Source of the DNA: a bacterium
GTDB taxonomy: Bacteria > UBA8248
Length of the DNA stretch: 64,000 nucleotides
Assembly: GCA_965221165.1 (NCBI GenBank)
Contig: CBDCRP010000003.1
Location: 928,001 to 992,000 of the forward strand
Direction: 5' to 3'
The position numbers and the translations under genes were made by a program. Within the stretch, counting starts at the first letter, position 1. Each line of letters begins with the position of its first letter. Of the stretch, positions 1-64,000 are shown one piece after another. Under the pieces are notes generated by a model. That model had not been told where the DNA came from. It worked only from the letters and a program-made list of their open reading frames with translations, and made no database searches.

Positions 1-1456
1 GGTCGTTCGCGTGGATTCGCGCGGAGCGGGCCGCTCGCCGGGCGTCATCGACATCTGGTCGGCGCGCGAGGCGCAGGATTTCTACCAGTGCATCGAATGG
101 GCGGCGGCGCAGCCCTGGAGCACGGGCAAGATCGGGCTGAACGGCATCTCCTATTACGGCATGAACCAGTGGCAGGTGGGCGAACTCCGGCCGCCTCACC
201 TGACCGCCATGTGCGTCTGGGAGGGGGCTGCGGATTATTACCGCGAAATGGCCCACCACGGCGGCATCTTCTGCAACGGCTTCGCGCGCAACTGGCCCGA
301 GATGCAGGTCTACAGCGTGCAGCACGGGCGCGGCAAGCGCGGCTTCAAGAGCCGCTTCACGGGTGATTGGGTCTCAGGCCCCCCCACGCTCACCGAGGAG
401 GAACTCGGAGCGAACAGAAACGATTTCGGCGAGGATTGTTTTTCCCACAAGCTCAACACCGAGGATTACTGGCAGTCGAGAATGCCCGATTTCAGCAAAA
501 TCCAGGTGCCGCTCCTATCTTCGGCCAACTGGGGCGGGCAGGGCCTGCACCCGCGCGGGAACTTCGAGGGTTTCCTGGAAACCGGGTGTGAAGAGAAATG
601 GCTCGAAGTCCACGGCATCGAGCACTGGACGGAGTTTTACACCGACTACGGCGTCAACATGCAGAAGAGATTTTTCGGCCACTATCTCAAGGGCGAGGAC
701 ACCGGCTGGCCGGATCAGCCCCGGGTGCTGCTCCAGGTGCGCCACCCCGGCGAGCGCTTCGTCGAACGCCACGAGAGCGAATGGCCCCTCGCGCGGACGC
801 AGTGGACGAAATACTATCTGAACGCGAACACGCACTCACTCGAAGACGCCCCCGTAGCGGATGCTGCTACCACCACCTACGCGGGCTTCGGCGACGGCGT
901 CACATTCACCACGCCGCCCATCGCCGAAGACACGGAAGTCACCGGCCCGCTGGCGGCCAAGCTCTTCGTGTCCTCGGAGTCCAAGGACGCGGACCTCTTC
1001 CTCGTCGTGCGCGTGTTCTCGCCCAACATGGAGGAAGTCGTATTCCAGGGCGCGCTCGACCCGCATACCCCGATCGCGCAGGGCTGGCTTAGGGCGTCGC
1101 ACAGAAAACTGGACCCCGAAAAGACACTGCCCTACAGGCCGTATCACACGCACGATGAGGAACAGCCCCTGACGCCGGGTGCGGTATATGAGCTCGACAT
1201 CGAGATATGGCCGACCTGCATCGTGATTCCAGAGGGCTACCGGGTCGCCTTCACGGTGCGCGGCAAGGACTATGAATACCCGGGCGGCGCGGGCGGCGGC
1301 CTCTCCAACATGAAAAACGAGTTCACGGGTTGTGGTTGTTTCATTCACACCGATCCCAAGGACAGGCCGGCCGCGGTGTTCGGCAAGAACGTGACCCTTC
1401 ACTGTGGCGGAGAGCACGAAGCCTACGTGATGCTGCCGGTGATACCCGAGAAATAG
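1..1456 (+). CDS. CocE/NonD family serine hydrolase (5' end outside window)
   Basis: VDSRGAGRSPG and nucleophile motif GISYYG; C-terminal PepX_C-like jelly-roll; closely similar to the next gene. Confidence 0.9.
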   Translation, partial: VVRVDSRGAGRSPGVIDIWSAREAQDFYQCIEWAAAQPWSTGKIGLNGISYYGMNQWQVGELRPPHLTAMCVWEGAADYYREMAHHGGIFCNGFARNWPEMQVYSVQHGRGKRGFKSRFTGDWVSGPPTLTEEELGANRNDFGEDCFSHKLNTEDYWQSRMPDFSKIQVPLLSSANWGGQGLHPRGNFEGFLETGCEEKWLEVHGIEHWTEFYTDYGVNMQKRFFGHYLKGEDTGWPDQPRVLLQVRHPGERFVERHESEWPLARTQWTKYYLNANTHSLEDAPVADAATTTYAGFGDGVTFTTPPIAEDTEVTGPLAAKLFVSSESKDADLFLVVRVFSPNMEEVVFQGALDPHTPIAQGWLRASHRKLDPEKTLPYRPYHTHDEEQPLTPGAVYELDIEIWPTCIVIPEGYRVAFTVRGKDYEYPGGAGGGLSNMKNEFTGCGCFIHTDPKDRPAAVFGKNVTLHCGGEHEAYVMLPVIPEK

Positions 1457-1511
1457 GACAAAGGATGGAAAGCCCGTTCCGGGCGCGTTGCTTTCACATT
1501 GAACCGATGAG

Positions 1512-3287
1512 GTGAACATGAGCGATATCGACCTGAGCACGGACCCGCAATACCGAACCGAGAAACGAGACGGCTTTCTTATCGAATGGGACGTCCCCAT
1601 CCGGATGGAAGACGGCCTGGTGCTGCGGTCGAACGTCTACCGGCCCGATGACGACGGACAATACCCCGTCATCCTGAGTTACGGCCCCTATGCGAAGGAC
1701 CTGGCATGGCAGGACGGCTACGAGACGGCGTGGGAGCTTTTCGCCACCGCGCATCCGGACGCCATCGCGGGTTCCTCGAACGTCCACCAGAGCTGGGAGG
1801 TCGTGGACCCCGAGAAATGGGTGCCGGACGGCTACATCTGCGTGCGCGTGGATTCGCGCGGCGCGGGCCGCTCGCCGGGCTATATCGACCACTTCTCCCC
1901 GCGCGAGACCAAGGATTTCGCCATCTGCATCGAATGGGCGGGCGAACAACCCTGGTGCAACGGCAAGGTGGGCCTCACGGGAATCTCCTATTACGCCATC
2001 AACCAGTGGCAAGTGGCGGGCCTGCAGCCCAAATGTCTCGAAGCCATGTGCGTCTGGGAGGGAGCGGCGGATTTCTACCGCGACATGAGCCACCAGGGCG
2101 GCATGCTCACGACGTTTCTGGCCAACTGGTACGACATGCAGGTCAAAAGCGTGCAGCACGGCCTGGGGGAAAACGGCCCGAAAAGCCGCGTCCACGGCGG
2201 CCTCGCCTGCGGCCCCGAGACCTTGAGCGAAGAGGAGATGGAGAAAAACCGCTCCGACTACGGGGGCGACATTCTGGAGCGTCCGCTCGATGGCGAGTGG
2301 TACCAGGATCGCTCCGCGCATTGGGAGAAGATAAAAACGCCCTTCATCTCGGCGGCGAGCTGGGGCGGACAGGGCTTACACCCGAGGGGGAACTACGAGG
2401 GCTTCATGCGGGCGGCGTCCACGGAAAAATGGCTGGAAGTCCACGGCTTCGAGCACTGGACGGAGTTTTATACTCCCTACGGGGAAAAGCTCCAGAAACA
2501 GTTTTTCGGCCATTACCTGAAGGGCGAGAACACCGGCTGGATGGAGAAGCCCCCCGTCATGCTCAAGGTGCGCCACGTCGGGGAAAAATTCGTCGAGCGC
2601 GGCGAGAACGAATGGCCCCTCGCCCGCACGCAGTGGACGAAGTTCTATCTGGACCCGGCCCACATGAACCTGGGTTCCGCGCCCATCGAGGGCGAGCAAA
2701 GCATCACCTACGCGGGAATGAGCGACGGCGTGACCTTCATGCTGCCGCCCTTTGAGGAAGAAACCGAGATAACGGGCCCCATCGCCTCCAAGCTCTTCGT
2801 CTCCTCAGAAGCCGCGGATGCGGACATGTTCCTGGTCTTGCGCCTGTTCACGCCCGACATGAAGGAGATTACCTTCCAGGGCACGCTCGACCCGAACACC
2901 CCCATCGCGCAGGGTTGGCTGAGAGCCTCGCAGAGAAAGCTCGTGCCCGAGCTATCGACCGAATGGAAGCCCTACCAAGCGCATGATGAGAAACAATACC
3001 TGAACCCCGGCGAGATATATGAACTGGACATCGAGGTCTGGCCCACCTGCATCGTTGTGCCTCCCGGCTACCGGCTGGCTTTGAGCGTGCGCGGCAAGGA
3101 TTATGAGTACAGTTGCGTCACCACGCACAAACTCTCGAACATGAAGAACGTGTTCCGGGGCTGCGGACCGTTCTTACACGACGACCCCACGGACAGGCCC
3201 GAGGAGATTTTTGGGAAGAACGTGACGCTCCACTGCGGACCCGAACACGCCTCTTACATCATGCTGCCCGTGGTGCCGGAGAAGTAG
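1512..3287 (+). CDS. CocE/NonD family serine hydrolase
   Basis: DVPIRMEDGLVLRSNVYRP, YGPY, GISYYA motifs; GAGG RBS upstream. Confidence 0.92.
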   Translation: MNMSDIDLSTDPQYRTEKRDGFLIEWDVPIRMEDGLVLRSNVYRPDDDGQYPVILSYGPYAKDLAWQDGYETAWELFATAHPDAIAGSSNVHQSWEVVDPEKWVPDGYICVRVDSRGAGRSPGYIDHFSPRETKDFAICIEWAGEQPWCNGKVGLTGISYYAINQWQVAGLQPKCLEAMCVWEGAADFYRDMSHQGGMLTTFLANWYDMQVKSVQHGLGENGPKSRVHGGLACGPETLSEEEMEKNRSDYGGDILERPLDGEWYQDRSAHWEKIKTPFISAASWGGQGLHPRGNYEGFMRAASTEKWLEVHGFEHWTEFYTPYGEKLQKQFFGHYLKGENTGWMEKPPVMLKVRHVGEKFVERGENEWPLARTQWTKFYLDPAHMNLGSAPIEGEQSITYAGMSDGVTFMLPPFEEETEITGPIASKLFVSSEAADADMFLVLRLFTPDMKEITFQGTLDPNTPIAQGWLRASQRKLVPELSTEWKPYQAHDEKQYLNPGEIYELDIEVWPTCIVVPPGYRLALSVRGKDYEYSCVTTHKLSNMKNVFRGCGPFLHDDPTDRPEEIFGKNVTLHCGPEHASYIMLPVVPEK

Positions 3288-3299
3288 AACGAATACATG

Positions 3300-3545
3300 G
3301 CAGGGGCGGCCCCGAGGAGGGCTGTCCCTACGGGCGAAGACGGGGTCAAACCCGACCAATGAGGGGTTGTTGAAAAACCCCTCTTCGGTCGGGTTTGACG
3401 ATGCGTTTCTCGTCCGCCTGGATTCCGGCATCCGCCGGAATGACGTCGGTCCAATCGCAATCATCCCTCTTCGGGCGCAATCCCTCGCGCATTGGTCGCA
3501 ATTCCTCGCTCTTCGCTCGGAATTGACCTTGCCCCGCCCTCTCGC
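3300..3545. repeat. Mosaic of palindromic REP-like repeats
   Basis: GTCAAACCCGACC..GGTCGGGTTTGAC hairpin around GGGGTTGTTGAAAAACCCC; TGGATTCCGGCATCCGCCGGAATGAC unit; both recur elsewhere in the window. Confidence 0.8.
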
Positions 3546-3586
3546 CCGGTGGATAATGGGATTTTCCCTTATCTCGGGTTTTCCAC

Positions 3587-4471
3587 TTGCTCGAATCACT
3601 CCATCCCAACCTGATGGCGCTTCTCTCGGCTTTTTTCATCTCCGTCGCCAGAACCCTCTACCGTGGCGCGCTCATGAGCCTGAGCCCCCTCGTGACGATG
3701 GTGATCGCGACGATCATCACGACGTGTTTCGCGCTGGGTCTCTACGCCCTCGGCGAGGGGCTTGCGCACTGGCCGCTCTACGGGGTCTTGTGGTTCGCCC
3801 TCGTGGGGATGGTCGGCGGGCTGGGCGGGCGCTACATGGGGATGATATCCATCAAGCTCGTGGGCCTGGCCCGCACGCCCATATTGACGCAAACAGGCCT
3901 CATCTGGTCCTCGGGGCTCGCGGTTCTTCTATTGGGCGAGAGGCTCACCCCCCTGGTGACGCTGGGGACGCTGGGCATCATGGCGGGCGGGGTACTGCTC
4001 TTATACGAAAAGAAAGCCATCGAGAGGCGAATTCCGCCCACCTACTACCTCATCCCCGTGGTGGGCGCGGCTTTCGCGAGCATCTCCCACATCGTGCGGA
4101 AATACGGCTTCGTCCACATCCCCTCGGTCTCTCTGGGAATGAGCATCTCGAACATGACGACCCTCACGCTTTTGATCGCGAGCTTTTTCTTCCTCCCTAC
4201 GCTCAAAATGAAAAGCGGCCCCTTCACCCGCCATTCGCTTGCGATCACGGTGCTGGGCGCGACGTGTAATTTTCTGGCCGCGTTCTTTTTCTGGTGGGCG
4301 ATCAAGGCCGGTGAGGTCATTCAGGTCGTTCCCATCAACCGGCTCTCGATCCTGATCGTCATCCTCTTCTCCTGGCTTTTTTTCAGGAAACAAGAACGCG
4401 TGAGCGCGCAAGTCATCATCGGCGGGGCGTGCTCCGTCCTGGGCGCATGGGCCGTCGTCTGGGGCAAGTGA
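3587..4471 (+). CDS. DMT/EamA family transporter
   Basis: About 10 hydrophobic segments in two EamA-like halves (LLLGERLT, FFRKQERV). Confidence 0.85.
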   Translation: MLESLHPNLMALLSAFFISVARTLYRGALMSLSPLVTMVIATIITTCFALGLYALGEGLAHWPLYGVLWFALVGMVGGLGGRYMGMISIKLVGLARTPILTQTGLIWSSGLAVLLLGERLTPLVTLGTLGIMAGGVLLLYEKKAIERRIPPTYYLIPVVGAAFASISHIVRKYGFVHIPSVSLGMSISNMTTLTLLIASFFFLPTLKMKSGPFTRHSLAITVLGATCNFLAAFFFWWAIKAGEVIQVVPINRLSILIVILFSWLFFRKQERVSAQVIIGGACSVLGAWAVVWGK

Positions 4472-4597
4472 TTCCTGCCGACACCCTTGCGGCGTGGTGT
4501 CCCCGCAATCCCGGCACGATAAAATTCCCGGGTCGCGACTGCCCTTCTCGCGGCGCATGGATTAGGATGCGACCTTCTTACTCGGTGAGGAATTGAT

Positions 4598-5332
4598 ATG
4601 CCGTCATATATTAAAGGAAAAACCTGCATCGTCACCGGCGCGAGCCGGGGCATCGGCCGTGGATGCGCGCTGGCATTAGGGGGCGCGGGCTGTAGCGTGG
4701 CGGTGAACTACCGCGAGCGCGCGGACGAAGCGGGGGAAACCTGCCGTCTCATAGAAGAGGCGGGCGGGGAGGCGCATCCCCTGAAAACCGACGTGTCGAA
4801 AGCCGCAGAAGTGCGCCGCCTCGTGGATGAGACGAGGGAGCGTTTCGGCCCCGTATCGATTCTTATCAACAACGCAGGAATCGCCATCAAGAAGCCTTTC
4901 CCCGAACTCACCGAATCCGATTGGGACGCCACGCTCGACGTGAATCTCAAATCCGCGTTCCTGCTCACCCAGGCCGTCCTGCCCGATATGAAAGGGGCGC
5001 AGTGGGGAAGAATCGTCAACGTTTCATCGAACGCCGCCTTCACCGGCGGGCGCGTCGGCCCGCACTACGCGGCGTCCAAGGCGGGAATGCACGGACTCAC
5101 CCACGCCTACGCCGCCGCTTTGGTGAAAGAAGGGATTACGATGAACAGCGTGGCGCCCGCCGTAATAAAAACCGACATGATGACGCAAGACTTACAAGTA
5201 TCCACCCCGCATACGCCGATGGAGAGATTCGGCACGGTGGATGAGGTGGTCGACGCCGTCATGATGATGATTAGAAACGGCTACGTTACCGGCCAGACCC
5301 TCCTGCTGAACGGCGGCATTCATTTCCACTGA
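4598..5332 (+). CDS. Short-chain dehydrogenase/reductase (FabG-like)
   Basis: TGASRGIG, NNAG, YAASK motifs. Confidence 0.92.
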   Translation: MPSYIKGKTCIVTGASRGIGRGCALALGGAGCSVAVNYRERADEAGETCRLIEEAGGEAHPLKTDVSKAAEVRRLVDETRERFGPVSILINNAGIAIKKPFPELTESDWDATLDVNLKSAFLLTQAVLPDMKGAQWGRIVNVSSNAAFTGGRVGPHYAASKAGMHGLTHAYAAALVKEGITMNSVAPAVIKTDMMTQDLQVSTPHTPMERFGTVDEVVDAVMMMIRNGYVTGQTLLLNGGIHFH

Positions 5333-5396
5333 ATCTTGGCATGATGGAGGCGAAATTCCAGGCGGCGCACCGCAGGAGCTTTGAGGGGAAAGAAAC

Positions 5397-6176
5397 TCAG
5401 GCCGGTTTCCAGCCCAGGATGGTCAGCCGTTTTCTGGCGATGGAGAATTCCGCTCCCTCGCCCTTTTCCTCATACCAGCTTCCGCCCGCATCGCGCAGGG
5501 CCTCGAAGGCGCGCCTCAGCTTCGGGAAGACATCGGCGGAAGTCTTGGAGACATCCATCCAATCATCGAAGGGAGTGTCGGTCCTGTCGACCACGACTTC
5601 CTCTATCCGGATTCCCTCTTCCCGAAAAAGATCTTCCATTTCCTTTTGGGATACATGCCGCGTGATGGTCGGCTCTCTCAGCCTGTCGAGCGCTTCAATC
5701 TTCTCGCGCTCATCCGCATCGTCGGGGTAGTGATAGTCGATGAGGAAGACGTGGCCGCCCGGCCGGACCGCGCGCGCCATCTCGCCGAAAACTTGTCCGG
5801 GGTTTTCGAGATGATGAAACGTGTGCCGGCAGATGACCGCGTCGGCGCTCCCCTCCGCCAGGGGCGCGTCGTGCGCGTTCGCCATGACGTAGCGGGCGTT
5901 CGCGTCGAGACCCCATTCGCGCAAGCGCTCGCGCCCGCTTCGGACCATTGCGGGGGTGAGATCCAGCCCCACGACGTTCCCGCCCTTTAGAAGAAAAGGC
6001 CGCGCGGAAGTGCCCGTGCCCATACCGAAATCGACCAGCCAAGAGCCTGCGCCGAAGCCGATGCGCTCCGCCATCGCGCCCAGGCGCGCTTGTTCCGCAT
6101 CGCTGTAATAGCCGCCGTAGCTCTCGGCCATTCGGGTGAAAGTCTCGATGTTTCGCTGCTTCGCCGTATCCATCAA
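5397..6176 (-). CDS. Class I SAM-dependent methyltransferase
   Basis: LVDFGMGTG motif I; FHHL..VRPGG motifs. Confidence 0.88.
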   Translation of the reverse strand: MMDTAKQRNIETFTRMAESYGGYYSDAEQARLGAMAERIGFGAGSWLVDFGMGTGTSARPFLLKGGNVVGLDLTPAMVRSGRERLREWGLDANARYVMANAHDAPLAEGSADAVICRHTFHHLENPGQVFGEMARAVRPGGHVFLIDYHYPDDADEREKIEALDRLREPTITRHVSQKEMEDLFREEGIRIEEVVVDRTDTPFDDWMDVSKTSADVFPKLRRAFEALRDAGGSWYEEKGEGAEFSIARKRLTILGWKPA

Positions 6177-6337
6177 AAGCCTCCTCGTGGAAGTTCACCT
6201 GCGCGCGCGTCAAATGAGGTATCAGAGAATCATACACCCGATTCATAATAACCGCTCCCCGCCACGGATTTACAAAAGGAGCGTGCTGCCGTTAGAATGG
6301 CGAAAAACCCTACTTCTTAAAAAAAGGAGAGCGCATC

Positions 6338-6841
6338 ATGGGTGAAATTCTCGATAAGTTCACCGCCGAGTGCCACGACATACTGAAAGCGGATTCGAGC
6401 AAGGCGGGCCTCCAGCAGGTAAGCGACAGCCTGGAGAAAGTGCTGGTGCAAGAGGAGTTCGTCCAGGAGCACCTGGGGCCGGACAACGATTCCCCCCGCA
6501 AGCTCCTGTATCAGGACGCGGAACTCGGCTTTTGCATCTTCGCCCACGTGCACAAGGGCGTGACCGGAAGCTCCCCGCACGATCACGGCCAGTCGTGGGC
6601 CATCTACGGCCAGGCGGTGGGCACCACCACGATGACGGATTACGACCTCGTGGAAAGGCCGAACGGAGCCGCTCCGGGCAAGGTGACGCCCGTGCGCAGC
6701 TACGACTTAACGCCCGGCCTCTCGAAGGCCTACGACGTAGGGGAATTCCACTCGCCCAAGCGCGAGGGAGAGACGCGCCTCATCCGCATCGAAGGCATCG
6801 ATCTGGACACCATCACGCGCGACAAATACGAGGCCGTTTGA
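6338..6841 (+). CDS. Cupin, cysteine-dioxygenase-like protein
   Basis: SSPHDHG-SWAIYG and FHS metal-binding His pattern; AAGGAG RBS. Confidence 0.65.
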   Translation: MGEILDKFTAECHDILKADSSKAGLQQVSDSLEKVLVQEEFVQEHLGPDNDSPRKLLYQDAELGFCIFAHVHKGVTGSSPHDHGQSWAIYGQAVGTTTMTDYDLVERPNGAAPGKVTPVRSYDLTPGLSKAYDVGEFHSPKREGETRLIRIEGIDLDTITRDKYEAV

Positions 6842-6896
6842 CCTCGCCTCGATTTGTAGCGCGCTGATTGTTCGAGCAGTATAGTTTTTCTGAAGT

Positions 6897-7058
6897 GCTG
6901 CAGGGGGGCTTTCCTCAGGAAAGCCCGGGAAGCCGGTGAGAATCCGGCGCGGACCCGCCACTGTAACCGGGGACGAAAGCGGCCGAAACCACCGGCGTAA
7001 GGCGCCGGGAAGGGGTCGTGAGTAGGTGGATCCGGAAGCCAGGAGACCGCCCTGCGGC
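6897..7058 (+). promoter_or_regulatory. Cobalamin riboswitch 1
   Basis: GGGAA-GCCGGTGAGAATCCGGC, CCCGCCACTGTAA, GGGAAGG, AGCCAGGAGACC B12 box; P1 GCTGCAGGG/CCCTGCGGC. Confidence 0.92.
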
Positions 7059-7218
7059 AACCTTTTGACCCGTCACGTCCTCGCGGAACGGGAGATGGGT
7101 GGCATCTTGCGCATCATCACACCCGAAATCGACGGCACTACAGCACGCGCGAGTATCACGCACGCGCTGCGTTAAAGTTTTCGCCATAGGAGCGGTGGAC
7201 CCGTCCGCCGCCAAAACA

Positions 7219-7362
7219 GCCGGCAGGTGTTCGGGAATCCGGTGTAAGACCGGAGCTGCCCGGCAGCTGTAAGCGACGCGCTTTTCATAATATCCACCGG
7301 GACACCCCCGGGAAGGAATGAAGAGCGGCCATCGGCGCGAGCCAGAAGACCGGCCTGTCGGC
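7219..7362 (+). promoter_or_regulatory. Cobalamin riboswitch 2
   Basis: AGGTG, GGGAATCCGGTGTAAGACCGG, GCAGCTGTAA, GGGAAGG, GAGCCAGAAGACC; P1 GCCGGCAGG/CCTGTCGGC. Confidence 0.88.
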
Positions 7363-7425
7363 ATCTCCCCTGCGACCCTCCGGGGTCGGTTTCGAGCGCT
7401 TGGGCCGCTCAAGGAGTGTAATCCC

Positions 7426-9474
7426 GTGAACCATCCTGCAAGAAGCGCCACCCGATTTCTCATCCGCCTCAAACGAGGTCTCCTTATCCTGGGGGCCGCA
7501 GCACTCATCTTGTGCGCAGGAGGGGCTCCGGCCGAGGCGCAAAGCACAGCACCCGAGGAGGAGCTTTATCTCGACCCCATTACCGTGACGGCCACGCGCA
7601 CGCCCGAAAGACTCAGCGACGTGGCCGATTCGGTGGAAGTGTTCAGCCGGGAGAGAATCGAGAGCCTCCTGCCCGGCGACGCGCTCGACTTCCTCACCGG
7701 CGCGGCGGGCGTCGTCCTCCCGCAGACAAGCGGCAGGGGCGGTCAGGCGAGCCTTTTCCTGAGGGGCGCGGAGAGCAACTTCACCAGCGTCATGATAGAC
7801 GGCTTCAAGCTCACCTTTCCGGACGGGAGCGCGTATGACTTCGGGCATCTCTCGCCCGAGTGGGTAGGCGCAGCCGAGGTGCTCAAAGGCCCGCAAAGCC
7901 CTCTCTATGGCTCGGACGCGGCTTCGGGCGTCATAAACTTTCTGCCCGATATCGGAAAGCCCGGAGAAGCCTCCTCCTTCACGGTACACGCCAGGGGCGG
8001 CAGCGGCGACACGTTCGAGGAGGCCTTCAAGCTCAAAGGCGGCGGCGCCAAGAGCGGATACGCCGCCACCTTGAGCCGCCTCGACACGGAGGGCCACCTG
8101 CCCAACGATGGATATTACCGCACCGTGGGCACGGTGGGGCTGGATCATTTCTTCTCGGAAACGGCGAAGCTGCGCTTTCTCTATCACGCCAACCAGAACC
8201 GCTACGACATCCCCGGGCCGGGCCATGCAGGCTACAGAGAACCCGACAAATACGGGAAAAACACCGAGCAACTCATAGGCGCGCGCGCGCATTTGAAGCC
8301 CTTCTCGTGGCTCGAGTACGTCCCGCGCCTCTCTTTTTACTTAAGAGACACGCTGTTCGAGAACCAACCGGATGCATTCAGCCCCGATTCCGACAAAACG
8401 GATTCGAGCGGAACGAGGCTTCATTTCGACAACCAGATCAACGTGAGGCTTTCGGGGAAACAACTGGGGTTCAGGGGCCTCCGCCGGTCCATATCCACGC
8501 TCGGCGTCGAATGGGAAGAAGAGGATATCTCCGTAAAGGGCAAATCCGCCTTCGGGGACAGCGAGTACGACAGCAAGAGACGGGCGGTCTCTTTGTACGC
8601 GCAACAGCAGTTCCAGTTCCACAAGGGCCTCACCCTCGCGGGCGGGGTGCGGCTGGATGATTTCGACGTCGGGGAAGACGAGGTAACCGGAAAAATTTCC
8701 GCTTCCTATAAAATCCCCGGAACCGGCGCGCGTATCCGCGGCGCGGTGGGCGAGGGAATCAAGCGTCCCTCTTTCGCCGAGTTGCTCGACGTCTATGGCC
8801 CCGGAAACCCGAACCTGAAGAGCGAAAGACAGAAAAGCTGGGAGGCGGGCTTCGATCAGTTTTTCGCGAAAAATAAGTTCAAATTCAGCGCCACCTATTA
8901 TGAAAACGAAATCGACGATCTGATCGCGTATTCGTTCAATAAATTTTCCAACGGCACGAACTACGAAAACATCCGAAAGGCGCGGGTCAAGGGCGCGGAA
9001 CTCTCCTTGTCCCTCATCGATTTCAACGACTTCTCGGCCCATGCGAGCTTGGGCGCCATGGACACCCTCACGCTGGATGAGGGAGGGGTCGACGGCGCGC
9101 CGAATTACGTGGAGGGAGAAGAGCTGTTAAGACGCCCGAAGTGGTGGTGGAGCGCCTCGATCAGCTACCACCCGAATCGCCTGAGAGCGACTTTGCGGGT
9201 GAATACGGTGAGCGATCGGCAGGACATCGACGATTCCCAACCCTGGCCCTACCCCCGGGTGAAGAATCCGGGGTTCACGCGGGTGGACCTCGCCCTCTCT
9301 TTGGATGTCGTGAAGAACCGCATATCAATGTTCGACAAGACGAAAAAATCGAAGGTCAAGGATTTGGCGGTGGAACTCAAGGTGAACAACGCCCTCGATG
9401 AGGATTATGAGAGCATCTACGGTTTCAGCGAGCCCGGGATACAGTGGTTCGCGGGCTTGCGGGCGATCTTCTAG
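7426..9474 (+). CDS. btuB: TonB-dependent receptor, BtuB-like
   Basis: TonB box (DPITVTATR), plug motif EVLKGPQSPLYGSDA, C-terminal Phe; follows B12 riboswitches; start placed at GTG after AAGGAG. Confidence 0.85.
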   Translation: MNHPARSATRFLIRLKRGLLILGAAALILCAGGAPAEAQSTAPEEELYLDPITVTATRTPERLSDVADSVEVFSRERIESLLPGDALDFLTGAAGVVLPQTSGRGGQASLFLRGAESNFTSVMIDGFKLTFPDGSAYDFGHLSPEWVGAAEVLKGPQSPLYGSDAASGVINFLPDIGKPGEASSFTVHARGGSGDTFEEAFKLKGGGAKSGYAATLSRLDTEGHLPNDGYYRTVGTVGLDHFFSETAKLRFLYHANQNRYDIPGPGHAGYREPDKYGKNTEQLIGARAHLKPFSWLEYVPRLSFYLRDTLFENQPDAFSPDSDKTDSSGTRLHFDNQINVRLSGKQLGFRGLRRSISTLGVEWEEEDISVKGKSAFGDSEYDSKRRAVSLYAQQQFQFHKGLTLAGGVRLDDFDVGEDEVTGKISASYKIPGTGARIRGAVGEGIKRPSFAELLDVYGPGNPNLKSERQKSWEAGFDQFFAKNKFKFSATYYENEIDDLIAYSFNKFSNGTNYENIRKARVKGAELSLSLIDFNDFSAHASLGAMDTLTLDEGGVDGAPNYVEGEELLRRPKWWWSASISYHPNRLRATLRVNTVSDRQDIDDSQPWPYPRVKNPGFTRVDLALSLDVVKNRISMFDKTKKSKVKDLAVELKVNNALDEDYESIYGFSEPGIQWFAGLRAIF

Positions 9475-9518
9475 GAAGACCCCTCGGCTGAAGAGGGATT
9501 TCGCGCAAAGGACGGGAG

Positions 9519-10379
9519 ATGCGAGCGAGCGGAAGGATAAAAATCTTTTTCATGACGGCGGCCCTCTTGTTGGCGCCGGCTCCTGCGGGGCCGGGAGAGC
9601 CTGCGCATGCGGCTCGAAAGCCAGAGCGCCTGATCGCCATGACGCTCGCCACGGCGGAGATGCTCCTCGCCCTGGCGCCTCGGGAAAAAATCGTCGGACT
9701 TCACAAGCTGGCCGGAAACGCAGGCTATTCGAACATCGCGGATGAGGTTCGGGATATTCCGCTCATCGGCAGCGTGCCCGAGCGAATCATCTCCTTGAGG
9801 CCCGATATGGTGTTCGTCGCCTCGTATTCGAGCGCGGAATTCCTGAACCACCTTCGCGCAGCCGAGGTGCCCGTCTCGAAATTCTCTTCTTTCAGCAGCG
9901 TGGAGGATGTTTTTGCGAACATCGAGAAGATGGGACGCCTGATCGGAGAACAAGCGAAGGCGCGAAGACTCATACGGGACGCGCGAGAGAAAATTCGCGC
10001 CATCCGCGCGCGCATCCCCAAAAACGCAAAACCACCCCGCATTTTGACTCTCGTGCGGGGCGGCTGGGCGACCGGCAGCGGCACCTCGCACGACGCGCTT
10101 ATCCGCCTGGCGGGTGGTGAGAACGTGGCCGCCGAACGCGGAATCCGGGGAGCGCGCAGGATATCGGCGGAGAGGGCCATCGCCTGGAATCCCGACGTCA
10201 TCATGGTGGGGGTGAACCCCGAATCGGGAGAAAGCATGAAGGCCGCCATTCGCGCGAACGCGGTCTACGCCCCTTTGAGGAACAAGAAAATCATCGAGAT
10301 CCCCTATCCGCGTTTTTCGAGCGTATCCCAATACATCGTCGGCGGACTCGATGATCTGGTGAGGGAATTGTACCGGTGA
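9519..10379 (+). CDS. Corrinoid/iron-siderophore ABC transporter substrate-binding protein (BtuF-like)
   Basis: TAEMLLAL, ERIISLRPD, WNPDVI helical-backbone motifs. Confidence 0.85.
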   Translation: MRASGRIKIFFMTAALLLAPAPAGPGEPAHAARKPERLIAMTLATAEMLLALAPREKIVGLHKLAGNAGYSNIADEVRDIPLIGSVPERIISLRPDMVFVASYSSAEFLNHLRAAEVPVSKFSSFSSVEDVFANIEKMGRLIGEQAKARRLIRDAREKIRAIRARIPKNAKPPRILTLVRGGWATGSGTSHDALIRLAGGENVAAERGIRGARRISAERAIAWNPDVIMVGVNPESGESMKAAIRANAVYAPLRNKKIIEIPYPRFSSVSQYIVGGLDDLVRELYR

Positions 10380-11410
10380 GAAAATACGCGCCGGCGGCGG
10401 GGATGATCGCCATCGCCTTGCTGGTCGCTTCTCTCAGCGTCCGCCTGGGCGTCACGGACATCACTTCAGCCAAGATTCTCGAGGTCATCCTGAGCGAACT
10501 GGGCCTCCTCTCGCCCGAGGGGGCGGGCGTTTCCGTCCACGAGCGGACCATCATCTGGCACATTCGCGTCCCCCGGACGCTCACGGGCGGTTTCGTCGGG
10601 GCGTCGTTGGCACTTTCGGGCGTGATGCTCCAGGGCCTTTTCAGAAACCCGATGGCGAGCCCCGTCGTGGTCGGCATCAGCACGGGCGGCGCGCTGGGCG
10701 CTACGAGCGCCATCGCCTTGGGCCTGGGGGCCGTCTCGATCTGGTCGGTTCCCCTGGCCGCCTTCGGCGGCGCGCTCTTGAGCGTGTTTCTCGTCTCCCT
10801 CGTGGCCTCCCACAAGGGACACACGCCGCTGGGCGCGCTCATTCTTTGCGGGATGGCGATGAATTCCATCGCGGGCGCGCTGACGACGCTCGTGCTGAGC
10901 TACAGCGTGAGCGACTTCGAGATCGCCCGCCAGATTCTCTTCTGGCTCATGGGGAGTCTGACGAACCGGACGTGGGAGCACGCCTTTCTCATCACGCCCT
11001 TTTTCGCCGCCTCGGCCCTCGCCGCCACCTTCTTCGGGCGCGAACTGAATCTCATGATGTCGGGAGAAGAATCCGCCATGGCGCTGGGCGTGGACACGGC
11101 GCGGGCGAAGGCGTGGATTCTCGTCATCGCCGCAGCGGCGGCCGGGGCGTCCGTCGCCGTATCGGGCGTGGTCGGCTTCGTGGGCCTGCTCGTCCCCCAC
11201 ATCGTGCGGATGCTCGTCGGGCCGGACCACCGCAGGCTTTTGCCGCTCAGCATGATGGCGGGCGCGGTATTCGTGATGGGGATGGATTTGCTGGCGCGAA
11301 CGATCTCGCCCGCCGGGGAGATACGCCTGGGCGTGCTCTCATCGAGCATCGGCGGGCCGTTTTTTCTCTATCTGATCGTCAAGAATCGCGCGCGCGCGGA
11401 GATGTTCTGA
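10376..11410 (+). CDS. FecCD/BtuC family permease
   Basis: IRVPR, QGLFRNPMA, GFVGLLVPH, IGGPFF motifs. Confidence 0.92.
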   Translation: MRKYAPAAGMIAIALLVASLSVRLGVTDITSAKILEVILSELGLLSPEGAGVSVHERTIIWHIRVPRTLTGGFVGASLALSGVMLQGLFRNPMASPVVVGISTGGALGATSAIALGLGAVSIWSVPLAAFGGALLSVFLVSLVASHKGHTPLGALILCGMAMNSIAGALTTLVLSYSVSDFEIARQILFWLMGSLTNRTWEHAFLITPFFAASALAATFFGRELNLMMSGEESAMALGVDTARAKAWILVIAAAAAGASVAVSGVVGFVGLLVPHIVRMLVGPDHRRLLPLSMMAGAVFVMGMDLLARTISPAGEIRLGVLSSSIGGPFFLYLIVKNRARAEMF

Positions 11411-12226
11411 TGATGTTGAACATGCAAAACGCCCGCGTCGAACTCGGCGAACGGGACGTGCTCAAAAACGTGTCGGCCGATTTTCATCCGGGCGCGCTCA
11501 CGGGCGTCATCGGCCCGAACGGGGCCGGGAAGACGACGCTCCTGCGCGCCCTTGCGGGCATTCTGCCGATAAAGGCGGGGCAAATTTCGCTGGACGGCGA
11601 ACCCATCGAAGCGTTCACCAGAAAGGAGACGGCCCGCCGCGTGGGCTATCTCGCCCAGAGACAGGAACCGGCGTTTCCCTTCCCGCGTCGAGGAGACCGT
11701 GATGATGGGGAGATACCCCTATCTGGGCAGGCTCGCGCCCGAAACCGATGCGGATCGCGAGGCGGTGGATGCGGCCCTGCGCGACGTGGACGCCGCCGGC
11801 CTCGCGAGCCGCACGCTCAACGAACTCTCGGGCGGAGAGTTGCAGCGCGTCCTGATCGCGAGAACCCTCGCCGCGCAAACGCCCATCGTGCTGCTCGATG
11901 AGCCCTTTGCGAATCTCGACGTCAAACACTGCCTCGACATCCTCGCGATCCTGCGCGCACAAGCCCTGGAAGGCCGAACCGTAGTCGTCTCGGTGCACGA
12001 CCTGAACCTCGCGCACCACTACTGCAATGAACTGCTTTTGCTGTATGAAGGAGAAATCCTGGCCCAAGGAAACGCAAGCAGCGTCCTGACGCCCCGGCTC
12101 ATCGAAAAGGCGTTTCACGTACGCGCCCAGATTCTCACGATGAACGGCGAGGAGGAGCGATATTTCATCATGCGAGCCACGAAAGAAGAACGCCCGCGCG
12201 CGGAGGGGAGAGAGCGAAAGCCGTGA
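11410..12226 (+). pseudogene. BtuD/FepC-type ABC ATPase with apparent frameshift near 11683
   Basis: Walker A GPNGAGKT in one frame, LSGGE and LLDEP in another; removing one C from TTCCCGC restores AFPFRVEETVMMGRYPY. Confidence 0.85.
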
Positions 12227-12681
12227 AGAAAATCTCTTGCGCGAAATTTCTTGTCCGGGTCCTGGTCTTTGCGCTCACTACGCCCGCACCGCTTCTCGCC
12301 CAGGAGATAGAAACCTCCGTGGACGCGCCATCCGTGAAGACGAGTCGTCCCGCATCGTCCGAGGCGCCCTCTTTCACTTTCAGGAAAAGACGTGTGCGGG
12401 TGGATGCGAACGCGCAGGTCGCGGCCATCATCGAGCGTATCAAGCGTCACCAGCACTACCCGGACATCGCGCGCGAATCAGGGGCCGAGGGCGCATCCAC
12501 CGTGAGTTTTCAGATTCTGCCGAACGGGCGGCTGCGTGACCTCAGAATCAAGAAAACCTCGGGCAACGCCTTTTTAGACGGCGCCACGCTCGAGGCGGTG
12601 CGAAAAGCGGCTCCCCTGCCCTATCTGGATAAGACACTCGTGCTGACCATACGCTATACTCTTCTACGAACGACCGATTAG
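12223..12681 (+). CDS. tonB: Energy transducer TonB (short)
   Basis: N-terminal hydrophobic segment; YPDIARESGAEG..SG..LD..AVRKAAPLP C-terminal domain. Confidence 0.8.
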   Translation: MKKISCAKFLVRVLVFALTTPAPLLAQEIETSVDAPSVKTSRPASSEAPSFTFRKRRVRVDANAQVAAIIERIKRHQHYPDIARESGAEGASTVSFQILPNGRLRDLRIKKTSGNAFLDGATLEAVRKAAPLPYLDKTLVLTIRYTLLRTTD

Positions 12682-12743
12682 CCTGAATCACGCCGCCCAG
12701 GTCCCGCCCATGTGAGCGGCGACCTCCGCAAACGGGGACTCGC

Positions 12744-13319
12744 ATGAAGGCGAAAGCGCAATACCGGGAAGAAACGGGTGCGGACGGGAGCCTGCATTCC
12801 ATCTGGGAATTCAAGCCCGAGCGTGAACTCCTGGAAACCCTCTTGCGCGACTTGTTCGAGAACCACCATGAATCGCTCGTCTTCGGCCCCTGCATCCAGG
12901 GAGCCGTGTTCGAGTGCCGCGTGAAATCCCCTCCGCACAGGATCAGCTATCTGGACGGCTACCTGACCGTCGACTTGGGCGAGTGGCATTTTCACGTCTG
13001 CATCGGCGAGCACCGGGGCGACGCGCTACACCCCTGCCCGCCCGAGTTGGCGCGTTGGCGGAAGTGCGCGCGGGGGATGCTCCAGCGGGCCTACCAGAAT
13101 CCCCCCATCGCGGGCCACGCCCCGGTGAGCTATTCGCTGGTGCTGCTGAACGGGCGCGATGAGCAGATGATGACCTTCTTTCTCCCCAATCCTTTTTTCG
13201 ACACGGAATACCGGGTTCTCGAAACGGCCGACTGGGCGAAACTCGCCCTGTGGAATCACATACGTACCGTATATCTGGGGCTGGGGGAGGACGCAGGCCC
13301 TTTCGCGGAGCTTAGGTAA
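12744..13319 (+). CDS. Hypothetical protein at end of corrinoid uptake operon
   Basis: 191-aa ORF with FGPCIQGA, WHFHVCIG, FFLPNPF motifs; family not recognised with certainty. Confidence 0.7.
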   Translation: MKAKAQYREETGADGSLHSIWEFKPERELLETLLRDLFENHHESLVFGPCIQGAVFECRVKSPPHRISYLDGYLTVDLGEWHFHVCIGEHRGDALHPCPPELARWRKCARGMLQRAYQNPPIAGHAPVSYSLVLLNGRDEQMMTFFLPNPFFDTEYRVLETADWAKLALWNHIRTVYLGLGEDAGPFAELR

Positions 13320-13349
13320 GAGAGAAATTCGACAACCAAGGAGCACGCG

Positions 13350-14279
13350 GTGAAAGCCATTCTGATGCACGGCTACGGCGGCCCGGAAGTGCTCGAATAC
13401 GCAGATACTCGCGACCCCGTGCCGGGGCCGGGGGAAATCGTGATCGACATCCATGCGGTGAGCGTGAACCCCGCCGACTGGAAGGTGCGCGAAGGACTCC
13501 GCAAAAAGGACGTACAGGCCCGCTTCCCCCACATCCTGGGGAGGGATTTCTCGGGCGTCGTCCGCGAAGCGGGGGCCAGCGTCTCGGATTTTCAGCCCGG
13601 AGACCCCGTATTCGCCATCAACGAACAGGGTTGCGAGGGGGGCTACGCCGAAGCCATCGCCCTGCCCGCGGCCCTCGCGGCCCCGAAACCGGATTTCCTC
13701 TCACACGTGCAAGCCGCTGCGCTCGCCATCACGGGATTGACGGCCCTGACCGCCCTCGAAGACTGCGCGAAACTCAAGGCCGGTGAAACCATCCTCATTC
13801 ACGCGGGCGCGGGAGGGGTGGGCGGCTTCGCCGTCCAGTACGCGAAACACGTCGGCGCGACGGTCTACACCACGGCGAGTGCGGCCAACCACGCCTACGT
13901 CAAGGAAATGGGGGCGGATTTCGCCATCGACTATAAAAAAGAAGATTTCGCCGAAACAGTCCCCCCTTGCGACGTGGTTTTCGACACCATCGGAGGCGAA
14001 GTGCAGGCGCGCAGCTTCGCGGTCTTGAAACCGGGGGGACGGCTGGTGCACATCGTGGCGAGTCCGCAGGGCTTCGAGCCGCCGAGGGAGGACGTATCCA
14101 TCATCCGCCCGGACGTGCGAAGAGATCGCGCGCATTTGGGGAGAATCATCGAACTCGCCGCATCGGGAGCGGTTCGCCCGCCCGAGATACTGGAGATGCC
14201 GCTCCAAGAAGCGGCGGCGGCGCATGAACTCTGCAAAACGGGGCACGTGCGCGGAAAAATTATCCTGAGGGTGCGGTAG
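13350..14279 (+). CDS. NADP-dependent MDR/quinone oxidoreductase
   Basis: YGGPEVL, VNPADWK, HAGAGGVG, GHVRGKIIL. Confidence 0.9.
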   Translation: MKAILMHGYGGPEVLEYADTRDPVPGPGEIVIDIHAVSVNPADWKVREGLRKKDVQARFPHILGRDFSGVVREAGASVSDFQPGDPVFAINEQGCEGGYAEAIALPAALAAPKPDFLSHVQAAALAITGLTALTALEDCAKLKAGETILIHAGAGGVGGFAVQYAKHVGATVYTTASAANHAYVKEMGADFAIDYKKEDFAETVPPCDVVFDTIGGEVQARSFAVLKPGGRLVHIVASPQGFEPPREDVSIIRPDVRRDRAHLGRIIELAASGAVRPPEILEMPLQEAAAAHELCKTGHVRGKIILRVR

Positions 14280-14297
14280 GGAGAGTGTAAGGCTCGC

Positions 14298-16004
14298 CTA
14301 CAAAGACTCCGCAAGCGCGATCGCGGCGTCGAGACCCGTGATGACGCGGTTTTTCTCGCGCAGGATGCGCGTGTAGATGACTCTCCCCGCATCGCTATCA
14401 GGGCCTTTTTCGGCGTAATTCCCGATACACTGAAGACCGGGCATCCTGAACGCGCCGCTTGCCGGGTCGTGATCGAACGGCCCCGCCAGCGTGTAGAGAA
14501 CGGGATTCACCGCGTGGCTCATCTTGAGAACAAGGCGGTTGCCCTCGGCGGAATCCACGCTTTCCAGCTTCGCGCGCAACGCCTCGCATGCGCGGGCAAA
14601 GCGCACGCCCGCCTCGCGTAAATCGTATAAATCCACCGCTCCTCCTCCCGAATCCGCGAGCCTGGCTATCTCCTCGTTCACGACGGCTGCCGTCGTAGCG
14701 GGGTTCAGGGGCACCCGCTCAAGACTACAAAGCTCGTGCAGCGCCCCCGCGTAGAGGCGGCAATGCTCGGCGAGCAAGTCCTTATCCATCTTGTCGAGCG
14801 TGTCGGCGGGATGGTGCCAGTATTCGGGAAAGCCGCTATCGGGGTGATCTTTTTGTAAGTCGGGATGCCCGGGCGGCAGCACGGGCAGGAAGGAGAACGA
14901 GGGAACGCCCACCCCCCAGAGGGACTGGTCGGCCATCTTGCGGGGATGATCAGGACTCGTGCGCTGGCCGCCCAGACGCTCCACGACGCCGCGCACCCAG
15001 TCGCGTACCTCCGCCGTGCAGAACGGACGATAGAGCGTCGCCCCCCGGCAGCCGGGCTGATCGATGTTCAGATAGGCGACGCAGTTTTTCCTGAGTTCAT
15101 GAAACATGTGGTCCGCATACCAGGTGGAGCCCGAAAACCGCCCGTGCGAGTGCCCGTTCCACCAGGCCACCTTGAGACCGCGCCTGAGCTCTCCCCGCAT
15201 CTGGTGCGCTATGCGCGCCAGTTCCATGAGCGTGGCGTCGCCCGCCGCGTTGTCGTTCGCGCCGATGTGCCATGAATCGACGTGCCCGCCCACGAGGGCG
15301 TATTCCCGGGCTCCGTTTTCAGGCGCGATGCTCGCCACGGGCATGAGGGTCTCGCGCCAGGCGGTGTCCGTCTTGGCATGAACGAGGAGTTCCACCTCTT
15401 CTCTTGATCGCAGGCGCTCGAGGAGGCCCGCCCCCTGTTCTCGAGATAAGGTGAGGACGGGCGTTTTCGGCAGCCGCGCGATGCTCTCGGGCGTAGGCGC
15501 GCCCCAGATGGTGGAGACCGTCATCTCGTGCGCATAGCCCTTGTTCACGTACACCTGGGCGATGGCGCCTCTTCGCTCGAAGAAATAAAACCGCGCGGGA
15601 CTCACCATGCCCTCGGCCACGACTACCCGCCCGGCCACGGGGGGCGCGCTCGATTCATTCCCGTAAAAAGGAGAGCCGAACGGCGTATCGGGCGCTCCCG
15701 CCTCCCCGACGTAGACGGCATCCCCGATCACGCCAGCCTCGCCTGTGGATGCGCCGAAAACGGCGGTGATGGCGGGAATCCGCTCCCCCCCTTCTCCCAG
15801 GATATGGAGCGCCGCCTTACCGGGTATGCTGATCAGGGATTCGAACGCATGGACTTCGACGTCAATGCCCAAGCTCGATAATTCCGCCTCGATGTAGCGC
15901 ACCGCCTCGTTCTCGCCCCCGGTTCCGGTGTATCGCTCCCACCGGCAGATGCCTTCGAGGTTTCTCCACAAGGAATCCGCGTCCACTTTTTCCTGAACGG
16001 CCAT
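14298..16004 (-). CDS. M28 family metallopeptidase with PA domain
   Basis: GGHVDSW, GANDNAAG, YLNIDQ, YWHHPADT motifs. Confidence 0.85.
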   Translation of the reverse strand: MAVQEKVDADSLWRNLEGICRWERYTGTGGENEAVRYIEAELSSLGIDVEVHAFESLISIPGKAALHILGEGGERIPAITAVFGASTGEAGVIGDAVYVGEAGAPDTPFGSPFYGNESSAPPVAGRVVVAEGMVSPARFYFFERRGAIAQVYVNKGYAHEMTVSTIWGAPTPESIARLPKTPVLTLSREQGAGLLERLRSREEVELLVHAKTDTAWRETLMPVASIAPENGAREYALVGGHVDSWHIGANDNAAGDATLMELARIAHQMRGELRRGLKVAWWNGHSHGRFSGSTWYADHMFHELRKNCVAYLNIDQPGCRGATLYRPFCTAEVRDWVRGVVERLGGQRTSPDHPRKMADQSLWGVGVPSFSFLPVLPPGHPDLQKDHPDSGFPEYWHHPADTLDKMDKDLLAEHCRLYAGALHELCSLERVPLNPATTAAVVNEEIARLADSGGGAVDLYDLREAGVRFARACEALRAKLESVDSAEGNRLVLKMSHAVNPVLYTLAGPFDHDPASGAFRMPGLQCIGNYAEKGPDSDAGRVIYTRILREKNRVITGLDAAIALAESL

Positions 16005-16153
16005 GTCGTCTCCCGAGATATATATAAGAGGTAGCGTCCGCCCATTCTAGTACATCGGCCCGGAGAAAGCCCAAGCGCGCGCGTTGTGGAAAACGCCGCT
16101 TCGGGGGAGAATCAACGATACGGCCATGCGTCCATGCGGGGGTAGCGACAATC

Positions 16154-16543
16154 ATGTGGGGAAAAATATCCCGTCCATTTTTTCTGGCGCTGGGCTGCGT
16201 TTCTCTGGGCTTAGGCGTCATCGGCCTGCTGCTGCCCGTCCTGCCCACGACGCCCTTCATCCTGCTGGCGGCGTTCGCGTTCTCCAAAAGCTCGGAAAAA
16301 CTCCACGGGTGGCTTTTGAACCACAGGCTCTACGGGCCGCTCATCACGAACTGGCAGCGCCACGGCGTCATCCGCCCCCGGGCCAAGTGGACCTCGGTCT
16401 CGCTCATCGTCATCCTCGCGGGGCCTTCGATTTATCTCGTAAGCGCGCCGGTGTACGCGAAAGTCCTGCTGGCGGCGATATGCGCGTGCGTGGTGTGCTT
16501 CATCATCACGCGGCCGGGCGTCATCCCGGACAAGAGCGATTGA
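16154..16543 (+). CDS. YbaN/DUF454 inner-membrane protein
   Basis: LGVIGLLLPVLPTTPFILLA..SS..LHGWL signature. Confidence 0.9.
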   Translation: MWGKISRPFFLALGCVSLGLGVIGLLLPVLPTTPFILLAAFAFSKSSEKLHGWLLNHRLYGPLITNWQRHGVIRPRAKWTSVSLIVILAGPSIYLVSAPVYAKVLLAAICACVVCFIITRPGVIPDKSD

Positions 16544-16544
16544 G

Positions 16545-16870
16545 GTCAGACCCGGCCGGGGAGGGAGGGTTTGCCGGAATGACGAACCAAAATCCGGCCG
16601 GGGCGGAAGGGCGCGAACATCTTTACGACCCACTGTTGGGGCGGTCCCTCCCTCTCCGGTCGGAACCGACTCCTCGGGACCGCCCCACCATTCGCGAACC
16701 GCCCTCGCCGGAGGAGAAGCGGGCGCTTCACGAAGTGCCCCTACGAAATCTTCGCCTCTTTATCTGAATGCCGACGGAGAGGGCCGCATATATGCGGCCC
16801 CTACACCGATACCGCCGTGTCTTTGTAGGTCGGACATATATGTCCGCCACGCATATATGCGTCCCGCACG
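16545..16870. repeat. REP-like repeat cluster
   Basis: GGGCCGCATATATGCGGCCCCTAC and GTAGGTCGGACATATATGTCCG palindromes. Confidence 0.75.
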
Positions 16871-16970
16871 GACGAGGAAAACATCGACAAGGAATGACGA
16901 ACCAAAACCTGAGCAGGAAACGATAAATTCACCTGCCCAATTCACCGCCACTGTATACAAGGAGAACCCC

Positions 16971-17357
16971 ATGAACGAGGAGCGATACGAACGCGGTCTC
17001 ACGATAAGAAAATCACTCGGTATCTACGGCGAGGACGGCCTCGCGGGCACGTTCACCGAGATGGGCGAGCTTGCGCCGACGCACACCCGCGCCATCGTGG
17101 AGTACTGCTTCGGCACCTGCTGGAGCCAGCCCCTGCTCGACAACAAGACGCGCGAGATGCTCATCGTCGCGGCGGCGGCGGCCCAGGATTTATCCGGCGA
17201 GGTGGAGATTCACTCGCGCGGCGTGCTGAACCAGGGGCTCGCGCCTGAAGAGTTGATAGAGGCCATCGTTTCCCTCACCCCCTACATCGGCTTCCCGAAA
17301 ACGAACCACGCCCTCGCGGCGGCGAAAAACGCCATCGAGAAAAAGGCGGCGGGGTGA
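16971..17357 (+). CDS. Carboxymuconolactone decarboxylase family protein
   Basis: ERYERGL, FG..W..P.LD.KTRE, PYIGFP; AAGGAG RBS. Confidence 0.85.
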   Translation: MNEERYERGLTIRKSLGIYGEDGLAGTFTEMGELAPTHTRAIVEYCFGTCWSQPLLDNKTREMLIVAAAAAQDLSGEVEIHSRGVLNQGLAPEELIEAIVSLTPYIGFPKTNHALAAAKNAIEKKAAG

Positions 17358-17359
17358 GG

Positions 17360-18260
17360 TGAAAACGCGGCCGAGGAGGGAGGGTTTTGCCGACCGATGA
17401 AGGAGGGTTTGCCGAAATGACGGTTATCGGGTAGGGACCGTTCGCGAACGGCCCCTACGAGGGTGGAATCCCCTGCAAAGTTCACACCGCAGTCACTCCG
17501 GCGCATGCGGGTGGCAACCGAAAGGTTGGCCAGAACCGAGGAGAGAAGAGATATTACGGCCTTTCATTCTTTTTTCGATGGGGTCGGCATGACGGCGAAA
17601 GGGAAAAGAAAAATTCCTGGGTTCCGCAAACCCTCCCTCATCGGGGTTGTTGAAAAACCCCTCCTCGCTCGGAATTGACCACTGCCGTCATTCCGGCGAA
17701 AGCCGGAATCCATTGCCGAGCGAAATGACAATACTCCGGCTTTTCATCTCCCCGTCATTGGCGGGAATCAATCAGAAAATAAAAAACAAAGGCAAAACAC
17801 ATGGATTCCGGCTTTCGCCGGAATGACGAACAAAGCCGCACCGCCTCGTAGTGACACGGTTCCTCCCTCTTCGGTCGGAATCGACTCCTCGGGGCTGTCA
17901 CACTGCCCCTCCTCGGGGCTGTCCCACAAGTCGCGACCTCGGACAGGCACAGGGCCTGTCCGCTACGGCCCCCCCCCGTCCCTGGTTGGTTCCATTCGCC
18001 GAATCACGAAATCGGGACTTTTCAACAACCCCTTCATCGGTCGGGTTTGACACCGGAATGACGATCAAAACAAAGGCGGGCGGACACGCAGGTGGCAGAC
18101 ATATATGTCTGACCCTACCCCTTCATTCGGAGTGTAGGAGTCGCATACATGCGACCCGCATACCGAACGGGAAGAGCCGCATAGCGAACGGGGAGGACCG
18201 CATATATGCGGCCCCTACAATTCCTGCGACTGCGCCTGCGCGCCGGAATGACGATCCAAA
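17360..18260. repeat. Large nested repeat mosaic (three palindromic repeat families)
   Basis: GTAG..CTAC REPs, GTCATTCCGGCGAAAGCCGGAATCCA pairs and CCTCATCGGTCGGGTTTGAC-type units. Confidence 0.85.
17643..18032. mobile_element. MITE-like element with 14-bp terminal inverted repeats
   Basis: GGGGTTGTTGAAAA (17643-17656) and TTTTCAACAACCCC (18019-18032); flanks CTCATC/TTCATC; no transposase inside. Confidence 0.55.
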
Positions 18261-18335
18261 ACAAAGCCGGGCGTGATAGGGTGGGGCTACATACACCAAC
18301 GAAAAAATCTACAAACGCCAACCCCGGAGCGCGCC

Positions 18336-19361
18336 ATGAACGAGATGGATGAATTCGAATTTTTTCTGGAAAAACCCTGGTCCGACGGCTTCCCCGTGGT
18401 CACGCCCACCGAGGAGCGCATCGAGCGCATGCTCACGGGAACGAAGAGACCGCCCGATGAGGCGCTCTGCAAAGTCCCGCCGCTCGATGAGGTCGCCACC
18501 GTGCGGAGCGTCGCCGTCCACGCCGTCATGGCGGGGTGCAGACCCGAATACCTACCCGTCGTCATCGCGGCTTTGGAGCTCATCGTGGAAGAGGCGCTCA
18601 ACCTGCGCGGCGTGCAGGCCACCATGCACAGCGTAGCGCCCCTGCTCATCGTGAACGGCCCCTATGGGAAACGCATCGGGGTAACGGGCGGGCAGGGTTG
18701 TTTCGGCCCCGGCTTTCGGGCGAACGCCACCATCGGCCGCGCGGTGAGGCTCCTGCTGCTCAACCTGGGCGGCGGCGTGGCGCGCGTGGCCTGCATGAGC
18801 ATCTACAGCCAGCCGTCTCGCTTCACGTTCTGCATAGCCGAGAATGAGGACGAAGGCCCCTGGGAGTCGCTGGCCGTATCGCGGGGATACGGCCCGGATG
18901 AGGACGTCATCACCGCCGTCATGGTGGAAAACCCCCACATCGTCTTCAACGACGTGGACCGCGACCCCAAGCGCCTCCTCGTCTCCCACATGGACAACAT
19001 GGCGGCGATGGGTTCGTGGCCCATCTGGGTGAGGTCCGACACCGTGCTCATCCTCTCGCCCGAACACGCCCGCCTGTGCGAGCGGGCCGGGTTCTCGCGC
19101 GCGGACGTGCACGCATATGTTTGTGAGAACGCGGGGCGCACCGTGGGGGAACTCAAGCGCGGCGGCCCCTGGAGGGAGGATAAGCCGAACGGGCGGTGGA
19201 CCTATCCGGTGGACAGGGAGGATGATGATTTCTTCATCCGCGTCGTGAACGAACCGGAAGACCTACACCTCATCGTCGCAGGCGGCAACGGGCCGCTCGG
19301 CGCGGTGATGCCCGGCTGGAACGGCGCGAGCCGGGCGGTGCACCGGGCGTATACGCCGTAG
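18336..19361 (+). CDS. Conserved hypothetical protein (SDGFPVVTPT family)
   Basis: WSDGFPVVTPT, AVMAGCRPEYLPV, GPGFRANATIGRA, AENE..PW motifs. Confidence 0.8.
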   Translation: MNEMDEFEFFLEKPWSDGFPVVTPTEERIERMLTGTKRPPDEALCKVPPLDEVATVRSVAVHAVMAGCRPEYLPVVIAALELIVEEALNLRGVQATMHSVAPLLIVNGPYGKRIGVTGGQGCFGPGFRANATIGRAVRLLLLNLGGGVARVACMSIYSQPSRFTFCIAENEDEGPWESLAVSRGYGPDEDVITAVMVENPHIVFNDVDRDPKRLLVSHMDNMAAMGSWPIWVRSDTVLILSPEHARLCERAGFSRADVHAYVCENAGRTVGELKRGGPWREDKPNGRWTYPVDREDDDFFIRVVNEPEDLHLIVAGGNGPLGAVMPGWNGASRAVHRAYTP

Positions 19362-19590
19362 GGGCAATTCCGACCGAAGAGAGAGGGATTGCTCAGGAAA
19401 CACCGTCATTCCGGTGTCATTCTCGCCCGATGAGGAAGAGAATGCGGAATCCGGGGAATTTGCTTTTGCATCTTTTGCCGCGATTTCCACCTCCTCGTAG
19501 AGGAAAAGAAATACCACAATAGTTTCACCCTCCCCGGTTCCGGCCAACCTTTCGGTTGCCACCCGCATGCGCCGGAATGACGAGGATAAA
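19360..19590. repeat. Repeat element, inverted copy of about 17490-17630
   Basis: GGCCAACCTTTCGGTTGCCACCCGCATGCGCCGGAATGAC is the near reverse complement of about 17491-17530. Confidence 0.75.
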
Positions 19591-19783
19591 AACACGCTCG
19601 AATCAAGAAACCACCCCTCCCTGAAGTCAGTTCCCTCTTTTCACTCCCTCTTGAGACACATTTCCGACCGTAGCAGGGGCACCTATAGAAAACGCATTTC
19701 CTCCTCTCATCGCTCGAAACAGCAGTCTTCCCCTCCTCGGGGAAGACTGACCTTTCACTCAAAATGGATGAAAAAATCATTCC

Positions 19784-19813
19784 TTGACAAACCCAAAAAA
19801 GCTATCGCAAGAT
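19784..19813 (+). promoter_or_regulatory. Sigma70-like promoter, copy 1
   Basis: TTGACA-18 nt-CAAGAT. Confidence 0.55.
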
Positions 19814-19913
19814 GTACATTGCGATGCAATCCACGAGGTGAAGAGGCTTCGGCTGTTCGCCAACCACGAGGCGATCTTCTTCTGGAAGGTCGAAAATCGG
19901 CGAGAAATTCACC

Positions 19914-19943
19914 TTGACAAAATGCAAAAAGCTGTAGCAATAT
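19914..19943 (+). promoter_or_regulatory. Sigma70-like promoter, copy 2
   Basis: TTGACA-18 nt-CAATAT; predicted start at about 19948-19950 coincides with the 5' end of a long stem. Confidence 0.6.
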
Positions 19944-19947
19944 CAGA

Positions 19948-20501
19948 GTTGCGACACAGATCCATGAGGTGCAGTCGATTTCGGGCTGCTCGCTGAATAC
20001 AACACGTCTTTCTTCTTGAAGGACGGAATAGGCGAGAACCCACCTCAAGAACCTATACCTCGTGGATTGTGTCGCAACCAGCCCGGACTGCGTGTCCGCA
20101 AGGTTGCCGGCCCCGGTGCTGCCCAAAGACTCACAAGTGGTTTTGTTGCGGCCCGTATAGATACACAAGGTAAGAAGGTTAATCGTAGAAAACCGGAAAT
20201 ATGCTGAAAAATCCCTTTTTCTACTCCGGGTTCGCAGCAGCAGGCGCCTTCGGCGTGAGAGGCGGCACGGGTGACGCCGCCATGAGCCTCATCGGCGCTT
20301 ACAAACAGTAGAGCAAGACGCCTTGCCTTGGCTCTTGGGTTTTATATACGACGCCCGGGGAGAAGGCGGACAAATAAAGAAGAGTAAAGGGGGCTGCTCA
20401 TTGGTTGCTTCCCTCGTGATTGAGCAAACTGTACCGCTCCTTGCTTAGAGTTTGAGTCCTCGAGCCGGGAACGGGAACAATGGGCAACCCCCGCTTTTTT
20501 T
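19948..20501 (+). ncRNA. Candidate large structured non-coding RNA (about 550 nt), family unrecognised
   Basis: Promoter upstream; about 22-bp stem 19948-19970/20057-20078; further hairpins; possible pseudoknot; terminal stem 20389-20403/20478-20492 followed by T7; no credible CDS. Confidence 0.55.
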
Positions 20502-20533
20502 ATAACGCGCTTTGGCGACGCCTGGCAATTCCG

Positions 20534-20623
20534 AAAAAGGGGCTATCCCCTCCCCGTTTTTGACTGGAATCAAGAATGTTCGCCGAGAGGTGAATCGGGA
20601 GAGGGGGCGAGCCCTTTTTTTTT
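20534..20623. terminator. Branched, bidirectional terminator-like structure
   Basis: AAAAAGGGGCT..CCCCTCCCCG / CGGGAGAGGGG..AGCCCTTTTTTTTT enclosing two small hairpins. Confidence 0.6.
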
Positions 20624-20699
20624 GCGTAGCGGCGTTTTACTTCTCCCGTTCCCTCCCTTCTCGACCCGAGCAGTACCTCCTTCATCAGTCGGCAATGAC

Positions 20700-20945
20700 C
20701 ACCGCCTTTGATCGTCATTCCGGCGCATGCCGGTGGCAACCGCAAGGTTGACCAGGGGTTAACCTGTTGCCTTTATCCTGCGATATCTTCGGTGCAAATC
20801 TGTCGGGCGGCATATATGCCGCCCCTACGAAACGAATCGCTTCTCTCCCGATCATCCGTAGGTGGCGGTCCCTCCCTTTCCGGTCGGCAAACCCTCCCGC
20901 ATTGGTCGGCAAACCCTCGCTCCTCGCTCGGGTTTGACCCTCCCG
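20700..20945. repeat. REP-like repeat cluster
   Basis: GTCATTCCGGCGCATGCCGGTGGCAACC, GGGCGGCATATATGCCGCCCCTAC, tandem GGTCGGCAAACCCTC. Confidence 0.75.
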
Positions 20946-20989
20946 AATCCGGCTTGGATCCACCAAGAAAACGGGGGCGCATTTCCGCG

Positions 20990-21177
20990 CATTTGGCGTT
21001 ACCGCGCAGGCCCGGGCGTGTGGCAAGGTGTCGCCCGCCGGGCGAAACGCCGGCGCATAAGTGAAAATGTCTGAAAAAAGGGGGAAAAAGGGGGAAATAT
21101 CTGAAAATAAGTGAAAATTTATCTCGTTGATAAATAAGGGGTTTCAGTGATTTCCCCACGTATGGCGGCCTATGGGA
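20990..21177 (+). repeat. Dispersed repeat with 10-bp phased GAAAA tracts, copy 1
   Basis: AAGTGAAAAT GTCTGAAAAA AGGGGGAAAA AGGGGGAAAT ATCTGAAAAT AAGTGAAAAT then TTGATAAATAAGGGGTT; diverged copy at about 50291-50478. Confidence 0.7.
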
Positions 21178-22784
21178 CGCTCCCGGGCCATAAATGTTTT
21201 TTCGGCCATTTTCACGAAAATGTTGACCCGCCAGCGCGCGTCGTCGGCTTCGGGGCAATCCGCCCGGTAGTGCGCGCCCCGGCTCTCGGTTCTGAGCAGC
21301 GCGGCCTCCACCACCGCCTGTGCGCTCAGGCACATGTTCTCCGCCTCGACGGCCTCGAGCAGGCGGGCGGGTGCGCTCCCCCCACACGAAGCCAGAGCGC
21401 CCTGGATATCCCCGAGCGCGCCCCGCGCCTCTTCGAGCGGGCCCTCCTCGCGCACGATGCCCGCCTTCTCCCAGCAGAGCCTCTTGAGCTTGCGGACCAA
21501 GTCCACCGCGCGATTCGGCCTGCCCGCGCGCTCCGAGAGCGCAACCGCGTGGGCCTTCGCGAGCGCAGGACCCGGCGTCGCGCATTCTGAGCTTCGCGCA
21601 AGCTCGCTTGCGGCCTTCCCCGCGCGCCAGCCCAGCGTATGGGCCTCGGTGAAGGCGTTGTTCGAGAGGCGGTTCGCCCCGTGCGCACCCGCGCTCACCT
21701 CGCCCGCCGCGTAGAGGCCCGGCATGGCCGTCGCTCCCTCGCCGTCAATCGGCACCCCGCCCATGAAGAAGTGGGCCTTGGGCGAGACGTAGATATCGCT
21801 GCCGTGGGGCGAAACGCCCCTCCTGGCGAAGAGCTTGAGATTGTCGGGGGCGAAATGCTCCAGATCCTCCACCGAGATGCCGGATAAATCCATCTGCACG
21901 GCGCCATCCACCCCGCCGCCACGCATGAGTTCGAGATAGACCGCCCGCGCCATCAGGTCGCGCGTGGCGTCGCCGCCGCCTGGCACGTCGCGCATGATGT
22001 CCTCCCCGTCCCGGTTCAGGAACCGCGCACCGAGCGGGAACAGCGTGGGCGCCACCACCATGTTGCTCTCGGGCCGCTTGATGACGGCCGGGTAGAACTG
22101 AACGAACTCCATATCGGAGAGCGCAAGGCCCGCCCTCAGCGCCATCGCGAAGCCGTCTCCCGTGATGCCGCCCGCATTCGTGTTCTCCGCAAAAATCTGC
22201 CCCGCGCCGCCCGTGGCCAGTATGGTGGCGCCTGCGCGTATGGCGTACACCTCGCCGCTCCTCGTGTGAAAACCCATGACGCCCCCGCAGACCCCATCAT
22301 CCACGAGCAAATCGACGGTCATGACGTTTTCGAGAATACGGGCGGCGTCTGCGTCGAGTTTCTTGCGCAGCGGCCTCGCCACCTCCACGCCCCAGTTCTT
22401 GATCGGGTAAATTCCGCGGTCTTGTCTGTGGCCGCCCTGGGGGTGTAAGTCGAACGACCCGTCCTCGCGCGTGATGAAGGGAATCCCCCAGTCGTAAAGA
22501 TCGCGTATGCGAGCGGCGGAATCCGCGCACATGGCATGGGCGACGGCGGGGTGATTGAGGCGTGCGCCTCCCTCCAGGGTATCTTCCAGGAACAAAGCCG
22601 CGCTGTCATCGGGCGCGAAATTCGCCGAATGTCCCGCGCGGGCCATGACGATATTGCCCGAACTCCCGGGAGATTGCTTGCAGACCAAAAGCGCGTCCGC
22701 GCCGCTCTCCATCGCGGCGATGGCCGCCGTCATGGCGGCGGGGCCGCCGCCCAGGATCAATACGTCGCAGGAGAGATTCTGCAC
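21144..22784 (-). CDS. FAD-dependent oxidoreductase, L-aspartate oxidase/SdhA-FrdA family
   Basis: LGGGPAA, LATGG, MEFVQFYP, HFFMGG, HGANRLSNN, RTESRGAH. Confidence 0.88.
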   Translation of the reverse strand: MQNLSCDVLILGGGPAAMTAAIAAMESGADALLVCKQSPGSSGNIVMARAGHSANFAPDDSAALFLEDTLEGGARLNHPAVAHAMCADSAARIRDLYDWGIPFITREDGSFDLHPQGGHRQDRGIYPIKNWGVEVARPLRKKLDADAARILENVMTVDLLVDDGVCGGVMGFHTRSGEVYAIRAGATILATGGAGQIFAENTNAGGITGDGFAMALRAGLALSDMEFVQFYPAVIKRPESNMVVAPTLFPLGARFLNRDGEDIMRDVPGGGDATRDLMARAVYLELMRGGGVDGAVQMDLSGISVEDLEHFAPDNLKLFARRGVSPHGSDIYVSPKAHFFMGGVPIDGEGATAMPGLYAAGEVSAGAHGANRLSNNAFTEAHTLGWRAGKAASELARSSECATPGPALAKAHAVALSERAGRPNRAVDLVRKLKRLCWEKAGIVREEGPLEEARGALGDIQGALASCGGSAPARLLEAVEAENMCLSAQAVVEAALLRTESRGAHYRADCPEADDARWRVNIFVKMAEKTFMARERPIGRHTWGNH

Positions 22785-22919
22785 GGAAATACCTAGAACT
22801 TTGAGTGAATTATCGAGAACTTGAAAGACGGGGAGTATTCGTTCACTTTTTCAAGCCCTCGGGGACATGCGGAGAGTAGACGGATAAACCCCAGGTTCAC
22901 GGGCCGCTCAAGCGGTCTT

Positions 22920-25190
22920 TTATTTTCTTGCTTCTTCTATCGCTTCGAGCACGTGCTCGGGACTGACCGGCAGGCTGCGGACTCGCGCGCCGCCCGTTGC
23001 GTGATAGATAGCGTTGCAAATCGCCGCCGTGATCGGGTTTATCGCCACCTCGGCCAACCCCTTGGCGCCATAGGGGCCGTGAGGGTCCATCGATTCAAAG
23101 AAATCATGCTCAATCGGGGGCGCATCCATCGAGGTGGCGATGAGGTAATCGTGAAAATTTTTCCCGCGCAGATGCCCCTCCAGCGGCGCGAGACCTTCCA
23201 TCATCGCGTAGCTCATCCCCTGAACCGCACCACCCTCGACTTGCCCCTCGGCGCCCAACCTGTTGATCACCCGGCCCGGGTCATGACCACAGCAAATCTG
23301 CAAAATGGTGACGACCCCCGTCTCCATATCCACTTCCACCTCGGCGCCGTGGGTGCTGAAAGAATACGTGGTCGAGGGATTTCCGAATTTTTCCTTATCG
23401 AGCACATCTCCCCCGGCCAGCCATTTCCCGTTGCCTTCAATCACGCTTCCCGCCCGCCTGACGACTTCGCCCACCGTCATTTTCCGCTCGGGCAGAGCCT
23501 TCGCCTGGACCTCTCCCTCTACAATTTCGAGTTCATCCGCCGGGATTTCCATGATTTCCGCCGCCGCATCCAACAGATTCCTGCGCGCGTCCTCTGCAGC
23601 GAGCTTCACGGCATTGCCGCCAATCAAGGTGATGCGGCTGGCGAACGCCCCCATGCCGAAGGGCATGTAGCCCGTATCCGTGGGGGGCACCTTGAACCGG
23701 TTTAGCGGAATACCCATGACTTCCGAAGCGATGTAGGCCATCACGCTCGTGGCGCCCTGGCCCAGGTCCGACTCACCCGACCAGATTTCGACTTTTCCTT
23801 CCTCATCCAGCCGAATCACGCCGCTCGAGGGGTCCGTGTCATCCGGCCCGAGTTCCACCGAGAAACCTTTATTTCCCGAAACATGAATGCAACTGGCAAG
23901 ACCTACACCGCGGCCTTTTCCCCCTCGGGCGCGCTTGGCTTTCCAGTCGATCTTATCCACCACGTATTTCGTGGCGTCGGCCACGGCGCAACTCGCGATT
24001 TTCCAGCCGTGAAGCGAAACGTCGCCCTTTTCGGTATAATTCTTAAGACGAAGCTCGGCAGGGTCCATCCCCAGACCATCGGCCACGTTGTCGAGATGAC
24101 TCTCCCAGGCGTAAGTCGCCTGCACGTTTCCGAACCCCCGCATCTGGCCCGAGGGGATGATGTTCGTGTAGACGAGTTTTCCCTGAATCTCCGCGGCAGG
24201 CGTTTTGTAGAGATTGTCCGTCCGCAGCGCAATGGAACTCATGATGGCCGGGGACAGCGAGCTGTAAGCGCCGTTTTCCGCCACGATTTTGACGCGCTTG
24301 CCCGCCAGCGCGCCATCGCTCATCCAGGCGGATTCCAAGGATATGTGCACCGGCATTCTCGGGCGCATGGCGGTTAAATCTTCTTCGAGGCTCATGATGA
24401 ACCTGACGGGCTTTTCCGCCGCGCGGCTCAACATCGCAGCCATGAGAGCCGCTTTCACATCCAGCTTGCCTCCGAAGGCGCCGCCAGGTTTGGTTTGCGT
24501 TACGCGAAAATCATCGGGGGACATGCCCATGACGGGCGCAAGCATGAAAGTGCGAATCAAAAACACCGACTGCAAACAACCCCATAGGGAGATTTTTCCG
24601 TCCCGATGCCACTGCGCAGCGCAACCCGTGGGTTCGATATACGCCTGGTGCGCAAGATGGGTGTGGAACTCATCCGAGAACCTGGCGTCAGCTGCATGAA
24701 ACGCCTCGTCTATCTCGCCGCGTTTGATATGGAACTCATTCGCGATGTTTCCAGCCACGGAATCATGGACGAGAGGCGCATCCGGCGCTTGCGCCCCGAA
24801 AGGGTCCGCAACCGTGGACAAAATTTCATATTCCACGCGAATGAGCGAAAGCGCTTCGCGCGCCGTTTCCTCATCCACCGCCGCCACGGCGGCGACTTCA
24901 TCCCCCACGTAGCGCGCCTTCTCGCGGCAAAACGCGGTTTCATCCTTATGATTGATGCCGAAGGGGGCATTTGGCGTGTTATTCATGGAAAGAACGACGG
25001 CGACGCCCGGCAGGCGCTCCGCATCCGAGGTATCGAGGGTCAAAATCCTCGCGTGGGGATGGGGACTTCGCAGGGCCATGCCTGTGAGAGCGCCCGGAAG
25101 CTCCAAATCATTGATGAATATCGTGGCGCCGGAGACTTTCTCCACGGCGTCGATGATGGGATGAGGCCGGCCGACGACGCGCGTGCTCAT
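22920..25190 (-). CDS. Xanthine dehydrogenase family molybdopterin-binding subunit
   Basis: RSPHPHARI, GGAFGGK, MRGFG, DLGQG, GQVEGG, GAKGLAE; start at MSTRVVG overlapping the upstream stop. Confidence 0.92.
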   Translation of the reverse strand: MSTRVVGRPHPIIDAVEKVSGATIFINDLELPGALTGMALRSPHPHARILTLDTSDAERLPGVAVVLSMNNTPNAPFGINHKDETAFCREKARYVGDEVAAVAAVDEETAREALSLIRVEYEILSTVADPFGAQAPDAPLVHDSVAGNIANEFHIKRGEIDEAFHAADARFSDEFHTHLAHQAYIEPTGCAAQWHRDGKISLWGCLQSVFLIRTFMLAPVMGMSPDDFRVTQTKPGGAFGGKLDVKAALMAAMLSRAAEKPVRFIMSLEEDLTAMRPRMPVHISLESAWMSDGALAGKRVKIVAENGAYSSLSPAIMSSIALRTDNLYKTPAAEIQGKLVYTNIIPSGQMRGFGNVQATYAWESHLDNVADGLGMDPAELRLKNYTEKGDVSLHGWKIASCAVADATKYVVDKIDWKAKRARGGKGRGVGLASCIHVSGNKGFSVELGPDDTDPSSGVIRLDEEGKVEIWSGESDLGQGATSVMAYIASEVMGIPLNRFKVPPTDTGYMPFGMGAFASRITLIGGNAVKLAAEDARRNLLDAAAEIMEIPADELEIVEGEVQAKALPERKMTVGEVVRRAGSVIEGNGKWLAGGDVLDKEKFGNPSTTYSFSTHGAEVEVDMETGVVTILQICCGHDPGRVINRLGAEGQVEGGAVQGMSYAMMEGLAPLEGHLRGKNFHDYLIATSMDAPPIEHDFFESMDPHGPYGAKGLAEVAINPITAAICNAIYHATGGARVRSLPVSPEHVLEAIEEARK

Positions 25191-25684
25191 GAGTCGCCTC
25201 CTTCGTTCATCTGCCGGGCGGCCACGGCGAGCGCTTCGAAAATCTTTTTGTATCCCGTGCAACGGCAAAGATTTCCCGCGAGGCCACGCTGTATATCTTC
25301 ACGCGTAGGCGCGGGATTCTCATCCAGAAGCGCCTTCGCCGCTACCACTATCCCGGGTGTGCAAAAACCGCACTGCACACCTCCTTTTTCGATGATCTGC
25401 TCCTGAATGGGATGGAGGTCGTCTTCTGTTCCGATGCCACGTACGGTGATTATCTCGGAGCCATCGGCCTGCGCGGCGAACACGAGGCAGGCGTTCACCG
25501 CGACGCCATCGAGTAAAATGGCGCACGCACCACAATCACCCCCCTCGCAACTGAGCTTCACTTCCACATACCCAATCCGCCTGAGCGCACGCAGGAGCGT
25601 CTCATCTCCACGCACGGCGAGGGTTTCATCCTTTCCGTTCACGCGTAATTTTATTTCATATCCATTCATCATCTTATCATCCAA
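25187..25684 (-). CDS. Mo-hydroxylase (2Fe-2S) subunit
   Basis: CEGGDCGAC, QCGFCTPG, NLCRCTGY. Confidence 0.93.
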   Translation of the reverse strand: MDDKMMNGYEIKLRVNGKDETLAVRGDETLLRALRRIGYVEVKLSCEGGDCGACAILLDGVAVNACLVFAAQADGSEIITVRGIGTEDDLHPIQEQIIEKGGVQCGFCTPGIVVAAKALLDENPAPTREDIQRGLAGNLCRCTGYKKIFEALAVAARQMNEGGDS

Positions 25685-25700
25685 AATCCAAAGGTTTTCA

Positions 25701-26585
25701 TCACACGACCACGGCCTGCGGCATACCCAACGCTTTTCTTAACAAGCGGCGAACCAGCACACCGCACATTTTCTTGCGGTACGCCGCACTCGCCCGCACG
25801 TCGTCAATCGGTTGCGCGCTATCCTCTGCGGCCGCAGCAGCAGCCTCGATTTCAGCTTCCCCAATTTCCTTTCCGCGCAGAAACACCTCGGCGGCACGCG
25901 CGCGGTACGGGATTGCAGCCACCGCCCCGAGGGCGATGGCGGCCTCCGCGCAGACGTTTCCTTTCATCCGAAGAGCGACCGCCACACTTATGACGGCTAT
26001 CGCCATCGCACGCCTGAGTTGGAGTTTGTAATAAGCGCACCTATCAGCCCCTCCCAGGGGCTCAATGACGATGGCCGTTACGAGTTCTTCCGACCGTACC
26101 GCCGTTTTCCGGTAATCCAAGAAGAATTCGGAAAGCGGCAGGGAGCGTTCACCTTCCACCGAAGCCAATTCAACGACGCCATCTTGCGCCAGCAGAGGTG
26201 GCGCCAAATCGGCGGCGGGCGAGGCATCCATCAGGTTGCCCGCCACGCTCGCCCGGTTTCTCACCAAAGGACCCGCGAACTCGATAGCGCTCTCATACAA
26301 AGGCGGGGCCGCTGCGCGTATCAGTTCCGAATCCAGCAAATCCGTGACCGTCGCCAGCGCACCGATTCTGATTTTCCCGTCCACCTCCTCGATGAAGCGA
26401 AGCTCATCGAGACGGCTGATATCCACTGCGCGCGCAATTTTCTTTCGCCCGAAAAGAACATCCGGCACGAGGTTCGTGCCGCCCGCGACAAAAGCGGCGC
26501 CATCGCGCGCAGCCGCCAGCGCCTCATCCACCGATGTAGCGCGAAAAAATTCCATTCTCCGCCCCAAAAATTTCCGTTTCGCCAA
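25701..26585 (-). CDS. Mo-hydroxylase FAD-binding subunit
   Basis: AGGTNL, VRNRASVAGN, ASPAAD, IDDVRASAAYR. Confidence 0.92.
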   Translation of the reverse strand: MAKRKFLGRRMEFFRATSVDEALAAARDGAAFVAGGTNLVPDVLFGRKKIARAVDISRLDELRFIEEVDGKIRIGALATVTDLLDSELIRAAAPPLYESAIEFAGPLVRNRASVAGNLMDASPAADLAPPLLAQDGVVELASVEGERSLPLSEFFLDYRKTAVRSEELVTAIVIEPLGGADRCAYYKLQLRRAMAIAVISVAVALRMKGNVCAEAAIALGAVAAIPYRARAAEVFLRGKEIGEAEIEAAAAAAEDSAQPIDDVRASAAYRKKMCGVLVRRLLRKALGMPQAVVV

Positions 26586-26617
26586 GTGCCAAGCCTATGC
26601 CTGAAACTATTCACGAA

Positions 26618-27415
26618 TCACGGTCTGATGTCGGATTCAATCTGCATTCCCGTCGCCAGAGAGTTAAAGCTGTTGTAGTGGTCCACCACCCCAAAAATCT
26701 CCAGGATTCGCCCCGGGTCCCAACCCATTTTTACCAAATTGGCATGAAAATACCGTATAAAATATTTAGATCCGTTCGTGGCGCTCACCCCCAAACCTAC
26801 CGCCGCCTTGGCCTGTTTTTCGAGAACGCCTCCATCGAGCAAGAGTTTGTGTTTGTTCCACGTCGATTCGAAATAATGGCGGTTTCGGGCCAAGCAGCGC
26901 CAATAGCGCGGGACTCCATCTTCGCCCAGGCGCGCCGATTCCATCTTCTCCACTTCGCCCATCAGATCCCGAACCGCCGGCTCGACCTCCGAGTCTTCCG
27001 GATAAGGCAGAAGGGGCGAAGCGTCCTCATCTTCCAATAGAAGACCGAAAGCGACCTTGTTCATCCCCGAGACATGATCCGTCAAGCCAACCAATTCCGT
27101 GATCCCCACCTCATCGACTCCCATCCGCATGACCGCGGCGATGTGGGAGTCGATTCAGTATTCACACGCATTGACGATGGAGACCGCCGAGGCGACCATC
27201 TCCTTCACCAAAGGAGGCACATCTCCGCGCTGCATCGTGGCCCGCGAGCGTTCCCAACTCGCTTTCATGTAATCGGGGTGATGGGTCATGGAGCGCCAGA
27301 CGTTCGAGAGCGTATCGATACCGAAAACGCGTTTTTCACGCGTCTTGATGCGCTCGACGAGATCGCGCGCTGCCTCAGGCACCTCATCATCGGCCAACTG
27401 GCGAATCGTCGGCAT
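26618..27415 (-). CDS. AhpD/CMD-family selenoprotein (in-frame TGA at 27157-27155 read as Sec), 265 aa
   Basis: Two track ORFs are in frame across TGA giving VNACEY-U-IDSH (AhpD CxxC motif); hairpin follows immediately. Confidence 0.85.
27113..27154 (-). promoter_or_regulatory. Bacterial SECIS-like hairpin
   Basis: After TGA: ATCGACTCCCA catcg CCGC ggtcat GCGG a TGGGAGTCGAT; G-initiated apical loop 20 nt from UGA. Confidence 0.75.
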
Positions 27416-27486
27416 AAACTCCTCAACTCCCCAGGCCCAAGAACGCCGCCTCAACCCAGGCGGCGCTCCCGAACCCGGCTAAGAAA

Positions 27487-28695
27487 CTATCTTGGATACC
27501 TGAACTTCGCGTTCGCCACGCTCTTTGGTCCCACCGTCCGGCGCTTTCCGTCCTGCACCTGGAACAAAACGATGGCGCTCGCCGCGTTCATGTTGCGCTT
27601 GTCGAACTTCACGGGGCCGAAGAAAGTCTGCAAGTCGATGTTCGCAATCGCGTCGCGAACCTTCTTCTTATCCAGCGTTCCCGCCGTCTCGATGGCCTTC
27701 TGGGCGACGATGCCCGCAGCCGTCGATGCCGCGGCGACGTAGTCCGGCTCCTGCTTGAACTTGCCGCGCCAGATTTTCCCAAAGTCCCGCGCCGTGCCGA
27801 TGAAGCCGCCCTTGTAATCGAGCGCCTCGCCCCACCAGGCGGCGGTCAGGATGTTGTTGGCCGTGCCTCCGAGAGATTCCGTGAACTGGGCGTAGACCGG
27901 ACCCACCATGGTGAACAGGATTTTGGGCTTCACTCCCAACTCGTTCGCCTGCTTGGTGGCGAGGAGGGTGTCGGGAAGATAGCCGGCCACCATGAGCACG
28001 TCGGGATTCTTGCCCTTCACGATCGTGAGCCAGGTGGACATGTCCTTGGAATCTTTCGGGAATTCGGCGTAGTAAACGTCCGTGAAACCTTGCTTTTTCG
28101 CCGCTTTTCTGATCATCCTCGTGACGGCGCGCGGGAAGAAGTCGTTGCGCGTCACGAACGCTATGGTCTTCGGCATAGGCTTCTGCTCTTTCAGGAGCGT
28201 AAGGAAGTTGTTCGGCAAATACGCATTCGGCGCCAGGAGGCCGAAGAGGTATTTGTAGCCCTGGTCGAAAATCGGCTCGGAACTCGCCACAGGCGCGATG
28301 AGGGGAACCTGATAGCGCTCCGTAATCGCGGCGACGGATTTCGTCGCTCCGCTTCCGAACGGGCCCAGCAGGAGGTCCACCTTTTCCTTGGTGATGAGCC
28401 GCTCGGCGAGCTTGGTGGCAGTCGGCGTCTTGCTCTCATAATCGTAGTAGACGATTTTCACCTTCATCTTCTTGCCGCCTACGTTGATGCCGCCCGCCTT
28501 GTTCACGCGCTCGCGCCAGATTTCATAGCCCGCCTGCTGCTTTTTCCCCTCGGTTGCGAGCGGACCCGTGAGCGGCAAGGCCGCGCCGAACTTGACCTCC
28601 GCGGCCTCGGCTCCATCCAGACCCTGAAGTCCTGTTACGCCGAAAGCAAAAAACAAAACCACTGCGATGAAAAACAACAAATTCCGATTCTTCAT
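27487..28695 (-). CDS. Branched-chain amino acid-type ABC substrate-binding protein
   Basis: Signal peptide, PLTGPLA..G, INVGGK, LLGPFGSG. Confidence 0.9.
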   Translation of the reverse strand: MKNRNLLFFIAVVLFFAFGVTGLQGLDGAEAAEVKFGAALPLTGPLATEGKKQQAGYEIWRERVNKAGGINVGGKKMKVKIVYYDYESKTPTATKLAERLITKEKVDLLLGPFGSGATKSVAAITERYQVPLIAPVASSEPIFDQGYKYLFGLLAPNAYLPNNFLTLLKEQKPMPKTIAFVTRNDFFPRAVTRMIRKAAKKQGFTDVYYAEFPKDSKDMSTWLTIVKGKNPDVLMVAGYLPDTLLATKQANELGVKPKILFTMVGPVYAQFTESLGGTANNILTAAWWGEALDYKGGFIGTARDFGKIWRGKFKQEPDYVAAASTAAGIVAQKAIETAGTLDKKKVRDAIANIDLQTFFGPVKFDKRNMNAASAIVLFQVQDGKRRTVGPKSVANAKFRYPR

Positions 28696-28789
28696 GATCT
28701 GCCTCCTCATTAGGTGAGCGCTACCCTTTGGTTCTCGATTTTTCACGATTCTCGCACATCCTCATTCCAGAAACACATATAAAAACAGG

Positions 28790-29530
28790 CTACATGCCCA
28801 GGTACGCCTTTTTCACCTGCGGATTCGCCAACAGTTCATCCGACGTACCGGAAATCGTTACACGCCCCGTCTCAAAAACATAGGCCCTGCTCGCAAGTTC
28901 GAACGCGGTCAGCACGTCCTGTTCCACGAGAATGATGGCGACGCCCTCCTCGTTTATCTGCTGAACGAAACCGCACAATTCCTCCACAAGCCTGGGAGCA
29001 AGGCCCAAGGAAAGCTCGTCGATCAAGAGCAGCCTGGGACGCGCCATCAACCCCCGGGCAATCGCGCACATCTGCTGTTCTCCGCCGGACATGCTCCCCG
29101 CAAGCTGGGATTTTCGCTCCCCCAATCGCGGGAAAAACCCGTACACCCTCTCTAAATCCGCCGCCAATGCCTGATCTGTCATATTCCGGGCATAGGCGCC
29201 CATCAAAAGATTCTCCTCCACGCTCATCGCGGCGAAGAGCCTGCGGCCCTCGGGCACATGGGAAATCCCCTTGGCGACGATGCTCTCCGGCGACATTCCT
29301 CCAAGGGACTCGCCATCCAGCGCTACCGTGCCCGCCCGGTGGGGGAGCACGCCCGAGAGCATTCGCAAGAACGTGGATTTTCCGACGCCGTTGCTGCCGA
29401 CGATGGCGACAATCTCTCCTTCGCTCACGCTCAGGTCGACGCCCCACAGAACCTGCACATCGTCATAACCACCCGCCAGGCCGCGTACTTCCAGAAGGCT
29501 CGCCCCGCCGTGCGATTCATGCGTCACCAC
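28790..29530 (-). CDS. LivF-like ABC ATPase
   Basis: GSNGVGKS, VPEGRRLF, MSGGEQQM, DELSLGLAP. Confidence 0.92.
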   Translation of the reverse strand: MVTHESHGGASLLEVRGLAGGYDDVQVLWGVDLSVSEGEIVAIVGSNGVGKSTFLRMLSGVLPHRAGTVALDGESLGGMSPESIVAKGISHVPEGRRLFAAMSVEENLLMGAYARNMTDQALAADLERVYGFFPRLGERKSQLAGSMSGGEQQMCAIARGLMARPRLLLIDELSLGLAPRLVEELCGFVQQINEEGVAIILVEQDVLTAFELASRAYVFETGRVTISGTSDELLANPQVKKAYLGM

Positions 29531-29532
29531 GC

Positions 29533-30300
29533 CTAGGACTCCTCTTCCAGTTTTTTCATCATCGCCACATACTTCTCGCCCAGATACGCCTTGATGACCT
29601 GCTCATCACTCGTCACCTCGCCGGGCAAACCTTCCGCTATCTTCTCCCCATGGTGTAAAACGATGACGCGATCCGAGAGACCCGTAATCACCTTCATCAA
29701 ATGCTCGATCACCAGGATGGTCACGCCCTGCTCCCTCACCTTGTGGATGAGGGAAATGGCGTTCTCGATTTCCGTCGTGTTCAGGCCGGCATTCACCTCA
29801 TCGAGAAGAAGCACCTCCGGTTCGGTGGCGAGAGACTTGGCGAATTCGAGGCGCTTTCTCTCGGCGAGCGTGAGTTGGGAGGCGAGTTGCGCGGCTTTAT
29901 CACTCAGACCCACGAACGCCAGCATTTCATCCGCGAGGCCTTGGGCGCGCTTCACTTCTTTTCTCGACTTCTGGGAGCCGAACAGCGCGCCCATCACGAC
30001 GTTCTCGCGCACCGCGAGACCCGGAAAGGGCTGGACGATCTGAAACGTCCGCGCAATTCCCTTTCTCGTGATGGTATGGGGCTTGAAGGTTTCGATGCGT
30101 TCGCCGCGAAACAGAATCTCACCCTCATTCAACGGATCAAGACCCGTAATGCAGTTGAGGAGCGTCGTCTTCCCCGCACCGTTGGGACCGATGACGCCCA
30201 GGATCTCTCCTTTCCGCACGGTGAAATCCACCGCCGAGACGGCGGTGAGTCCGCCGAAACGCTTTGTGACGCCCCTGCCTTCTAACAGTGTTTCGCTCAC
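29533..30300 (-). CDS. LivG-like ABC ATPase
   Basis: FGGLTAV, GPNGAGKT, GIARTFQ, AYLG. Confidence 0.92.
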   Translation of the reverse strand: MSETLLEGRGVTKRFGGLTAVSAVDFTVRKGEILGVIGPNGAGKTTLLNCITGLDPLNEGEILFRGERIETFKPHTITRKGIARTFQIVQPFPGLAVRENVVMGALFGSQKSRKEVKRAQGLADEMLAFVGLSDKAAQLASQLTLAERKRLEFAKSLATEPEVLLLDEVNAGLNTTEIENAISLIHKVREQGVTILVIEHLMKVITGLSDRVIVLHHGEKIAEGLPGEVTSDEQVIKAYLGEKYVAMMKKLEEES

Positions 30301-31289
30301 ACCTTGAACCTCTGTATGTTGCTCTTAAGGATAACCCCCAAAGACCCCCACCCGCGGCTTTTCACTTCCTGGGAGACGGCCATCAGGCCACGCGGGAGGA
30401 ACAAGACGACGAGTACGATGATGATTCCCAGAAACACGCTGTGAAATTCCGTGAACGCTCCCCACAGGTAATCCGCCAGGTATTCCATCATCAACGCGCC
30501 CACGATCGGACCCATCACCGTCCCCACCCCGCCGAGCATCGACATCACGATCGCCTTGATGGAGAACATGATGTCGAACACATCGATGGGTTCTAAAAAT
30601 GCGGCGCGGTAGGCATACACGCCGCCGCCCATCGCGGGGAAAATGGATGAAAGAACGAAGGCGATGATCTTGTATTTCGTCGTATCCACACCCGTCATGG
30701 AGGCCGCGTCCTCATTCTCCCGAATCGCGACGAGCCCGTAGCCCAGGCGGTGACGCGTAACGAAGTACTGCGTCAAGACCGCGAGCACGGCCACCCCGAG
30801 CATCGAGAAGTAGAAAAAGCGCGTGAAATAATCCGGCCCGCCCGTAATCTGGGGAAGATTGATCCCGTCCCCCCCGCCGGTGATGCGGAGATTATCCGCC
30901 AGTTCACGTAAAAATTCCGCCACTCCGAACGTGGCGATGGCGAAGTAGTGGCCCCTCAGCCTCAATATGGGAACGCCCAGGGCGAGCGCCACGAGAGCGC
31001 CGAAGCAGGCGCCAATTCCTAAGGTGATGAAAAAATTGAACCCCGCGTTCATCAGGATGGCCGTCGTGTAGGCACCCAGCCCGAAAAAGGCTGCCGGCGC
31101 GAAAGAAGGATAGCCCGTCAGGCCGCCGATGAAATTCCAGCTCGTCGCCAGTATGGCCACCATCAGGATGTCCATCCACTTGCGAATCTCGTCGTTTTCC
31201 ACGAAAGAGGGCAAGAGGATGAGGGCGAGCACGCCCGCTCCCATGCCGAGCCATTGAATGTGGGCCCAAGGCTTGAACATGTTAATCAA
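30297..31289 (-). CDS. LivM-like permease
   Basis: LRLRGHYFAIAT, AIRENEDAA, GGVGTVMGP. Confidence 0.9.
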   Translation of the reverse strand: MINMFKPWAHIQWLGMGAGVLALILLPSFVENDEIRKWMDILMVAILATSWNFIGGLTGYPSFAPAAFFGLGAYTTAILMNAGFNFFITLGIGACFGALVALALGVPILRLRGHYFAIATFGVAEFLRELADNLRITGGGDGINLPQITGGPDYFTRFFYFSMLGVAVLAVLTQYFVTRHRLGYGLVAIRENEDAASMTGVDTTKYKIIAFVLSSIFPAMGGGVYAYRAAFLEPIDVFDIMFSIKAIVMSMLGGVGTVMGPIVGALMMEYLADYLWGAFTEFHSVFLGIIIVLVVLFLPRGLMAVSQEVKSRGWGSLGVILKSNIQRFKV

Positions 31290-32148
31290 AACCCTTTCTG
31301 CCCAGCAGGCCCGATGGTTTGATGAAGAGCACCAGGATCAAGAGCACGTAGCCGATGGCGTTTTGTAGTCCGGGGCCGAAATACAGGGCCCCGAAATTCT
31401 CGGCGAGTCCCAGAATCAGCCCCCCGGCAAGCGCACCCGTGATATTCCCGAGACCTCCGATGGTGCAGATGATGAAGGATTTCGAGAGGAACTCCACGTC
31501 ACTCACCGGCGAGATGGCGAAACCCACGCTCACGAGAGAACCCGCCGTGGCGGCGACGGCCGCGCCGATTCCATACGTGATGGCGTAGATTCTGCCGATG
31601 TCGACGCCCATGAGCTGGGCGGAATCCAAATCCATCCTCGTCGCGCGTATAGCCCGACCCGTGCGCGTACGCCCCATGAACCAGAAGAGAATGCTCGTGA
31701 GAATGACGCCCAGCACGAATATGGAAATCCGGACGAATGGTATGGAAAGACTCATGACGGGAATGGAGAAACCAGCATAGGAGGGCTGAACCGACCTGTA
31801 ATCACCGGTGAAGAAATATATCGCCAGCCTCACGACGATCAATTGAAGACCGAAGGTGAGAATCAAGGACATGAACATGGGCGCGCGCACGATTTTGTTG
31901 ATCAATCCTCGCTGCACCACATAACCGGCGCAGAACATGACGACGGCGGAAACAGGAAGGGACAAAAACGGGTCCACGCCGTATAGCCTGAACATCCAGA
32001 ACGTAACGTAGCCGCCCAGCATCAAAAACGTGCCGTGCAGGACGTTTAAGATGTTCATCACGCCCCAGACGAGCGAGAAACCGACCGCGATGCAGGCGTA
32101 TATGCCCCCAAGTAGAATGCTGTTAATCAGAATTTGGGCATAAAGCAT
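31282..32148 (-). CDS. LivH-like permease
   Basis: GFSLVWGVMNILNVLHG, TRTGRAIRA, GGLGNITGA. Confidence 0.9.
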   Translation of the reverse strand: MLYAQILINSILLGGIYACIAVGFSLVWGVMNILNVLHGTFLMLGGYVTFWMFRLYGVDPFLSLPVSAVVMFCAGYVVQRGLINKIVRAPMFMSLILTFGLQLIVVRLAIYFFTGDYRSVQPSYAGFSIPVMSLSIPFVRISIFVLGVILTSILFWFMGRTRTGRAIRATRMDLDSAQLMGVDIGRIYAITYGIGAAVAATAGSLVSVGFAISPVSDVEFLSKSFIICTIGGLGNITGALAGGLILGLAENFGALYFGPGLQNAIGYVLLILVLFIKPSGLLGRKGFD

Positions 32149-32169
32149 ATGTTCTACCCGCGGCAGATG

Positions 32170-33225
32170 CTAGGTGATGATTTCCCATTCGCTCGAATAC
32201 CGATCGAGTTGCGCCGCGCTGTATGGGTCCACGTGGTGGTCTCGTTCGGGAATCTCGACGTGTTTTTCCTCCCCGCATAAGGCGGTGGTGAAATAACGCT
32301 GTCCCGTATCGTTGATGTTCGTGACGATGTTGAGCAGTTCCGGGTGCCTATGGGCCAGCTTGATGGCGGCCATCACGTTGCAGCCCGAGGAGATGCCGCA
32401 GAAAATCCCCTCCTCGCGCGCCAGGCGTTGCGCCATTTCGACCGACTCATCCGTCGTCGTCGTCACGATACCTGAAAGCTGCGACAGATCGAGCGCCTTG
32501 GGTACGAAACCATCCCCGATGCCCTCGATGCCGTGCGGCCCCCAGCCCCGCTGACTCAGGAGCGGACATTCCTGAGGCTCCACCGCGTAGAGCCTTACAT
32601 CCGGGTTGTCCTCGCGCAGGAATTTCCCCACGCCGCTCACCCATCCGCCGGTTCCTTGCGACGCCACGACGGCGTCGACGCGCCCATCCAACTGCTCGAA
32701 AATCTCGGGCCCCGTCGTGAGATAATGCGCCTCGTTGTTGTCTAAATTGTCGAATTGCGCGGGAACCCAGTATTTCTCGGGCGAAGCCGAGCGGATTTCT
32801 TCGAGTTTCTCGAGTGCCAAGTCGACGTCGCTCTCCCCGCCCGGCGTAAACACCAAATCCGCCCCATAGGCGCGCATGAGCTTTTTGCGCTCATCGCTCA
32901 TGCCCTCGGGCATGACGACGATGCAGGGGTAACCCTTGACCGCGGATACGAACGAACAGGCGATGCCTGCGTTGCCGGTGGAGCATTCAAGCACCGTCAT
33001 GCCCGCGGTCAGATCGCCACGTTCCTCCGCTTTCAAGAGCATGTTGAAGTAGATGCGATCCTTGAGGCTTCCCGAGGGTGAATACCACTCCAGCTTCGCG
33101 TAGACCTCGGGCTCCACATCCGCCGCCACCTTGTTCAAACGCACCAGAGGCGTGCCCCCGATGGCGTCGAAAATGTTTTCAGAATAGCGTCTGTAAGAAT
33201 CCCAAGCTCGTTTCCGAATAACCAT
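32170..33225 (-). CDS. PLP-dependent cysteine synthase family protein
   Basis: IGGTPLV, SGSLKDR (PLP Lys), STGNAG, GTGG, HGIEGIG, DTGQRY. Confidence 0.9.
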   Translation of the reverse strand: MVIRKRAWDSYRRYSENIFDAIGGTPLVRLNKVAADVEPEVYAKLEWYSPSGSLKDRIYFNMLLKAEERGDLTAGMTVLECSTGNAGIACSFVSAVKGYPCIVVMPEGMSDERKKLMRAYGADLVFTPGGESDVDLALEKLEEIRSASPEKYWVPAQFDNLDNNEAHYLTTGPEIFEQLDGRVDAVVASQGTGGWVSGVGKFLREDNPDVRLYAVEPQECPLLSQRGWGPHGIEGIGDGFVPKALDLSQLSGIVTTTTDESVEMAQRLAREEGIFCGISSGCNVMAAIKLAHRHPELLNIVTNINDTGQRYFTTALCGEEKHVEIPERDHHVDPYSAAQLDRYSSEWEIIT

Positions 33226-33255
33226 TTCTTACGCCTTAATAAGAAGGGAAATACC

Positions 33256-34308
33256 TTATTCGATGATCTCCCATGAGGCCCTGAACTTTTGGAGCATCAT
33301 CTCCCTGTCCCCCTCGACGACTTCCTGTAGCGCCGCCTCCATACCCGATTCGTCATGGCAAAGAGGGGTGGAAAAATAGCGCTGCCCCGAGTCTCCGAAA
33401 ATGGTGACGATTCGACCGGCTTCGGGATAAGAGCGCGCGAACTTTATCGCCGCCGCCAAGTTGCAGCCCGAAGATATTCCGCAGAAAAGACCCTCTTCGC
33501 GTGAAGCGCGCCTCGCCATGCGGAGCGACTCTTCCGTCGAGGCTGTGATGATGCCGTCGATGATGGACAAATCCAGAATGTTGGGGATCAGACCATCACC
33601 GATACCCGCGATGCCGTGCCCACAGCAGATTCCCTCGCTGATCAGGGGTGATTCCGTCGGCTCCACGCCGTAGATTTTGAGTTTCGGGTTTTTCTCCCTC
33701 AAAAACCGCCCCACTCCCGTGAGCCAGCCACCCGTGCCCACCGCCGCAACGAGCGCATCCACGCGGCCGTCGAGTTGCTCCCAGATTTCAGGACCCGAGG
33801 TTGTGTAGTGCGTATCCACATTGTCCATATTCTCGAATTCGGCGGGAACCCAGTATTTCTCGGGGTCGCTCGCGGCTATCTCCTTCATGCGCTCGAGCGC
33901 GACGTCCACGTCGCTCTCTCCGCCCGGCGTCGTAATGAGTTCGGCACCGAAGGCGCGAATCATTTTTTTGCGCTCAGGGCTCATCAACTCCGGCATGACG
34001 ATGATGCACGCATACCCCCTGACCGCGGCCGCCGCCGCGCAGGCGATGCCCGCATTGCCGGATGAGCATTCCAGAATCACCTTGCCGGGCGTCAACTCCC
34101 CCCGCTCCTCGGCGCGTGAGATCATCTGTTCATAAATACGATCCTTCAAGCTGCCCGTGGGGGAAAACCATTCGATTTTGGCGAAAATATCCGGGCGCAG
34201 TCCCCTTGCCACCCGATTGAGTTTCACCAGCGGGGTACAGCCAACGGCGTCGAAGATCGTCTCGGAAACCGAGGACAAACTATCCCACGCTTGCGATGTC
34301 GCTTGCAT
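33256..34308 (-). CDS. PLP-dependent cysteine synthase family protein (paralog)
   Basis: TGSLKDR, SSGNAG, VGTGG, HGIAGIG, DSGQRY. Confidence 0.9.
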   Translation of the reverse strand: MQATSQAWDSLSSVSETIFDAVGCTPLVKLNRVARGLRPDIFAKIEWFSPTGSLKDRIYEQMISRAEERGELTPGKVILECSSGNAGIACAAAAAVRGYACIIVMPELMSPERKKMIRAFGAELITTPGGESDVDVALERMKEIAASDPEKYWVPAEFENMDNVDTHYTTSGPEIWEQLDGRVDALVAAVGTGGWLTGVGRFLREKNPKLKIYGVEPTESPLISEGICCGHGIAGIGDGLIPNILDLSIIDGIITASTEESLRMARRASREEGLFCGISSGCNLAAAIKFARSYPEAGRIVTIFGDSGQRYFSTPLCHDESGMEAALQEVVEGDREMMLQKFRASWEIIE

Positions 34309-34346
34309 TTCTCTACTCCCGTGCGGCGGCGTATGACTCCCTCACC

Positions 34347-35303
34347 CTAACCCGCTCTCAGACGAGGGATAATTTCTTTCGCCACGATTTCAACCTGTTC
34401 CATCTCATATTTATAGGGAACGAAAATGAGCCGGTTCACCCCGGTGTCGATGTGGGCCTGTAGCTGCGCCACGCACTCATCGACATTCCCCATCACGGCG
34501 CTCTCGGCCGTGGATTCACTCCAGGAAGCATAGTCCCACTCCGTGTGGAGCCATTCGTTCATCGGACCCTCGATTTCAGCGCGCGAATCGCCCACCATGA
34601 CGGGAAGCTGGTTCGTGCTCTCGAGCGCGGCGGGGTCGCGCCCCGCCTCCTCCGCAAAGCGGCATACCTTCTCCCAGGACTGCGTGAAGCTCTCCGGCGT
34701 ATAAAAATATGTGAGCCAGCCGTCGCCTTTTTCTCCGGCGCGCTTGAGCACGCGGTCGACGTAGCCCCCGATGAGAATGCCCGGCCTCGGGCTTTGCACG
34801 GGCTTGGGGAACATGACGGAATTTCTGAGGTTGTACTGCCCATATTCCGCGCGCACCATATCCTCGGTCCACAGCCTTGTGATGATTTCGATGTTCTGAT
34901 CCATGATGTTGCCGCGCTTCTCGAAGGGAACGCCCACGGCATCGAACTCGCGCTTGTACCAGCCCGACGCCATGCCCACGATGAGGCGGCCATTCGATAT
35001 CTGATCGATGCTCGAAAGCTGTTTCGCCAGGACGAGCGGATTCCTGAGCGGCAAGACGAGCACGCCCGTGCCGAGTTTGATTCTGCTCGTCCGCGCGGCC
35101 ACCGCCGTCAGAAGCGTCAACGACTCGATGATGGGGAAGTGCGGCTCCACGCCCAGCAGAATATGGTCCCACACCCACAGGGACTCGAAACCCAGCTCCT
35201 CCATGGCGACGCCGTATTCGATGAGCGCCGCCGGGTCGGGGAGTTCGGGATAAGCGGTGAAATTCCGCATGGCGATTCCGTATTTGACGTCTTTTCCTGA
35301 CAT
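34347..35303 (-). CDS. LLM-class flavin-dependent oxidoreductase
   Basis: GFESLWVWDH, LGTGVLVLPLRNP, PKPVQ. Confidence 0.9.
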   Translation of the reverse strand: MSGKDVKYGIAMRNFTAYPELPDPAALIEYGVAMEELGFESLWVWDHILLGVEPHFPIIESLTLLTAVAARTSRIKLGTGVLVLPLRNPLVLAKQLSSIDQISNGRLIVGMASGWYKREFDAVGVPFEKRGNIMDQNIEIITRLWTEDMVRAEYGQYNLRNSVMFPKPVQSPRPGILIGGYVDRVLKRAGEKGDGWLTYFYTPESFTQSWEKVCRFAEEAGRDPAALESTNQLPVMVGDSRAEIEGPMNEWLHTEWDYASWSESTAESAVMGNVDECVAQLQAHIDTGVNRLIFVPYKYEMEQVEIVAKEIIPRLRAG

Positions 35304-35318
35304 GTAGGTTTCCTCGCT

Positions 35319-36584
35319 TTATTCCGCCCCGCACCAATCCAGGATGGAGAGCGCCAGTGTTTTCGTCGCGTCGATCACGTCCTCCACCGCCACCCATTCG
35401 TTGTTCGCGTGCATCTGGGTGGTGGGGCCCGGGCCGAAAATCACCGTCGGGATGCCGAAGCCGTTCAAAAAGCGCGTATCGGCCGCTCCCTGACGTCCGG
35501 ATATTTCAGGCGTTCCGCCCGATATTTCCTGATAGGCGTTCGCCACCGTCTTGACGATTGCGTGGTCGGCATCGACCGCGGCCGATTCGGCGTAATACCC
35601 CACGAAACGAACTTCGGGCGGATGATCCTTCATCCAAGGGTCATCTTGCGCAGCCTGCACCACCTGATCGACCAGGCTCTGCTTGGCCGCGTCGTGATCC
35701 TCGCCGGGCACGGTGGCGAGACTCCCCTTGAGCACGCAGGTATCCGGGAAAGCGCTCGGAAAACTCCCGGCCTCCATGGAGCCGACCATGCAGGGAATCG
35801 CATCGATAATTTTGGGATACAGCGGATGGGATACCGTCTCCAGGCGTTTTTTCTCGAGATCGGCCACCGCCTGGACGATCTTGTAGCCCAGGTCGATGGC
35901 GTTCACGCCCTCATACCTTCGCTGGATGCCCGCCGCCTTTCCCCTCACGAGTATCTCGAACCATATTCTGCCGATGCAGCCGGGCTGGACGGCGTTTCCG
36001 CTCGTCTCGCAGCAAATCCCCGCATCCGCCGTATAGCCCCGCAAAATGGTGTCGAGCGTGCCGTGGCCGCTCAACTCCTCATCCACGACGAAATCGAGAA
36101 TAACGTCTCCCCTGGGCCTGAGCCCCGCCGCCATGAAGCATTTGGCCGCCATCATGATGGCCGCCACTCCGCTTTTCATGTCCGAGGCGCCGCGCCCGTA
36201 CAGACGGCCGTCCTCGATGTCCGCAGAGAGCGGCCCATGCTCCCAGGCGTCGTCCGGGCCGTTCGGGACGGTATCGGTGTGGCCGTTCAGCAGAAGCGAT
36301 TTGCCCCCGCCCGAACCCTCGATCACGGCGACCACGTTCGGCCTCCCCTCATAACCCCTGGTGACGGGCACGTATTCGGGGTGTTTTTTGAGTTCCTCCC
36401 AGTCCGACTCCCAGACGTCCACCTCGACGTTCATCTCGCGAAGGAAATCCGCGATGTAGCCTTGAATCTCTTCCTCATCCCCCGTCACGCTCGGTATCTG
36501 AACGAGCTTGGCGAGCAAGGCGATTATCTCATCCCTGTGGGCGTCGACCTGGGCTAAAATTTTCTCTCTGTTCTCAGCGCTCAT
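35319..36584 (-). CDS. M20 ArgE/DapE family deacylase
   Basis: NGHTDTV, YGRGASDMKSG, VDEE, HANNE. Confidence 0.9.
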   Translation of the reverse strand: MSAENREKILAQVDAHRDEIIALLAKLVQIPSVTGDEEEIQGYIADFLREMNVEVDVWESDWEELKKHPEYVPVTRGYEGRPNVVAVIEGSGGGKSLLLNGHTDTVPNGPDDAWEHGPLSADIEDGRLYGRGASDMKSGVAAIMMAAKCFMAAGLRPRGDVILDFVVDEELSGHGTLDTILRGYTADAGICCETSGNAVQPGCIGRIWFEILVRGKAAGIQRRYEGVNAIDLGYKIVQAVADLEKKRLETVSHPLYPKIIDAIPCMVGSMEAGSFPSAFPDTCVLKGSLATVPGEDHDAAKQSLVDQVVQAAQDDPWMKDHPPEVRFVGYYAESAAVDADHAIVKTVANAYQEISGGTPEISGRQGAADTRFLNGFGIPTVIFGPGPTTQMHANNEWVAVEDVIDATKTLALSILDWCGAE

Positions 36585-36599
36585 GGCGGCTCCATGTGT

Positions 36600-37373
36600 T
36601 CATGCGGTGTAGATCTTCTCCGGGTCCAGATGGCGAAGCGCGGCCAATTCTTCCGCCGTAGGCGGTTCCGTGGTCGAAACGGAGGAGTCGATGAGGAGTT
36701 CGAAGCCCGTGTTCTCCTGCGCCTGCTCCGGTGTGACGCCGGGGTGTAAGGCCTCGACGCGCATCCGGCCCGTCTCGTCGTCGAATCCCAGAATCGCCAG
36801 GTCGGTCACCACGCGGTACATGCCGCCGGCTATCAGGCCCGAATCGCGCCTCGAGGTCCCGCCCCTGATGTAGCCGGGGCTGGTGATGAAATCCACGTTT
36901 TCCACGAAACGGCGCTTTTCCTGCGGCATCGCCACGATCATCCTGGTGAGGCTCGAAATGTCGTTCCCCCCGCCCGTGCCGGGCAGCCGCACGGACGGAT
37001 CATCGGCGCTTCCGATGAAGGAGCTGTTCAAGTTGCCGTACTGATCGATCTGGGCGCCCCCCATGAAGCCCACGTCCACATAGCCGCGCTGAAGCAGGAG
37101 CAAGACCTCGGTGATGCTCACCAGCATGTTCGCCTTGCGCGTGCAGCGCTGCTCGTTCGTGGTGGGCGGAAGCTGGCCGGGCACGACGTGCGGGCCGATG
37201 GTGCCGCCCTCGAAAAGAATCGTCACGCCCGGGGCATGGAGGCGCTGTGCCAGCGTGGCGGCCAGCAGCGGAATCCCCACGCCCGCGAAAACAACCTGCC
37301 CGTCCTCGAGCGCGCGGGCGCTCATGACGCACAAAAGCTCCGACGCCGTGAAGTCTTTCGTCTCAGTCGTCAT
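36600..37373 (-). CDS. CoA-transferase subunit B (GctB/CatJ-like)
   Basis: GVGIP, FEGG, GGAQIDQYGNLNS, LPGTGG, VDFITSPG. Confidence 0.88.
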   Translation of the reverse strand: MTTETKDFTASELLCVMSARALEDGQVVFAGVGIPLLAATLAQRLHAPGVTILFEGGTIGPHVVPGQLPPTTNEQRCTRKANMLVSITEVLLLLQRGYVDVGFMGGAQIDQYGNLNSSFIGSADDPSVRLPGTGGGNDISSLTRMIVAMPQEKRRFVENVDFITSPGYIRGGTSRRDSGLIAGGMYRVVTDLAILGFDDETGRMRVEALHPGVTPEQAQENTGFELLIDSSVSTTEPPTAEELAALRHLDPEKIYTA

Positions 37374-38331
37374 AAATGCTCCTCCCCCTGCGGGCCGCAT
37401 CCAAAAGCTTCTCCAGACCGATGAGTTCGAGATACTCCGTCCAGTTCTTCGGCGCGTAGAAGTACTCGTCCAGATACGCCTTCACTCCCTCCATCGGTTC
37501 TTTCCTCGTGAGTTCCGCATAATAGTCCATATGGGAAAACAAGGGTTCATATACGCCGTAGCATTCGTGCGGCGCGCAGCCATAGGGCGCCTCCACCACG
37601 GCATCGACGGTGAAAAAAGGGATTTTCGTCTGGTCTGGCGCTCTTCTAATCTGATCGTTCGAGATGATGCGCTCGGTGGTGATGATAACGCGGTTCGCCG
37701 CCATCGCCATGTCGATATCCATGAACATCAGGCCGTCTAGTTGCGCGTTGCCGTAAGCGTCGCATCGCTGGGCGTGAATCAGGGCGACGTCGGGATTCAG
37801 GGCCGGGACCAGGAGGATTTTCTCGCCCGTGAAGGGACACGTCATTTCCTCGATATTATCGAGCCGGCCCGCCACGTCCGATCCCATCATGGAGCGCATC
37901 GGCATGAACGGAACGCCCATGGCCCCCGCCCTGTAGCGCAGGCCGATGGACATATGGCTCCATTCCTCGAAACGGGCCAATCTGTTTTCGGTGAAATGCC
38001 GCATCACGCGCGAGACGCCCCAGACGATTCCCTGGCTGAACCAACTCGTGAGAATGTGATTCCCCAGCCCCGAGGCGAAGATGAGGTCGCCCTCGGTGGA
38101 GACGATGCTCCGCGAGAAGGACAGGTTCTTCTTCCTCGCGCGGATCAACGCCCATATCATGGCGAAGGGGGTTCTCGAAGCCGTGGAGCCGCCCAGGCTG
38201 ACGTGCTCGCCGTCGCTCACGAAATCACAAGCCTCCTCGAGCGTCATCACCTTGTCTCTCAGGCTGCGATCCCGCGCCTGGGTTTGCTCCCTGAGTGAAA
38301 GATAATCTTGCGTCACGCTTTTCTCCATCAT
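37363..38331 (-). CDS. CoA-transferase subunit A (GctA/CatI-like)
   Basis: EWSH..RYRAGAMGVPF, ALNPDVALIH, PYGCAP. Confidence 0.88.
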   Translation of the reverse strand: MMEKSVTQDYLSLREQTQARDRSLRDKVMTLEEACDFVSDGEHVSLGGSTASRTPFAMIWALIRARKKNLSFSRSIVSTEGDLIFASGLGNHILTSWFSQGIVWGVSRVMRHFTENRLARFEEWSHMSIGLRYRAGAMGVPFMPMRSMMGSDVAGRLDNIEEMTCPFTGEKILLVPALNPDVALIHAQRCDAYGNAQLDGLMFMDIDMAMAANRVIITTERIISNDQIRRAPDQTKIPFFTVDAVVEAPYGCAPHECYGVYEPLFSHMDYYAELTRKEPMEGVKAYLDEYFYAPKNWTEYLELIGLEKLLDAARRGRSIYDD

Positions 38332-38638
38332 ACGGAAGGCGAGGATTTCCCTTGCTCACAACGCCCTGAAATCCTCATCTTGGCTTCTGAAAATACAGAT
38401 TTTCCCCTCGTGTAGATTAAACGCAAGACACCGGATTCGCAACGGGAAAAATGAGAATTAAAACCATTGAATAATTTAATGAATTTTGGGTATAATTTTC
38501 CGGTGCCCCGGAGCGTTGACTTCATTTTGTCTCGTTTTTAGGGTAATCCAGGGAAATCGGGAGCCGGAACGCCGTCTCTATATCATCAAAATACACAATG
38601 AGACAAGGGATCCACGCAAACGGTTTCGCGAGGTTTTC

Positions 38639-39535
38639 ATGTTGAATTTGAGGCAACTCGAATACTTCTATTATGTGGCGAAACACGAAGGCTTCACCCG
38701 CGCGGCGAGGCAACTGCCCTTCTCCATCCAGCAACCCGCCCTCAGCATCCGGGTGAAGGCGCTCGAAGAAGACCTTAAAGTGAAGCTCTACCAGATCGTC
38801 GGCCGCAAGTTTCAACTGACACCGAGCGGCGAGTATCTCTTAGACGCCGTAAAACCTTTTTTCGAGTCCCTCGAGACGGTCGAACGGCACCTGCGCGGAG
38901 AAACGCACGGGCGGCTCATCGTGGCGGAGGCCGCCCCCATGCTGATCCTGAAGGGCCACAGGGCCGCGCTCCTTCAATTTCGCGAACGCTACCCGGACGT
39001 CCAGATATCCGTGCTGGAGCGAAACTGGACGAATCTGCTGGAGCACGTCTCTGAAGGAGCGGTCGATTTCGCCTTCGGCTCGGCACCCGAGGCGCGGGGG
39101 AATTTCTCCTTCGAAGAGTGGACGGAGACGGACTATCTCCTCTTTTATCCCGAGGGGCACGTCGTTGCGAAAGGGGAGAAGATCACTCTCGAAAAGCTCG
39201 TGGCGCATCCTCTCATCCTTCTCGAACGCGGGACGGCGGACCGCCAGCACATCGAGCACACCTTCGAGAAGGAGAACTTGCCGAGCAACGTCGTTTTCGA
39301 GACATCCTCCTACACCCTGATCAACGAAGCCGTCCTGAACGGAGCCGGAATCGCCATCGTCAACGCACTCTGGCCCCGGCCCGAAACCAGAAGCGGGTGG
39401 CGTACCATCAACATATCCCATCTTTTCGGGAAAAAGCGCATCGGCCTGTTCCGGCGAAACGACATCTACCTTCCCCCCTACGCCAACGATTATCTCACCA
39501 TGCTGAGAGAAACTTTGATGACGCAAGAAATGTGA
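38639..39535 (+). CDS. LysR family transcriptional regulator
   Basis: NLRQLEYF..FTRAA..QPALS..LEEDL HTH; divergent from the long minus-strand operon. Confidence 0.92.
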   Translation: MLNLRQLEYFYYVAKHEGFTRAARQLPFSIQQPALSIRVKALEEDLKVKLYQIVGRKFQLTPSGEYLLDAVKPFFESLETVERHLRGETHGRLIVAEAAPMLILKGHRAALLQFRERYPDVQISVLERNWTNLLEHVSEGAVDFAFGSAPEARGNFSFEEWTETDYLLFYPEGHVVAKGEKITLEKLVAHPLILLERGTADRQHIEHTFEKENLPSNVVFETSSYTLINEAVLNGAGIAIVNALWPRPETRSGWRTINISHLFGKKRIGLFRRNDIYLPPYANDYLTMLRETLMTQEM

Positions 39536-39594
39536 CACGGCCTCGCTCCATGCGCACTTTTGACGCTCCTCCCCCCATTTGCCATGATACGCGC

Positions 39595-40923
39595 ATGAAT
39601 GCCCACGACCTCAAAGGCTGGCTTGCGCACCTCGAACGGGGGGGATTGGTCAAGCGCGTATCGCGCGGCGTTTCCCTGCGCCATGAACTCGCCGCTTTAT
39701 CGCAAAAAGCGGATGGCCAAACCGCTCTCATATTCGAGCGAACCGACGGCGCGCCGATGCCCATCGCCGCCAACATCGCCTGCAGGCGAGATTGGTACGC
39801 CGACGCCATGGGAGTGGTGCCCGGGGAATTGCTTCATGAGGTGCAGCGTAGACAGGAAATCAAGATAAAGCCCAACGTGGTTTCCGGTGCGCCGTTTCTC
39901 CACACGGTCATCACGAAAGAGATCGACGTTCAGAAAATTCTCCCCCTGCCCATCTACCATGAACTCGACGGCGGGCCCTACATTTCCGCCGGCGTCTTCA
40001 TCGCACAGGACCCCGATTCCGGGGCCGGCAACGTCTCGATTCACAGGATGCACGCCCTGGAACCCGACCTTTTCGGTCTGCTCGTCCTGCCGCGCCACCT
40101 GAAGGGGATGATAAGGCGCGCCGCCGAGCGCGGAGAACCCCTTAGAGCGGCTGTCTGCGTAGGATTAGATCCCCTGCTCCTGATGGCGAGCCAACTCGTG
40201 CTCGCCCCCGGAGAAGACGAACTAGAAGCGGCGGGCGGCTTGAGGGGCCGCGCCGTGGACGTCGCCCCCGCCCCCTGGTCGGGGATTCCCGTGCCGGCGG
40301 GCGCTGAAATCGTGATCGAGGGGGAGATTCCGCCCGACGAGCGCAGGCGGGAGGGTCCTTTCGGCGAGTTTCCGCGCTACTACAGCCCGGCGGGAGATCG
40401 GGAAGTCTTCCGGGTGAAATCCATCGCCATGCGCGAGAGCTCAGTTTTTTATTCCATCGTGGCGGCGGGGTATGACCATCTGCTGATGGGCGCCGTGCCC
40501 AGGGAGGCGGGACTCCTGCGAGACATCCAGAAGGCGGTTCCGTCCGTGACGGACGTCGTACTCCCCCTCTCCGGCGCGGGCCGTTTCCACTGCGTGATCC
40601 AAATGCGAAAAACAAACGAGGGGGAAGCGAAAAGCGCCCTCATGGCGGCGCTCGCCGCGCATTACGACGTCAAGCACGCCATCTGCGTGGATCACGACAT
40701 CGACATCCACAACCCGGCGCAGGTCGACTGGGCGCTGGCGACGCGCTTTCAGGCGGATAAGGATTTGTTCACCGTTCCCGGCGCCTGGGGCAGCCGCCTC
40801 GACCCCTCCGCCGAGGGCGGCGTCACGGCGAAGATGGGCCTGGACGCCACGGCCCCTCTGGGCGGGCTGGACGGCCATTTCCGCTCTCTCAAGATTCCAG
40901 GCGCCGAGGACGCGGAATTTTAG
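39595..40923 (+). CDS. UbiD family prFMN-dependent (de)carboxylase
   Basis: DGGPYI, NVSIHR, EGPFGEF, DLDPS-like RLDPS, KMGLDAT. Confidence 0.9.
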   Translation: MNAHDLKGWLAHLERGGLVKRVSRGVSLRHELAALSQKADGQTALIFERTDGAPMPIAANIACRRDWYADAMGVVPGELLHEVQRRQEIKIKPNVVSGAPFLHTVITKEIDVQKILPLPIYHELDGGPYISAGVFIAQDPDSGAGNVSIHRMHALEPDLFGLLVLPRHLKGMIRRAAERGEPLRAAVCVGLDPLLLMASQLVLAPGEDELEAAGGLRGRAVDVAPAPWSGIPVPAGAEIVIEGEIPPDERRREGPFGEFPRYYSPAGDREVFRVKSIAMRESSVFYSIVAAGYDHLLMGAVPREAGLLRDIQKAVPSVTDVVLPLSGAGRFHCVIQMRKTNEGEAKSALMAALAAHYDVKHAICVDHDIDIHNPAQVDWALATRFQADKDLFTVPGAWGSRLDPSAEGGVTAKMGLDATAPLGGLDGHFRSLKIPGAEDAEF

Positions 40924-41029
40924 ACGGCTCGACGCACTCCTCACCACGCAAGACGGCCAAACCTCCCCAATAGAGCATCAACGGGAAAATGTCATGCGCG
41001 GCTGCGCCCTTTTAGCTCGTGAAATCGGG

Positions 41030-41600
41030 AATGATGCAAGCAGGCACGGGGACTTGTCCATACGGCATCAATCTTGAGCGATGAGGGAGGTTTTTATTTT
41101 CTTGTAGGGGCGGACCCCTGTGCCTATCCGCATTTGTTTTAGGTTTTCAATGTAATGTAGGGGCCGCATATATGCGGCCCTTTTGTGGCTTTTGAAAAAG
41201 CCCCTTTGGGGTTGGCTTGCGGGTCGCATGTATGCAACCCCTACACCCCGAATATGCAATGATGGAATGCGTCGGACATATGGGGCCGCCCCTACAACCC
41301 CCCCCTCATAGCTGGGGCTTGATCCACTGCCGTCATTCCGGCGAAAGCCGGAATCCAAAAAGAGACGAGGTGCGCATATTGCGGCATTCCCATTTCTCGA
41401 TGTTCGGGTCGTAAATGACAGTATAAAAACGAAAGGCAAATGGATTCCGGCTTTCGCCGGAATGACGAACAAATCCGAACCACCTCGTATGGACAGGTCG
41501 CGGCCTCGGACAGGCACAGGGGCCTGTCCCTACAATACGAAGAGCCGAAAAACCTCGCTTCCCACTCGGGTTTTGCCACTTGTCGTTGCCCCTACCCTGT
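41030..41600. repeat. REP-like mosaic between convergent genes
   Basis: GTAG REPs plus GTCATTCCGGCGAAAGCCGGAATCCA..TGGATTCCGGCTTTCGCCGGAATGAC doublet like that at 17687-17827. Confidence 0.85.
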
Positions 41601-41643
41601 TTCTCCTTTGCCGGATGGACGGCAGTGTCGGAGAGAAACCGCC

Positions 41644-42606
41644 TTATTCCAGATTCAGGTGCGGCAGCACCTCCCGGGTGAATCGCTCCAGTTGGCCCAT
41701 CTGATCCTTATGCGTGAAGCGCAGGGAGATGTGCTCCGCCCCCGCATCGATGAAGGCGTTGATGCGCTCTATCAAATCATCGGCGGGGCCATACGTTCCC
41801 CACTTCTCGATGGAATCGCCCCAGAATGGGGTGTAGTAATAATCGAGCAAGAATTCCTCGCCGTTTTTCATGGCGGATTCCTTGTCGTCGTCGATACAAG
41901 TCGTCATGTACCACGCGGGCGTGCCCGGGTCGCGCTTATTCTCCCCGGCGAGCCGGGTAATCTTTCCCCAGGTTTCGCGAAACTCCTCGGGCGTCACGCG
42001 GTTGGGGAACCACCCGTCTCCATACCTGGCAACCCGCTGCCATGCGGTGTCCACCACGGCGGAGGCGATCCACATGGGCACGGTTTTCTGGATGGGCCTG
42101 TGCGCCAGCGTCACGTCGCGCGCCTGGTAATACCTGCCCAGATAAGTCACGTTCTCCTCCGTCCAGAGCCTTCGCATGAGCGTCATGTGTTCCTGCATAT
42201 AGAACATGCGCTTTCTGAACGGAACGCCCAGGGTCTCGAACTCATGCTCGCACTCCTGGGGTTTCGGCGGGCCGATGCCGACGCCGAGAATCACGCGGCC
42301 GCCCGAGATGACGTCGAGCGTCGCCACCTGATAGGCGAGAAAGACGGGGTCTCTGAGACAGGGCAGAAAGACAGCGGTGCCGAGCTTTACGCGCTTTGTT
42401 CTCACGGCGACGGCAGAGAGCACGCTGAGCGCCTCGAGCCTCGGCTTGGCGAGCACCGAATCGCCCACGAACACCGAATCGTAGCCGAGTTCCTCGGCAC
42501 TCACGGCCAAGTCGATGATGGGGCCGACTTCCGGCACACCTTCGTTCCACAGCAGCACCCCACGCGTGGGGAGAAGCACGCCGAGTTTTACTTTTCTATC
42601 CGTCAC
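41644..42606 (-). CDS. LLM-class flavin-dependent oxidoreductase
   Basis: GVLLPTR, GYDSVFVGDS, TLDVISGGR. Confidence 0.9.
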   Translation of the reverse strand: MTDRKVKLGVLLPTRGVLLWNEGVPEVGPIIDLAVSAEELGYDSVFVGDSVLAKPRLEALSVLSAVAVRTKRVKLGTAVFLPCLRDPVFLAYQVATLDVISGGRVILGVGIGPPKPQECEHEFETLGVPFRKRMFYMQEHMTLMRRLWTEENVTYLGRYYQARDVTLAHRPIQKTVPMWIASAVVDTAWQRVARYGDGWFPNRVTPEEFRETWGKITRLAGENKRDPGTPAWYMTTCIDDDKESAMKNGEEFLLDYYYTPFWGDSIEKWGTYGPADDLIERINAFIDAGAEHISLRFTHKDQMGQLERFTREVLPHLNLE

Positions 42607-42614
42607 GTTGAGGC

Positions 42615-43997
42615 CTAGAGGCGGATGCCCGCGCTCGCGAGGATTCCGCGCACGCGCTCTCGCTGCGCGTCGGGTATATGGAGCCGTTCCGCGAAATCGC
42701 GTCCCGCGGGCTTCGTGGCGTCGATGCCCACTTTCGTCAGGGTGTGATCCTCGGGGTCCGAGGTCGGGTCCAGGATGGCGCCCATCGCCCCATGGATGAA
42801 GTTGATGTCCTTATCCGCCCGCGTTCTCGTGATGACCGCCCAGGCGACGTCGGAGAGATTGAAGATGTCCACGTCCTCATCGACGACCACCACGCATTTG
42901 CAGTAAAACTCGGTTCCGAGCGCCGCCATGATGGCCTGCTGCGGCTGGCCTTCGGCCGTTTTTTTCATCTGCACGATGGCCAAGAGCGCGCCCGCCGTGG
43001 TCGAGGGAACGTGCACGGCCGATACGCCCGGCAGGTTGCGTTTGAGCGTGTTCAGGATTTCCGCCTCGCGGCTCACGCAGGAGATGAGTATATGGTCCGC
43101 CGACATGCCCGAGGCCACGCTGTGGAGCATGGCGTCGCCCCGCATCTGCACGCGCTTCACGACGAACACGTTTTGCGTGCTCCGGTAGGAAGCATAGCCG
43201 GTGAACTCGCCGAAGGGGCCTTCGGGTTCGCGCACCTCGGCCAGAATCTCTCCTTCCAGAACGATTTCCGCCCCCGCAGGCGCTTCCAGGTCCGCCGTGC
43301 CGCACCTGGCGACGCGATAGGGCTCGCCGAACAAGGCGCCGATGATCTCGTATTTCCGCACCCCCGGCGGGTAGTGATAGGCCATCGAACCCATGTAGTG
43401 AACCGGGTGAACGCCGATGACGACGGCCGCGGGCAGGGGCTTCCCTAAGTCTTCGGCTTTTTTGTGGAAATGGTACATCCGCCGCCTCGAGTGCAGGGAA
43501 AGCCCAAGCCTGTTTTTTCCCTTGAGCTGCAAGCGGTGAAAACCCGTGGTGTCGACACCCGTCTCGGGGTCTCGTGCCACGATTTGGCCCGCCGTGATGT
43601 AGGGAGCCGCATCCACGGGAAAATGGAAGGGGATGGGGAGTTTATTGAGGTCCACCTCGTCTTCTTCCAGCACGACTTCGCGCCAGGGGGCGTCCTCCAC
43701 CACCTCCACGGGCCGGTAATTCTGGCAGCGATCCTTGTACGCCGTCGGCAATTCGCCCGGCTCCACGTCGAGACACGCCGCCAGGAGATCCCGGTTGGCC
43801 GCGATGTTGGTGACGACCGAACCCTCGAAACCCTCCACGTGCTCGAAGAGGATGACGGGGTATCTGCCCGCGCGCTCGAACTCGAACACCGTGGCCGTGA
43901 TGTCCTCCCTGCCGACGGGTTCTTTGATGCGCACCAGTTCTTCGGGGTGGTTTCGCTCCACCATCTCCAGGAAGCCGCGCAGGCTTTGGTCTACCAT
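42615..43997 (-). CDS. UbiD family prFMN-dependent (de)carboxylase
   Basis: DAAPYIT, TTGFHR, EGPFGEFTGY, LDPT, KVGIDAT; true start MVDQSLR. Confidence 0.9.
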   Translation of the reverse strand: MVDQSLRGFLEMVERNHPEELVRIKEPVGREDITATVFEFERAGRYPVILFEHVEGFEGSVVTNIAANRDLLAACLDVEPGELPTAYKDRCQNYRPVEVVEDAPWREVVLEEDEVDLNKLPIPFHFPVDAAPYITAGQIVARDPETGVDTTGFHRLQLKGKNRLGLSLHSRRRMYHFHKKAEDLGKPLPAAVVIGVHPVHYMGSMAYHYPPGVRKYEIIGALFGEPYRVARCGTADLEAPAGAEIVLEGEILAEVREPEGPFGEFTGYASYRSTQNVFVVKRVQMRGDAMLHSVASGMSADHILISCVSREAEILNTLKRNLPGVSAVHVPSTTAGALLAIVQMKKTAEGQPQQAIMAALGTEFYCKCVVVVDEDVDIFNLSDVAWAVITRTRADKDINFIHGAMGAILDPTSDPEDHTLTKVGIDATKPAGRDFAERLHIPDAQRERVRGILASAGIRL

Positions 43998-44008
43998 GTC
44001 GCGTCTCT

Positions 44009-44800
44009 TTATTTGGCCCAGGAGCCGCGATCCGTATAGGGATTCTCGAGGGGCGGCAGGGGAGGAGCGCCGTCGCGGGGTGGTTCCTCGTCCCAGAACT
44101 CGATGGCGATGACGCGCGCGGGCGCGCCTTCGGTGTCCTTGATCTTCACCGCGCCCGTCACGAGCAGGACGCGCTCTTTCTGGATGGCGCCCATGTTCGT
44201 GCACCACTCGATGAGGCATATCCCGCGTTCCAGAAACTTGATGTGGTTGGGGCTCCAGTTCGGGGCGGGCCACTTGCGCTCCTCGGGGGGATAGAGCGGC
44301 GAGTCGCACGTCATGAAATCCTGCACGAGCGCCTTGATTCCCTTGTCGATGAGCCAATCGGCCGCGTCGGTCGAGAGATAGACCATGTGCTCCCAGAAAT
44401 CGCGCGACCCCCACATGCGGTCGGTCCATTCCGTGCTGACGATGGCGATGTCGCCGGGGCGCACCTCCACCCCCGTGGCTTCCAGGTCCTCGGCCGTCAC
44501 GGTCTCGGAATTGCCCTTGCCCGGCACCTTCAGCACGCAGGCGTCGCCGCATACGTGATCGAGCGGCAACTCGTCGTTCTTCAGCCCGTCGTGAAAAAAG
44601 TGATAGGGCGCGTCGTAGTGCGTGTAGCTCTGCGTGGTGGTGGTGAAGCCGAAGTTGCAGATGTGGTCCACGTCCAGCGTCGCGATGGGGGTGATGGTCG
44701 TGCCCGGAGCCGGCTTGTCGTAAATCTCATCACGCGGAAACTGAACGTAGGTATCTGCCGGGTCGACGGTGAGCGTGAGATCGACGAAGCGGTACGGCAT
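44009..44800 (-). CDS. Cyclase family (kynurenine formamidase-like) protein
   Basis: THYDAPYHF, CLIE, TEGAPARVIA. Confidence 0.85.
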   Translation of the reverse strand: MPYRFVDLTLTVDPADTYVQFPRDEIYDKPAPGTTITPIATLDVDHICNFGFTTTTQSYTHYDAPYHFFHDGLKNDELPLDHVCGDACVLKVPGKGNSETVTAEDLEATGVEVRPGDIAIVSTEWTDRMWGSRDFWEHMVYLSTDAADWLIDKGIKALVQDFMTCDSPLYPPEERKWPAPNWSPNHIKFLERGICLIEWCTNMGAIQKERVLLVTGAVKIKDTEGAPARVIAIEFWDEEPPRDGAPPLPPLENPYTDRGSWAK

Positions 44801-44962
44801 GGCATTCCCCCTGTTGGAGCGAACGGATTTTGGAATATAAGGCTCCCGCCGTCCATCAAAAGACGGACGGCGGGAGTGAAACCTTCATCTATGAACCGAT
44901 ACTTGTTCTCGTTCTTGCTTTTCGCTCGGCGGAATTCCTCTTCCCACCGCTTGAGTCATCAA

Positions 44963-45940
44963 CTAATTCCAGCCCTTCTCCTTGCAGTAGCGGGCCGCGC
45001 CGTCATGAAACGGTATGCCCATCTGCGATTCCTTGCAGCCGGTTTTCGCCGGGTCGAAGCCCCTGAGACCCTTATGCCCCGCCCGCAGGTCTTTGACGTT
45101 GTCGAGCAGCGCCTTCACGATATTGTACGCCGCGTCGTTGCTCAGGGCGGTGGAGGCGAGGACCGCGGTTGTGAAGCCGAACGTGTTCTTGGGCTTCTTC
45201 TGCCCCGGGAACGTGTTGGCCGGCATGGTGGCTTTCAGGAAGCCGATGCCCAAAAGCTTGTTGCGGAACTCATCGGCGATGCCTAAGAATTTCAGCTTTT
45301 TCTGGATCGCGATCGAGGTGAGCGCCGGGTGGCCCGCGTTCACGGTGTGGCTCAGCATGTCGGCCTGACCGTCCTTCATCCGGCTCTTGATCGCGCCGAA
45401 GCCGGTGTGCGTGGCCGACCCGCCCATCTTCTTGATGCCCTCATAGGTGATGCCGTGCGCTCCGAGCATGGCGCGCGTGGCCCACTGGCCCAGCCCTCCG
45501 CGCGGAACCGTCACGTAGTTCACGGGCACTTTCTTGAGATCGAGGATGCCGTTCACCTTGGGGTTCGTGGTGACGATGCCCAGGTAGTATTGGTCCAGGC
45601 CGCCGATCAGCCCCCGCAGGTTCTTGTAGGGCTTCTTGTAGGCCACCTTGCCCTGATACGCCCAGGCCGCCGCCACGCTGAAAGTAAGCCCCATGTTGAA
45701 CTTGCCGGTGCCGACGAGCTTGGGGTTGCCCACGCCGCCGCCTTTGGAGAGGGCGTCTATCTGAACGCCCACTTTCGCGTTGTTCACGATGTTCGCCATG
45801 GTGGCCGAATACACGTGCCAGCCGCTGCCTTTTTTCCAACTGCCCATGGTGAGGCGGTCGGCCGCTTCGGCCTGAGCGGCCAGGAAGACCCCCAAGGCCA
45901 CCGCGAGAACGAAACCCATTTTCCAGGATGTGCGCTTCAT
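44963..45940 (-). CDS. TAXI family TRAP solute-binding protein
   Basis: Signal peptide, GGGVGN, IPFHDGAARY. Confidence 0.88.
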   Translation of the reverse strand: MKRTSWKMGFVLAVALGVFLAAQAEAADRLTMGSWKKGSGWHVYSATMANIVNNAKVGVQIDALSKGGGVGNPKLVGTGKFNMGLTFSVAAAWAYQGKVAYKKPYKNLRGLIGGLDQYYLGIVTTNPKVNGILDLKKVPVNYVTVPRGGLGQWATRAMLGAHGITYEGIKKMGGSATHTGFGAIKSRMKDGQADMLSHTVNAGHPALTSIAIQKKLKFLGIADEFRNKLLGIGFLKATMPANTFPGQKKPKNTFGFTTAVLASTALSNDAAYNIVKALLDNVKDLRAGHKGLRGFDPAKTGCKESQMGIPFHDGAARYCKEKGWN

Positions 45941-45998
45941 GTCGAAAACTCCTCTGTTGGAAAAAACACGAATTGTTCCGCCTATAATGCGTTTTTCG

Positions 45999-47870
45999 CT
46001 AAGAAACCGGACCCGCCGATTCTACAGCGAGGGCGCTTTTCTTGGCGCGCACCATATGGCGCCAGAAAACAATGACCAGCAAAACGGAGCCGATGACGTC
46101 CGTCAACTTCTCGGGAACGATCAGCCCCAGGCAGCAGATAAAGAAAACCGCCCGCTCCCAAGCCGCCAGGGGGAGCGATACGTGCCCGGTAATTGCCGCC
46201 GCCAGGGCCGCCACACCGATGATGCAGGTGATCGACACCCAGAGCGTCTCGCCGAGCGGACCGATGAACAGCATGGACGGATTATATACGAACGCGAAGG
46301 GAATGAGAAATCCCGCCAAAGAAAGCTGAAACGCCTTCCAGCCCGTGGCGGTCAAGTCCGAATTGGCCACGCCCGAGGCGACGTAGGCCGATAGCGCCAC
46401 CGGCGGCGTCAGCATCGAGAGTATGGCGAAATAGTAGATGAACATATGCGCCGCCAGAACGGGAAGCCCGAGCTTGAAGAGCGCGGGCCCCAAAAGCGTG
46501 CCCGCCATGATGTAGGCGGCGGCCGTGGGCATCCCCATGCCCATGATGACGCAGCCGATGAGCGTGAGAACCAGTGCGGGCAGGACCATGCCGCCCGAGA
46601 TGTTGACGATGAGGCCCGAGAATTTGAGCCCCAGGCCCGTATCGTCCACCACGCCGACCACGACGCCCGCGATTGCGCAGGGAACCGCGACGGGGACCGT
46701 CATGCGCCCGGCCTTCTCGAGCGCTTCGATTATCTTTTCGGGCCCCATGCGCGTCGCCCTGCGCACCCAGCTGAGCACTACCACGCCGATGGCCGCCGAG
46801 GTGGCCGACCACATCAAAGTGAAACCGGCGATCATGTAGCCCAAGAGCAGGATGATCGGCAAAAGCAGAAGACCGCGCTCCAAGATGATGCTCTTGAGCT
46901 CGGGCATCTCGTCTTTGCTCAATCCTTTGAGGCTCAGCTTTTTCGCCTCGAGATCGACCATGAAGAACAGAGAGACGTAGTAGATGACGGCCGGAATGGC
47001 CGCCGCGCCCGCCACCCTCAAATAAGGGGTTCCCGTCATGTCGGCCAGGATGAAGGCCCCCGCGCCCATGATGGGCGGCATGAGCTGGCCGCCCGTTGAG
47101 GCCACCGCTTCCACCGCGCCCGCGTAATGGGGGGCGAAGCCCAGGCGCTTCATCAACGGAATTGTGAAGATGCCGGTTCCCACGACGTTCGCCGTCGCGC
47201 TGCCGCTGATGGTTCCCATGAGGCTGCTGCTCACTATCGCCGCCTTGGCCGGACCGCCCCGGAACGAACCGGTGAGCCGGATGGCCAGATCGATGAACAT
47301 GCGTCCGCCGCCCGAGACCTCGAGCGCCGCCGAGAAGAGCACGAAATAGAACACCACCTCCACGCTCACGCCAAGCGGAACGCCCAGTAGGCCCTCGATG
47401 CCCAGGATCTGAAACTCGATAAACTCGGGCAACTCGATGAAGCGGTGCCCCAGGGCGCCCGGAATCAAATGGCCCAGAAAATTATAGGCCAGCGCGATGA
47501 CGGCGACCGAGGTGACGCCCCAGCCGAGATAACGGCGCGAGGCCTCTACGGTCAGGAGGATATAAATAAGGCCCAGGTAGATATAGCGCACGGGAACTTC
47601 GTCCACGTCGCGGATGCGCTCGTTCAGGAAGTTCCACTCCCACAGATAGAGCAGCGCGATGACCATGGCGATGACGGTCAGGGCGTAATCGACCACGCCG
47701 ACGCGGCCTTCCTTGCGAAACGGTTTTGTGAGAAAGACTATCCCTAAGGCGAAGCTCAGATGAAGCGGTCTGGAGGTAAAAACATGCAGCATCCCGAAAA
47801 AGGCCCAGTAGAGCTGGATGACAGACCAGACGATGGCCAGCATGGCGATCGGGTTCAGGAACCGCTTCAT
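45999..47870 (-). CDS. TRAP transporter 4TM/12TM fused permease
   Basis: RGGPAK, SGSATANV, ASTGGQLMPPIMGA, GMGMPT, TPPV. Confidence 0.92.
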   Translation of the reverse strand: MKRFLNPIAMLAIVWSVIQLYWAFFGMLHVFTSRPLHLSFALGIVFLTKPFRKEGRVGVVDYALTVIAMVIALLYLWEWNFLNERIRDVDEVPVRYIYLGLIYILLTVEASRRYLGWGVTSVAVIALAYNFLGHLIPGALGHRFIELPEFIEFQILGIEGLLGVPLGVSVEVVFYFVLFSAALEVSGGGRMFIDLAIRLTGSFRGGPAKAAIVSSSLMGTISGSATANVVGTGIFTIPLMKRLGFAPHYAGAVEAVASTGGQLMPPIMGAGAFILADMTGTPYLRVAGAAAIPAVIYYVSLFFMVDLEAKKLSLKGLSKDEMPELKSIILERGLLLLPIILLLGYMIAGFTLMWSATSAAIGVVVLSWVRRATRMGPEKIIEALEKAGRMTVPVAVPCAIAGVVVGVVDDTGLGLKFSGLIVNISGGMVLPALVLTLIGCVIMGMGMPTAAAYIMAGTLLGPALFKLGLPVLAAHMFIYYFAILSMLTPPVALSAYVASGVANSDLTATGWKAFQLSLAGFLIPFAFVYNPSMLFIGPLGETLWVSITCIIGVAALAAAITGHVSLPLAAWERAVFFICCLGLIVPEKLTDVIGSVLLVIVFWRHMVRAKKSALAVESAGPVS

Positions 47871-48021
47871 GGAAATCCCGTCCCTTTGATGAGGCGTTTT
47901 CCGGAACAAACGCCAGACGCAACAGGAAGCGTCTCACACAAAATTACCAGCGCATTACGAGCGCGTGGGAACTGATTCTTACTTATCGGGCGATTTCATC
48001 CCCTACCATGCGGTGCCTAAC

Positions 48022-49206
48022 TCATTCCGCCCACGGGCGCGTGGTGGTCGTCGTGAGGAGTTCGCATCCATCATCGGTCACGAGCACCATCTGCTCGATG
48101 TTCGTGCCCCCCACCTCGGGCAGCACGAACTGCGGCTCCACGCAGAGCACCATGTTCCGCTCCAGTACCATCGCGTTGTCCGGCCTGATGATGGGCGCTT
48201 CCACGGTTTCCAGGCCGATGCCGTGCCCCGCCATGGGGAATAGATACTGCCCCGCCCCGTCCGCGTTATCATCCAGGAACCGGCTCGCCGCCGCATGAAC
48301 GTCCGAAGCCCTGGCGCCCGCTTGAGCTGCGCCCATCGCCGCTTCCGAGGTCGCGACCGTCAATTCCAGCATCTCCTCCACGCTTTTTTCAAGTTTCTTG
48401 CCGGGAACCACGGCGGTGCGGTTGACGTCGAATCCATAGCCTTCCACCGCACCCACGTAGTCGAAGCGAATCAGGTCGCCCGCCTCCAGTTTTCTTTGGG
48501 TCGCCTGCGGCCAGCGCGAACCCCAACTCGCCCACGGGCCGCTGTGAACGCGGACGTAGCGCACGAAATCAGCGCCCGCGCGCATCCCCGCCGCATGGCC
48601 CTCGGCGCACAGATCGCTCTCGCGCACACCTGGGCGAATTGCCTCGAAAATAGCGGCGTAGCCCGTCTCGACGATTTCCGCCGCGCGCTTGAGGTAGGCG
48701 ACCTCGGTTTCGCTCTTCCTCGCCCGAAGCCGCTCCACCAGGGCGTTCGCGTTCGAAAACCGCGCGTCGGGCAGCGCGGAGGTCAAGTCGATATACATCG
48801 TCGCCGGCATGATGTCCTCTCCGGCGACGCCCACACGCGCGCTCGCGGCTCCCAGGCGCTTGAGCTGATTTACCAGCCCGGCGGAGATGTTCGCCTCCAC
48901 CTGGACATTCTCGACGTGCACCATCTCGCGGCGATAGTTCCGGTGGTCCACGAAAAGCAGCGGCTCTTCTTCTAGCGGCAGGACGAGCACGCCGTGGCCC
49001 ATGCCGCGAACGGTCTCGCTGAACGCTCCCGGCGGAAACGGCGGAAAGTGGTTCGTGAGGTAGGTCAGGCTCCCCATGCGGTCATAAAATGAGCGCCCGA
49101 TGACGAGCAGAACGTCGAGTCCCTCCGTGCGCATGAGGCCGCGCGAATCCGAAATTCTCTTTTGTATTTCCTCGCGGGAAGCGCCCGTTCCGTTCTCTAA
49201 GACCAT
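48022..49206 (-). CDS. M24 family Xaa-Pro peptidase/creatinase-like protein
   Basis: RARKS..E, GHGIGLE, VEP. Confidence 0.88.
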   Translation of the reverse strand: MVLENGTGASREEIQKRISDSRGLMRTEGLDVLLVIGRSFYDRMGSLTYLTNHFPPFPPGAFSETVRGMGHGVLVLPLEEEPLLFVDHRNYRREMVHVENVQVEANISAGLVNQLKRLGAASARVGVAGEDIMPATMYIDLTSALPDARFSNANALVERLRARKSETEVAYLKRAAEIVETGYAAIFEAIRPGVRESDLCAEGHAAGMRAGADFVRYVRVHSGPWASWGSRWPQATQRKLEAGDLIRFDYVGAVEGYGFDVNRTAVVPGKKLEKSVEEMLELTVATSEAAMGAAQAGARASDVHAAASRFLDDNADGAGQYLFPMAGHGIGLETVEAPIIRPDNAMVLERNMVLCVEPQFVLPEVGGTNIEQMVLVTDDGCELLTTTTTRPWAE

Positions 49207-50250
49207 CTACCTGAACCTCGGCAAAAGTTCCGAGACGAAATTCTCCAGTTGCTCCTCCTGGCTGCCGCCCGCGAAGCGAACGACGAAAACGCGCGCGCCC
49301 TCCCCCGCATATTCCCGGAGCTGTTCTTCCGCCCTATCGCCATCCCCGGCGATGACGAGGAGTTGCTTGCGCACCTCATCGAACGTCTTGTGGTAGTACC
49401 TGGAGAGAAATTCCCCGCACTGCGCTTCCGCTTTTCCTCCGTCGGGATTCACGTTCATCGTCACGTAGAGGCATTGGGGAATTTTCTGAATCTCCCCGGC
49501 TCTGCCGGCCTCATCGGCATAGCCAAGAATCTTCTCCCAGCACCGGCGGTAGAGATCCGGGGTAATCGAATTCGTTATCCAGCCGTCGGCCAGGCGCGCC
49601 ACGCGCCTTAAGCCTGAATCCACCAGATTGCTCGATAGCCAGATCGGGGGGCCGCCGGGGGTTTTGGGTCGAGGTTCGAGCGCCACGCCGTCCAGGGCGA
49701 AATGCCTGCCCGCGTAATCCGCCCGGGATTCGCGCATGAGGAGCTTGAGTATCTCCACGGTCTCCGAGAAACGGCGCGCGCGTTCGTTCAGAGGCACGCC
49801 CATCGTCTCGAACTCGAACTTGAGGTCCGTGCGCCCCACGCCCAGGCCGGGGATGACGCGCCCGGGGAACATGCAGTCGAGCGTGCTCACCGATTGGGCG
49901 AGCATTACCGGGTGTCTGAGCGCGGCGAGCATCACCGCCGTACCCACCTGAACGCGCTCGGTCGAGGCGAGAACAGCCGCCCAGGTCGTGAAGCTCTCCA
50001 TGCGCGGCTTGGCCAGCACGCTGTCGCCGAGCCACACGGAATCGAGGCCGAGATTTTCGGCCTTTTTCGCGAGAGAAAAAACAGGTTCCGTATCCGGCGC
50101 TCCGCCCGCCGCCGCCACGACGACGCCGCGCGTGGGCAACAGATAGCCGAAATGAAAATTTCCCGCCTCATTCATGGAATCGAATCCCAACCTCATCGTT
50201 AAAGGACGGATGCCCTCATCTGGGGGCGAACGAAAATGCCAGATTTTCAT
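49207..50250 (-). CDS. LLM-class flavin-dependent oxidoreductase (start uncertain, possibly 50175)
   Basis: GYLLPTR, DSVWLGDSVLAKPR; paralog of 41644..42606. Confidence 0.88.
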   Translation of the reverse strand: MKIWHFRSPPDEGIRPLTMRLGFDSMNEAGNFHFGYLLPTRGVVVAAAGGAPDTEPVFSLAKKAENLGLDSVWLGDSVLAKPRMESFTTWAAVLASTERVQVGTAVMLAALRHPVMLAQSVSTLDCMFPGRVIPGLGVGRTDLKFEFETMGVPLNERARRFSETVEILKLLMRESRADYAGRHFALDGVALEPRPKTPGGPPIWLSSNLVDSGLRRVARLADGWITNSITPDLYRRCWEKILGYADEAGRAGEIQKIPQCLYVTMNVNPDGGKAEAQCGEFLSRYYHKTFDEVRKQLLVIAGDGDRAEEQLREYAGEGARVFVVRFAGGSQEEQLENFVSELLPRFR

Positions 50251-50290
50251 ACATTAGTAACACTTTTGGCGTTCCCCCGCAAAAACGCCG

Positions 50291-50478
50291 CATTTGCCGT
50301 CACCGCGCGGGCGCCCGCCCGTGGCACGATGGCGAGCGGCCGGCGACTCAAGGCCGCACCCGCGGGAATATCTGAAAATAGGGGAAAATAGGGGAAAGTA
50401 AGTGAAAATATCTGAAAATTTATATAATTGATAAAAAAGGGGTTACACGGAATTTCCCGTGCATGGCGGCCTTTGGGG
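50291..50478 (+). repeat. Dispersed repeat with 10-bp phased GAAAA tracts, copy 2
   Basis: ATCTGAAAAT AGGGGAAAAT AGGGGAAAGT AAGTGAAAAT ATCTGAAAAT then TTGATAAAAAAGGGGTT..ATGGCGGCCT. Confidence 0.7.
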
Positions 50479-50521
50479 GCCTACGTGCGGCGGGCGCCGA
50501 GCGGGCCATCATGATTGCGCG

Positions 50522-51292
50522 TCAACGCGACTTCGGAACCACCAGGGTCTTGGGACGGCGCTCTTCCGCCGTCTTGAACAGCGAGAAAGTCTGGTTCACA
50601 TAGTTGACCGCCCCCGAAATGTGTTCGAGGTAGGCGTCGAGTTCCGGCGTGTGCGCGGCTTCGACCAACTGGACCGGCCGGTCCTGGGGCGTTGTTTCGA
50701 ACTGGCAATAAAAGAGCGGCTCGCCGCGAGAGAGCCGCAACTCCTTTTCGACGTCATGCCATTCGAACGCCCACATCAGCGCTCGCGGCCACACGTCGAT
50801 CGGAAAGCGGCCGCCGAAAATCGTGCCCGGCCAAGGCTCCGCGCGGTAATGCATGAAGGGCGCAATCTGGGACATATAGACCGGCTCGTCCGCAATGAAC
50901 ACATAGGGAAGGGACATCTGGATGGTGGGTCGCTCCGGATAGCGCCATTCCGCCTCGGGCGTGAGATGAATGAGGGTGCGGAGTTTATTCGGGCGCACCG
51001 GAGATCTCTGGCCCAGGAGGTTGCGCAGCGCCGGCTTGCCCTTCTTGTCCCGGGCGAAGGCGAGATGCAGGTCGAAAGGGCATTTCACCTCGAAATACCG
51101 GCTCTCGAGATTGAGTGTCGCCGGGCACCGCGAAGCCGATTTCGCATGGCGCTTGTTCATCTCCACCGAGCGCACCCGGGCGGGCGCGTCATAGATGACT
51201 CCGCCGCGCTCCTCGTTCAGCAACCAGCCGATTTTGACCGGGCCCGAACCCGGGCCTTCGCTCGGCAACTCGTGGGTAACGTGAATATCCAT
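50522..51292 (-). CDS. Hypothetical protein
   Basis: 256-aa ORF with AAGG RBS; RCPA, PFD, GEPL motifs; family uncertain. Confidence 0.7.
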   Translation of the reverse strand: MDIHVTHELPSEGPGSGPVKIGWLLNEERGGVIYDAPARVRSVEMNKRHAKSASRCPATLNLESRYFEVKCPFDLHLAFARDKKGKPALRNLLGQRSPVRPNKLRTLIHLTPEAEWRYPERPTIQMSLPYVFIADEPVYMSQIAPFMHYRAEPWPGTIFGGRFPIDVWPRALMWAFEWHDVEKELRLSRGEPLFYCQFETTPQDRPVQLVEAAHTPELDAYLEHISGAVNYVNQTFSLFKTAEERRPKTLVVPKSR

Positions 51293-51396
51293 GACCCATC
51301 CTTATACCGCGAAGACGGGGAGTGTCAACGACTTGTGAGCGCACCGATGGTCTCTATCGCGCATCTGTTGCGGGTAATGAAACTACCATAATGGCC

Positions 51397-52188
51397 TTAT
51401 GCGCCTGAGTCCGGCGGCCATGGAGTGACGCCGATTTCCCCGCGCATCAGGCGGCGGAATGCGGAGCGTCGCTGCGCTTCCCGAATGAGGGCGCCTACCA
51501 TCTGCCTCCAGAACACATACATCACACCGTCGGCACGCTTATGTTTTTTGCGCGCAAGTTTGCGCTCGCGTTCGATCTGGGAATCGTTTTGCTCGTCGTG
51601 CGAGACGACGGGCGGATCGATATAGAATACGTTCAACCCACTTTCCCAGAAACGGGATAGCGCCTGGTCGATTTCCCGCATCATCTTCGGCGTGTTCTCC
51701 AGAAAGTGGCGAGCCGCATCGCGCGTGATGACGTAGCCTTCACTCCCGTAGTCGTGGTAGCGTACGCGGCCCACTCGATGTCCCGTCTCGAGGCGCTCGC
51801 ACGGAATGAAGGTTCTGAGCGAGCGCCGGTTCAGTTTCACGACGTCGAAGGCGAACGGCCTGCGCTCCAGCGCGTCGAGAACTTCCGGGAGTTCCGGCGA
51901 CAACCCGGCGTCGTCCTCCAGTATCGCCGCGGTTTCCGGGCCGTTTTCCGCGATCTCCCGCATAATCTGATGATGACTCATCCAGCAGGCGATTTCCGCA
52001 TCGGCCTGGGGCCAGAGACCCAGTCGCCGTCTGGTTTCCCTGTCGACCTGGGCGTAGGTCTCCTGCGTAAAGTCTCGAATGTCGGCGGCGGGGTGAAACG
52101 CCGCTTCCAGACCAAGCGACGCGAACTGCTCCTCCATCCGGCGGCGGCGCTCGCAGGCCCCGGCGAGATTGATGACAAACAGTTTCAT
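51397..52188 (-). CDS. Glycosyltransferase family 25
   Basis: FVINL..ERRR, ACWMSH, ILEDD, GYVIT. Confidence 0.88.
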   Translation of the reverse strand: MKLFVINLAGACERRRRMEEQFASLGLEAAFHPAADIRDFTQETYAQVDRETRRRLGLWPQADAEIACWMSHHQIMREIAENGPETAAILEDDAGLSPELPEVLDALERRPFAFDVVKLNRRSLRTFIPCERLETGHRVGRVRYHDYGSEGYVITRDAARHFLENTPKMMREIDQALSRFWESGLNVFYIDPPVVSHDEQNDSQIERERKLARKKHKRADGVMYVFWRQMVGALIREAQRRSAFRRLMRGEIGVTPWPPDSGA

Positions 52189-52327
52189 GGTTGGGTCCCC
52201 TCGTGTCGGCGAATCTTCTTCATCATTTGCCGGACAATCTTGACACATATCCTCCTGTATATTCAGAACTCCTGTCGATGGCGACGCTCGCGGACTCTGG
52301 ATATCTTTCGTCTTGTCTCTTTGCTCA

Positions 52328-53122
52328 TCATAAATCACTGCTATTCTTCGCTTTCCATACCTTGCGATAAAAAAACACGCGCTTGAGAATCTCTTCCCTG
52401 AGAAGACTGACCGCGCGGTGCGGCAATTTCCAGAAATTCCGGCTCGGGCGGGAATCCGCTGCTTCCTGAAGGAAAGAATGGCCGCCCGCCTCGTTTCCAT
52501 CAATCACGACGGGATTTTCCAAAGAGAAAACGTTCAACCCTGTTTCCCAGTATGCGTGCAGCGTATGATCGGGCCCATGAACTATTCTTGGACAGTGTCT
52601 CAGCAAGCGATTTGCTCCCTTTTGGGAAACTACATAACCTTGCGTTCCCCAGTCCGAAAACTTGGTGATGCCTAGTCTGATACCCTCATCGACTCTTTTT
52701 AGCGGCGCAAAGGCTTTATCCTTCCTGTTTCGATGCAGAAAAACAAAGTCGAATTCCCAGCCCGAGGAATATAGCCGCGCAAGCGCATCGAGCGCGTCGC
52801 CGATTTCCGCAGCCAGAGTTACATCGTCTTCGAGGATTGCAACCAATTCATCATCGCCGGCCGCAACGCCTTCCAGCGCCTTTCTGTGACTGAGATGGCA
52901 AGCGACCATGCCGTCCGAGAGCGGACGGCGGCCCTCCAGGTCACGGGATTTCCTGTCCACGAGGGTCCAGTCTTCTTCGCCCAGATCGCGCCAGTCGATG
53001 GCGTCTAAAATCTCGAATTCCATATCAAGAGCGCTGAACTGCCGGGACATTGCTTCGCACCGCTCTTTGGCGCGCGGCAGATTGATGACGATGCACTTCA
53101 TCGCGCGTGGGTCATGGGCCAC
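52328..53122 (-). CDS. Glycosyltransferase family 25
   Basis: VINLPR, ACHLSH, ILEDD, GYVVS. Confidence 0.88.
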   Translation of the reverse strand: MAHDPRAMKCIVINLPRAKERCEAMSRQFSALDMEFEILDAIDWRDLGEEDWTLVDRKSRDLEGRRPLSDGMVACHLSHRKALEGVAAGDDELVAILEDDVTLAAEIGDALDALARLYSSGWEFDFVFLHRNRKDKAFAPLKRVDEGIRLGITKFSDWGTQGYVVSQKGANRLLRHCPRIVHGPDHTLHAYWETGLNVFSLENPVVIDGNEAGGHSFLQEAADSRPSRNFWKLPHRAVSLLREEILKRVFFYRKVWKAKNSSDL

Positions 53123-53309
53123 TGCCTTACCTCGTTTATCGTTTCAAGACGGAATCCGGCAAAATTTTTACTTCATGCCGGCCGGCTCCATTCCAACTCC
53201 GGGGGCGATAATAGCATTTCTTCGTCGATGGGGTAACGAGGCGGGAGGGGAATCGGCGGGCGGAGAAAGCGCGGTGGCGTTGTATTGGCAGGGGCAGGTC
53301 GCGCTACAG

Positions 53310-53710
53310 AAGGCTTGTAGGGGACCATCGCGTCCCGCAGGCGCGAACTCTCCTCGGGTGTGGTTTACTCGTCATTCCGGCGCATGCCGGAATCCAGAAA
53401 TGCCCCACACGGGACATTTCACTTTGCCGTTGGTTTTCATCTTCATTTCCGGCAATTGAAGGGAAGAGGAAATGCCACAATTTATGACCGCCTCATCGGT
53501 TCTGGTCAACCTCGCGGTTGCCACCAACATGCGCCGGAACGACGGCGATTCGGCAGGGGGCGCGGGCGGACACGCGGGTCCGCCTCTACCATTTCCTCAT
53601 ACCTGCCGCAGGGGCGAACCCCTCCTCGGAACCGCCCCACGCATACATGCGGCCCGTGGTTGGGAGGCGAAAAAAGCAGGGTTGCATGTATGCAACCCCT
53701 ACAAAAGCGT
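53310..53710. repeat. REP-like repeat cluster
   Basis: GTCATTCCGGCGCATGCCGGAATCCA, GGGTTGCATGTATGCAACCCCTAC. Confidence 0.75.
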
Positions 53711-53742
53711 ATTTCCTCCCCCCGCCGTCTTTCCCGATCCGG

Positions 53743-54438
53743 TCAATGCCAGGACAGGTTGATGTAGGGCCGTTCGATGCTTCGGGCTTTCTCGTAGAGT
53801 GCATTGATCCGCGGCTTGTGAGCCGGGATCCGTTTTTCGTGCGTTTCCGCGAAGATATGGTCGATGCGCGCCAGGACGTCCGGCCGGTCGAACAAGGATT
53901 CGAGCAGTTCGACCTCGGCGCCTTCGATATCGATCTTCAAAACCCCGACCTCTTCATCGAGACCCTCGAGATAGCTGATGAAGTCTATCTGTCGGACCTC
54001 GACGGCGTCCTCTTCGGCGACGTTCCTCGCGTCGGCAATGACCGAACTTGATTCCGAATATAAGGCGGGATTGTTCTCGAATCGGGTATGCCGATAGAGA
54101 AAAACCTTATTCTCGCACGCGCCCGCCGCTGCGTTCACAATCGTGACGTTGTCGAGATCCGCAACGTTGGCCCGAAGCTCCGCGCAGGCCCACGGGTCGG
54201 GTTCAAAGGCGATCACCTGTTTGGCCCTGAGCGCCATCTTTCTGGTGTACACGCCGATGTTGGCCCCCAGATCGATGCACGTCATGCCTTCTGAGCGGCG
54301 GAGCGCCTCCTCGAACGCCGCCAGAGCGTGCAGCCCCAGAAATTTGCGTTCGTAATAGCGCCCCCATTCCCCCGGCAGCCGACGCAACAGGTTGTATCTG
54401 AAATACTTGTAGGTTCGATAGAGGCCCGATTTCTTCAT
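53743..54438 (-). CDS. FkbM family methyltransferase
   Basis: IDLGANIG, FEPDP, LKIDIEGAE; GAGGGG RBS before MKKSG. Confidence 0.9.
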   Translation of the reverse strand: MKKSGLYRTYKYFRYNLLRRLPGEWGRYYERKFLGLHALAAFEEALRRSEGMTCIDLGANIGVYTRKMALRAKQVIAFEPDPWACAELRANVADLDNVTIVNAAAGACENKVFLYRHTRFENNPALYSESSSVIADARNVAEEDAVEVRQIDFISYLEGLDEEVGVLKIDIEGAEVELLESLFDRPDVLARIDHIFAETHEKRIPAHKPRINALYEKARSIERPYINLSWH

Positions 54439-54439
54439 C

Positions 54440-54615
54440 GCTTCCCCTCGGCCGGCTCTATTCCATGTCCGGGAGCGGACAGTACCATTTCTTCGTTGAT
54501 GCCGTAACGACTCGAAGCGAGGGCCGCGACAGGCGCGCTCTCTGCCGCGCCGACGACTCAGGGCGCGCGGCAGATTGATGACGACGCATTTCATCGCGCG
54601 CGACGCACGGGCCAC
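54440..54615 (-). pseudogene. Deleted remnant of a third GT25 gene
   Basis: MARASRAMKCVVINLPRA nearly identical to the N-terminus of 52328..53122, then similarity is lost. Confidence 0.65.
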
Positions 54616-54731
54616 CGTTATCTCCCATTCATTTTATCTGCTGATTCCGGGCGGAAGATGATGCAACAAGCAGAAAACAGGCATAGAAAAATTCGCTCAA
54701 CGGCGAAATCTCCATAAATCATAGAATTTAT

Positions 54732-54807
54732 TGGTGGAGCTGAGGGGGATCGAACCCCTGACCTCATGACTGCCAGTCATGCGCTCTCCCAGCTGAGCTA
54801 CAGCCCC
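54732..54807 (-). tRNA. tRNA-Ala (GGC)
   Basis: 76-nt cloverleaf GGGGCTGTAGCTCAG..CTGGCAG..GGTTCGATCC..CTCCACCA with G3:U70. Confidence 0.97.
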
Positions 54808-54904
54808 ATACAGAAGGAGACCTTCGAACCCCGAGGGGTGCGAAGGAATGTAGCGGAAACCGCCCATTCTCGTCAATGGAAACCGGAGCGAGACGCGCAG
54901 ATGC

Positions 54905-55990
54905 TCAACCGCCGGGGTCGGGCTCCTGAACGAACGCGCGCACCTGCCCGGAAAGCTCCGCGAAATCAGAACTTCCCGCCGCATCCTCCGCGAGAACCTC
55001 CACCTCCTCCGGCCCGCGCGCGCCGAGCCCGAGTTCGACCGCGCGCCTGATCTGCCGGTGCGACCAAATCGGATAATCGCGCAGGAGTTCAGACCCCATG
55101 GCGCGCACCACCGATGCGCCCACGACGTCCACGGCGACCCGATCATCGCCTACTATCATCACGTTCGGCTCACGCTCCTCTCCGGTATAGGGACCGCCCG
55201 ATATCCAGCATTTCGTCCCGTCCAGCACGATGAGGGAGGGGGAATAGAGCAGGTTCGTCTCCATGATCATCTCCGCCATCTGGGAGACGAAATGGGCGCG
55301 AACGCGATCCCTCGGGTGCACGAACCCGTATACGTTCTTGAGCGAGAGGCTGAAGCGCGGCCCCCCGCCGTGGCTCTTCATCGTGGGCAGGTTGACGACG
55401 TGCCGGCCGGGCCTTAAGAGGCGCTCGATGCAATGCACCCATCCGCCCCAGCGGATCGCCTCGGGCGCGCGGGCCTTCACCCACGGCTCCTCGTCGAAGC
55501 GCAAGACGCTCACGCCCGTTCTCTCCTGAAAATCGCTCATCCCCCAGCGCTCGAAATTCCCGCGCGCGGGCAGGGAGAGGAGGCCGCCCATCTCGCCCAC
55601 GGCCAAATCGTCGCAACCCGCTTCTTTCAGGAGGGCGACGACGGTTTCGAGCGTATCGGGATGCGTCGAGGCCGGGAAAGGATCGGCCGAGTTGAAGTTG
55701 GGTTTCAAGAGCGCGGGCGCGGGAGAATCGATGATATGCCGGATGCCGCCCAGTTTTTCCACCGCCAGGCGTATGGCCTCATCGCGCGTCTCCCCCCGAA
55801 CCATGGCCACGAGGCTCCTGCCCTCTTTCCTAAGACTTGGGCTGCGAAGCGGAGGGACTTCCGCTTCCGGGTAAACTTGTTTCGTCTCCTGCAACTCCCG
55901 GTAGGCCGCCGATTCATCGTAATCGAGGACTTTCCTGAAATTCTCGGCCCGCGTCGCCACGGGCGTATCGAGTGGAACTATCATTATCAC
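54905..55990 (-). CDS. DUF362 domain protein
   Basis: [31 protein letters not shown]. Confidence 0.85.
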
Positions 55991-56344
55991 TCCTCCGGGG
56001 GAAGATGATTATCGGTTTCCATTATTGGAGGCATTCTACACCCCCAAGGCCGATTTTGTGAAACCATCCCTCGATGATTTCGCACCTCCCGATGATGCGA
56101 GAAAAAAACCCGGATGCAAGGAGATGTCGGCGGAATGATGACCTCTTTCGCTTTCCTCTCTCCCACAAGCACTAGCTTACTATTGAAACTAAAGCAGTAT
56201 TCCAGTTTCTTTCGCCTTTATCCTGTATTAGACTCAGGCTCCATCAGCGCAAGGCAGGACAAGCGAGTCCAATAGACATATTGCCTCCCCATACCTCCCA
56301 AAGCGCCTCGACGACGTTTGCTACATCTGATGGAAGGTTTTTTC

Positions 56345-57181
56345 ATGCTTTTTTTCATTCAATTCCTGGCGATGGGCTTAGGGGTCGGCTTCCTCGGCAC
56401 GCTGGTGGGAGCGGGAGGCGGCTTCATCCTCACGCCCCTGCTCTTACTGATCTTCACCGAGCAACCCTCCGAGGTAATCGCCGCCACCTCGCTCAGCGTG
56501 GTCTGCCTGAACGCCCTTTCGGGTTCGGTCGCCTATTACCGTCAAAAGCGAATCGACCTCAAGACCAGCGCTTCTTTCGCCCTGGCGGGCGCTCCTTGGG
56601 TGATCGTCGGCGTCTACGCCACGAGCGAGGTCGCGCGCGGGCCGTTCGACATCATTCTGGGTCTGGCTCTGCTCATCCTGTGCATCTCCATCATCAACCC
56701 GCCGCCTCCCCTGGAAGCGACGCGGGAGAGCGGCGGCGGTCTGGCCGCCCTGGCGCAACGCCGCATCGTCGACAACCAGGGCCGCGTCTATGAGTACGCC
56801 TTCCGCTTCCGGCTCGGTGTCTGCCTGAGTTCCATCGTGGGTTTTCTGGCGAGCTTTCTGGGCATCGGGGGCGGCCCGATGCACGTTCCCGTGATGATAA
56901 GAATCCTGCGGATTCCTCCCCACATCGCCACCGCCACGTCGCAGTGCGAGCTTCTCTTGACCACCGCGCTCGCCGTGGTGGTTCATTTCTTCCACGGAAA
57001 CCTCCATGCGATGAAGAGCGTGATTCTCCCCCTCGCGATCGGGATAATCGTGGGCGCGCAAGTGGGAGCCGCGATATCGAACAAGGTGAAATCCCTCACC
57101 CTCACACGCATTCTGGCGGTGCTGATGACGCTCGTCTCCCTGCAGCTTCTCTATAAGGGCGCTCGCGCGTGGCTGTGGTGA
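56345..57181 (+). CDS. TauE/SafE (TSUP) family transporter
   Basis: GAGGGF..P, ATSL, GIGGG, ATATS, GAQVGA. Confidence 0.9.
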   Translation: MLFFIQFLAMGLGVGFLGTLVGAGGGFILTPLLLLIFTEQPSEVIAATSLSVVCLNALSGSVAYYRQKRIDLKTSASFALAGAPWVIVGVYATSEVARGPFDIILGLALLILCISIINPPPPLEATRESGGGLAALAQRRIVDNQGRVYEYAFRFRLGVCLSSIVGFLASFLGIGGGPMHVPVMIRILRIPPHIATATSQCELLLTTALAVVVHFFHGNLHAMKSVILPLAIGIIVGAQVGAAISNKVKSLTLTRILAVLMTLVSLQLLYKGARAWLW

Positions 57182-57308
57182 ACCGCGCCTCGGTCTGGCA
57201 AATCGGCGCGTCGTGTGTGAGAATGCGGCCTCTGGTTAAAGACCACTTGGACAATTACATTCAACAAGGCGTCAGCCCGGAGAGGCGGGCGAGAAGGAGA
57301 TTTTGAAC

Positions 57309-58091
57309 ATGTCGGAGAGAGCAACCGTCGTAGAGGTCAAGGACAAAACCCTCTGGGTGGGGCTGAACCGTCCCAAAACGCTGAACGCGATGAATTTTCA
57401 GATGATCAACGAAGTCATCGAAGCCTTCACCCGGCTCGATGAGGACCCCGACATCGGCGCGGGCGTCCTGTACGGCCTGAACGGGAATTTCTCCTCGGGC
57501 GGCGACATGGACATGATGCTGGGCTTGAACTACCAGACGGGCCACATCTGGAACAACAAGATGAGGCGGCTTTGCATGACGCTCAGAAACTCGGGCAAGC
57601 CCACCATCGCCATGGTGCGCGGCTGGTGCATCGGCGGGGGCAACGAATGGCAGCTCTATTGCGATTTGTGCATCGCGAGCGAAAACGCGACGTTCGGGCA
57701 ATCGGGCGCGCGCGTGGGCGCACTGCCGGTGGTGGGCGCCACGCAATACCTCCCCCTGCTCATGGGCGATCGCAGAGCGCGCCAGATGCTGTTCCTGGCC
57801 AAGCGCTATTCCGCGCAGGAGGCCAAGGAAGCCGGGCTGATCAACGAAGTCGTGCCCGACGATGAACTCGAAAAGACGACCGAGGAGTGGTGCGCCACCA
57901 TCAACTCCCACGCCCCGGCCACGCTGCGCTACATGAAGACGAACTTGAATTTCCTGGGCGACCTCCACTATCCCTCATGGATGCACGGCAGCGAACTTCT
58001 GAACGCCGTGTGGAACAACGAGCAATCCGTCGAGGGAATGAACGCGTTCAAGGAAAAAAGGCCAGCCGATTTCAGCCGCTTCCCCCGCTAG
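57309..58091 (+). CDS. Crotonase superfamily protein (MenB/BadI/Oah-like)
   Basis: LNRPKTLNA, FSSGGD, GWCIGGGNE, AFKEKRPADF. Confidence 0.88.
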   Translation: MSERATVVEVKDKTLWVGLNRPKTLNAMNFQMINEVIEAFTRLDEDPDIGAGVLYGLNGNFSSGGDMDMMLGLNYQTGHIWNNKMRRLCMTLRNSGKPTIAMVRGWCIGGGNEWQLYCDLCIASENATFGQSGARVGALPVVGATQYLPLLMGDRRARQMLFLAKRYSAQEAKEAGLINEVVPDDELEKTTEEWCATINSHAPATLRYMKTNLNFLGDLHYPSWMHGSELLNAVWNNEQSVEGMNAFKEKRPADFSRFPR

Positions 58092-58241
58092 GGGCGGCGG
58101 AGAAATCAGGGGTCGGAAACTTGCTGCGAACAAGGTAGGGGCGCGCCATATTTTGCATGGCGGGGCCTTACACGCTCTACTTGTACGCCTGCCGGTTCAC
58201 TTCATCATGCCGCTTCACTCGATGTCGTTGGAGGAAAATGG

Positions 58242-58721
58242 GTGGCGCGCAAGAAAATCGGGCCGCGCCCCGGTTATATACGCGGCGAATCAGGCGCGAG
58301 CGGTAAGGCGGCGGGCGCAAACGCGCGCTTCGTGGATGAGGAGACCCTGAACTGGCTGCTGCTCCCCCGGGAGGAGTTCGGCCTCGAGGCGAAAAACTGC
58401 GTCGGTGTCGAGATTTTCGGGGGCAGCATGGAGCCGCTCCTGCCGGAGGGATGCCTCGTCCTCATCGACACGAACGACAAAACCTTGCACAAAGACGGCA
58501 TATACGCCCTGCGCGGAACGGATGGGCGGTGCGCGGTCAAACACGTCGAGATACTCGACGCCAGGCGCATCGCCCTCATCCCGGCGAATCGTGCGGAGTT
58601 TCGTGCGGAAATATGGGAACTGGCCGTCGGGGAAAATCTGGAAGATAGAATTATCGGCAGGGTGGTCTGGCGCGCCCATCACCTCAAGAAAAACATGAAC
58701 GGGGAACCGCCGGGCGGTTAG
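58242..58721 (+). CDS. S24 family peptidase domain protein without HTH
   Basis: GGSMEP (Ser), AVKH (Lys), IIGRVVW. Confidence 0.8.
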   Translation: MARKKIGPRPGYIRGESGASGKAAGANARFVDEETLNWLLLPREEFGLEAKNCVGVEIFGGSMEPLLPEGCLVLIDTNDKTLHKDGIYALRGTDGRCAVKHVEILDARRIALIPANRAEFRAEIWELAVGENLEDRIIGRVVWRAHHLKKNMNGEPPGG

Positions 58722-59401
58722 CGGGCGTAGCCCTTTCGCTTGTAGACGCCGGGGGAGCCGGGAGCCTGCCGGTAATAGCTCCGCACGCGCGCCGTCCATT
58801 CGGAGGCGTTCATGCGCTTCCACTCGGGCGTTTCGCGCACGGATTCATCCTCCATCTCGTAGAGCACGATCATGAGCCTCTCCCCCTCCACGGTATTGTA
58901 GCGGCGCATGCGCCTCACCCCCGGCACCTCCTCGCACAAGGGGCCGCGATCCCGGGAGTACCAGCCGTTAAAATCGGCGAGCCACTCCTGTGGAACATGG
59001 ATTCTGCCGAACTGGATGACGGGACCGAGGCCGGCCGCGTCCACCGACGGGAAATCGGGCTGCCGCGCCGGCAAGCCGGGATAGACCTGCGCGCAGAACA
59101 AGCGGATGCACGTCTTGGGGGAATTGGGAGAGCGCATCTCGTCGGAGTTCATGAGCGAGGCGAACTCCTCGCCATAGAACACATGAATGTTTTCAGCTTC
59201 GATCAAGTTCAGAAAGCGCGGCGCACCATCGATGGCTTCGTAGCCCGCCCCTCCGTTCACACCGGAGATTTTGAGCATTCTCGAGAGGCGAACCTCATCG
59301 AGCCACGCGCGAGCCTCATCCTCCTCGCCTGCTGCAAAATCGAACAATTCGGCAAGCAAACCCATGCCATGTGTGCGCACAAACACTTCTCCGTCTTTCA
59401 C
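58718..59401 (-). CDS. Hypothetical protein (dimeric alpha/beta barrel-like)
   Basis: FNGWY..VPGV..RRY..LYE pattern. Confidence 0.65.
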   Translation of the reverse strand: MKDGEVFVRTHGMGLLAELFDFAAGEEDEARAWLDEVRLSRMLKISGVNGGAGYEAIDGAPRFLNLIEAENIHVFYGEEFASLMNSDEMRSPNSPKTCIRLFCAQVYPGLPARQPDFPSVDAAGLGPVIQFGRIHVPQEWLADFNGWYSRDRGPLCEEVPGVRRMRRYNTVEGERLMIVLYEMEDESVRETPEWKRMNASEWTARVRSYYRQAPGSPGVYKRKGYAR

Positions 59402-59424
59402 GTCGGGAAAAGGGAGAACCCGCG

Positions 59425-59751
59425 CTATTTCTTCTGGAGCGCCACCCGTATCGTTCCCCCATACTGCGCGGCCACCAGATGATGGGGGCGATATCCTTCC
59501 TTGAGAATTTCGACCGTGAACGTATCCGCGTAATGATCCTTTATCTTCTTCCAGGGGATGACGACCGGCGATTTGCCTATTTTTTCCTTACCGAGCTTCA
59601 CGGTGGCGCCCGGAGGCTCCGTGATCACCTCCACGCCTCGCGGCACCACGTCGCCGCACGCACCCAACACGAAAACCACGGCGAGAAGCACCAATCCCAT
59701 ACCGAGGGTCTTGCGCATTCCTTGTTTCTCCTTCATTGCCGTACCCATCAA
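59425..59751 (-). CDS. PEGA-domain lipoprotein
   Basis: Lipobox LGAC; TEPPGATV..GKSP..KEGY. Confidence 0.8.
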   Translation of the reverse strand: MMGTAMKEKQGMRKTLGMGLVLLAVVFVLGACGDVVPRGVEVITEPPGATVKLGKEKIGKSPVVIPWKKIKDHYADTFTVEILKEGYRPHHLVAAQYGGTIRVALQKK

Positions 59752-59883
59752 ATATCATATACGAGAAGCGGGCGCGACCAGGAAGCCCCGCCTTGACTTT
59801 CAGGGGATTATGAACCCATCGGTTGACAAAATCCACCGCGAAACAGACCCTCTGCGGGATAATCGGGACGGGAGGATTTCCGC

Positions 59884-60357
59884 TTGCGCCGGCACCGCTA
59901 CTATTTCGATCTCATACTCAAGGGCGTGGACAAATACAATCTCGCCGACTGCATCGTGGATGAATACCTGCCTCTCACCGCGCAAATACCCATCTGGGAA
60001 ATCACGGAAAAAATCCGCAAGGGGCACCTCCATTTCGAGCACGAAAGCGTGGAGCCCCTAGAGGAATTCGAAAAAAACCTAATCGCCCTGAGCGCATATC
60101 TTCACGAGGTGCTCAAAGGCTTTCACGCGGTCGAAGAAGTACAAGAAGACAGGCTCCGCCTCGTCGAGGCGCAAAAAATTCTGGCGCTCAGGGGCGAGGC
60201 CGTCACCCTTCCCCTGCGGCTTCCGCCCATGCTCAGGCTCAACGACCTGGACCCCGACGCGGACGACCTCGACCACATCGAGGCGCGCTGGCCGGACTAC
60301 CCACGCTGGTTCCAGGACGGGATGCGCAGAAAACACCCGTATTTAAGACGTCTCTAG
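59884..60357 (+). CDS. Hypothetical protein
   Basis: GGAGG RBS before TTG; fills the gap between flanking genes. Confidence 0.65.
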   Translation: MRRHRYYFDLILKGVDKYNLADCIVDEYLPLTAQIPIWEITEKIRKGHLHFEHESVEPLEEFEKNLIALSAYLHEVLKGFHAVEEVQEDRLRLVEAQKILALRGEAVTLPLRLPPMLRLNDLDPDADDLDHIEARWPDYPRWFQDGMRRKHPYLRRL

Positions 60358-60376
60358 GGGGTGCAAGCAGAACGAA

Positions 60377-61909
60377 TCAGGGGCTGATCTTCAGGAAGTT
60401 CGGGTCACTCTCATCCCCATAGGTCTCGAGCTTCTCATCCGCACCTTCCGCATCGGCCGCGCGCGGGGCCTTCTCTTCGGGAGACATGTGGTCACCCTCT
60501 TCCTGCGCATTCATCTTACGCGCTTCAAGCTCCTCGGGCGCTTTCTCTACGGGAGATATCCGTACGACATTTTCTTCCTCATCCGCCTCACGCGCCTGAA
60601 GCGCGCGCGGGGTTTTCTCCACGGGGGAAACGAAGTCTATCTCCCCTCCCGGCGCGCTGCCGTAGTCGCTGAATTTTCTCGCCGACACCAGCACCCGCGA
60701 TTCATAGGAACCCACCGCCTTGTTGTAGGCCTCGACCGCGCGGTCCAGTCCCCGGCCCATGGTCTCGAAATGCTTCGCCAGCGTCTTGAGCCTCGCATAA
60801 AGCTCCCCGCCAAGCACACTCACGGCCTGGGCGCTCTCGGCCACCTTCTCCTGCCGCCAGCCATAGGCCACCGCGCGCAACAGGGCGATGAGCGTCGTGG
60901 GCGTCGCCAGTATCACTTGCTGACTCACGCCCTCTTCTATCAGGCCGGGGTCTTGTTCGAGCGCCGCGCTGAAAAAGCTCTCCCCGGGCAGAAACATAGC
61001 CACGAACTCAGGCGTGGACTCGCACTGATCCCAGTAGGCCTTGGAACTCAGGCGGCTCATGTGGTCTCTAATCTGGCGCGCATGTTCTCCCAAAAAAACG
61101 CGGCGCGCGTCCTCATCCTCCGCTTCGAGTGAGTTCAAGTACGCATCGAGCGGCGCCTTGGCGTCGACCACCACGTTCTTCCCGCCGGGCAGCTTCACGA
61201 TGAGGTCGGGGCGCAGGCGCGCTTCTTCGCCCTCGAGCGTCTGCTGCTCCAGGAAATCACAATGCGCCACCATGCCGGCCATCTCCACCACACGCCGCAG
61301 TTGCATCTCCCCCCAGCGTCCGCGCACGTTCGGCGCACGGAGGGCCTTCACGAGATTTCCCGTCTCCGACTGAAGCTCCTTCTGCGTGCTCACGAGGGAT
61401 TTGACCTGCTCGGTGAGCGCGCCATAGGCCTCCCGCCTGGCTCTTTCCAGGCCTTGCACCTGGTTCTCCACCTTGTCGAGCGACTCCCGGATGGGGACGA
61501 CCAGATTTTCCACCGCCTTCTGGCGCGATTCGAGGTCGCCTTTGGCCTCGCTCTGGAATTTTTCGAGCGTCGTCTTCGCCAGGTCGAGAAAAGAGGCGTT
61601 GTTGCTCTTAAGGGCGTCGGCGCTGAGCGCGCCGAAGCTCTCGCGCATATCCTCCGTCGCGCGGCGCAGCAGGTCGATTTTCTCTTCCGCCGATTTTCGC
61701 TCGTGCGTCAAATCGGACTCGAGGCGCGCGACGTCCGACCTTAAGCCCATATTCTTTTCCAGCTCGGCGGCGTGGGCGGCCTGGGCATCGGCCTTTTCCA
61801 TCTCGGCGTTGCGCAGCATTCGGGCCAGACCCGAAATCCGTGACCTCATGGCGAACCAGAAGCACAAGACGAGAGCGGCGGCTCCCAAGGCGACGTGCCA
61901 TGCTTCCAT
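60377..61909 (-). CDS. rmuC: DNA recombination protein RmuC
   Basis: TM anchor, coiled coil, RGRWGE, RPD..LPGG..VDAKAP, MFLPGE, TPTTL. Confidence 0.93.
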
Positions 61910-62039
61910 GCGGGAATTCTCCCTGGGGCGATGATTTCAAGATTCGGGCGAGTAGCGGAAGTTCCAGCGACTTATTGCTTATTGTATCAGTATTTTCCCA
62001 AAAATGCTTCCCGGCGGATTTTGGTACTCATCAAGGCTG

Positions 62040-62385
62040 CAAGGAGCGAGGGTTTCACTCGGCAAACGCTCGCTCCTCACTCGCGTTTGACCCGCGACGT
62101 ATTCGCCGCCCTGGCGGCGAATACGTCCCTCATCCCGAGTAGGCGCGCTCGCGCGCCGTATCGAGGGTTTGACCCTACCGAGGAGGGAGGGTCAAACGGG
62201 GCGCTTCGATACAAACGCTCCTTTCTCAGTCGCGTTTGACCTTCGGCGGCTACTCAGGGTGAGGTCGATACCGCGGCATGCAAGACGAGGGTTTGACTCG
62301 ACCGATGAGGTCAGTTCCGACTGAGAAAGGAGGAACTGCATTTGCGCTCGCTCCCAGTACCGGGTTTTTCAACAACCCTACTCGA
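62040..62385. repeat. Cluster of GGGTTTGAC-type repeats
   Basis: Repeated (G/C)GTTTGACC, GACCGATGAGG, GGGTTTTTCAACAACCC. Confidence 0.7.
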
Positions 62386-62446
62386 AGCGCGCGGCATATC
62401 AAGGCTACAAGGAGCGAGAGTTCCACTCCTCTCCGCCCCTATGAAA

Positions 62447-62710
62447 TTATTCCTCCTCGAGGCGCACGGCGGTATCGATCAGAATGCGGTAAATCCGCTC
62501 GAGGACCTCGGGCGGGCATGGCCCCTCGTTGCCGCCCAGAACCTTGGCGATTACCTCACTCTCGCGCGCCGCGTCCTTGACGGCGATTCCCCGCGCGCTC
62601 TTGTATTCGCCGACTTCGAGGCAAATTTTGAGCCGGGTGTTGAGCAGGCGGATAATCTCCGCATCGCACGCATCGATCCGCTCCCTGAACCCGGACAACC
62701 CATCCGCCAT
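62447..62710 (-). CDS. Monofunctional chorismate mutase (AroQ type)
   Basis: FRERID..D..IIRLLN.R..VG.YK..DAARE. Confidence 0.88.
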   Translation of the reverse strand: MADGLSGFRERIDACDAEIIRLLNTRLKICLEVGEYKSARGIAVKDAARESEVIAKVLGGNEGPCPPEVLERIYRILIDTAVRLEEE

Positions 62711-62967
62711 GCCGCGCTCCACTTGAAGGACGTAGTGAGAATAGAGGCATTACTATACCATTATTCGCGCCTGTTTCATTCCTCCCGGCCCCCAATCTCC
62801 CGAAAACGCTTTCAGACGAGTGTTTCCCTCAGTGCGGAAATCCCGGAGAGCCGCACGTTTTTTTATTGTCGCCGGCGGTGTGAATTTGGTATGTTGCTCA
62901 CACGCGACGCGCGAATCTTTTTGCTATATCGACGTAAATTCTCTTCCGGGAAAGAGGAGTCCTGCAC

Positions 62968-64000
62968 ATGCCCCGTCATCTTCGCCTGCTCGCCGCGCTT
63001 CTTGTCGTTCTCGTCCTCGGACTCGCCGGGAGGGCCTCGGCCCAGAGCTTCAGCAACGTCGTCGTGTTCGGCGACAGCCTGAGCGATTCCGGCAATGCGG
63101 GCCAGGGGCTAGGGCTGCCCGCAGGCACCAGCTTCACCACCAATCCAGACCCCGTCTGGGCCGAGATCGTCGCGCAGGCCTTCGGCGCATCAGGACAAAA
63201 CTCGCTCGCCGGCGGGCCGAACTACGCCTTCGCCGGAGCCTGCGTGAACCCGGCTACGCCCTGCGACCAGGACGATTCGCCGACGGTGACCGAGCAGATC
63301 GACTTACACCTCTCCTCCCGGGAAGGGCGCGCCAACCCGGATGCGCTCTACGCCGTATGGGGCGGGCTGAACGACATCGCCGACTCCGCGCTAAGCGATC
63401 CGACTACTGCACTGGGCTACGTTCTGGCGGCCGCGGACATAAACGCCGCGCAGATAAGACGCCTCCAGGAAGCCGGCGCCCGCCATATTCTGGTGTTCAA
63501 CATTCCCGACGCCAGTGTGGCGCCTTTCGCCGTCACCCAGGGTACCACCGCTCAAGCAGGGCTGAGTGCGCTCGTCGCCCAATACAACAAAAAGCTCTAC
63601 GCCGGGATTCGTGAACGCGAGGACGGCGTCGTCCCCATCAACATCCATGCCTTTCTCAACGAAGTCGTCGCAAACCTCGGGACGTATGGTCTCACCAACG
63701 TCACCGGGACGGCCTGCGGGGAGCCGAACGCGGGGAGTGCGGTCTCCATCACATGCGGGCCCGAGGGCTCCGGCGCTACCGTGACCTATGCGCCCGGTGA
63801 GAGCCAGACATATCTGTTCGCGGACCGGAGCCATCCCACCGGCGCGGTCCACGCGATGCTCGCAACCCTGGTCACCTCCACCCTCGCGGCCCCGCTCCAG
63901 GTTTCGCTCGCAGGCGAGGCGGGCGCAGAGGCGGCGGGGGTTCACCACGGCGTCATTTCGGCGGAGCGCGCTGCTGATTTCGCGCTGCCCGTCGGGAATT
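62968..64000 (+). CDS. Secreted GDSL/SGNH esterase, probably EstA-like autotransporter (3' end outside window; absent from ORF track)
   Basis: GAGGAG RBS; signal peptide MPRHLRLLAALL..ASA; VFGDSLSDSGN, NYAFAGA, WGGLND, FADRSHPT. Confidence 0.88.
   Translation, partial: MPRHLRLLAALLVVLVLGLAGRASAQSFSNVVVFGDSLSDSGNAGQGLGLPAGTSFTTNPDPVWAEIVAQAFGASGQNSLAGGPNYAFAGACVNPATPCDQDDSPTVTEQIDLHLSSREGRANPDALYAVWGGLNDIADSALSDPTTALGYVLAAADINAAQIRRLQEAGARHILVFNIPDASVAPFAVTQGTTAQAGLSALVAQYNKKLYAGIREREDGVVPINIHAFLNEVVANLGTYGLTNVTGTACGEPNAGSAVSITCGPEGSGATVTYAPGESQTYLFADRSHPTGAVHAMLATLVTSTLAAPLQVSLAGEAGAEAAGVHHGVISAERAADFALPVGN

Follow-up and report, generated by a model that had tools for sequence, protein, structure and literature searches.

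Comparative analysis points to the remains of a lost surface-lipoprotein gene and a probable folded leader from a multi-copy RNA family distantly related to sRNA-Xcc1

Results

The region described here (19780-20625) lies in a window of 64,000 nucleotides, the whole stretch of DNA that was analysed, from a bacterial genome designated G000; its nearest relative, G005, served as the reference for identity. Features are on the plus strand unless stated otherwise. Read against related genomes, the region is a mosaic of two tandem units (U1 and U2), each a promoter followed by an RNA, then a 5'-UTR element, a deletion scar, and a 3' UTR with a rod-like hairpin. The original prediction saw no credible coding sequence here, and this held, as the open reading frames are short, the two longest have no Pfam match, and orthologues differ by many 1-nt indels. 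Its description of the region as largely free of repeat families is true of G000 but not of the relatives, in which both the rod and 20142-20224 are multi-copy. Copy number differs by part: in a query search that matched 18 of 41 genomes, G000 included, query positions 1-440 had roughly one match per genome, the rod (positions 597-718) as many as about 12, and positions 363-446 were repeated too. Identity to G005 is 96.6% for U2, 93.3% for the rod, 90% for U1, 80.7% for a gene remnant and 75-83% for the spacer.

The upstream promoter-like site, promoter P1, is made up of TTGACA (19784-19789), an 18-nt spacer and CAAGAT (19808-19813). Its TTGACA is kept in 10 of 11 orthologous loci (G005 has TTGGCA) and CAAnAT is conserved. 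Promoter P2, with TTGACA at 19914-19919 and CAATAT at 19938-19943 around another 18-nt spacer, is the one that had been predicted; it is indeed present at 19914-19943 and conserved in the 11 orthologous loci, with TTGACA and TGTAGCAAnAT invariant (both boxes invariant or nearly so). A consensus promoter scanner called neither site, returning 0 promoter-like sites against 0.9 expected, so it is conservation that carries the promoter claim. Three paralogues of U2 in G000 have a TTGACAA box and a -10-like hexamer at equal distance. About 35 nt upstream of the RNA there is a TTGACA(A) box in all four copies in G000, in 15 of the 18 paralogues listed, and likewise in most of the seven copies examined in 'Candidatus Binatia' MAGs.

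Downstream of promoter P1 lies U1 (19819-19911), a conserved but incomplete copy of the RNA unit, recognised by repeat, model match and covariation. U1 and U2 form a 130-nt direct repeat; promoter P1 and U1, which together span 19784-19911, had been missed in the original prediction. U1 retains the 5' arm together with a small hairpin, a part resembling P3/P4 and GAAAAUCGGCGAGAA, but has neither 3' arm nor tail, and its internal loop is altered. Its partial match to the covariance model covers 19825-19926 (model positions 23-110, 21.2 bits, E 0.005), and its hairpin covaries in the 11-locus alignment (A1). Folded alone, U1 is unremarkable (z = -0.86). The U2 3' strand at 20057-20077 is complementary also to 19819-19839 in U1, a pairing that had likewise gone unnoticed.

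U2 (19947-20091) is a complete member of a structured RNA family according to model scores (168.5 bits with model R1, 125.9 bits with model R2), fold and covariation. It folds at -61.7 kcal/mol (z = -5.05), and none of 200 shuffles was as good. In the family's layout a long helix P1 closes a three-way interior made up of P2 and P3-P4; the loops GAAUACAA.AC and GGAAUAG are conserved, as is a tail CRRCCCG 3' of P1. In U2, the 22-bp P1 pairs 19948-19970 with 20057-20078, P2 pairs 19972-19976 with 19984-19988, P3 pairs 19989-19994 with 20031-20036, and P4 pairs 20005-20012 with 20017-20024; loop GAAUACAACA lies at 19995-20004, loop GGAAUA at 20025-20030, and the tail CAGCCCG at 20079-20085.

Covariation supports this fold. 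RNAalifold on 12 sequences gave 41 pairs, 14 with compensatory changes, and among 54 distinct homologues two-sided changes were found at all 41 pairs, including all 22 pairs of P1, each compensatory. Thus the 22-bp stem at the start of the predicted transcript is real. In the same 54 homologues 90.8% of cells were paired, against 71.5% in shuffled controls and 37-42% when partners were slid, and in 28 distinct metagenome sequences from outside model building the figures were 89.8% against 64.1%; the shuffle controls overstate this support, since the sequences share ancestry and alignments A4 and A6 had been fitted to the model. Helix P1 is wholly different between paralogues, and the interior is conserved.

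A segment that I call X (CGGGYYG; 19982-19988 in U2) has two alternative partners, the 5' half of P2 or the 3' tail. Pairing with the tail produces a pseudoknot-like outer helix. Among the 54 sequences P2 is 90.2% paired, one of its pairs being AU in 21 and GC in 18, and the X:tail helix, which is absent from the model, is 91.6% paired, one pair being CG in 34 and UA in 13. The tail is also able to form a hairpin with the sequence 3' of it; this was counted in 63 of 63 members by a loose energy criterion without a shuffle control. A clean tail-based terminator is present at locus L048 (CCCGGCCUC/GAGGCUGGG, then U6), and a U-run follows the tail hairpin in few members only, namely L048 and, less clearly, L143-L145. 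In most copies the RNA is not directly followed by a terminator, and neither a terminator nor an SD-sequestering helix is obvious.

Beyond U2, a leader spacer (20092-20224) was delimited by comparison with relatives. Its second part is a 5'-UTR element (20142-20224) that matches sequence upstream of long ORFs at L021, L022, L023, L025, L026 and L027 and contains a hairpin, GTAGAAAA (20185-20192) with TTTTCTAC (20217-20224). In relatives this element lies about 20-25 nt upstream of the start of multi-copy lipoprotein genes of 585-851 aa, before the SD and ATG, and in six of the eight loci compared it is followed by a lipobox ORF of 585-851 aa, with the rod just after the ORF or operon. The full gene lies 428-471 nt after U2 in seven of 12 orthologous loci and is absent from G000 and G005. 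The order at those seven, which I take as ancestral, is promoter P1, U1, promoter P2, U2, a third unit, the 5'-UTR element, SD and ATG with the lipoprotein gene, 3' UTR, and rod; the intact gene between the parts has at least 356 codons.

In G000, positions 20225-20505 were matched to cassettes in relatives as the gene's last codons, 3' UTR and rod. By-eye comparison with the 3' ends of five cassettes places the deletion junction and a remnant of the last lipoprotein codons at 20225-20311. A 36-aa ORF (20201-20311), which ends ...AAAGAFG...IGAYKQ before its stop, is a fusion across the junction. The 3' UTR of the lost gene (AGCAAGACGCC ... GAAGAGTAAAG) occupies 20312-20388 and has homologous blocks in the cassettes of G007, G010, G011 and G016. 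In relatives, genes amounting to 2-5.5 kb lie between the parts, and the collinear, gene-less layout was found at two of 12 orthologous loci; the coding sequence was probably lost in the common ancestor of G000 and G005.

Pfam searches with eight cassette lipoproteins returned, at E<=0.01, no more than a weak Mtd_N match, and a tblastn search of G000 with one of them (P0001) gave no match. The C-terminus of the cassette lipoprotein (...GAFGARKQ, then stop) resembles that of surface lipoproteins of the TbpB/fHbp type. As a side observation, two of 28 other downstream proteins match TbpB_B_D, which is indirect support for that likeness.

The rod (20389-20501) is an extended hairpin of about 105 nt (20389-20492) followed by T7 (20495-20501), much as predicted; it folds at -49.7 kcal/mol (z = -3.3) and is conserved. 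It is single-copy in G000 and reaches about 12 copies per genome, at 80-93% identity, in relatives, where it lies about 70 nt past the stop codon of cassette genes. From this placement the rod is, on comparative grounds, a conserved 3' element of lipoprotein cassettes. The T-run after it is found only in G000 and, in weaker form, in G005, and the rod probably acts as a terminator in G000. Two more terminator-like hairpins with T-runs follow within 20538-20625, one at 20538-20551 with T5 and one at about 20600-20622 with T9. The stem and T-run of the second match the ctRNA_p42d model weakly, which I read as a sign of a terminator only.

Within the genus, 20 of 22 genomes have the U2 family, at 1-17 copies each; it was also found in two other phyla (2 of 120 and 2 of 151 genomes) and in metagenomes, and one 'Candidatus Binatia' MAG has 10 copies. 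A pattern scan of metagenomes returned 80 loci, of which 27 were confirmed members and 53 were chance matches without a tail. Relatives of U2 number more than 150. A search with model R2 of two small neighbouring phyla found no member in either (6 genomes and 1 genome, too few to be informative), and a BLAST search of plasmids with one metagenomic member gave no match.

In 27 of 55 members the RNA is followed by an SD and the start codon of a signal-peptide or lipobox protein (N-termini read by eye), at a distance of 30-70 nt in most of the 27 and about 140-150 nt in four. The same position upstream of a gene, on the same strand, recurs in metagenomes and in distant genomes including 'Candidatus Binatia'. 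Among 28 downstream proteins Pfam identified OMP_b-brl (3), Surface_Ag_2 (3), Sel1 (2), TbpB_B_D (2), CsgG (1), GH113 (1) and Glyco_transf_25 (1). The downstream genes are mixed: besides exported proteins they encode GT25 and further cytoplasmic proteins, and they suggest no ligand; some members lack an ORF close by. The window's copy of U2 is an exception, its downstream gene having been deleted.

At gathering thresholds Rfam reports only two cobalamin riboswitches and one tRNA in the entire window, all outside the locus. At E<=10, seven weak matches were returned on 19300-21200 (mir-922, ctRNA_p42d and others), which look like hairpins or terminators and are taken as spurious. A retron msr/msd was also considered and rejected, with no reverse transcriptase gene nearby and no Rfam support, as were 6S RNA, Y RNA, CsrB-like sponges and, for the rod, integron attC, again without Rfam support.

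The model RF02221 (sRNA-Xcc1) has no match in the window at E<=10 and none at the RNA in 12 members of the genus at E<=1; it found nothing in 51 genomes of the phylum, and was silent in control genomes too. Metagenomic members of the U2 family score 28.3-34.5 bits with this model, below its gathering cut-off of 53 bits. Judged by the architecture compared below, the core of U2 is nevertheless related to RF02221. The original prediction of no known family comes close to the truth in that Rfam 15 does not detect U2.

Discussion

What kind of RNA, then, does this locus contain? Xanthomonas campestris pv. campestris encodes sRNA-Xcc1, 88 nt in length, in integron cassettes and also upstream of symE; it is reported to be a stand-alone, trans-acting molecule. 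Its outer helix (Rfam consensus GgCcGGggG/CccCCgGcC) corresponds to the helix between X (19982-19988) and the tail (20079-20085) of U2. Within it lie P3, the loop AAUACAA.AC, a short P4 and the loop GGAAUA, all of which are found in U2. Both families occur in multiple and tandem copies per genome (for sRNA-Xcc1, PMC12189769), and both have their own promoter and stand upstream of an accessory gene in the same direction (for sRNA-Xcc1, bioRxiv 10.1101/2025.06.18.660453). The U2 family differs in about 45 extra 5' nt, which form a P1 of 15-22 bp with the stretch before the tail, and in a hairpin, P2, in competition with the outer helix. Its promoter stands about 35 nt upstream of the extra 5' strand of P1, and judged from sequence the transcript is predicted to start about 35 nt before the outer helix, the helix at which a transcript of about 88 nt of the sRNA-Xcc1 type would begin. 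Furthermore, sRNA-Xcc1 is described as trans-acting, whereas the U2 family would act in cis.

With riboswitches and 5'-leader attenuators the family shares a promoter-proximal, covarying, aptamer-like fold carrying unpaired positions that do not vary, a segment able to pair with either of two partners but not with both, a tail common to a downstream hairpin or terminator, and many copies per genome, some in tandem. Tandem arrangements are known from c-di-GMP-I and glycine riboswitches. Genes for surface and exported proteins lie downstream, and the 5' position on the same strand is seen in 27 of 55 members. Unlike riboswitches, U2 matches no riboswitch family in Rfam 15, and most members are without an obvious terminator or SD-sequestering helix. 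A literature search for riboswitch candidates with lipoprotein or signal-peptide genes returned nothing relevant by title or abstract.

Considering these likenesses together, I regard it as likely that the locus is the shell of a lipoprotein cassette, its coding sequence deleted, and that the U2 family is a cis-acting, riboswitch-like leader. This joint reading draws on structure and covariation, promoters as conserved sequence, copy numbers, position upstream of genes, the deletion, and the rod at the cassette end. Transcription, switching, a ligand and a regulatory output are what I infer from that pattern. Downstream genes are probably under the control of the U2-type RNA family: a ligand or factor would shift X towards one of its two pairings and so set the level of the downstream gene, the output being termination in a few members and, in most, probably translation or the stability of the RNA. 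U2 would be the functional core left at the locus. In G000 it would have no gene to control, and transcription from promoter P2 would cross the scar to the rod and T7, such that a transcript from about 19948 to about 20500 may well exist but would be a decayed mRNA of leader, scar and 3' UTR.

A broader proposal, that U2, its more than 150 relatives and sRNA-Xcc1 form one orphan riboswitch superfamily in which CGGGYYG switches between P2 and the tail helix to control genes for surface lipoproteins, outer-membrane proteins and LPS glycosyltransferases, along with accessory genes, across at least three phyla, is a tentative one that I hold to be rather doubtful. If it were true, sRNA-Xcc1 would be a minimal aptamer and not a base-pairing sRNA. 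Somewhat less probable still is that U2 and perhaps U1 are stand-alone trans-acting sRNAs with remote mRNA targets, whose position upstream of genes is incidental or reflects shared promoters. The units have their own promoters, and several members have no nearby ORF. U2 is 96.6% identical to G005 despite the loss of the gene, which at this locus fits a trans-acting role at least as well as a cis-acting one. Moreover, PMC2996969 gives sRNA-Xcc1 as a single Northern band of about 100 nt with mapped ends, and PMC12189769 gives it as multi-copy and tandem in Xylella. However, orientation and SD/ATG spacing are consistent in about half of the members, across phyla; a P1 that diverges between paralogues around a conserved interior is what an aptamer-like fold typically shows, unlike a seed-pairing sRNA; and a stand-alone sRNA sits poorly with the lack of a terminator directly 3' of most copies. 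It is the cis-acting leader that these points favour.

The remaining alternatives are far less probable. That 19948-20500 is one large structured ncRNA of a new class now seems highly improbable. With a promoter at its start, a strong hairpin followed by T7 at its far end, and full collinearity in G005, the stretch does look like a single unit, which the original prediction placed at about 550 nt in the OLE/ROOL class, yet the parts are collinear at only two of 12 orthologous loci and a gene of at least 356 codons separates them at seven. Copy numbers and partners of the parts are independent, the middle is a deletion scar, and conservation is uneven (75-83% identity to G005 there, against 93-97% for U2 and the rod). 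Three long-range pairings proposed in support, GCCCGGA(20081)/TCCGGGT(20225), GGCGGC/GCCGCC and AGAGC/GCTCT, lie across the deletion junction, in the coding remnant or in the variable 3' UTR; in relatives with an intact gene their partners are 2-5 kb apart or absent. No structured unit longer than 400 nt was found to be conserved across species. The locus resembles large ornate RNAs (OLE, ROOL, GOLLD, raiA) only in putative transcript length, and in G000 alone; unlike them it is a composite of independently distributed parts with a deletion scar, and it has no Rfam match. The fallback offered at the time, several adjacent small RNAs, comes close to the truth, with U2 a real structured RNA. Slightly less probable again is a mobile element of the non-autonomous kind, with the 42-nt inverted repeats at 19542-19583 and 20712-20753 as its ends: the arms are 93% complementary and 1128 nt apart, but the 42-mer is one of a family dispersed through G000 (23 matches, in either orientation), each interior part occurs there only once, and synteny with the upstream gene is kept in relatives with different spacers. 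I give least credence of all to conservation of a protein-coding gene, such as the 137-aa ORF at 19755-20168 (minus strand) or the 36-aa ORF at 20201-20311. The frames are open, yet there is no Pfam match, an 11-way alignment has many 1- and 2-nt indels within 19815-20092 together with paired compensatory changes, and the 36-aa ORF spans the deletion junction, its region being 80.7% identical to G005 with seven gap columns.

From these comparisons, the 850-base stretch is best described as the remains of a lost surface-lipoprotein gene and not a single large RNA, and its conserved 145-base folded leader as a member of a multi-copy RNA family that is distant kin of sRNA-Xcc1. The predicted OLE-sized RNA does not stand, but the region still holds a well-supported structured RNA that current Rfam models miss. 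The locus documents how a multi-copy lipoprotein cassette decays, losing its coding sequence and keeping its leader and 3' element, and when raw sequence is scanned such decay can pass for a gene for a long non-coding RNA. The covariance model of the U2 family can be used for genome annotation, and the link to sRNA-Xcc1 gives a poorly understood sRNA a far larger and more diverse set of relatives. Finally, the pattern in those relatives (a promoter of their own, exported or surface proteins encoded immediately downstream, and two partners competing for one segment) makes the hypothesis that the family is a cis-acting sensor testable at the bench.

The locus and its relatives

The feature at 19780-20625 lies in a 1.8-kb gap between a 362-aa ORF on the plus strand (18273-19361), which has no Pfam match, and a convergent minus-strand gene for a FAD-binding flavoprotein of the aspartate-oxidase/succinate-dehydrogenase type (21144-22784). 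The elements named in the original prediction were found: a promoter-like site (TTGACA at 19914-19919, an 18-nt spacer and CAATAT at 19938-19943), a 22-bp stem (19948-19970 with 20057-20078) and an extended hairpin, the rod, at 20389-20492, followed by T7. It overlooked a tandem duplication that makes up the first 260 nt (19782-19911 and 19912-20041, both copies beginning with CCTTGACA) and the fact that the 3' arm at 20057-20077 is complementary to 19949-19970 and to 19819-19839 alike. Searching Rfam 15 at gathering thresholds, a check it had proposed, gave zero matches across the gap; seven weak matches around the region at E<=10 were judged spurious.

The observation therefore holds in part. 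Although these elements are present, the prediction of one large ornate RNA is unsupported, since the region is a mosaic of separately distributed parts around a deletion scar. The fallback reading of several smaller RNAs came close, in that U2 (19947-20091) is a structured RNA and U1 (19819-19911) a partial unit, but the remainder is the relic of a cassette that in relatives comprises promoters, RNA units, a 5'-UTR element, a lipoprotein gene, a 3' UTR and the rod. On comparative grounds, the locus is a decayed lipoprotein cassette with a leader from an RNA family that is well supported, related to sRNA-Xcc1 and undetected by Rfam.

When 41 related genomes were searched with the 846 nt of the feature, 18 matched, namely G000 (the genome of the window) and 17 of the 22 further genomes of the genus. 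Query positions 1-440 are found about once in each matching genome, at 77-87% identity, and in relatives they keep synteny with the end of the gene upstream. The rod (positions 597-718) reaches up to about 12 copies per genome, at 80-93% identity. Positions 363-446 are repeated too, and in relatives 2-5.5 kb separates this piece from the rod, with both on one strand. In six of eight loci examined the element corresponding to 20142-20224 ends 20-25 nt 5' of the ATG of a 585-851-aa ORF whose product has an L-A-G-C lipobox and a signal peptide. From the stop codon that closes the gene or operon it is about 70 nt to the start of the rod. At the orthologous locus, tallied in 12 genomes (one unscored because the text match failed there), a lipoprotein gene (M.F[RK][ED]K..LYAFA..LAGCGGGG) lies 428-471 nt 3' of U2 in seven, a different ORF is found in two, and there is no gene in G000 and its nearest relative, G005. 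The different ORF (...MPKRSKSRLTKRAVDAL...), which replaces the lipoprotein gene about 480-510 nt past U2 in L030 (from G013) and L036 (from G020), may be an insertion at that gene's place.

Compared with five cassette ends, the window shows continuous identity up to ...AAAATCCCTTTTTCTACT (about 20225), and identity returns only at the last codons (...AAGAFG...KQ*), from where it extends over the 3' UTR blocks and the rod; thus the SD, the start codon and nearly all of the coding sequence have been deleted. The 36-aa ORF at 20201-20311 is, by this alignment, a fusion across the deletion scar. G000 has one copy each of the rod, the 5'-UTR element and U1, a tblastn search of that genome with one cassette lipoprotein gave no match, and G000 seems to be without the lipoprotein gene family through loss. 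In relatives, these lipoproteins (L021, L023, L025, L026 and L027) form a multi-copy family of 600-850 aa with alanine-rich repeats, for which Pfam returned nothing at E<=0.01. Their C-terminus (...GEFNA.F.DG.AAGAFGA.K.*) resembles that of TbpB/fHbp-type surface lipoproteins. A palindromic GATAATTGTCGTTATCAGACAATAT, similar to a Fur box, stands about 400 nt 5' of two cassette genes (about 975-1000 in L025 and about 1160-1185 in L027) and hints at iron control of some cassettes.

The rod itself (about 105 nt; loci L013-L027) is conserved nearly base for base at 80-93% in many copies per relative's genome, and its core is better conserved than the genes preceding it. It has no Rfam match and is a candidate terminator, stabiliser or recombination boundary. 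The 42-nt inverted repeats flanking the region (19542-19583 and 20712-20753; GGCCAACC...GGAATGACGA) were rejected as borders of one unit: the repeat is dispersed, BLAST giving 23 matches across G000 in either orientation, and two inverted copies flank by chance. Long near-perfect hairpins at 17689-17834 and 41324-41473 (CAUUCCGGCGAAAGCCGGAAUCC...), weak RNA-model matches via their stems alone, are probably another repeat family. Elsewhere in the window, Rfam identifies two tandem plus-strand cobalamin riboswitch aptamers (6885-7069, 114.5 bits; 7208-7372, 90.6 bits).

The RNA family

In an 11-way alignment of orthologous loci the promoter boxes are invariant, the hairpins carry compensatory changes, and 1-2-nt indels are so many that the sequence must be non-coding. 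Folded alone, U2 reaches -61.7 kcal/mol (z = -5.05) and U1 is unremarkable (z = -0.86); likewise, U2 is the sole full model match in the window (168.5 bits), U1 being a partial one (model positions 23-110, 21.2 bits, E 0.005). A first covariance model, built from 12 sequences, found 1-12 full-length copies in 20 of the 22 genomes of the genus, four copies in G000, and a match in one of 19 genomes from eight other genera of the family. One G000 paralogue (contig C3, 1934477-1934613, minus strand) follows a promoter of its own, TTGACA-N17-TATTTT; its closing helix is wholly different from that of U2 yet complementary, and encloses the same interior. The second model, R2, matched 24 of 51 genomes of the phylum (G000 among them), two of 120 from another phylum (weakly, at about 38 bits, with the conserved core present) and two of 151 from the phylum of a MAG labelled 'Candidatus Binatia', which holds ten copies. 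Of 80 metagenome loci preselected by core pattern, 27 held R2 matches, 30 in total, and the other 53 were chance matches.

The covariation that the original prediction proposed to look for is seen in the U2 family, where all 41 of 41 pairs have changed on both sides among 55 aligned members (54 distinct). Of their cells 90.8% pair, against 71.5% when shuffled and 37-42% with slid partners, and the metagenome set, outside model building, gives 89.8% against 64.1% in shuffles, although such controls overstate the support because the alignments are model-fitted and the sequences related. Units also occur in tandem: relatives have U1-U2 and a third unit at the orthologous locus, three units are present in L028, and metagenome contigs carry them in pairs as well.

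U2 is composed of P1 (the 22-bp stem, 19948-19970 / 20057-20078), P2 (19972-19976 / 19984-19988), P3 (19989-19994 / 20031-20036), the loop GAAUACAACA (19995-20004), P4 (20005-20012 / 20017-20024) and the loop GGAAUA (20025-20030), then GAACCCACC, a linker and the tail CAGCCCG (20079-20085). In a subclass (L186-L189, L182-L183 and most metagenome members of set A6) a longer hairpin with a conserved GGGGUAGCUCCCC-like element replaces the short P4, and many of its members end in ...CGGCCCGGCACCA. Segment X (CGGGCUG, 19982-19988) is complementary to both the 5' half of P2 and the tail, and all three co-vary across the family (CUG/CAG versus UCG/CGA or CGG). P2 is 90.2% paired across aligned members, and the X:tail helix, which is absent from the model, is 91.6% paired (CG:34 and UA:13 at one position). 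In 63 of 63 members, counted loosely and without a control, the tail doubles as the 5' half of a hairpin formed with the sequence behind it. The hairpin of L048 is followed by U6 and makes a clean intrinsic terminator, but few other members show a U-run. Downstream of the RNA in one conserved paralogue group, GGAGGAUUGUAUG duplicates the 3' strand of P1 and takes in both an SD-like box and the start codon (AUG) of a 6-codon ORF, which suggests translational control there. The repeat reads GGAGGAUUGUAUGGG, about 60 nt past the RNA, in L041, L042, L053 and L057 (the group of the C3 paralogue), whose conserved ORFs encode MGRSSS*, MGRAAS*, MGDLAS* and MGGLAS*.

The original prediction recognised no known family, and Rfam indeed matches none at the RNA, whether in the window copy (E<=10) or in 12 divergent genus members; the core, however, is shared with sRNA-Xcc1 (RF02221). 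In five metagenomic loci this family's model gives sub-threshold matches, at six sites altogether, which score 28-34.5 bits against a cut-off of 53 and fall exactly on the RNA; it gives nothing in 51 genomes of the phylum, a weak negative, as control genomes were silent too. Its consensus has an outer helix (GgCcGGggG/CccCCgGcC) around a helix, AAUACAA.AC, a short hairpin and GGAAUA. Outer helix, inner helix, hairpin and both loops correspond to X:tail, P3, P4 and the loops of the U2 family, whereas P1 and the competing P2 are additions of the latter. The U2 family is most aptly called a distant variant of sRNA-Xcc1, extended at its 5' end and left out of RF02221 because it scores below the Rfam threshold. 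sRNA-Xcc1 was reportedly described as trans-acting in the paper that named it. In published accounts it is an 88-nt RNA with a Northern band of about 100 nt (PMC2996969); the most widespread integron cassette of Xanthomonas carries it upstream of symE, where its transcription does not depend on the cassette promoter Pc (bioRxiv 10.1101/2025.06.18.660453), and Xylella has seven copies, five of them tandem (PMC12189769).

Proposed function

In 27 of 55 members the RNA precedes, mostly by 30-70 nt (four by about 140-150 nt), an SD and start codon belonging to a protein with a signal peptide or lipobox, as called by eye from the N-termini. Among 28 downstream proteins, Pfam identified OMP_b-brl (3), Surface_Ag_2 (3), Sel1 (2), TbpB_B_D (2), CsgG, GH113, Glyco_transf_25 and DUF4875. 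Metagenomic and distant members have a like gene pattern, in which GT25 enzymes recur, and genes near the RNA are more mixed in Binatia MAGs.

Comparison of the members establishes a conserved fold with conserved promoter boxes directly 5' and a location upstream of genes, as well as a segment that has a choice of two covarying partners, of which one is also part of the downstream hairpin. I propose that the RNA would act as a cis-acting sensor, in which a ligand or factor stabilises X:tail or P2, so freeing or occupying the tail; a few members would respond by termination, and most by a change in translation or stability. At the window locus the regulated gene is gone, and a transcript from the TTGACA/CAATAT promoter would run about 550 nt via the scar to the rod and T7, which explains why the stretch resembled a long non-coding RNA gene. 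The main rival reading, that U2 acts in trans, draws on what has outlasted the lost gene: identity to G005 is 96.6% in U2, 94.3% in its promoter and 93.3% in the rod, compared with 80.7% in the scar and 75-83% in the spacer. U2 may therefore still be in use, possibly in trans, though I consider action in trans unlikely. As a putative cis-acting sensor upstream of genes, the U2 family is, judged from its sequences, a credible orphan-riboswitch candidate.

Follow-up and report, generated by a model that had tools for sequence, protein, structure and literature searches.

The flagged part of the window (the whole stretch of 64,000 nucleotides that was analysed) contains a conserved, folded leader RNA twice, once in full and once shortened; each copy has a promoter-like site of its own, and a single closing arm is common to both. 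We assign a probability of about 50% to the reading that the plus strand here encodes a structured 5' leader RNA from an uncatalogued family resembling sRNA-Xcc1, in which a conserved loop would act as a binding site, a pseudoknot would exert control, and the choice of promoter would select the 5' arm.

The original prediction had described two diverged tandem units. An alignment of 19782-19911 with 19912-20046 bears this out with 92 invariant columns among 136, as does a direct repeat of 43 nt returned by a repeat search at 19782 and 19912 (72% identity, spacing 130); the same search found a second direct repeat, 19826-19841 versus 19859-19874, at 81%. The stems, hairpins, arms, TTGACA hexamers and ACCTC motifs that had been named in both units were all located, displaced by 1-2 nt at most, the two ACCTC occurrences lying at 20042-20046 and 20057-20061. 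That the 8-bp hairpin keeps pairing while its sequence changes could likewise be read off both units, with the same three pair changes (A-U to U-A, U-G to C-G and C-G to U-G). As the tandem architecture recurs in 9 further species and the family has dozens of copies, the duplication is more than a product of chance. The notion of two equivalent modules held only in part: both units are present, but unit 2 represents a full copy of the family and unit 1 a 3'-truncated one. The boundary originally drawn for unit 2 was also too narrow, for the 3' arm and the downstream CAGCCCG strand belong to it as well, and the pseudoknot had been missed.

The full copy, a member of a family of pseudoknotted RNAs of approximately 140 nt, occupies 19948-20086 on the plus strand and is made up of unit 2, the 3' arm and, directly behind it, CAGCCCG. 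Its terminal helix P1 is formed by a 5' strand at 19948-19969, which is also the second 5' arm, and the G/U-rich shared 3' arm at 20058-20078, a segment that is nearly invariant in 10 species. Inside P1, the P2 stem pairs GAGGTG (19966-19971) with CACCTC (20041-20046), and the core at 19989-20036 contains the P3 stem (CTCGCT, 19989-19994, with GGCGAG, 20031-20036), the P4 hairpin of 8 bp (20005-20012 with 20018-20025) and a conserved loop made up of GAATACAACA at 19995-20004 and GAATA at 20026-20030. The pseudoknot is formed between CGGGCTG at 19982-19988 and CAGCCCG at 20079-20085, the latter being part of the 3' strand CAGCCCGG (20079-20086) and situated directly downstream of P1.

As evidenced by an alignment of 32 sequences, this fold of 33 pairs is maintained in 95.7% of the cells, compared with 31-43% when the pairing is slid, and 22 of the 33 pairs show compensatory changes. 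The pairing is kept in this alignment, which is far wider than the two units; together with compensatory changes in 5 of the 20 pairs of unit 1, it lends strong support to the predicted selection on RNA structure. Across the family, 14 of the 15 pairs of P1 have changed in a compensatory manner, while P3 and P4 are paired in 97.4% and 94.3% of the cells, respectively. The 7 pairs of the pseudoknot are formed in 97.3% of the cells, with compensatory changes in 3 of them. Note that this helix was absent from the model that produced the alignment, and that its strands were also recovered as an inverted repeat in the repeat search. The letters of the core loop are conserved throughout the 32 aligned copies, which derive from several phyla, so that the family unites a structured domain, covariation and invariant unpaired nucleotides in the way that is used to recognise RNAs of the riboswitch type. 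Family models score the window copy with 115-118 bits and the reverse strand with 18 bits, versus 115 for the plus strand, to which the RNA is assigned because of its many G-U pairs.

Unit 1 (19784-19913), a derivative truncated at its 3' end, is without the conserved loop of the family. In an alignment of 10 species its body, 19837-19913, folds into a P2' stem (GGTGAA, 19837-19842, with TTCACC, 19908-19913), a P3' stem (TTCGCC, 19856-19861, with GGCGAG, 19899-19904) and an 8-bp P4' hairpin (19872-19879 with 19885-19892). Where the family has its core loop, unit 1 carries a conserved CCACGAGG at 19864-19871, which the repeat search identified as a repeat of part of the first 5' arm. Pairing is retained in 96.0% of the cells (29-50% when slid). 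A local hairpin of TCGCC with GGCGA would fit the data equally well in place of the distal P3' stem, but this hairpin shows no compensatory change. With the family covariance model R1 the unit reaches only 12.4 bits (E 0.9), and it is kept together with its own promoter-like site in all 10 species.

The two promoter-like sites, both on the plus strand, combine TTGACA at 19784-19789 with CAAGAT at 19808-19813 and TTGACA at 19914-19919 with CAATAT at 19938-19943. In both, the -35 hexamer is exact, the spacer measures 18 nt, where sigma-70-type promoters have 16-18 nt, and the -10 hexamer has 3 of 6 consensus matches. A sigma-70 scan of 19000-21200 in which at least 4 of 6 matches were required in each hexamer listed no promoter, so that the -10 elements have to be regarded as weak by this consensus. 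TTGACA of site 1 does not vary among the 10 orthologous loci, where conservation begins at that very hexamer, and neither does TTGACA of site 2, which in all 10 species keeps a constant distance of 128-131 nt from site 1; the closest relative of this genome has TTGGCA at site 1. Other copies of the family possess a TTGACA at an equal distance upstream of P1, and in all copies inspected P1 begins a few bases from the predicted start site. The 5' end of the full copy coincides with the start predicted from site 2 or lies no more than a few bases from it, and the arrangement suggests that transcription may proceed from either site.

The claim that either 5' arm can pair with the single 3' arm was substantiated by the predicted duplexes. 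Arm 1 (19819-19839) forms a 21-nt inverted repeat with 20057-20077 that is 90% complementary, and the calculated duplex energies with the 3' arm are -35.7 kcal/mol for arm 1 and -35.3 kcal/mol for arm 2. For 200 shuffles per arm, the mean was near -12 kcal/mol (-11.9 for arm 1) and the best values were -24.7 and -20.2 kcal/mol. In all 10 species, both 5' arms have preserved their complementarity to the single 3' arm. In a nested thermodynamic fold of the long transcript the 3' arm is predicted to engage arm 1 in 8 of the 10 species and arm 2 in the other 2, a preference that is to be taken as a prediction. Tandem arrangements of riboswitches or aptamers are comparable in that a single leader there, as here, carries two related structured modules one after the other. 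They differ from the present locus in that its upstream module is devoid of the conserved loop and of a 3' arm of its own, has its own promoter-like site and shares its closing strand with the downstream module. Such a truncated module, kept in 10 species while it uses the closing strand of the full one, constitutes a natural test case for folds that depend on the start site.

In the mechanism that we favour, P1 would enclose the P2/P3/P4 domain, and the strictly conserved internal loop of this domain, with GAAUA on both strands and CAANAC, would bind a small molecule or a factor. Formation of the pseudoknot, between CGGGCUG and the CAGCCCG directly after P1, would then stand against pairing of its 3' strand with sequence downstream, and the balance would decide the fate of the following mRNA, which in most family copies encodes exported or surface proteins. 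A transcript initiated at the upstream site would in addition contain the truncated unit 1 and a further 5' arm, able to close the 3' arm around both modules, and promoter choice would in this manner select the arm that closes P1 and decide if arm 2 stays free. For the window, a local fold provides a candidate competitor for the 5' strand of the pseudoknot: CAGCCCGG can alternatively pair with CCGGTGCTG at 20113-20121 over 7 of 7 nt, a value reached by 2 of 100 shuffles. Most of the 10 aligned loci carry the corresponding motif, CCGG(C/T)GCTG, and a role of CCGGTGCTG as competitor is possible from this predicted pairing.

A search of the genome for further copies, as had been proposed, yielded 4 full copies with the covariance model. 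Within the uncultured genus, 20 of 22 other genomes hold between 1 and 17 copies each, in the phylum a match was obtained in 24 of 51 genomes, and copies were present in 5 of 5 tested metagenome-assembled genomes labelled Acidobacteriota or Paracoccaceae. At other loci, full copies in tandem are found approximately 55-215 nt apart. A scan of 19300-20900 against Rfam 15 returned no family at E<=10, and none was assigned to the locus at gathering cut-offs; no entry of Rfam 15 can be recognised as this family, whose structure is well supported.

The nearest known RNA is sRNA-Xcc1 (RF02221, 88 nt) from Xanthomonas campestris. This model gave no match in 19300-20900 of the window at E<=10, and in the whole genome it hit two other places only, with 18.3 and 16.4 bits, and no copy of the family. 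The distant relatives L083, L090 and L080 score 30.4, 30.0 and 27.9 bits with it, relative to a gathering cut-off of 53 bits, and the cmscan alignments of these three members match the inner stem, the loop AAUACAANAC, the short hairpin and GGAAUA. The helix of the GGCCGG/CCGGCC type in sRNA-Xcc1 corresponds to the pseudoknot described here. Such an Xcc1-type core, composed of the AAUACAANAC loop, a hairpin, GGAAUA and a G/C-rich enclosing helix, is present in unit 2 (19982-20036 with 20079-20085) and absent from unit 1, where the loop is CCACGAGG. Both RNAs further occur in multiple copies and in tandem: PMC12189769 reports a Xylella genome with 7 copies of sRNA-Xcc1, of which 5 are spaced by approximately 380 bp, and bioRxiv 10.1101/2025.06.18.660453 places this RNA upstream of symE in integron cassettes. 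The family described here differs from sRNA-Xcc1 in its terminal helix P1 of 15-21 bp, which crosses the Xcc1-type helix and thereby creates the pseudoknot, in its position ahead of genes for exported proteins, and, at the window locus, in the two promoter-like sites that are served by one 3' arm; sRNA-Xcc1, moreover, has been described in print as a trans-acting sRNA. By this comparison sRNA-Xcc1, itself poorly understood, may be read as the core of a leader element. A more far-reaching version would have the family as an undescribed riboswitch-like class that senses a signal and controls genes for exported and surface proteins in several phyla, with sRNA-Xcc1 as its minimal form. The window locus would then be a novel type of tandem arrangement that converts promoter choice into an RNA fold: the two promoters would provide alternative 5' arms for one 3' arm, and the long transcript would enclose a sensor-less decoy together with the sensor in one helix and respond differently from the short one. 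We consider this extended version improbable as a whole.

Most copies are followed at approximately 12-450 nt by an open reading frame on the same strand with a ribosome-binding site. In a sample of 20 loci from two genomes, the first such frame of at least 60 aa was signal-peptide- or lipoprotein-like in 14 cases. Pfam matches among the downstream products comprise Sel1 repeats, a 17-kDa surface antigen, GH113 and DUF4875, and one copy in the same genome lies upstream of a Bac_transf sugar transferase gene. The genes preceded by the family thus encode secreted proteins, lipoproteins and surface proteins, which suggests a common layer of control for the cell surface. What these genes have in common is export signals and not a pathway, and this argues against a metabolite riboswitch. 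A sensor for c-di-GMP was also considered and discarded, as there was no match to GEMM-I and a single match to GGDEF in the genome.

The same contexts might be explained by a generic cassette for expression and stability, in which a strong -35 element drives high production of surface proteins and the 5'-terminal helix guards the mRNA from decay that depends on the 5' end, with no signal being sensed. The ompA leader of E. coli protects its mRNA in this way. The start of P1 close to the predicted transcription start, the fact that the 5' end of either predicted isoform would be paired in a helix to one common 3' arm, and the exported or surface proteins encoded downstream would all suit such a cassette, but a simple stabiliser would need neither an invariant loop nor a pseudoknot that persists across phyla, and we hold this explanation to be quite unlikely.

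The loci revealed no uniform expression platform with respect to downstream pairing, ribosome-site exposure or terminator-like sites. On average over 29 loci, the 3' strand of the pseudoknot paired with 4.97 nt downstream versus 4.21 nt in shuffled controls, a slight excess that is not significant; alternative hairpins that use the CCCGG of this strand are clear in some cases, for example L080, L055, L066 and the window. When the strand was held unpaired, shifts above 0.1 in the predicted exposure of the ribosome site were confined to 6 of 20 loci, upwards in 2 and downwards in 4, with the strand mislocated in one locus (L131). Of 36 loci, 13 have terminator-like sites within 200 nt, and several of these sites lie in coding sequence; in the window there is no clear terminator directly after the structure.

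A further mode of action would be self-targeting after the manner of the c4 antisense RNA of phages P1 and P7, where one arm of P1, masked by the other, would pair with the ribosome-binding region of its own gene. As in c4, a structured RNA opens a transcript that it might regulate, and several related segments can pair mutually; in one paralogue, L002, the region of the putative ribosome-binding site and ATG shares 10 nt with the 3' arm and complements the 5' arm. In 23 non-redundant loci, however, the arms paired no better with their own 330 nt downstream than did the arms of other loci, with ranks from 1 to 23. The P1 arms follow a general C/A-rich and G/U-rich pattern rather than a locus-specific one, and Rfam C4 was not matched in 12 loci (E<=1) or in the window region (E<=10). 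With own-locus duplex energies no better than those across loci, c4-type self-targeting by the P1 arms was rejected, and we regard any mechanism of this kind as very improbable.

The window locus itself has no conserved open reading frame downstream of the RNA, and neither has its closest relative. A frame of 36 aa at 20201-20311 was dismissed as a gene, having no Pfam match and no conservation in the closest relative or other orthologues. Lacking a downstream gene, the locus is an orphan in both genomes, and the RNA is here either a retained free RNA or a recent orphan. The RNA of unit 2 is 96% identical between the two, versus 45-77% in the flanking intergenic DNA. This degree of conservation in a place without a gene would fit stand-alone genes for trans-acting small RNAs, in which the two promoter-like sites would drive one or two RNAs that act on other mRNAs by base pairing, like the 88-nt sRNA-Xcc1 seen on Northern blots, the gene contexts elsewhere being incidental or a matter of dual use. 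The likeness of the core to RF02221 points in the same direction, as does the detection of sRNA-Xcc1 as a discrete RNA of approximately 100 nt with mapped ends (PMC2996969). We nevertheless think a small RNA of this type unlikely, since most copies are followed by a same-strand frame with a ribosome-binding site, no conserved single-stranded seed is evident, with the best-conserved unpaired letters located in the internal loop, and the structure in the window is not directly followed by a clear terminator.

The orphan state could also mark a functionless remnant, a lipoprotein-gene leader whose gene and third unit were deleted in an ancestor shared with the closest relative. A third, degenerate unit is found downstream in the 8 more distant aligned loci, in one of which, L120 (one genome examined), it is followed by a lipoprotein-like frame; both this unit and the frame are missing from the window and from the closest relative. 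The latter also has the aberrant TTGGCA at site 1, one mismatch in P3 and one in the 3' arm, as decay would predict. Loss of function is hard to reconcile with the identity of 96% between both genomes, with a compensatory double change from U-A to C-G in P4 between the window and the closest relative, and with the 115-118 bits that the window copy still reaches on the family models, and a mere remnant seems to us quite unlikely. Further downstream, at 20376-20500 on the plus strand, lies an interspersed repeat of approximately 115 bp that forms a long hairpin with a run of T behind it (z-score -3.25 versus shuffles); it is present in many copies in 17 of the 22 other genomes of the genus, and may possibly serve as the end of transcripts from this locus.

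More copies were sought in the window's own genome, as the original prediction had proposed, and with the region as query two further partial matches were found. Both lie behind a TTGACA and have the layout of the full module of the window (unit 2, 19948-20086): a long 5' arm, the motif CGGGCTG, a stem with the loop GAATACAAGAC, a variable hairpin, GGAATAGGCGGGAA, a 3' arm that complements the 5' one, and CAGCCCG. A covariance model built from 14 copies of the genus (R1) recovered copies from Acidobacteriota and Paracoccaceae at 41-75 bits, and its 32 full-length matches with E<=1e-6 were aligned (A5) and used to build a second model, R2. In A5 the terminal helix P1, the pseudoknot of CGGGCTG with CAGCCCG and the inner stems P3 and P4 are paired in 95.7% of 1050 cells, a count that for P1, P3 and P4 leans towards structure because A5 was fitted to them, as compared to 30.9-42.6% for slid 3' partners as a control. 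Compensatory changes on both sides occur in 22 of the 33 pairs, and none of 500 shuffles reached any of five measures. The pseudoknot, absent from the model behind A5, is 97.3% paired, with compensatory changes in three of its seven pairs. The selection on RNA structure first suggested by the hairpins of the window is thus borne out, and the structure is real. Because of the many G-U pairs and a reverse-strand score of only 18 bits versus 115 bits forward, the RNA was assigned to the plus strand.

Within the window, the two diverged tandem units originally described share 92 invariant columns of 136 in a unit-to-unit alignment, and their stems, as well as the three pair changes in the 8-bp hairpin, were found as stated. 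A repeat search retrieved a direct repeat of 43 nt with copies at 19782 and 19912 (spacing 130, 72% identity), the predicted inverted repeat of 21 nt between arm 1, the first 5' arm, and the 3' arm (19819-19839/20057-20077, 90% complementary), and an additional one at 19982-19993/20074-20085 that had been missed. Two promoter-like sites with exact -35 hexamers lie on the plus strand, TTGACA at 19784-19789 and at 19914-19919, followed after 18 nt by CAAGAT and CAATAT, respectively; a sigma-70 scan of 19000-21200 that required at least 4 of 6 matches per hexamer returned no promoter. The upstream, truncated unit 1 (19784-19913) scores 12.4 bits against R1 and reaches 37.2 bits in one relative. 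It lacks the family loop and instead carries a near-invariant CCACGAGG, which duplicates a portion of arm 1 (direct repeat of 19826-19841 at 19859-19874, 81%) and is complementary to the beginning of the 3' arm.

The same tandem arrangement is present in nine other species, in the order TTGACA, arm 1, unit 1, TTGACA, arm 2, full module, 3' arm and pseudoknot strand, with 128-131 nt between the two TTGACA hexamers and conservation setting in at the first of them. Unit 1 retains counterparts of the inner stems, P2', P3' and P4', with 96.0% of cells paired versus 29-50% when slid and compensatory changes in 5 of 20 pairs. The proposal that both 5' arms can pair with the single 3' arm (19819-19839 and 19948-19969 with 20058-20078 in the window) holds in 10 of 10 species, with predicted duplex energies between -31 and -38 kcal/mol as compared to means of -11.5 to -14.9 kcal/mol for shuffled arms. 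Deviations from the perfect complement are mostly G-U compatible; arm 2 has a single internal mismatch in most species, and one locus (L085) has mismatches in both arms. In nested folds, which ignore the pseudoknot and co-transcriptional folding, the 3' arm of the long predicted transcript pairs with arm 1 in eight of the ten species and with arm 2 in two, and the short predicted transcript uses arm 2. The competing-arm design is conserved, and the original interpretation is supported in part, with use of the two promoters and a switch between the arms as its putative elements. Between the window and its closest relative, identity is 96% in the unit 2 RNA, 94% in promoter-like site 2, 89% in unit 1 and 45-77% in the flanking intergenic DNA. 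P4 differs between the two by a double change, U-A to C-G, and the relative has TTGGCA at site 1 and one mismatch each in P3 and the 3' arm.

Rfam 15 yielded no family at E<=10 for the window locus. Three distant family members match RF02221 (sRNA-Xcc1) at 27.9-30.4 bits, below the cut-off of 53 bits, and their alignments equate the outer stem of RF02221 with the pseudoknot helix of the present family; the loop AAUACAANAC, a hairpin and GGAAUA are common to both. A search of the window's genome with RF02221 did not match the family copies. With its distant members below the cut-off and the copies of this genome unmatched, the family is therefore treated as a distant, extended relative of sRNA-Xcc1 rather than a member. 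sRNA-Xcc1 is described as an 88-nt RNA detected on Northern blots (PMC2996969); it is reported to precede symE in Xanthomonas integron cassettes (bioRxiv 10.1101/2025.06.18.660453), and a Xylella genome to hold seven copies, five in tandem (PMC12189769). Among the papers listed by a single full-text search on sRNA-Xcc1, titles and abstract openings contain no description of the extended leader family, which does not in itself prove it unpublished. The element in the window is a leader RNA of an extended Xcc1-like type, unusual in its putative two-promoter arrangement with a shared arm. Two other readings were considered: c4-like self-targeting, with an arm directed at the RNA's own ribosome-binding region, was not supported, and neither was a c-di-GMP sensor.

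BLAST over the GTDB family gave matches in 20 of 42 genomes, including the window's own, all within its genus (19 of 22 other genomes); the 0 of 19 genomes in the other eight genera denotes for this method only that there is no close similarity. With R2 the window's genome has four full copies, 20 of the 22 other genomes of the genus have 1-17 copies each, and across the phylum 24 of 51 genomes, again including the window's, match at E<=0.001. Beyond the genus, one genome matched in each of three genera of the phylum and none in the remaining ones; this search applied stricter filters, and in an incomplete genome a missing match need not mean absence. When one genome per species was scanned for the motif, 56 loci were obtained, mostly in MAGs with the labels 'bacterium', 'Nitrospinota bacterium' or 'uncultured Nitrospinaceae bacterium', with several in Vicinamibacterales, Terriglobia or Acidobacteriota MAGs and one in a Paracoccaceae MAG. 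Seven loci (L040, L042, L067, L082, L084, L092 and L094) look like chance motif matches, and none matches R1 at E<=1. The five tested genomes outside the genus hold 1-4 copies each, four identical ones in G051, and IS1595- or IS1-type transposase genes adjoin four of five examined outside loci (L146-L149; genomes G052-G055). Note that in two genomes, G017 and G018, R2 matches many stretches of about 110 nt (e.g. L132), in part with the same score (42.8-50.7 bits), pointing to a repeated element with a shortened motif.

For gene context, two genomes of the genus were studied, with 20 loci in all. At 14 of them the first downstream ORF (at least 60 aa, with a ribosome-binding-like site) has a hydrophobic, signal-peptide-like start; by eye, several show a cysteine and then a glycine run soon after the hydrophobic stretch, resembling lipoprotein signals, and a scripted lipobox pattern matched 2 of 20. 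A Pfam scan of 17 of these ORFs named Sel1 repeats (two), 17-kDa surface antigen/glycine zipper, GH113 and DUF4875, with weaker matches to AAA_16 and DUF5678, and gave no family for ten. Outside the genus, downstream ORFs likewise encode small membrane or exported proteins, or a protein with a start that we take to resemble a family 25 glycosyltransferase. Behind one copy in the window's genome come a short ORF rich in His and a sugar transferase (Bac_transf), adjoined by a Wzy_C gene. Between leader and Bac_transf-type gene, either such a short His-rich ORF (13-19 codons) or a stretch of conserved RNA is present at L003 (1385-1450, minus strand) and downstream of the leaders at L030, L032, L037 and L038. 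The pseudoknotted fold is conserved and sits at the very 5' end of the predicted transcripts, its internal loop is invariant, and it is positioned before genes for exported proteins; from this we infer a cis-acting leader that would sense a ligand or factor at the loop. At several loci (e.g. L080, L055 and L066) a strong hairpin further downstream also takes in CCCGG from the 3' strand of the pseudoknot, and in the window this strand could, in a predicted local fold, pair instead with CCGGTGCTG (20113-20121). Over all loci, pairing of this strand with downstream sequence exceeds that of shuffles only slightly (mean 4.97 versus 4.21 nt, 29 loci), keeping it unpaired shifts the predicted exposure of the ribosome site by more than 0.1 at 6 of 20 loci (2 up, 4 down), and 13 of 36 loci have terminator-like sites within 200 nt. 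The readout may differ from copy to copy.

In eight more distant aligned loci (L039, L049, L051, L052, L061, L065, L072 and L079) a third, degenerate unit lies downstream, at a distance of about 170 nt from unit 2. It has 5' and 3' arms of its own, lacks the GAAUACAA loop and scores 14-24 bits against R1, and its 5' arm is a further possible partner for the unit 2 3' arm. At L120, in the single genome examined for this, the third unit is followed by a lipoprotein-like ORF. The window and its closest relative have neither the unit nor such a gene, and the leader has lost its downstream gene in the window's genome. The 36-aa ORF at 20201-20311 is not conserved in the closest relative or the aligned orthologous loci. 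Upstream, a 362-aa ORF (18273-19361, plus strand) is conserved in relatives and has no Pfam family; at the orthologous locus L033 it is inverted with respect to the window, and a phage-type integrase (Arm-DNA-bind_3, Phage_integrase; 2118-3110, plus strand) lies downstream. Instead, the tandem locus leads, in both the window and the closest relative, to an interspersed repeat about 115 bp long (20376-20497, plus strand) that folds as a long imperfect hairpin (z -3.25) with a run of T behind it. Many copies of this repeat, at 75-93% identity, are present in 17 of the 22 other genus genomes; possibly it is a mobile, terminator-like element. A further repeat of 43-53 bp flanks the RNA locus in inverted copies (20703-20755, plus strand, and 19542-19583, minus strand) and occurs in dozens of copies in the window's genome and its relatives. 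Elsewhere in the window, tandem cobalamin riboswitch aptamers are found at 6885-7069 and 7208-7372 on the plus strand (114.5 and 90.6 bits).
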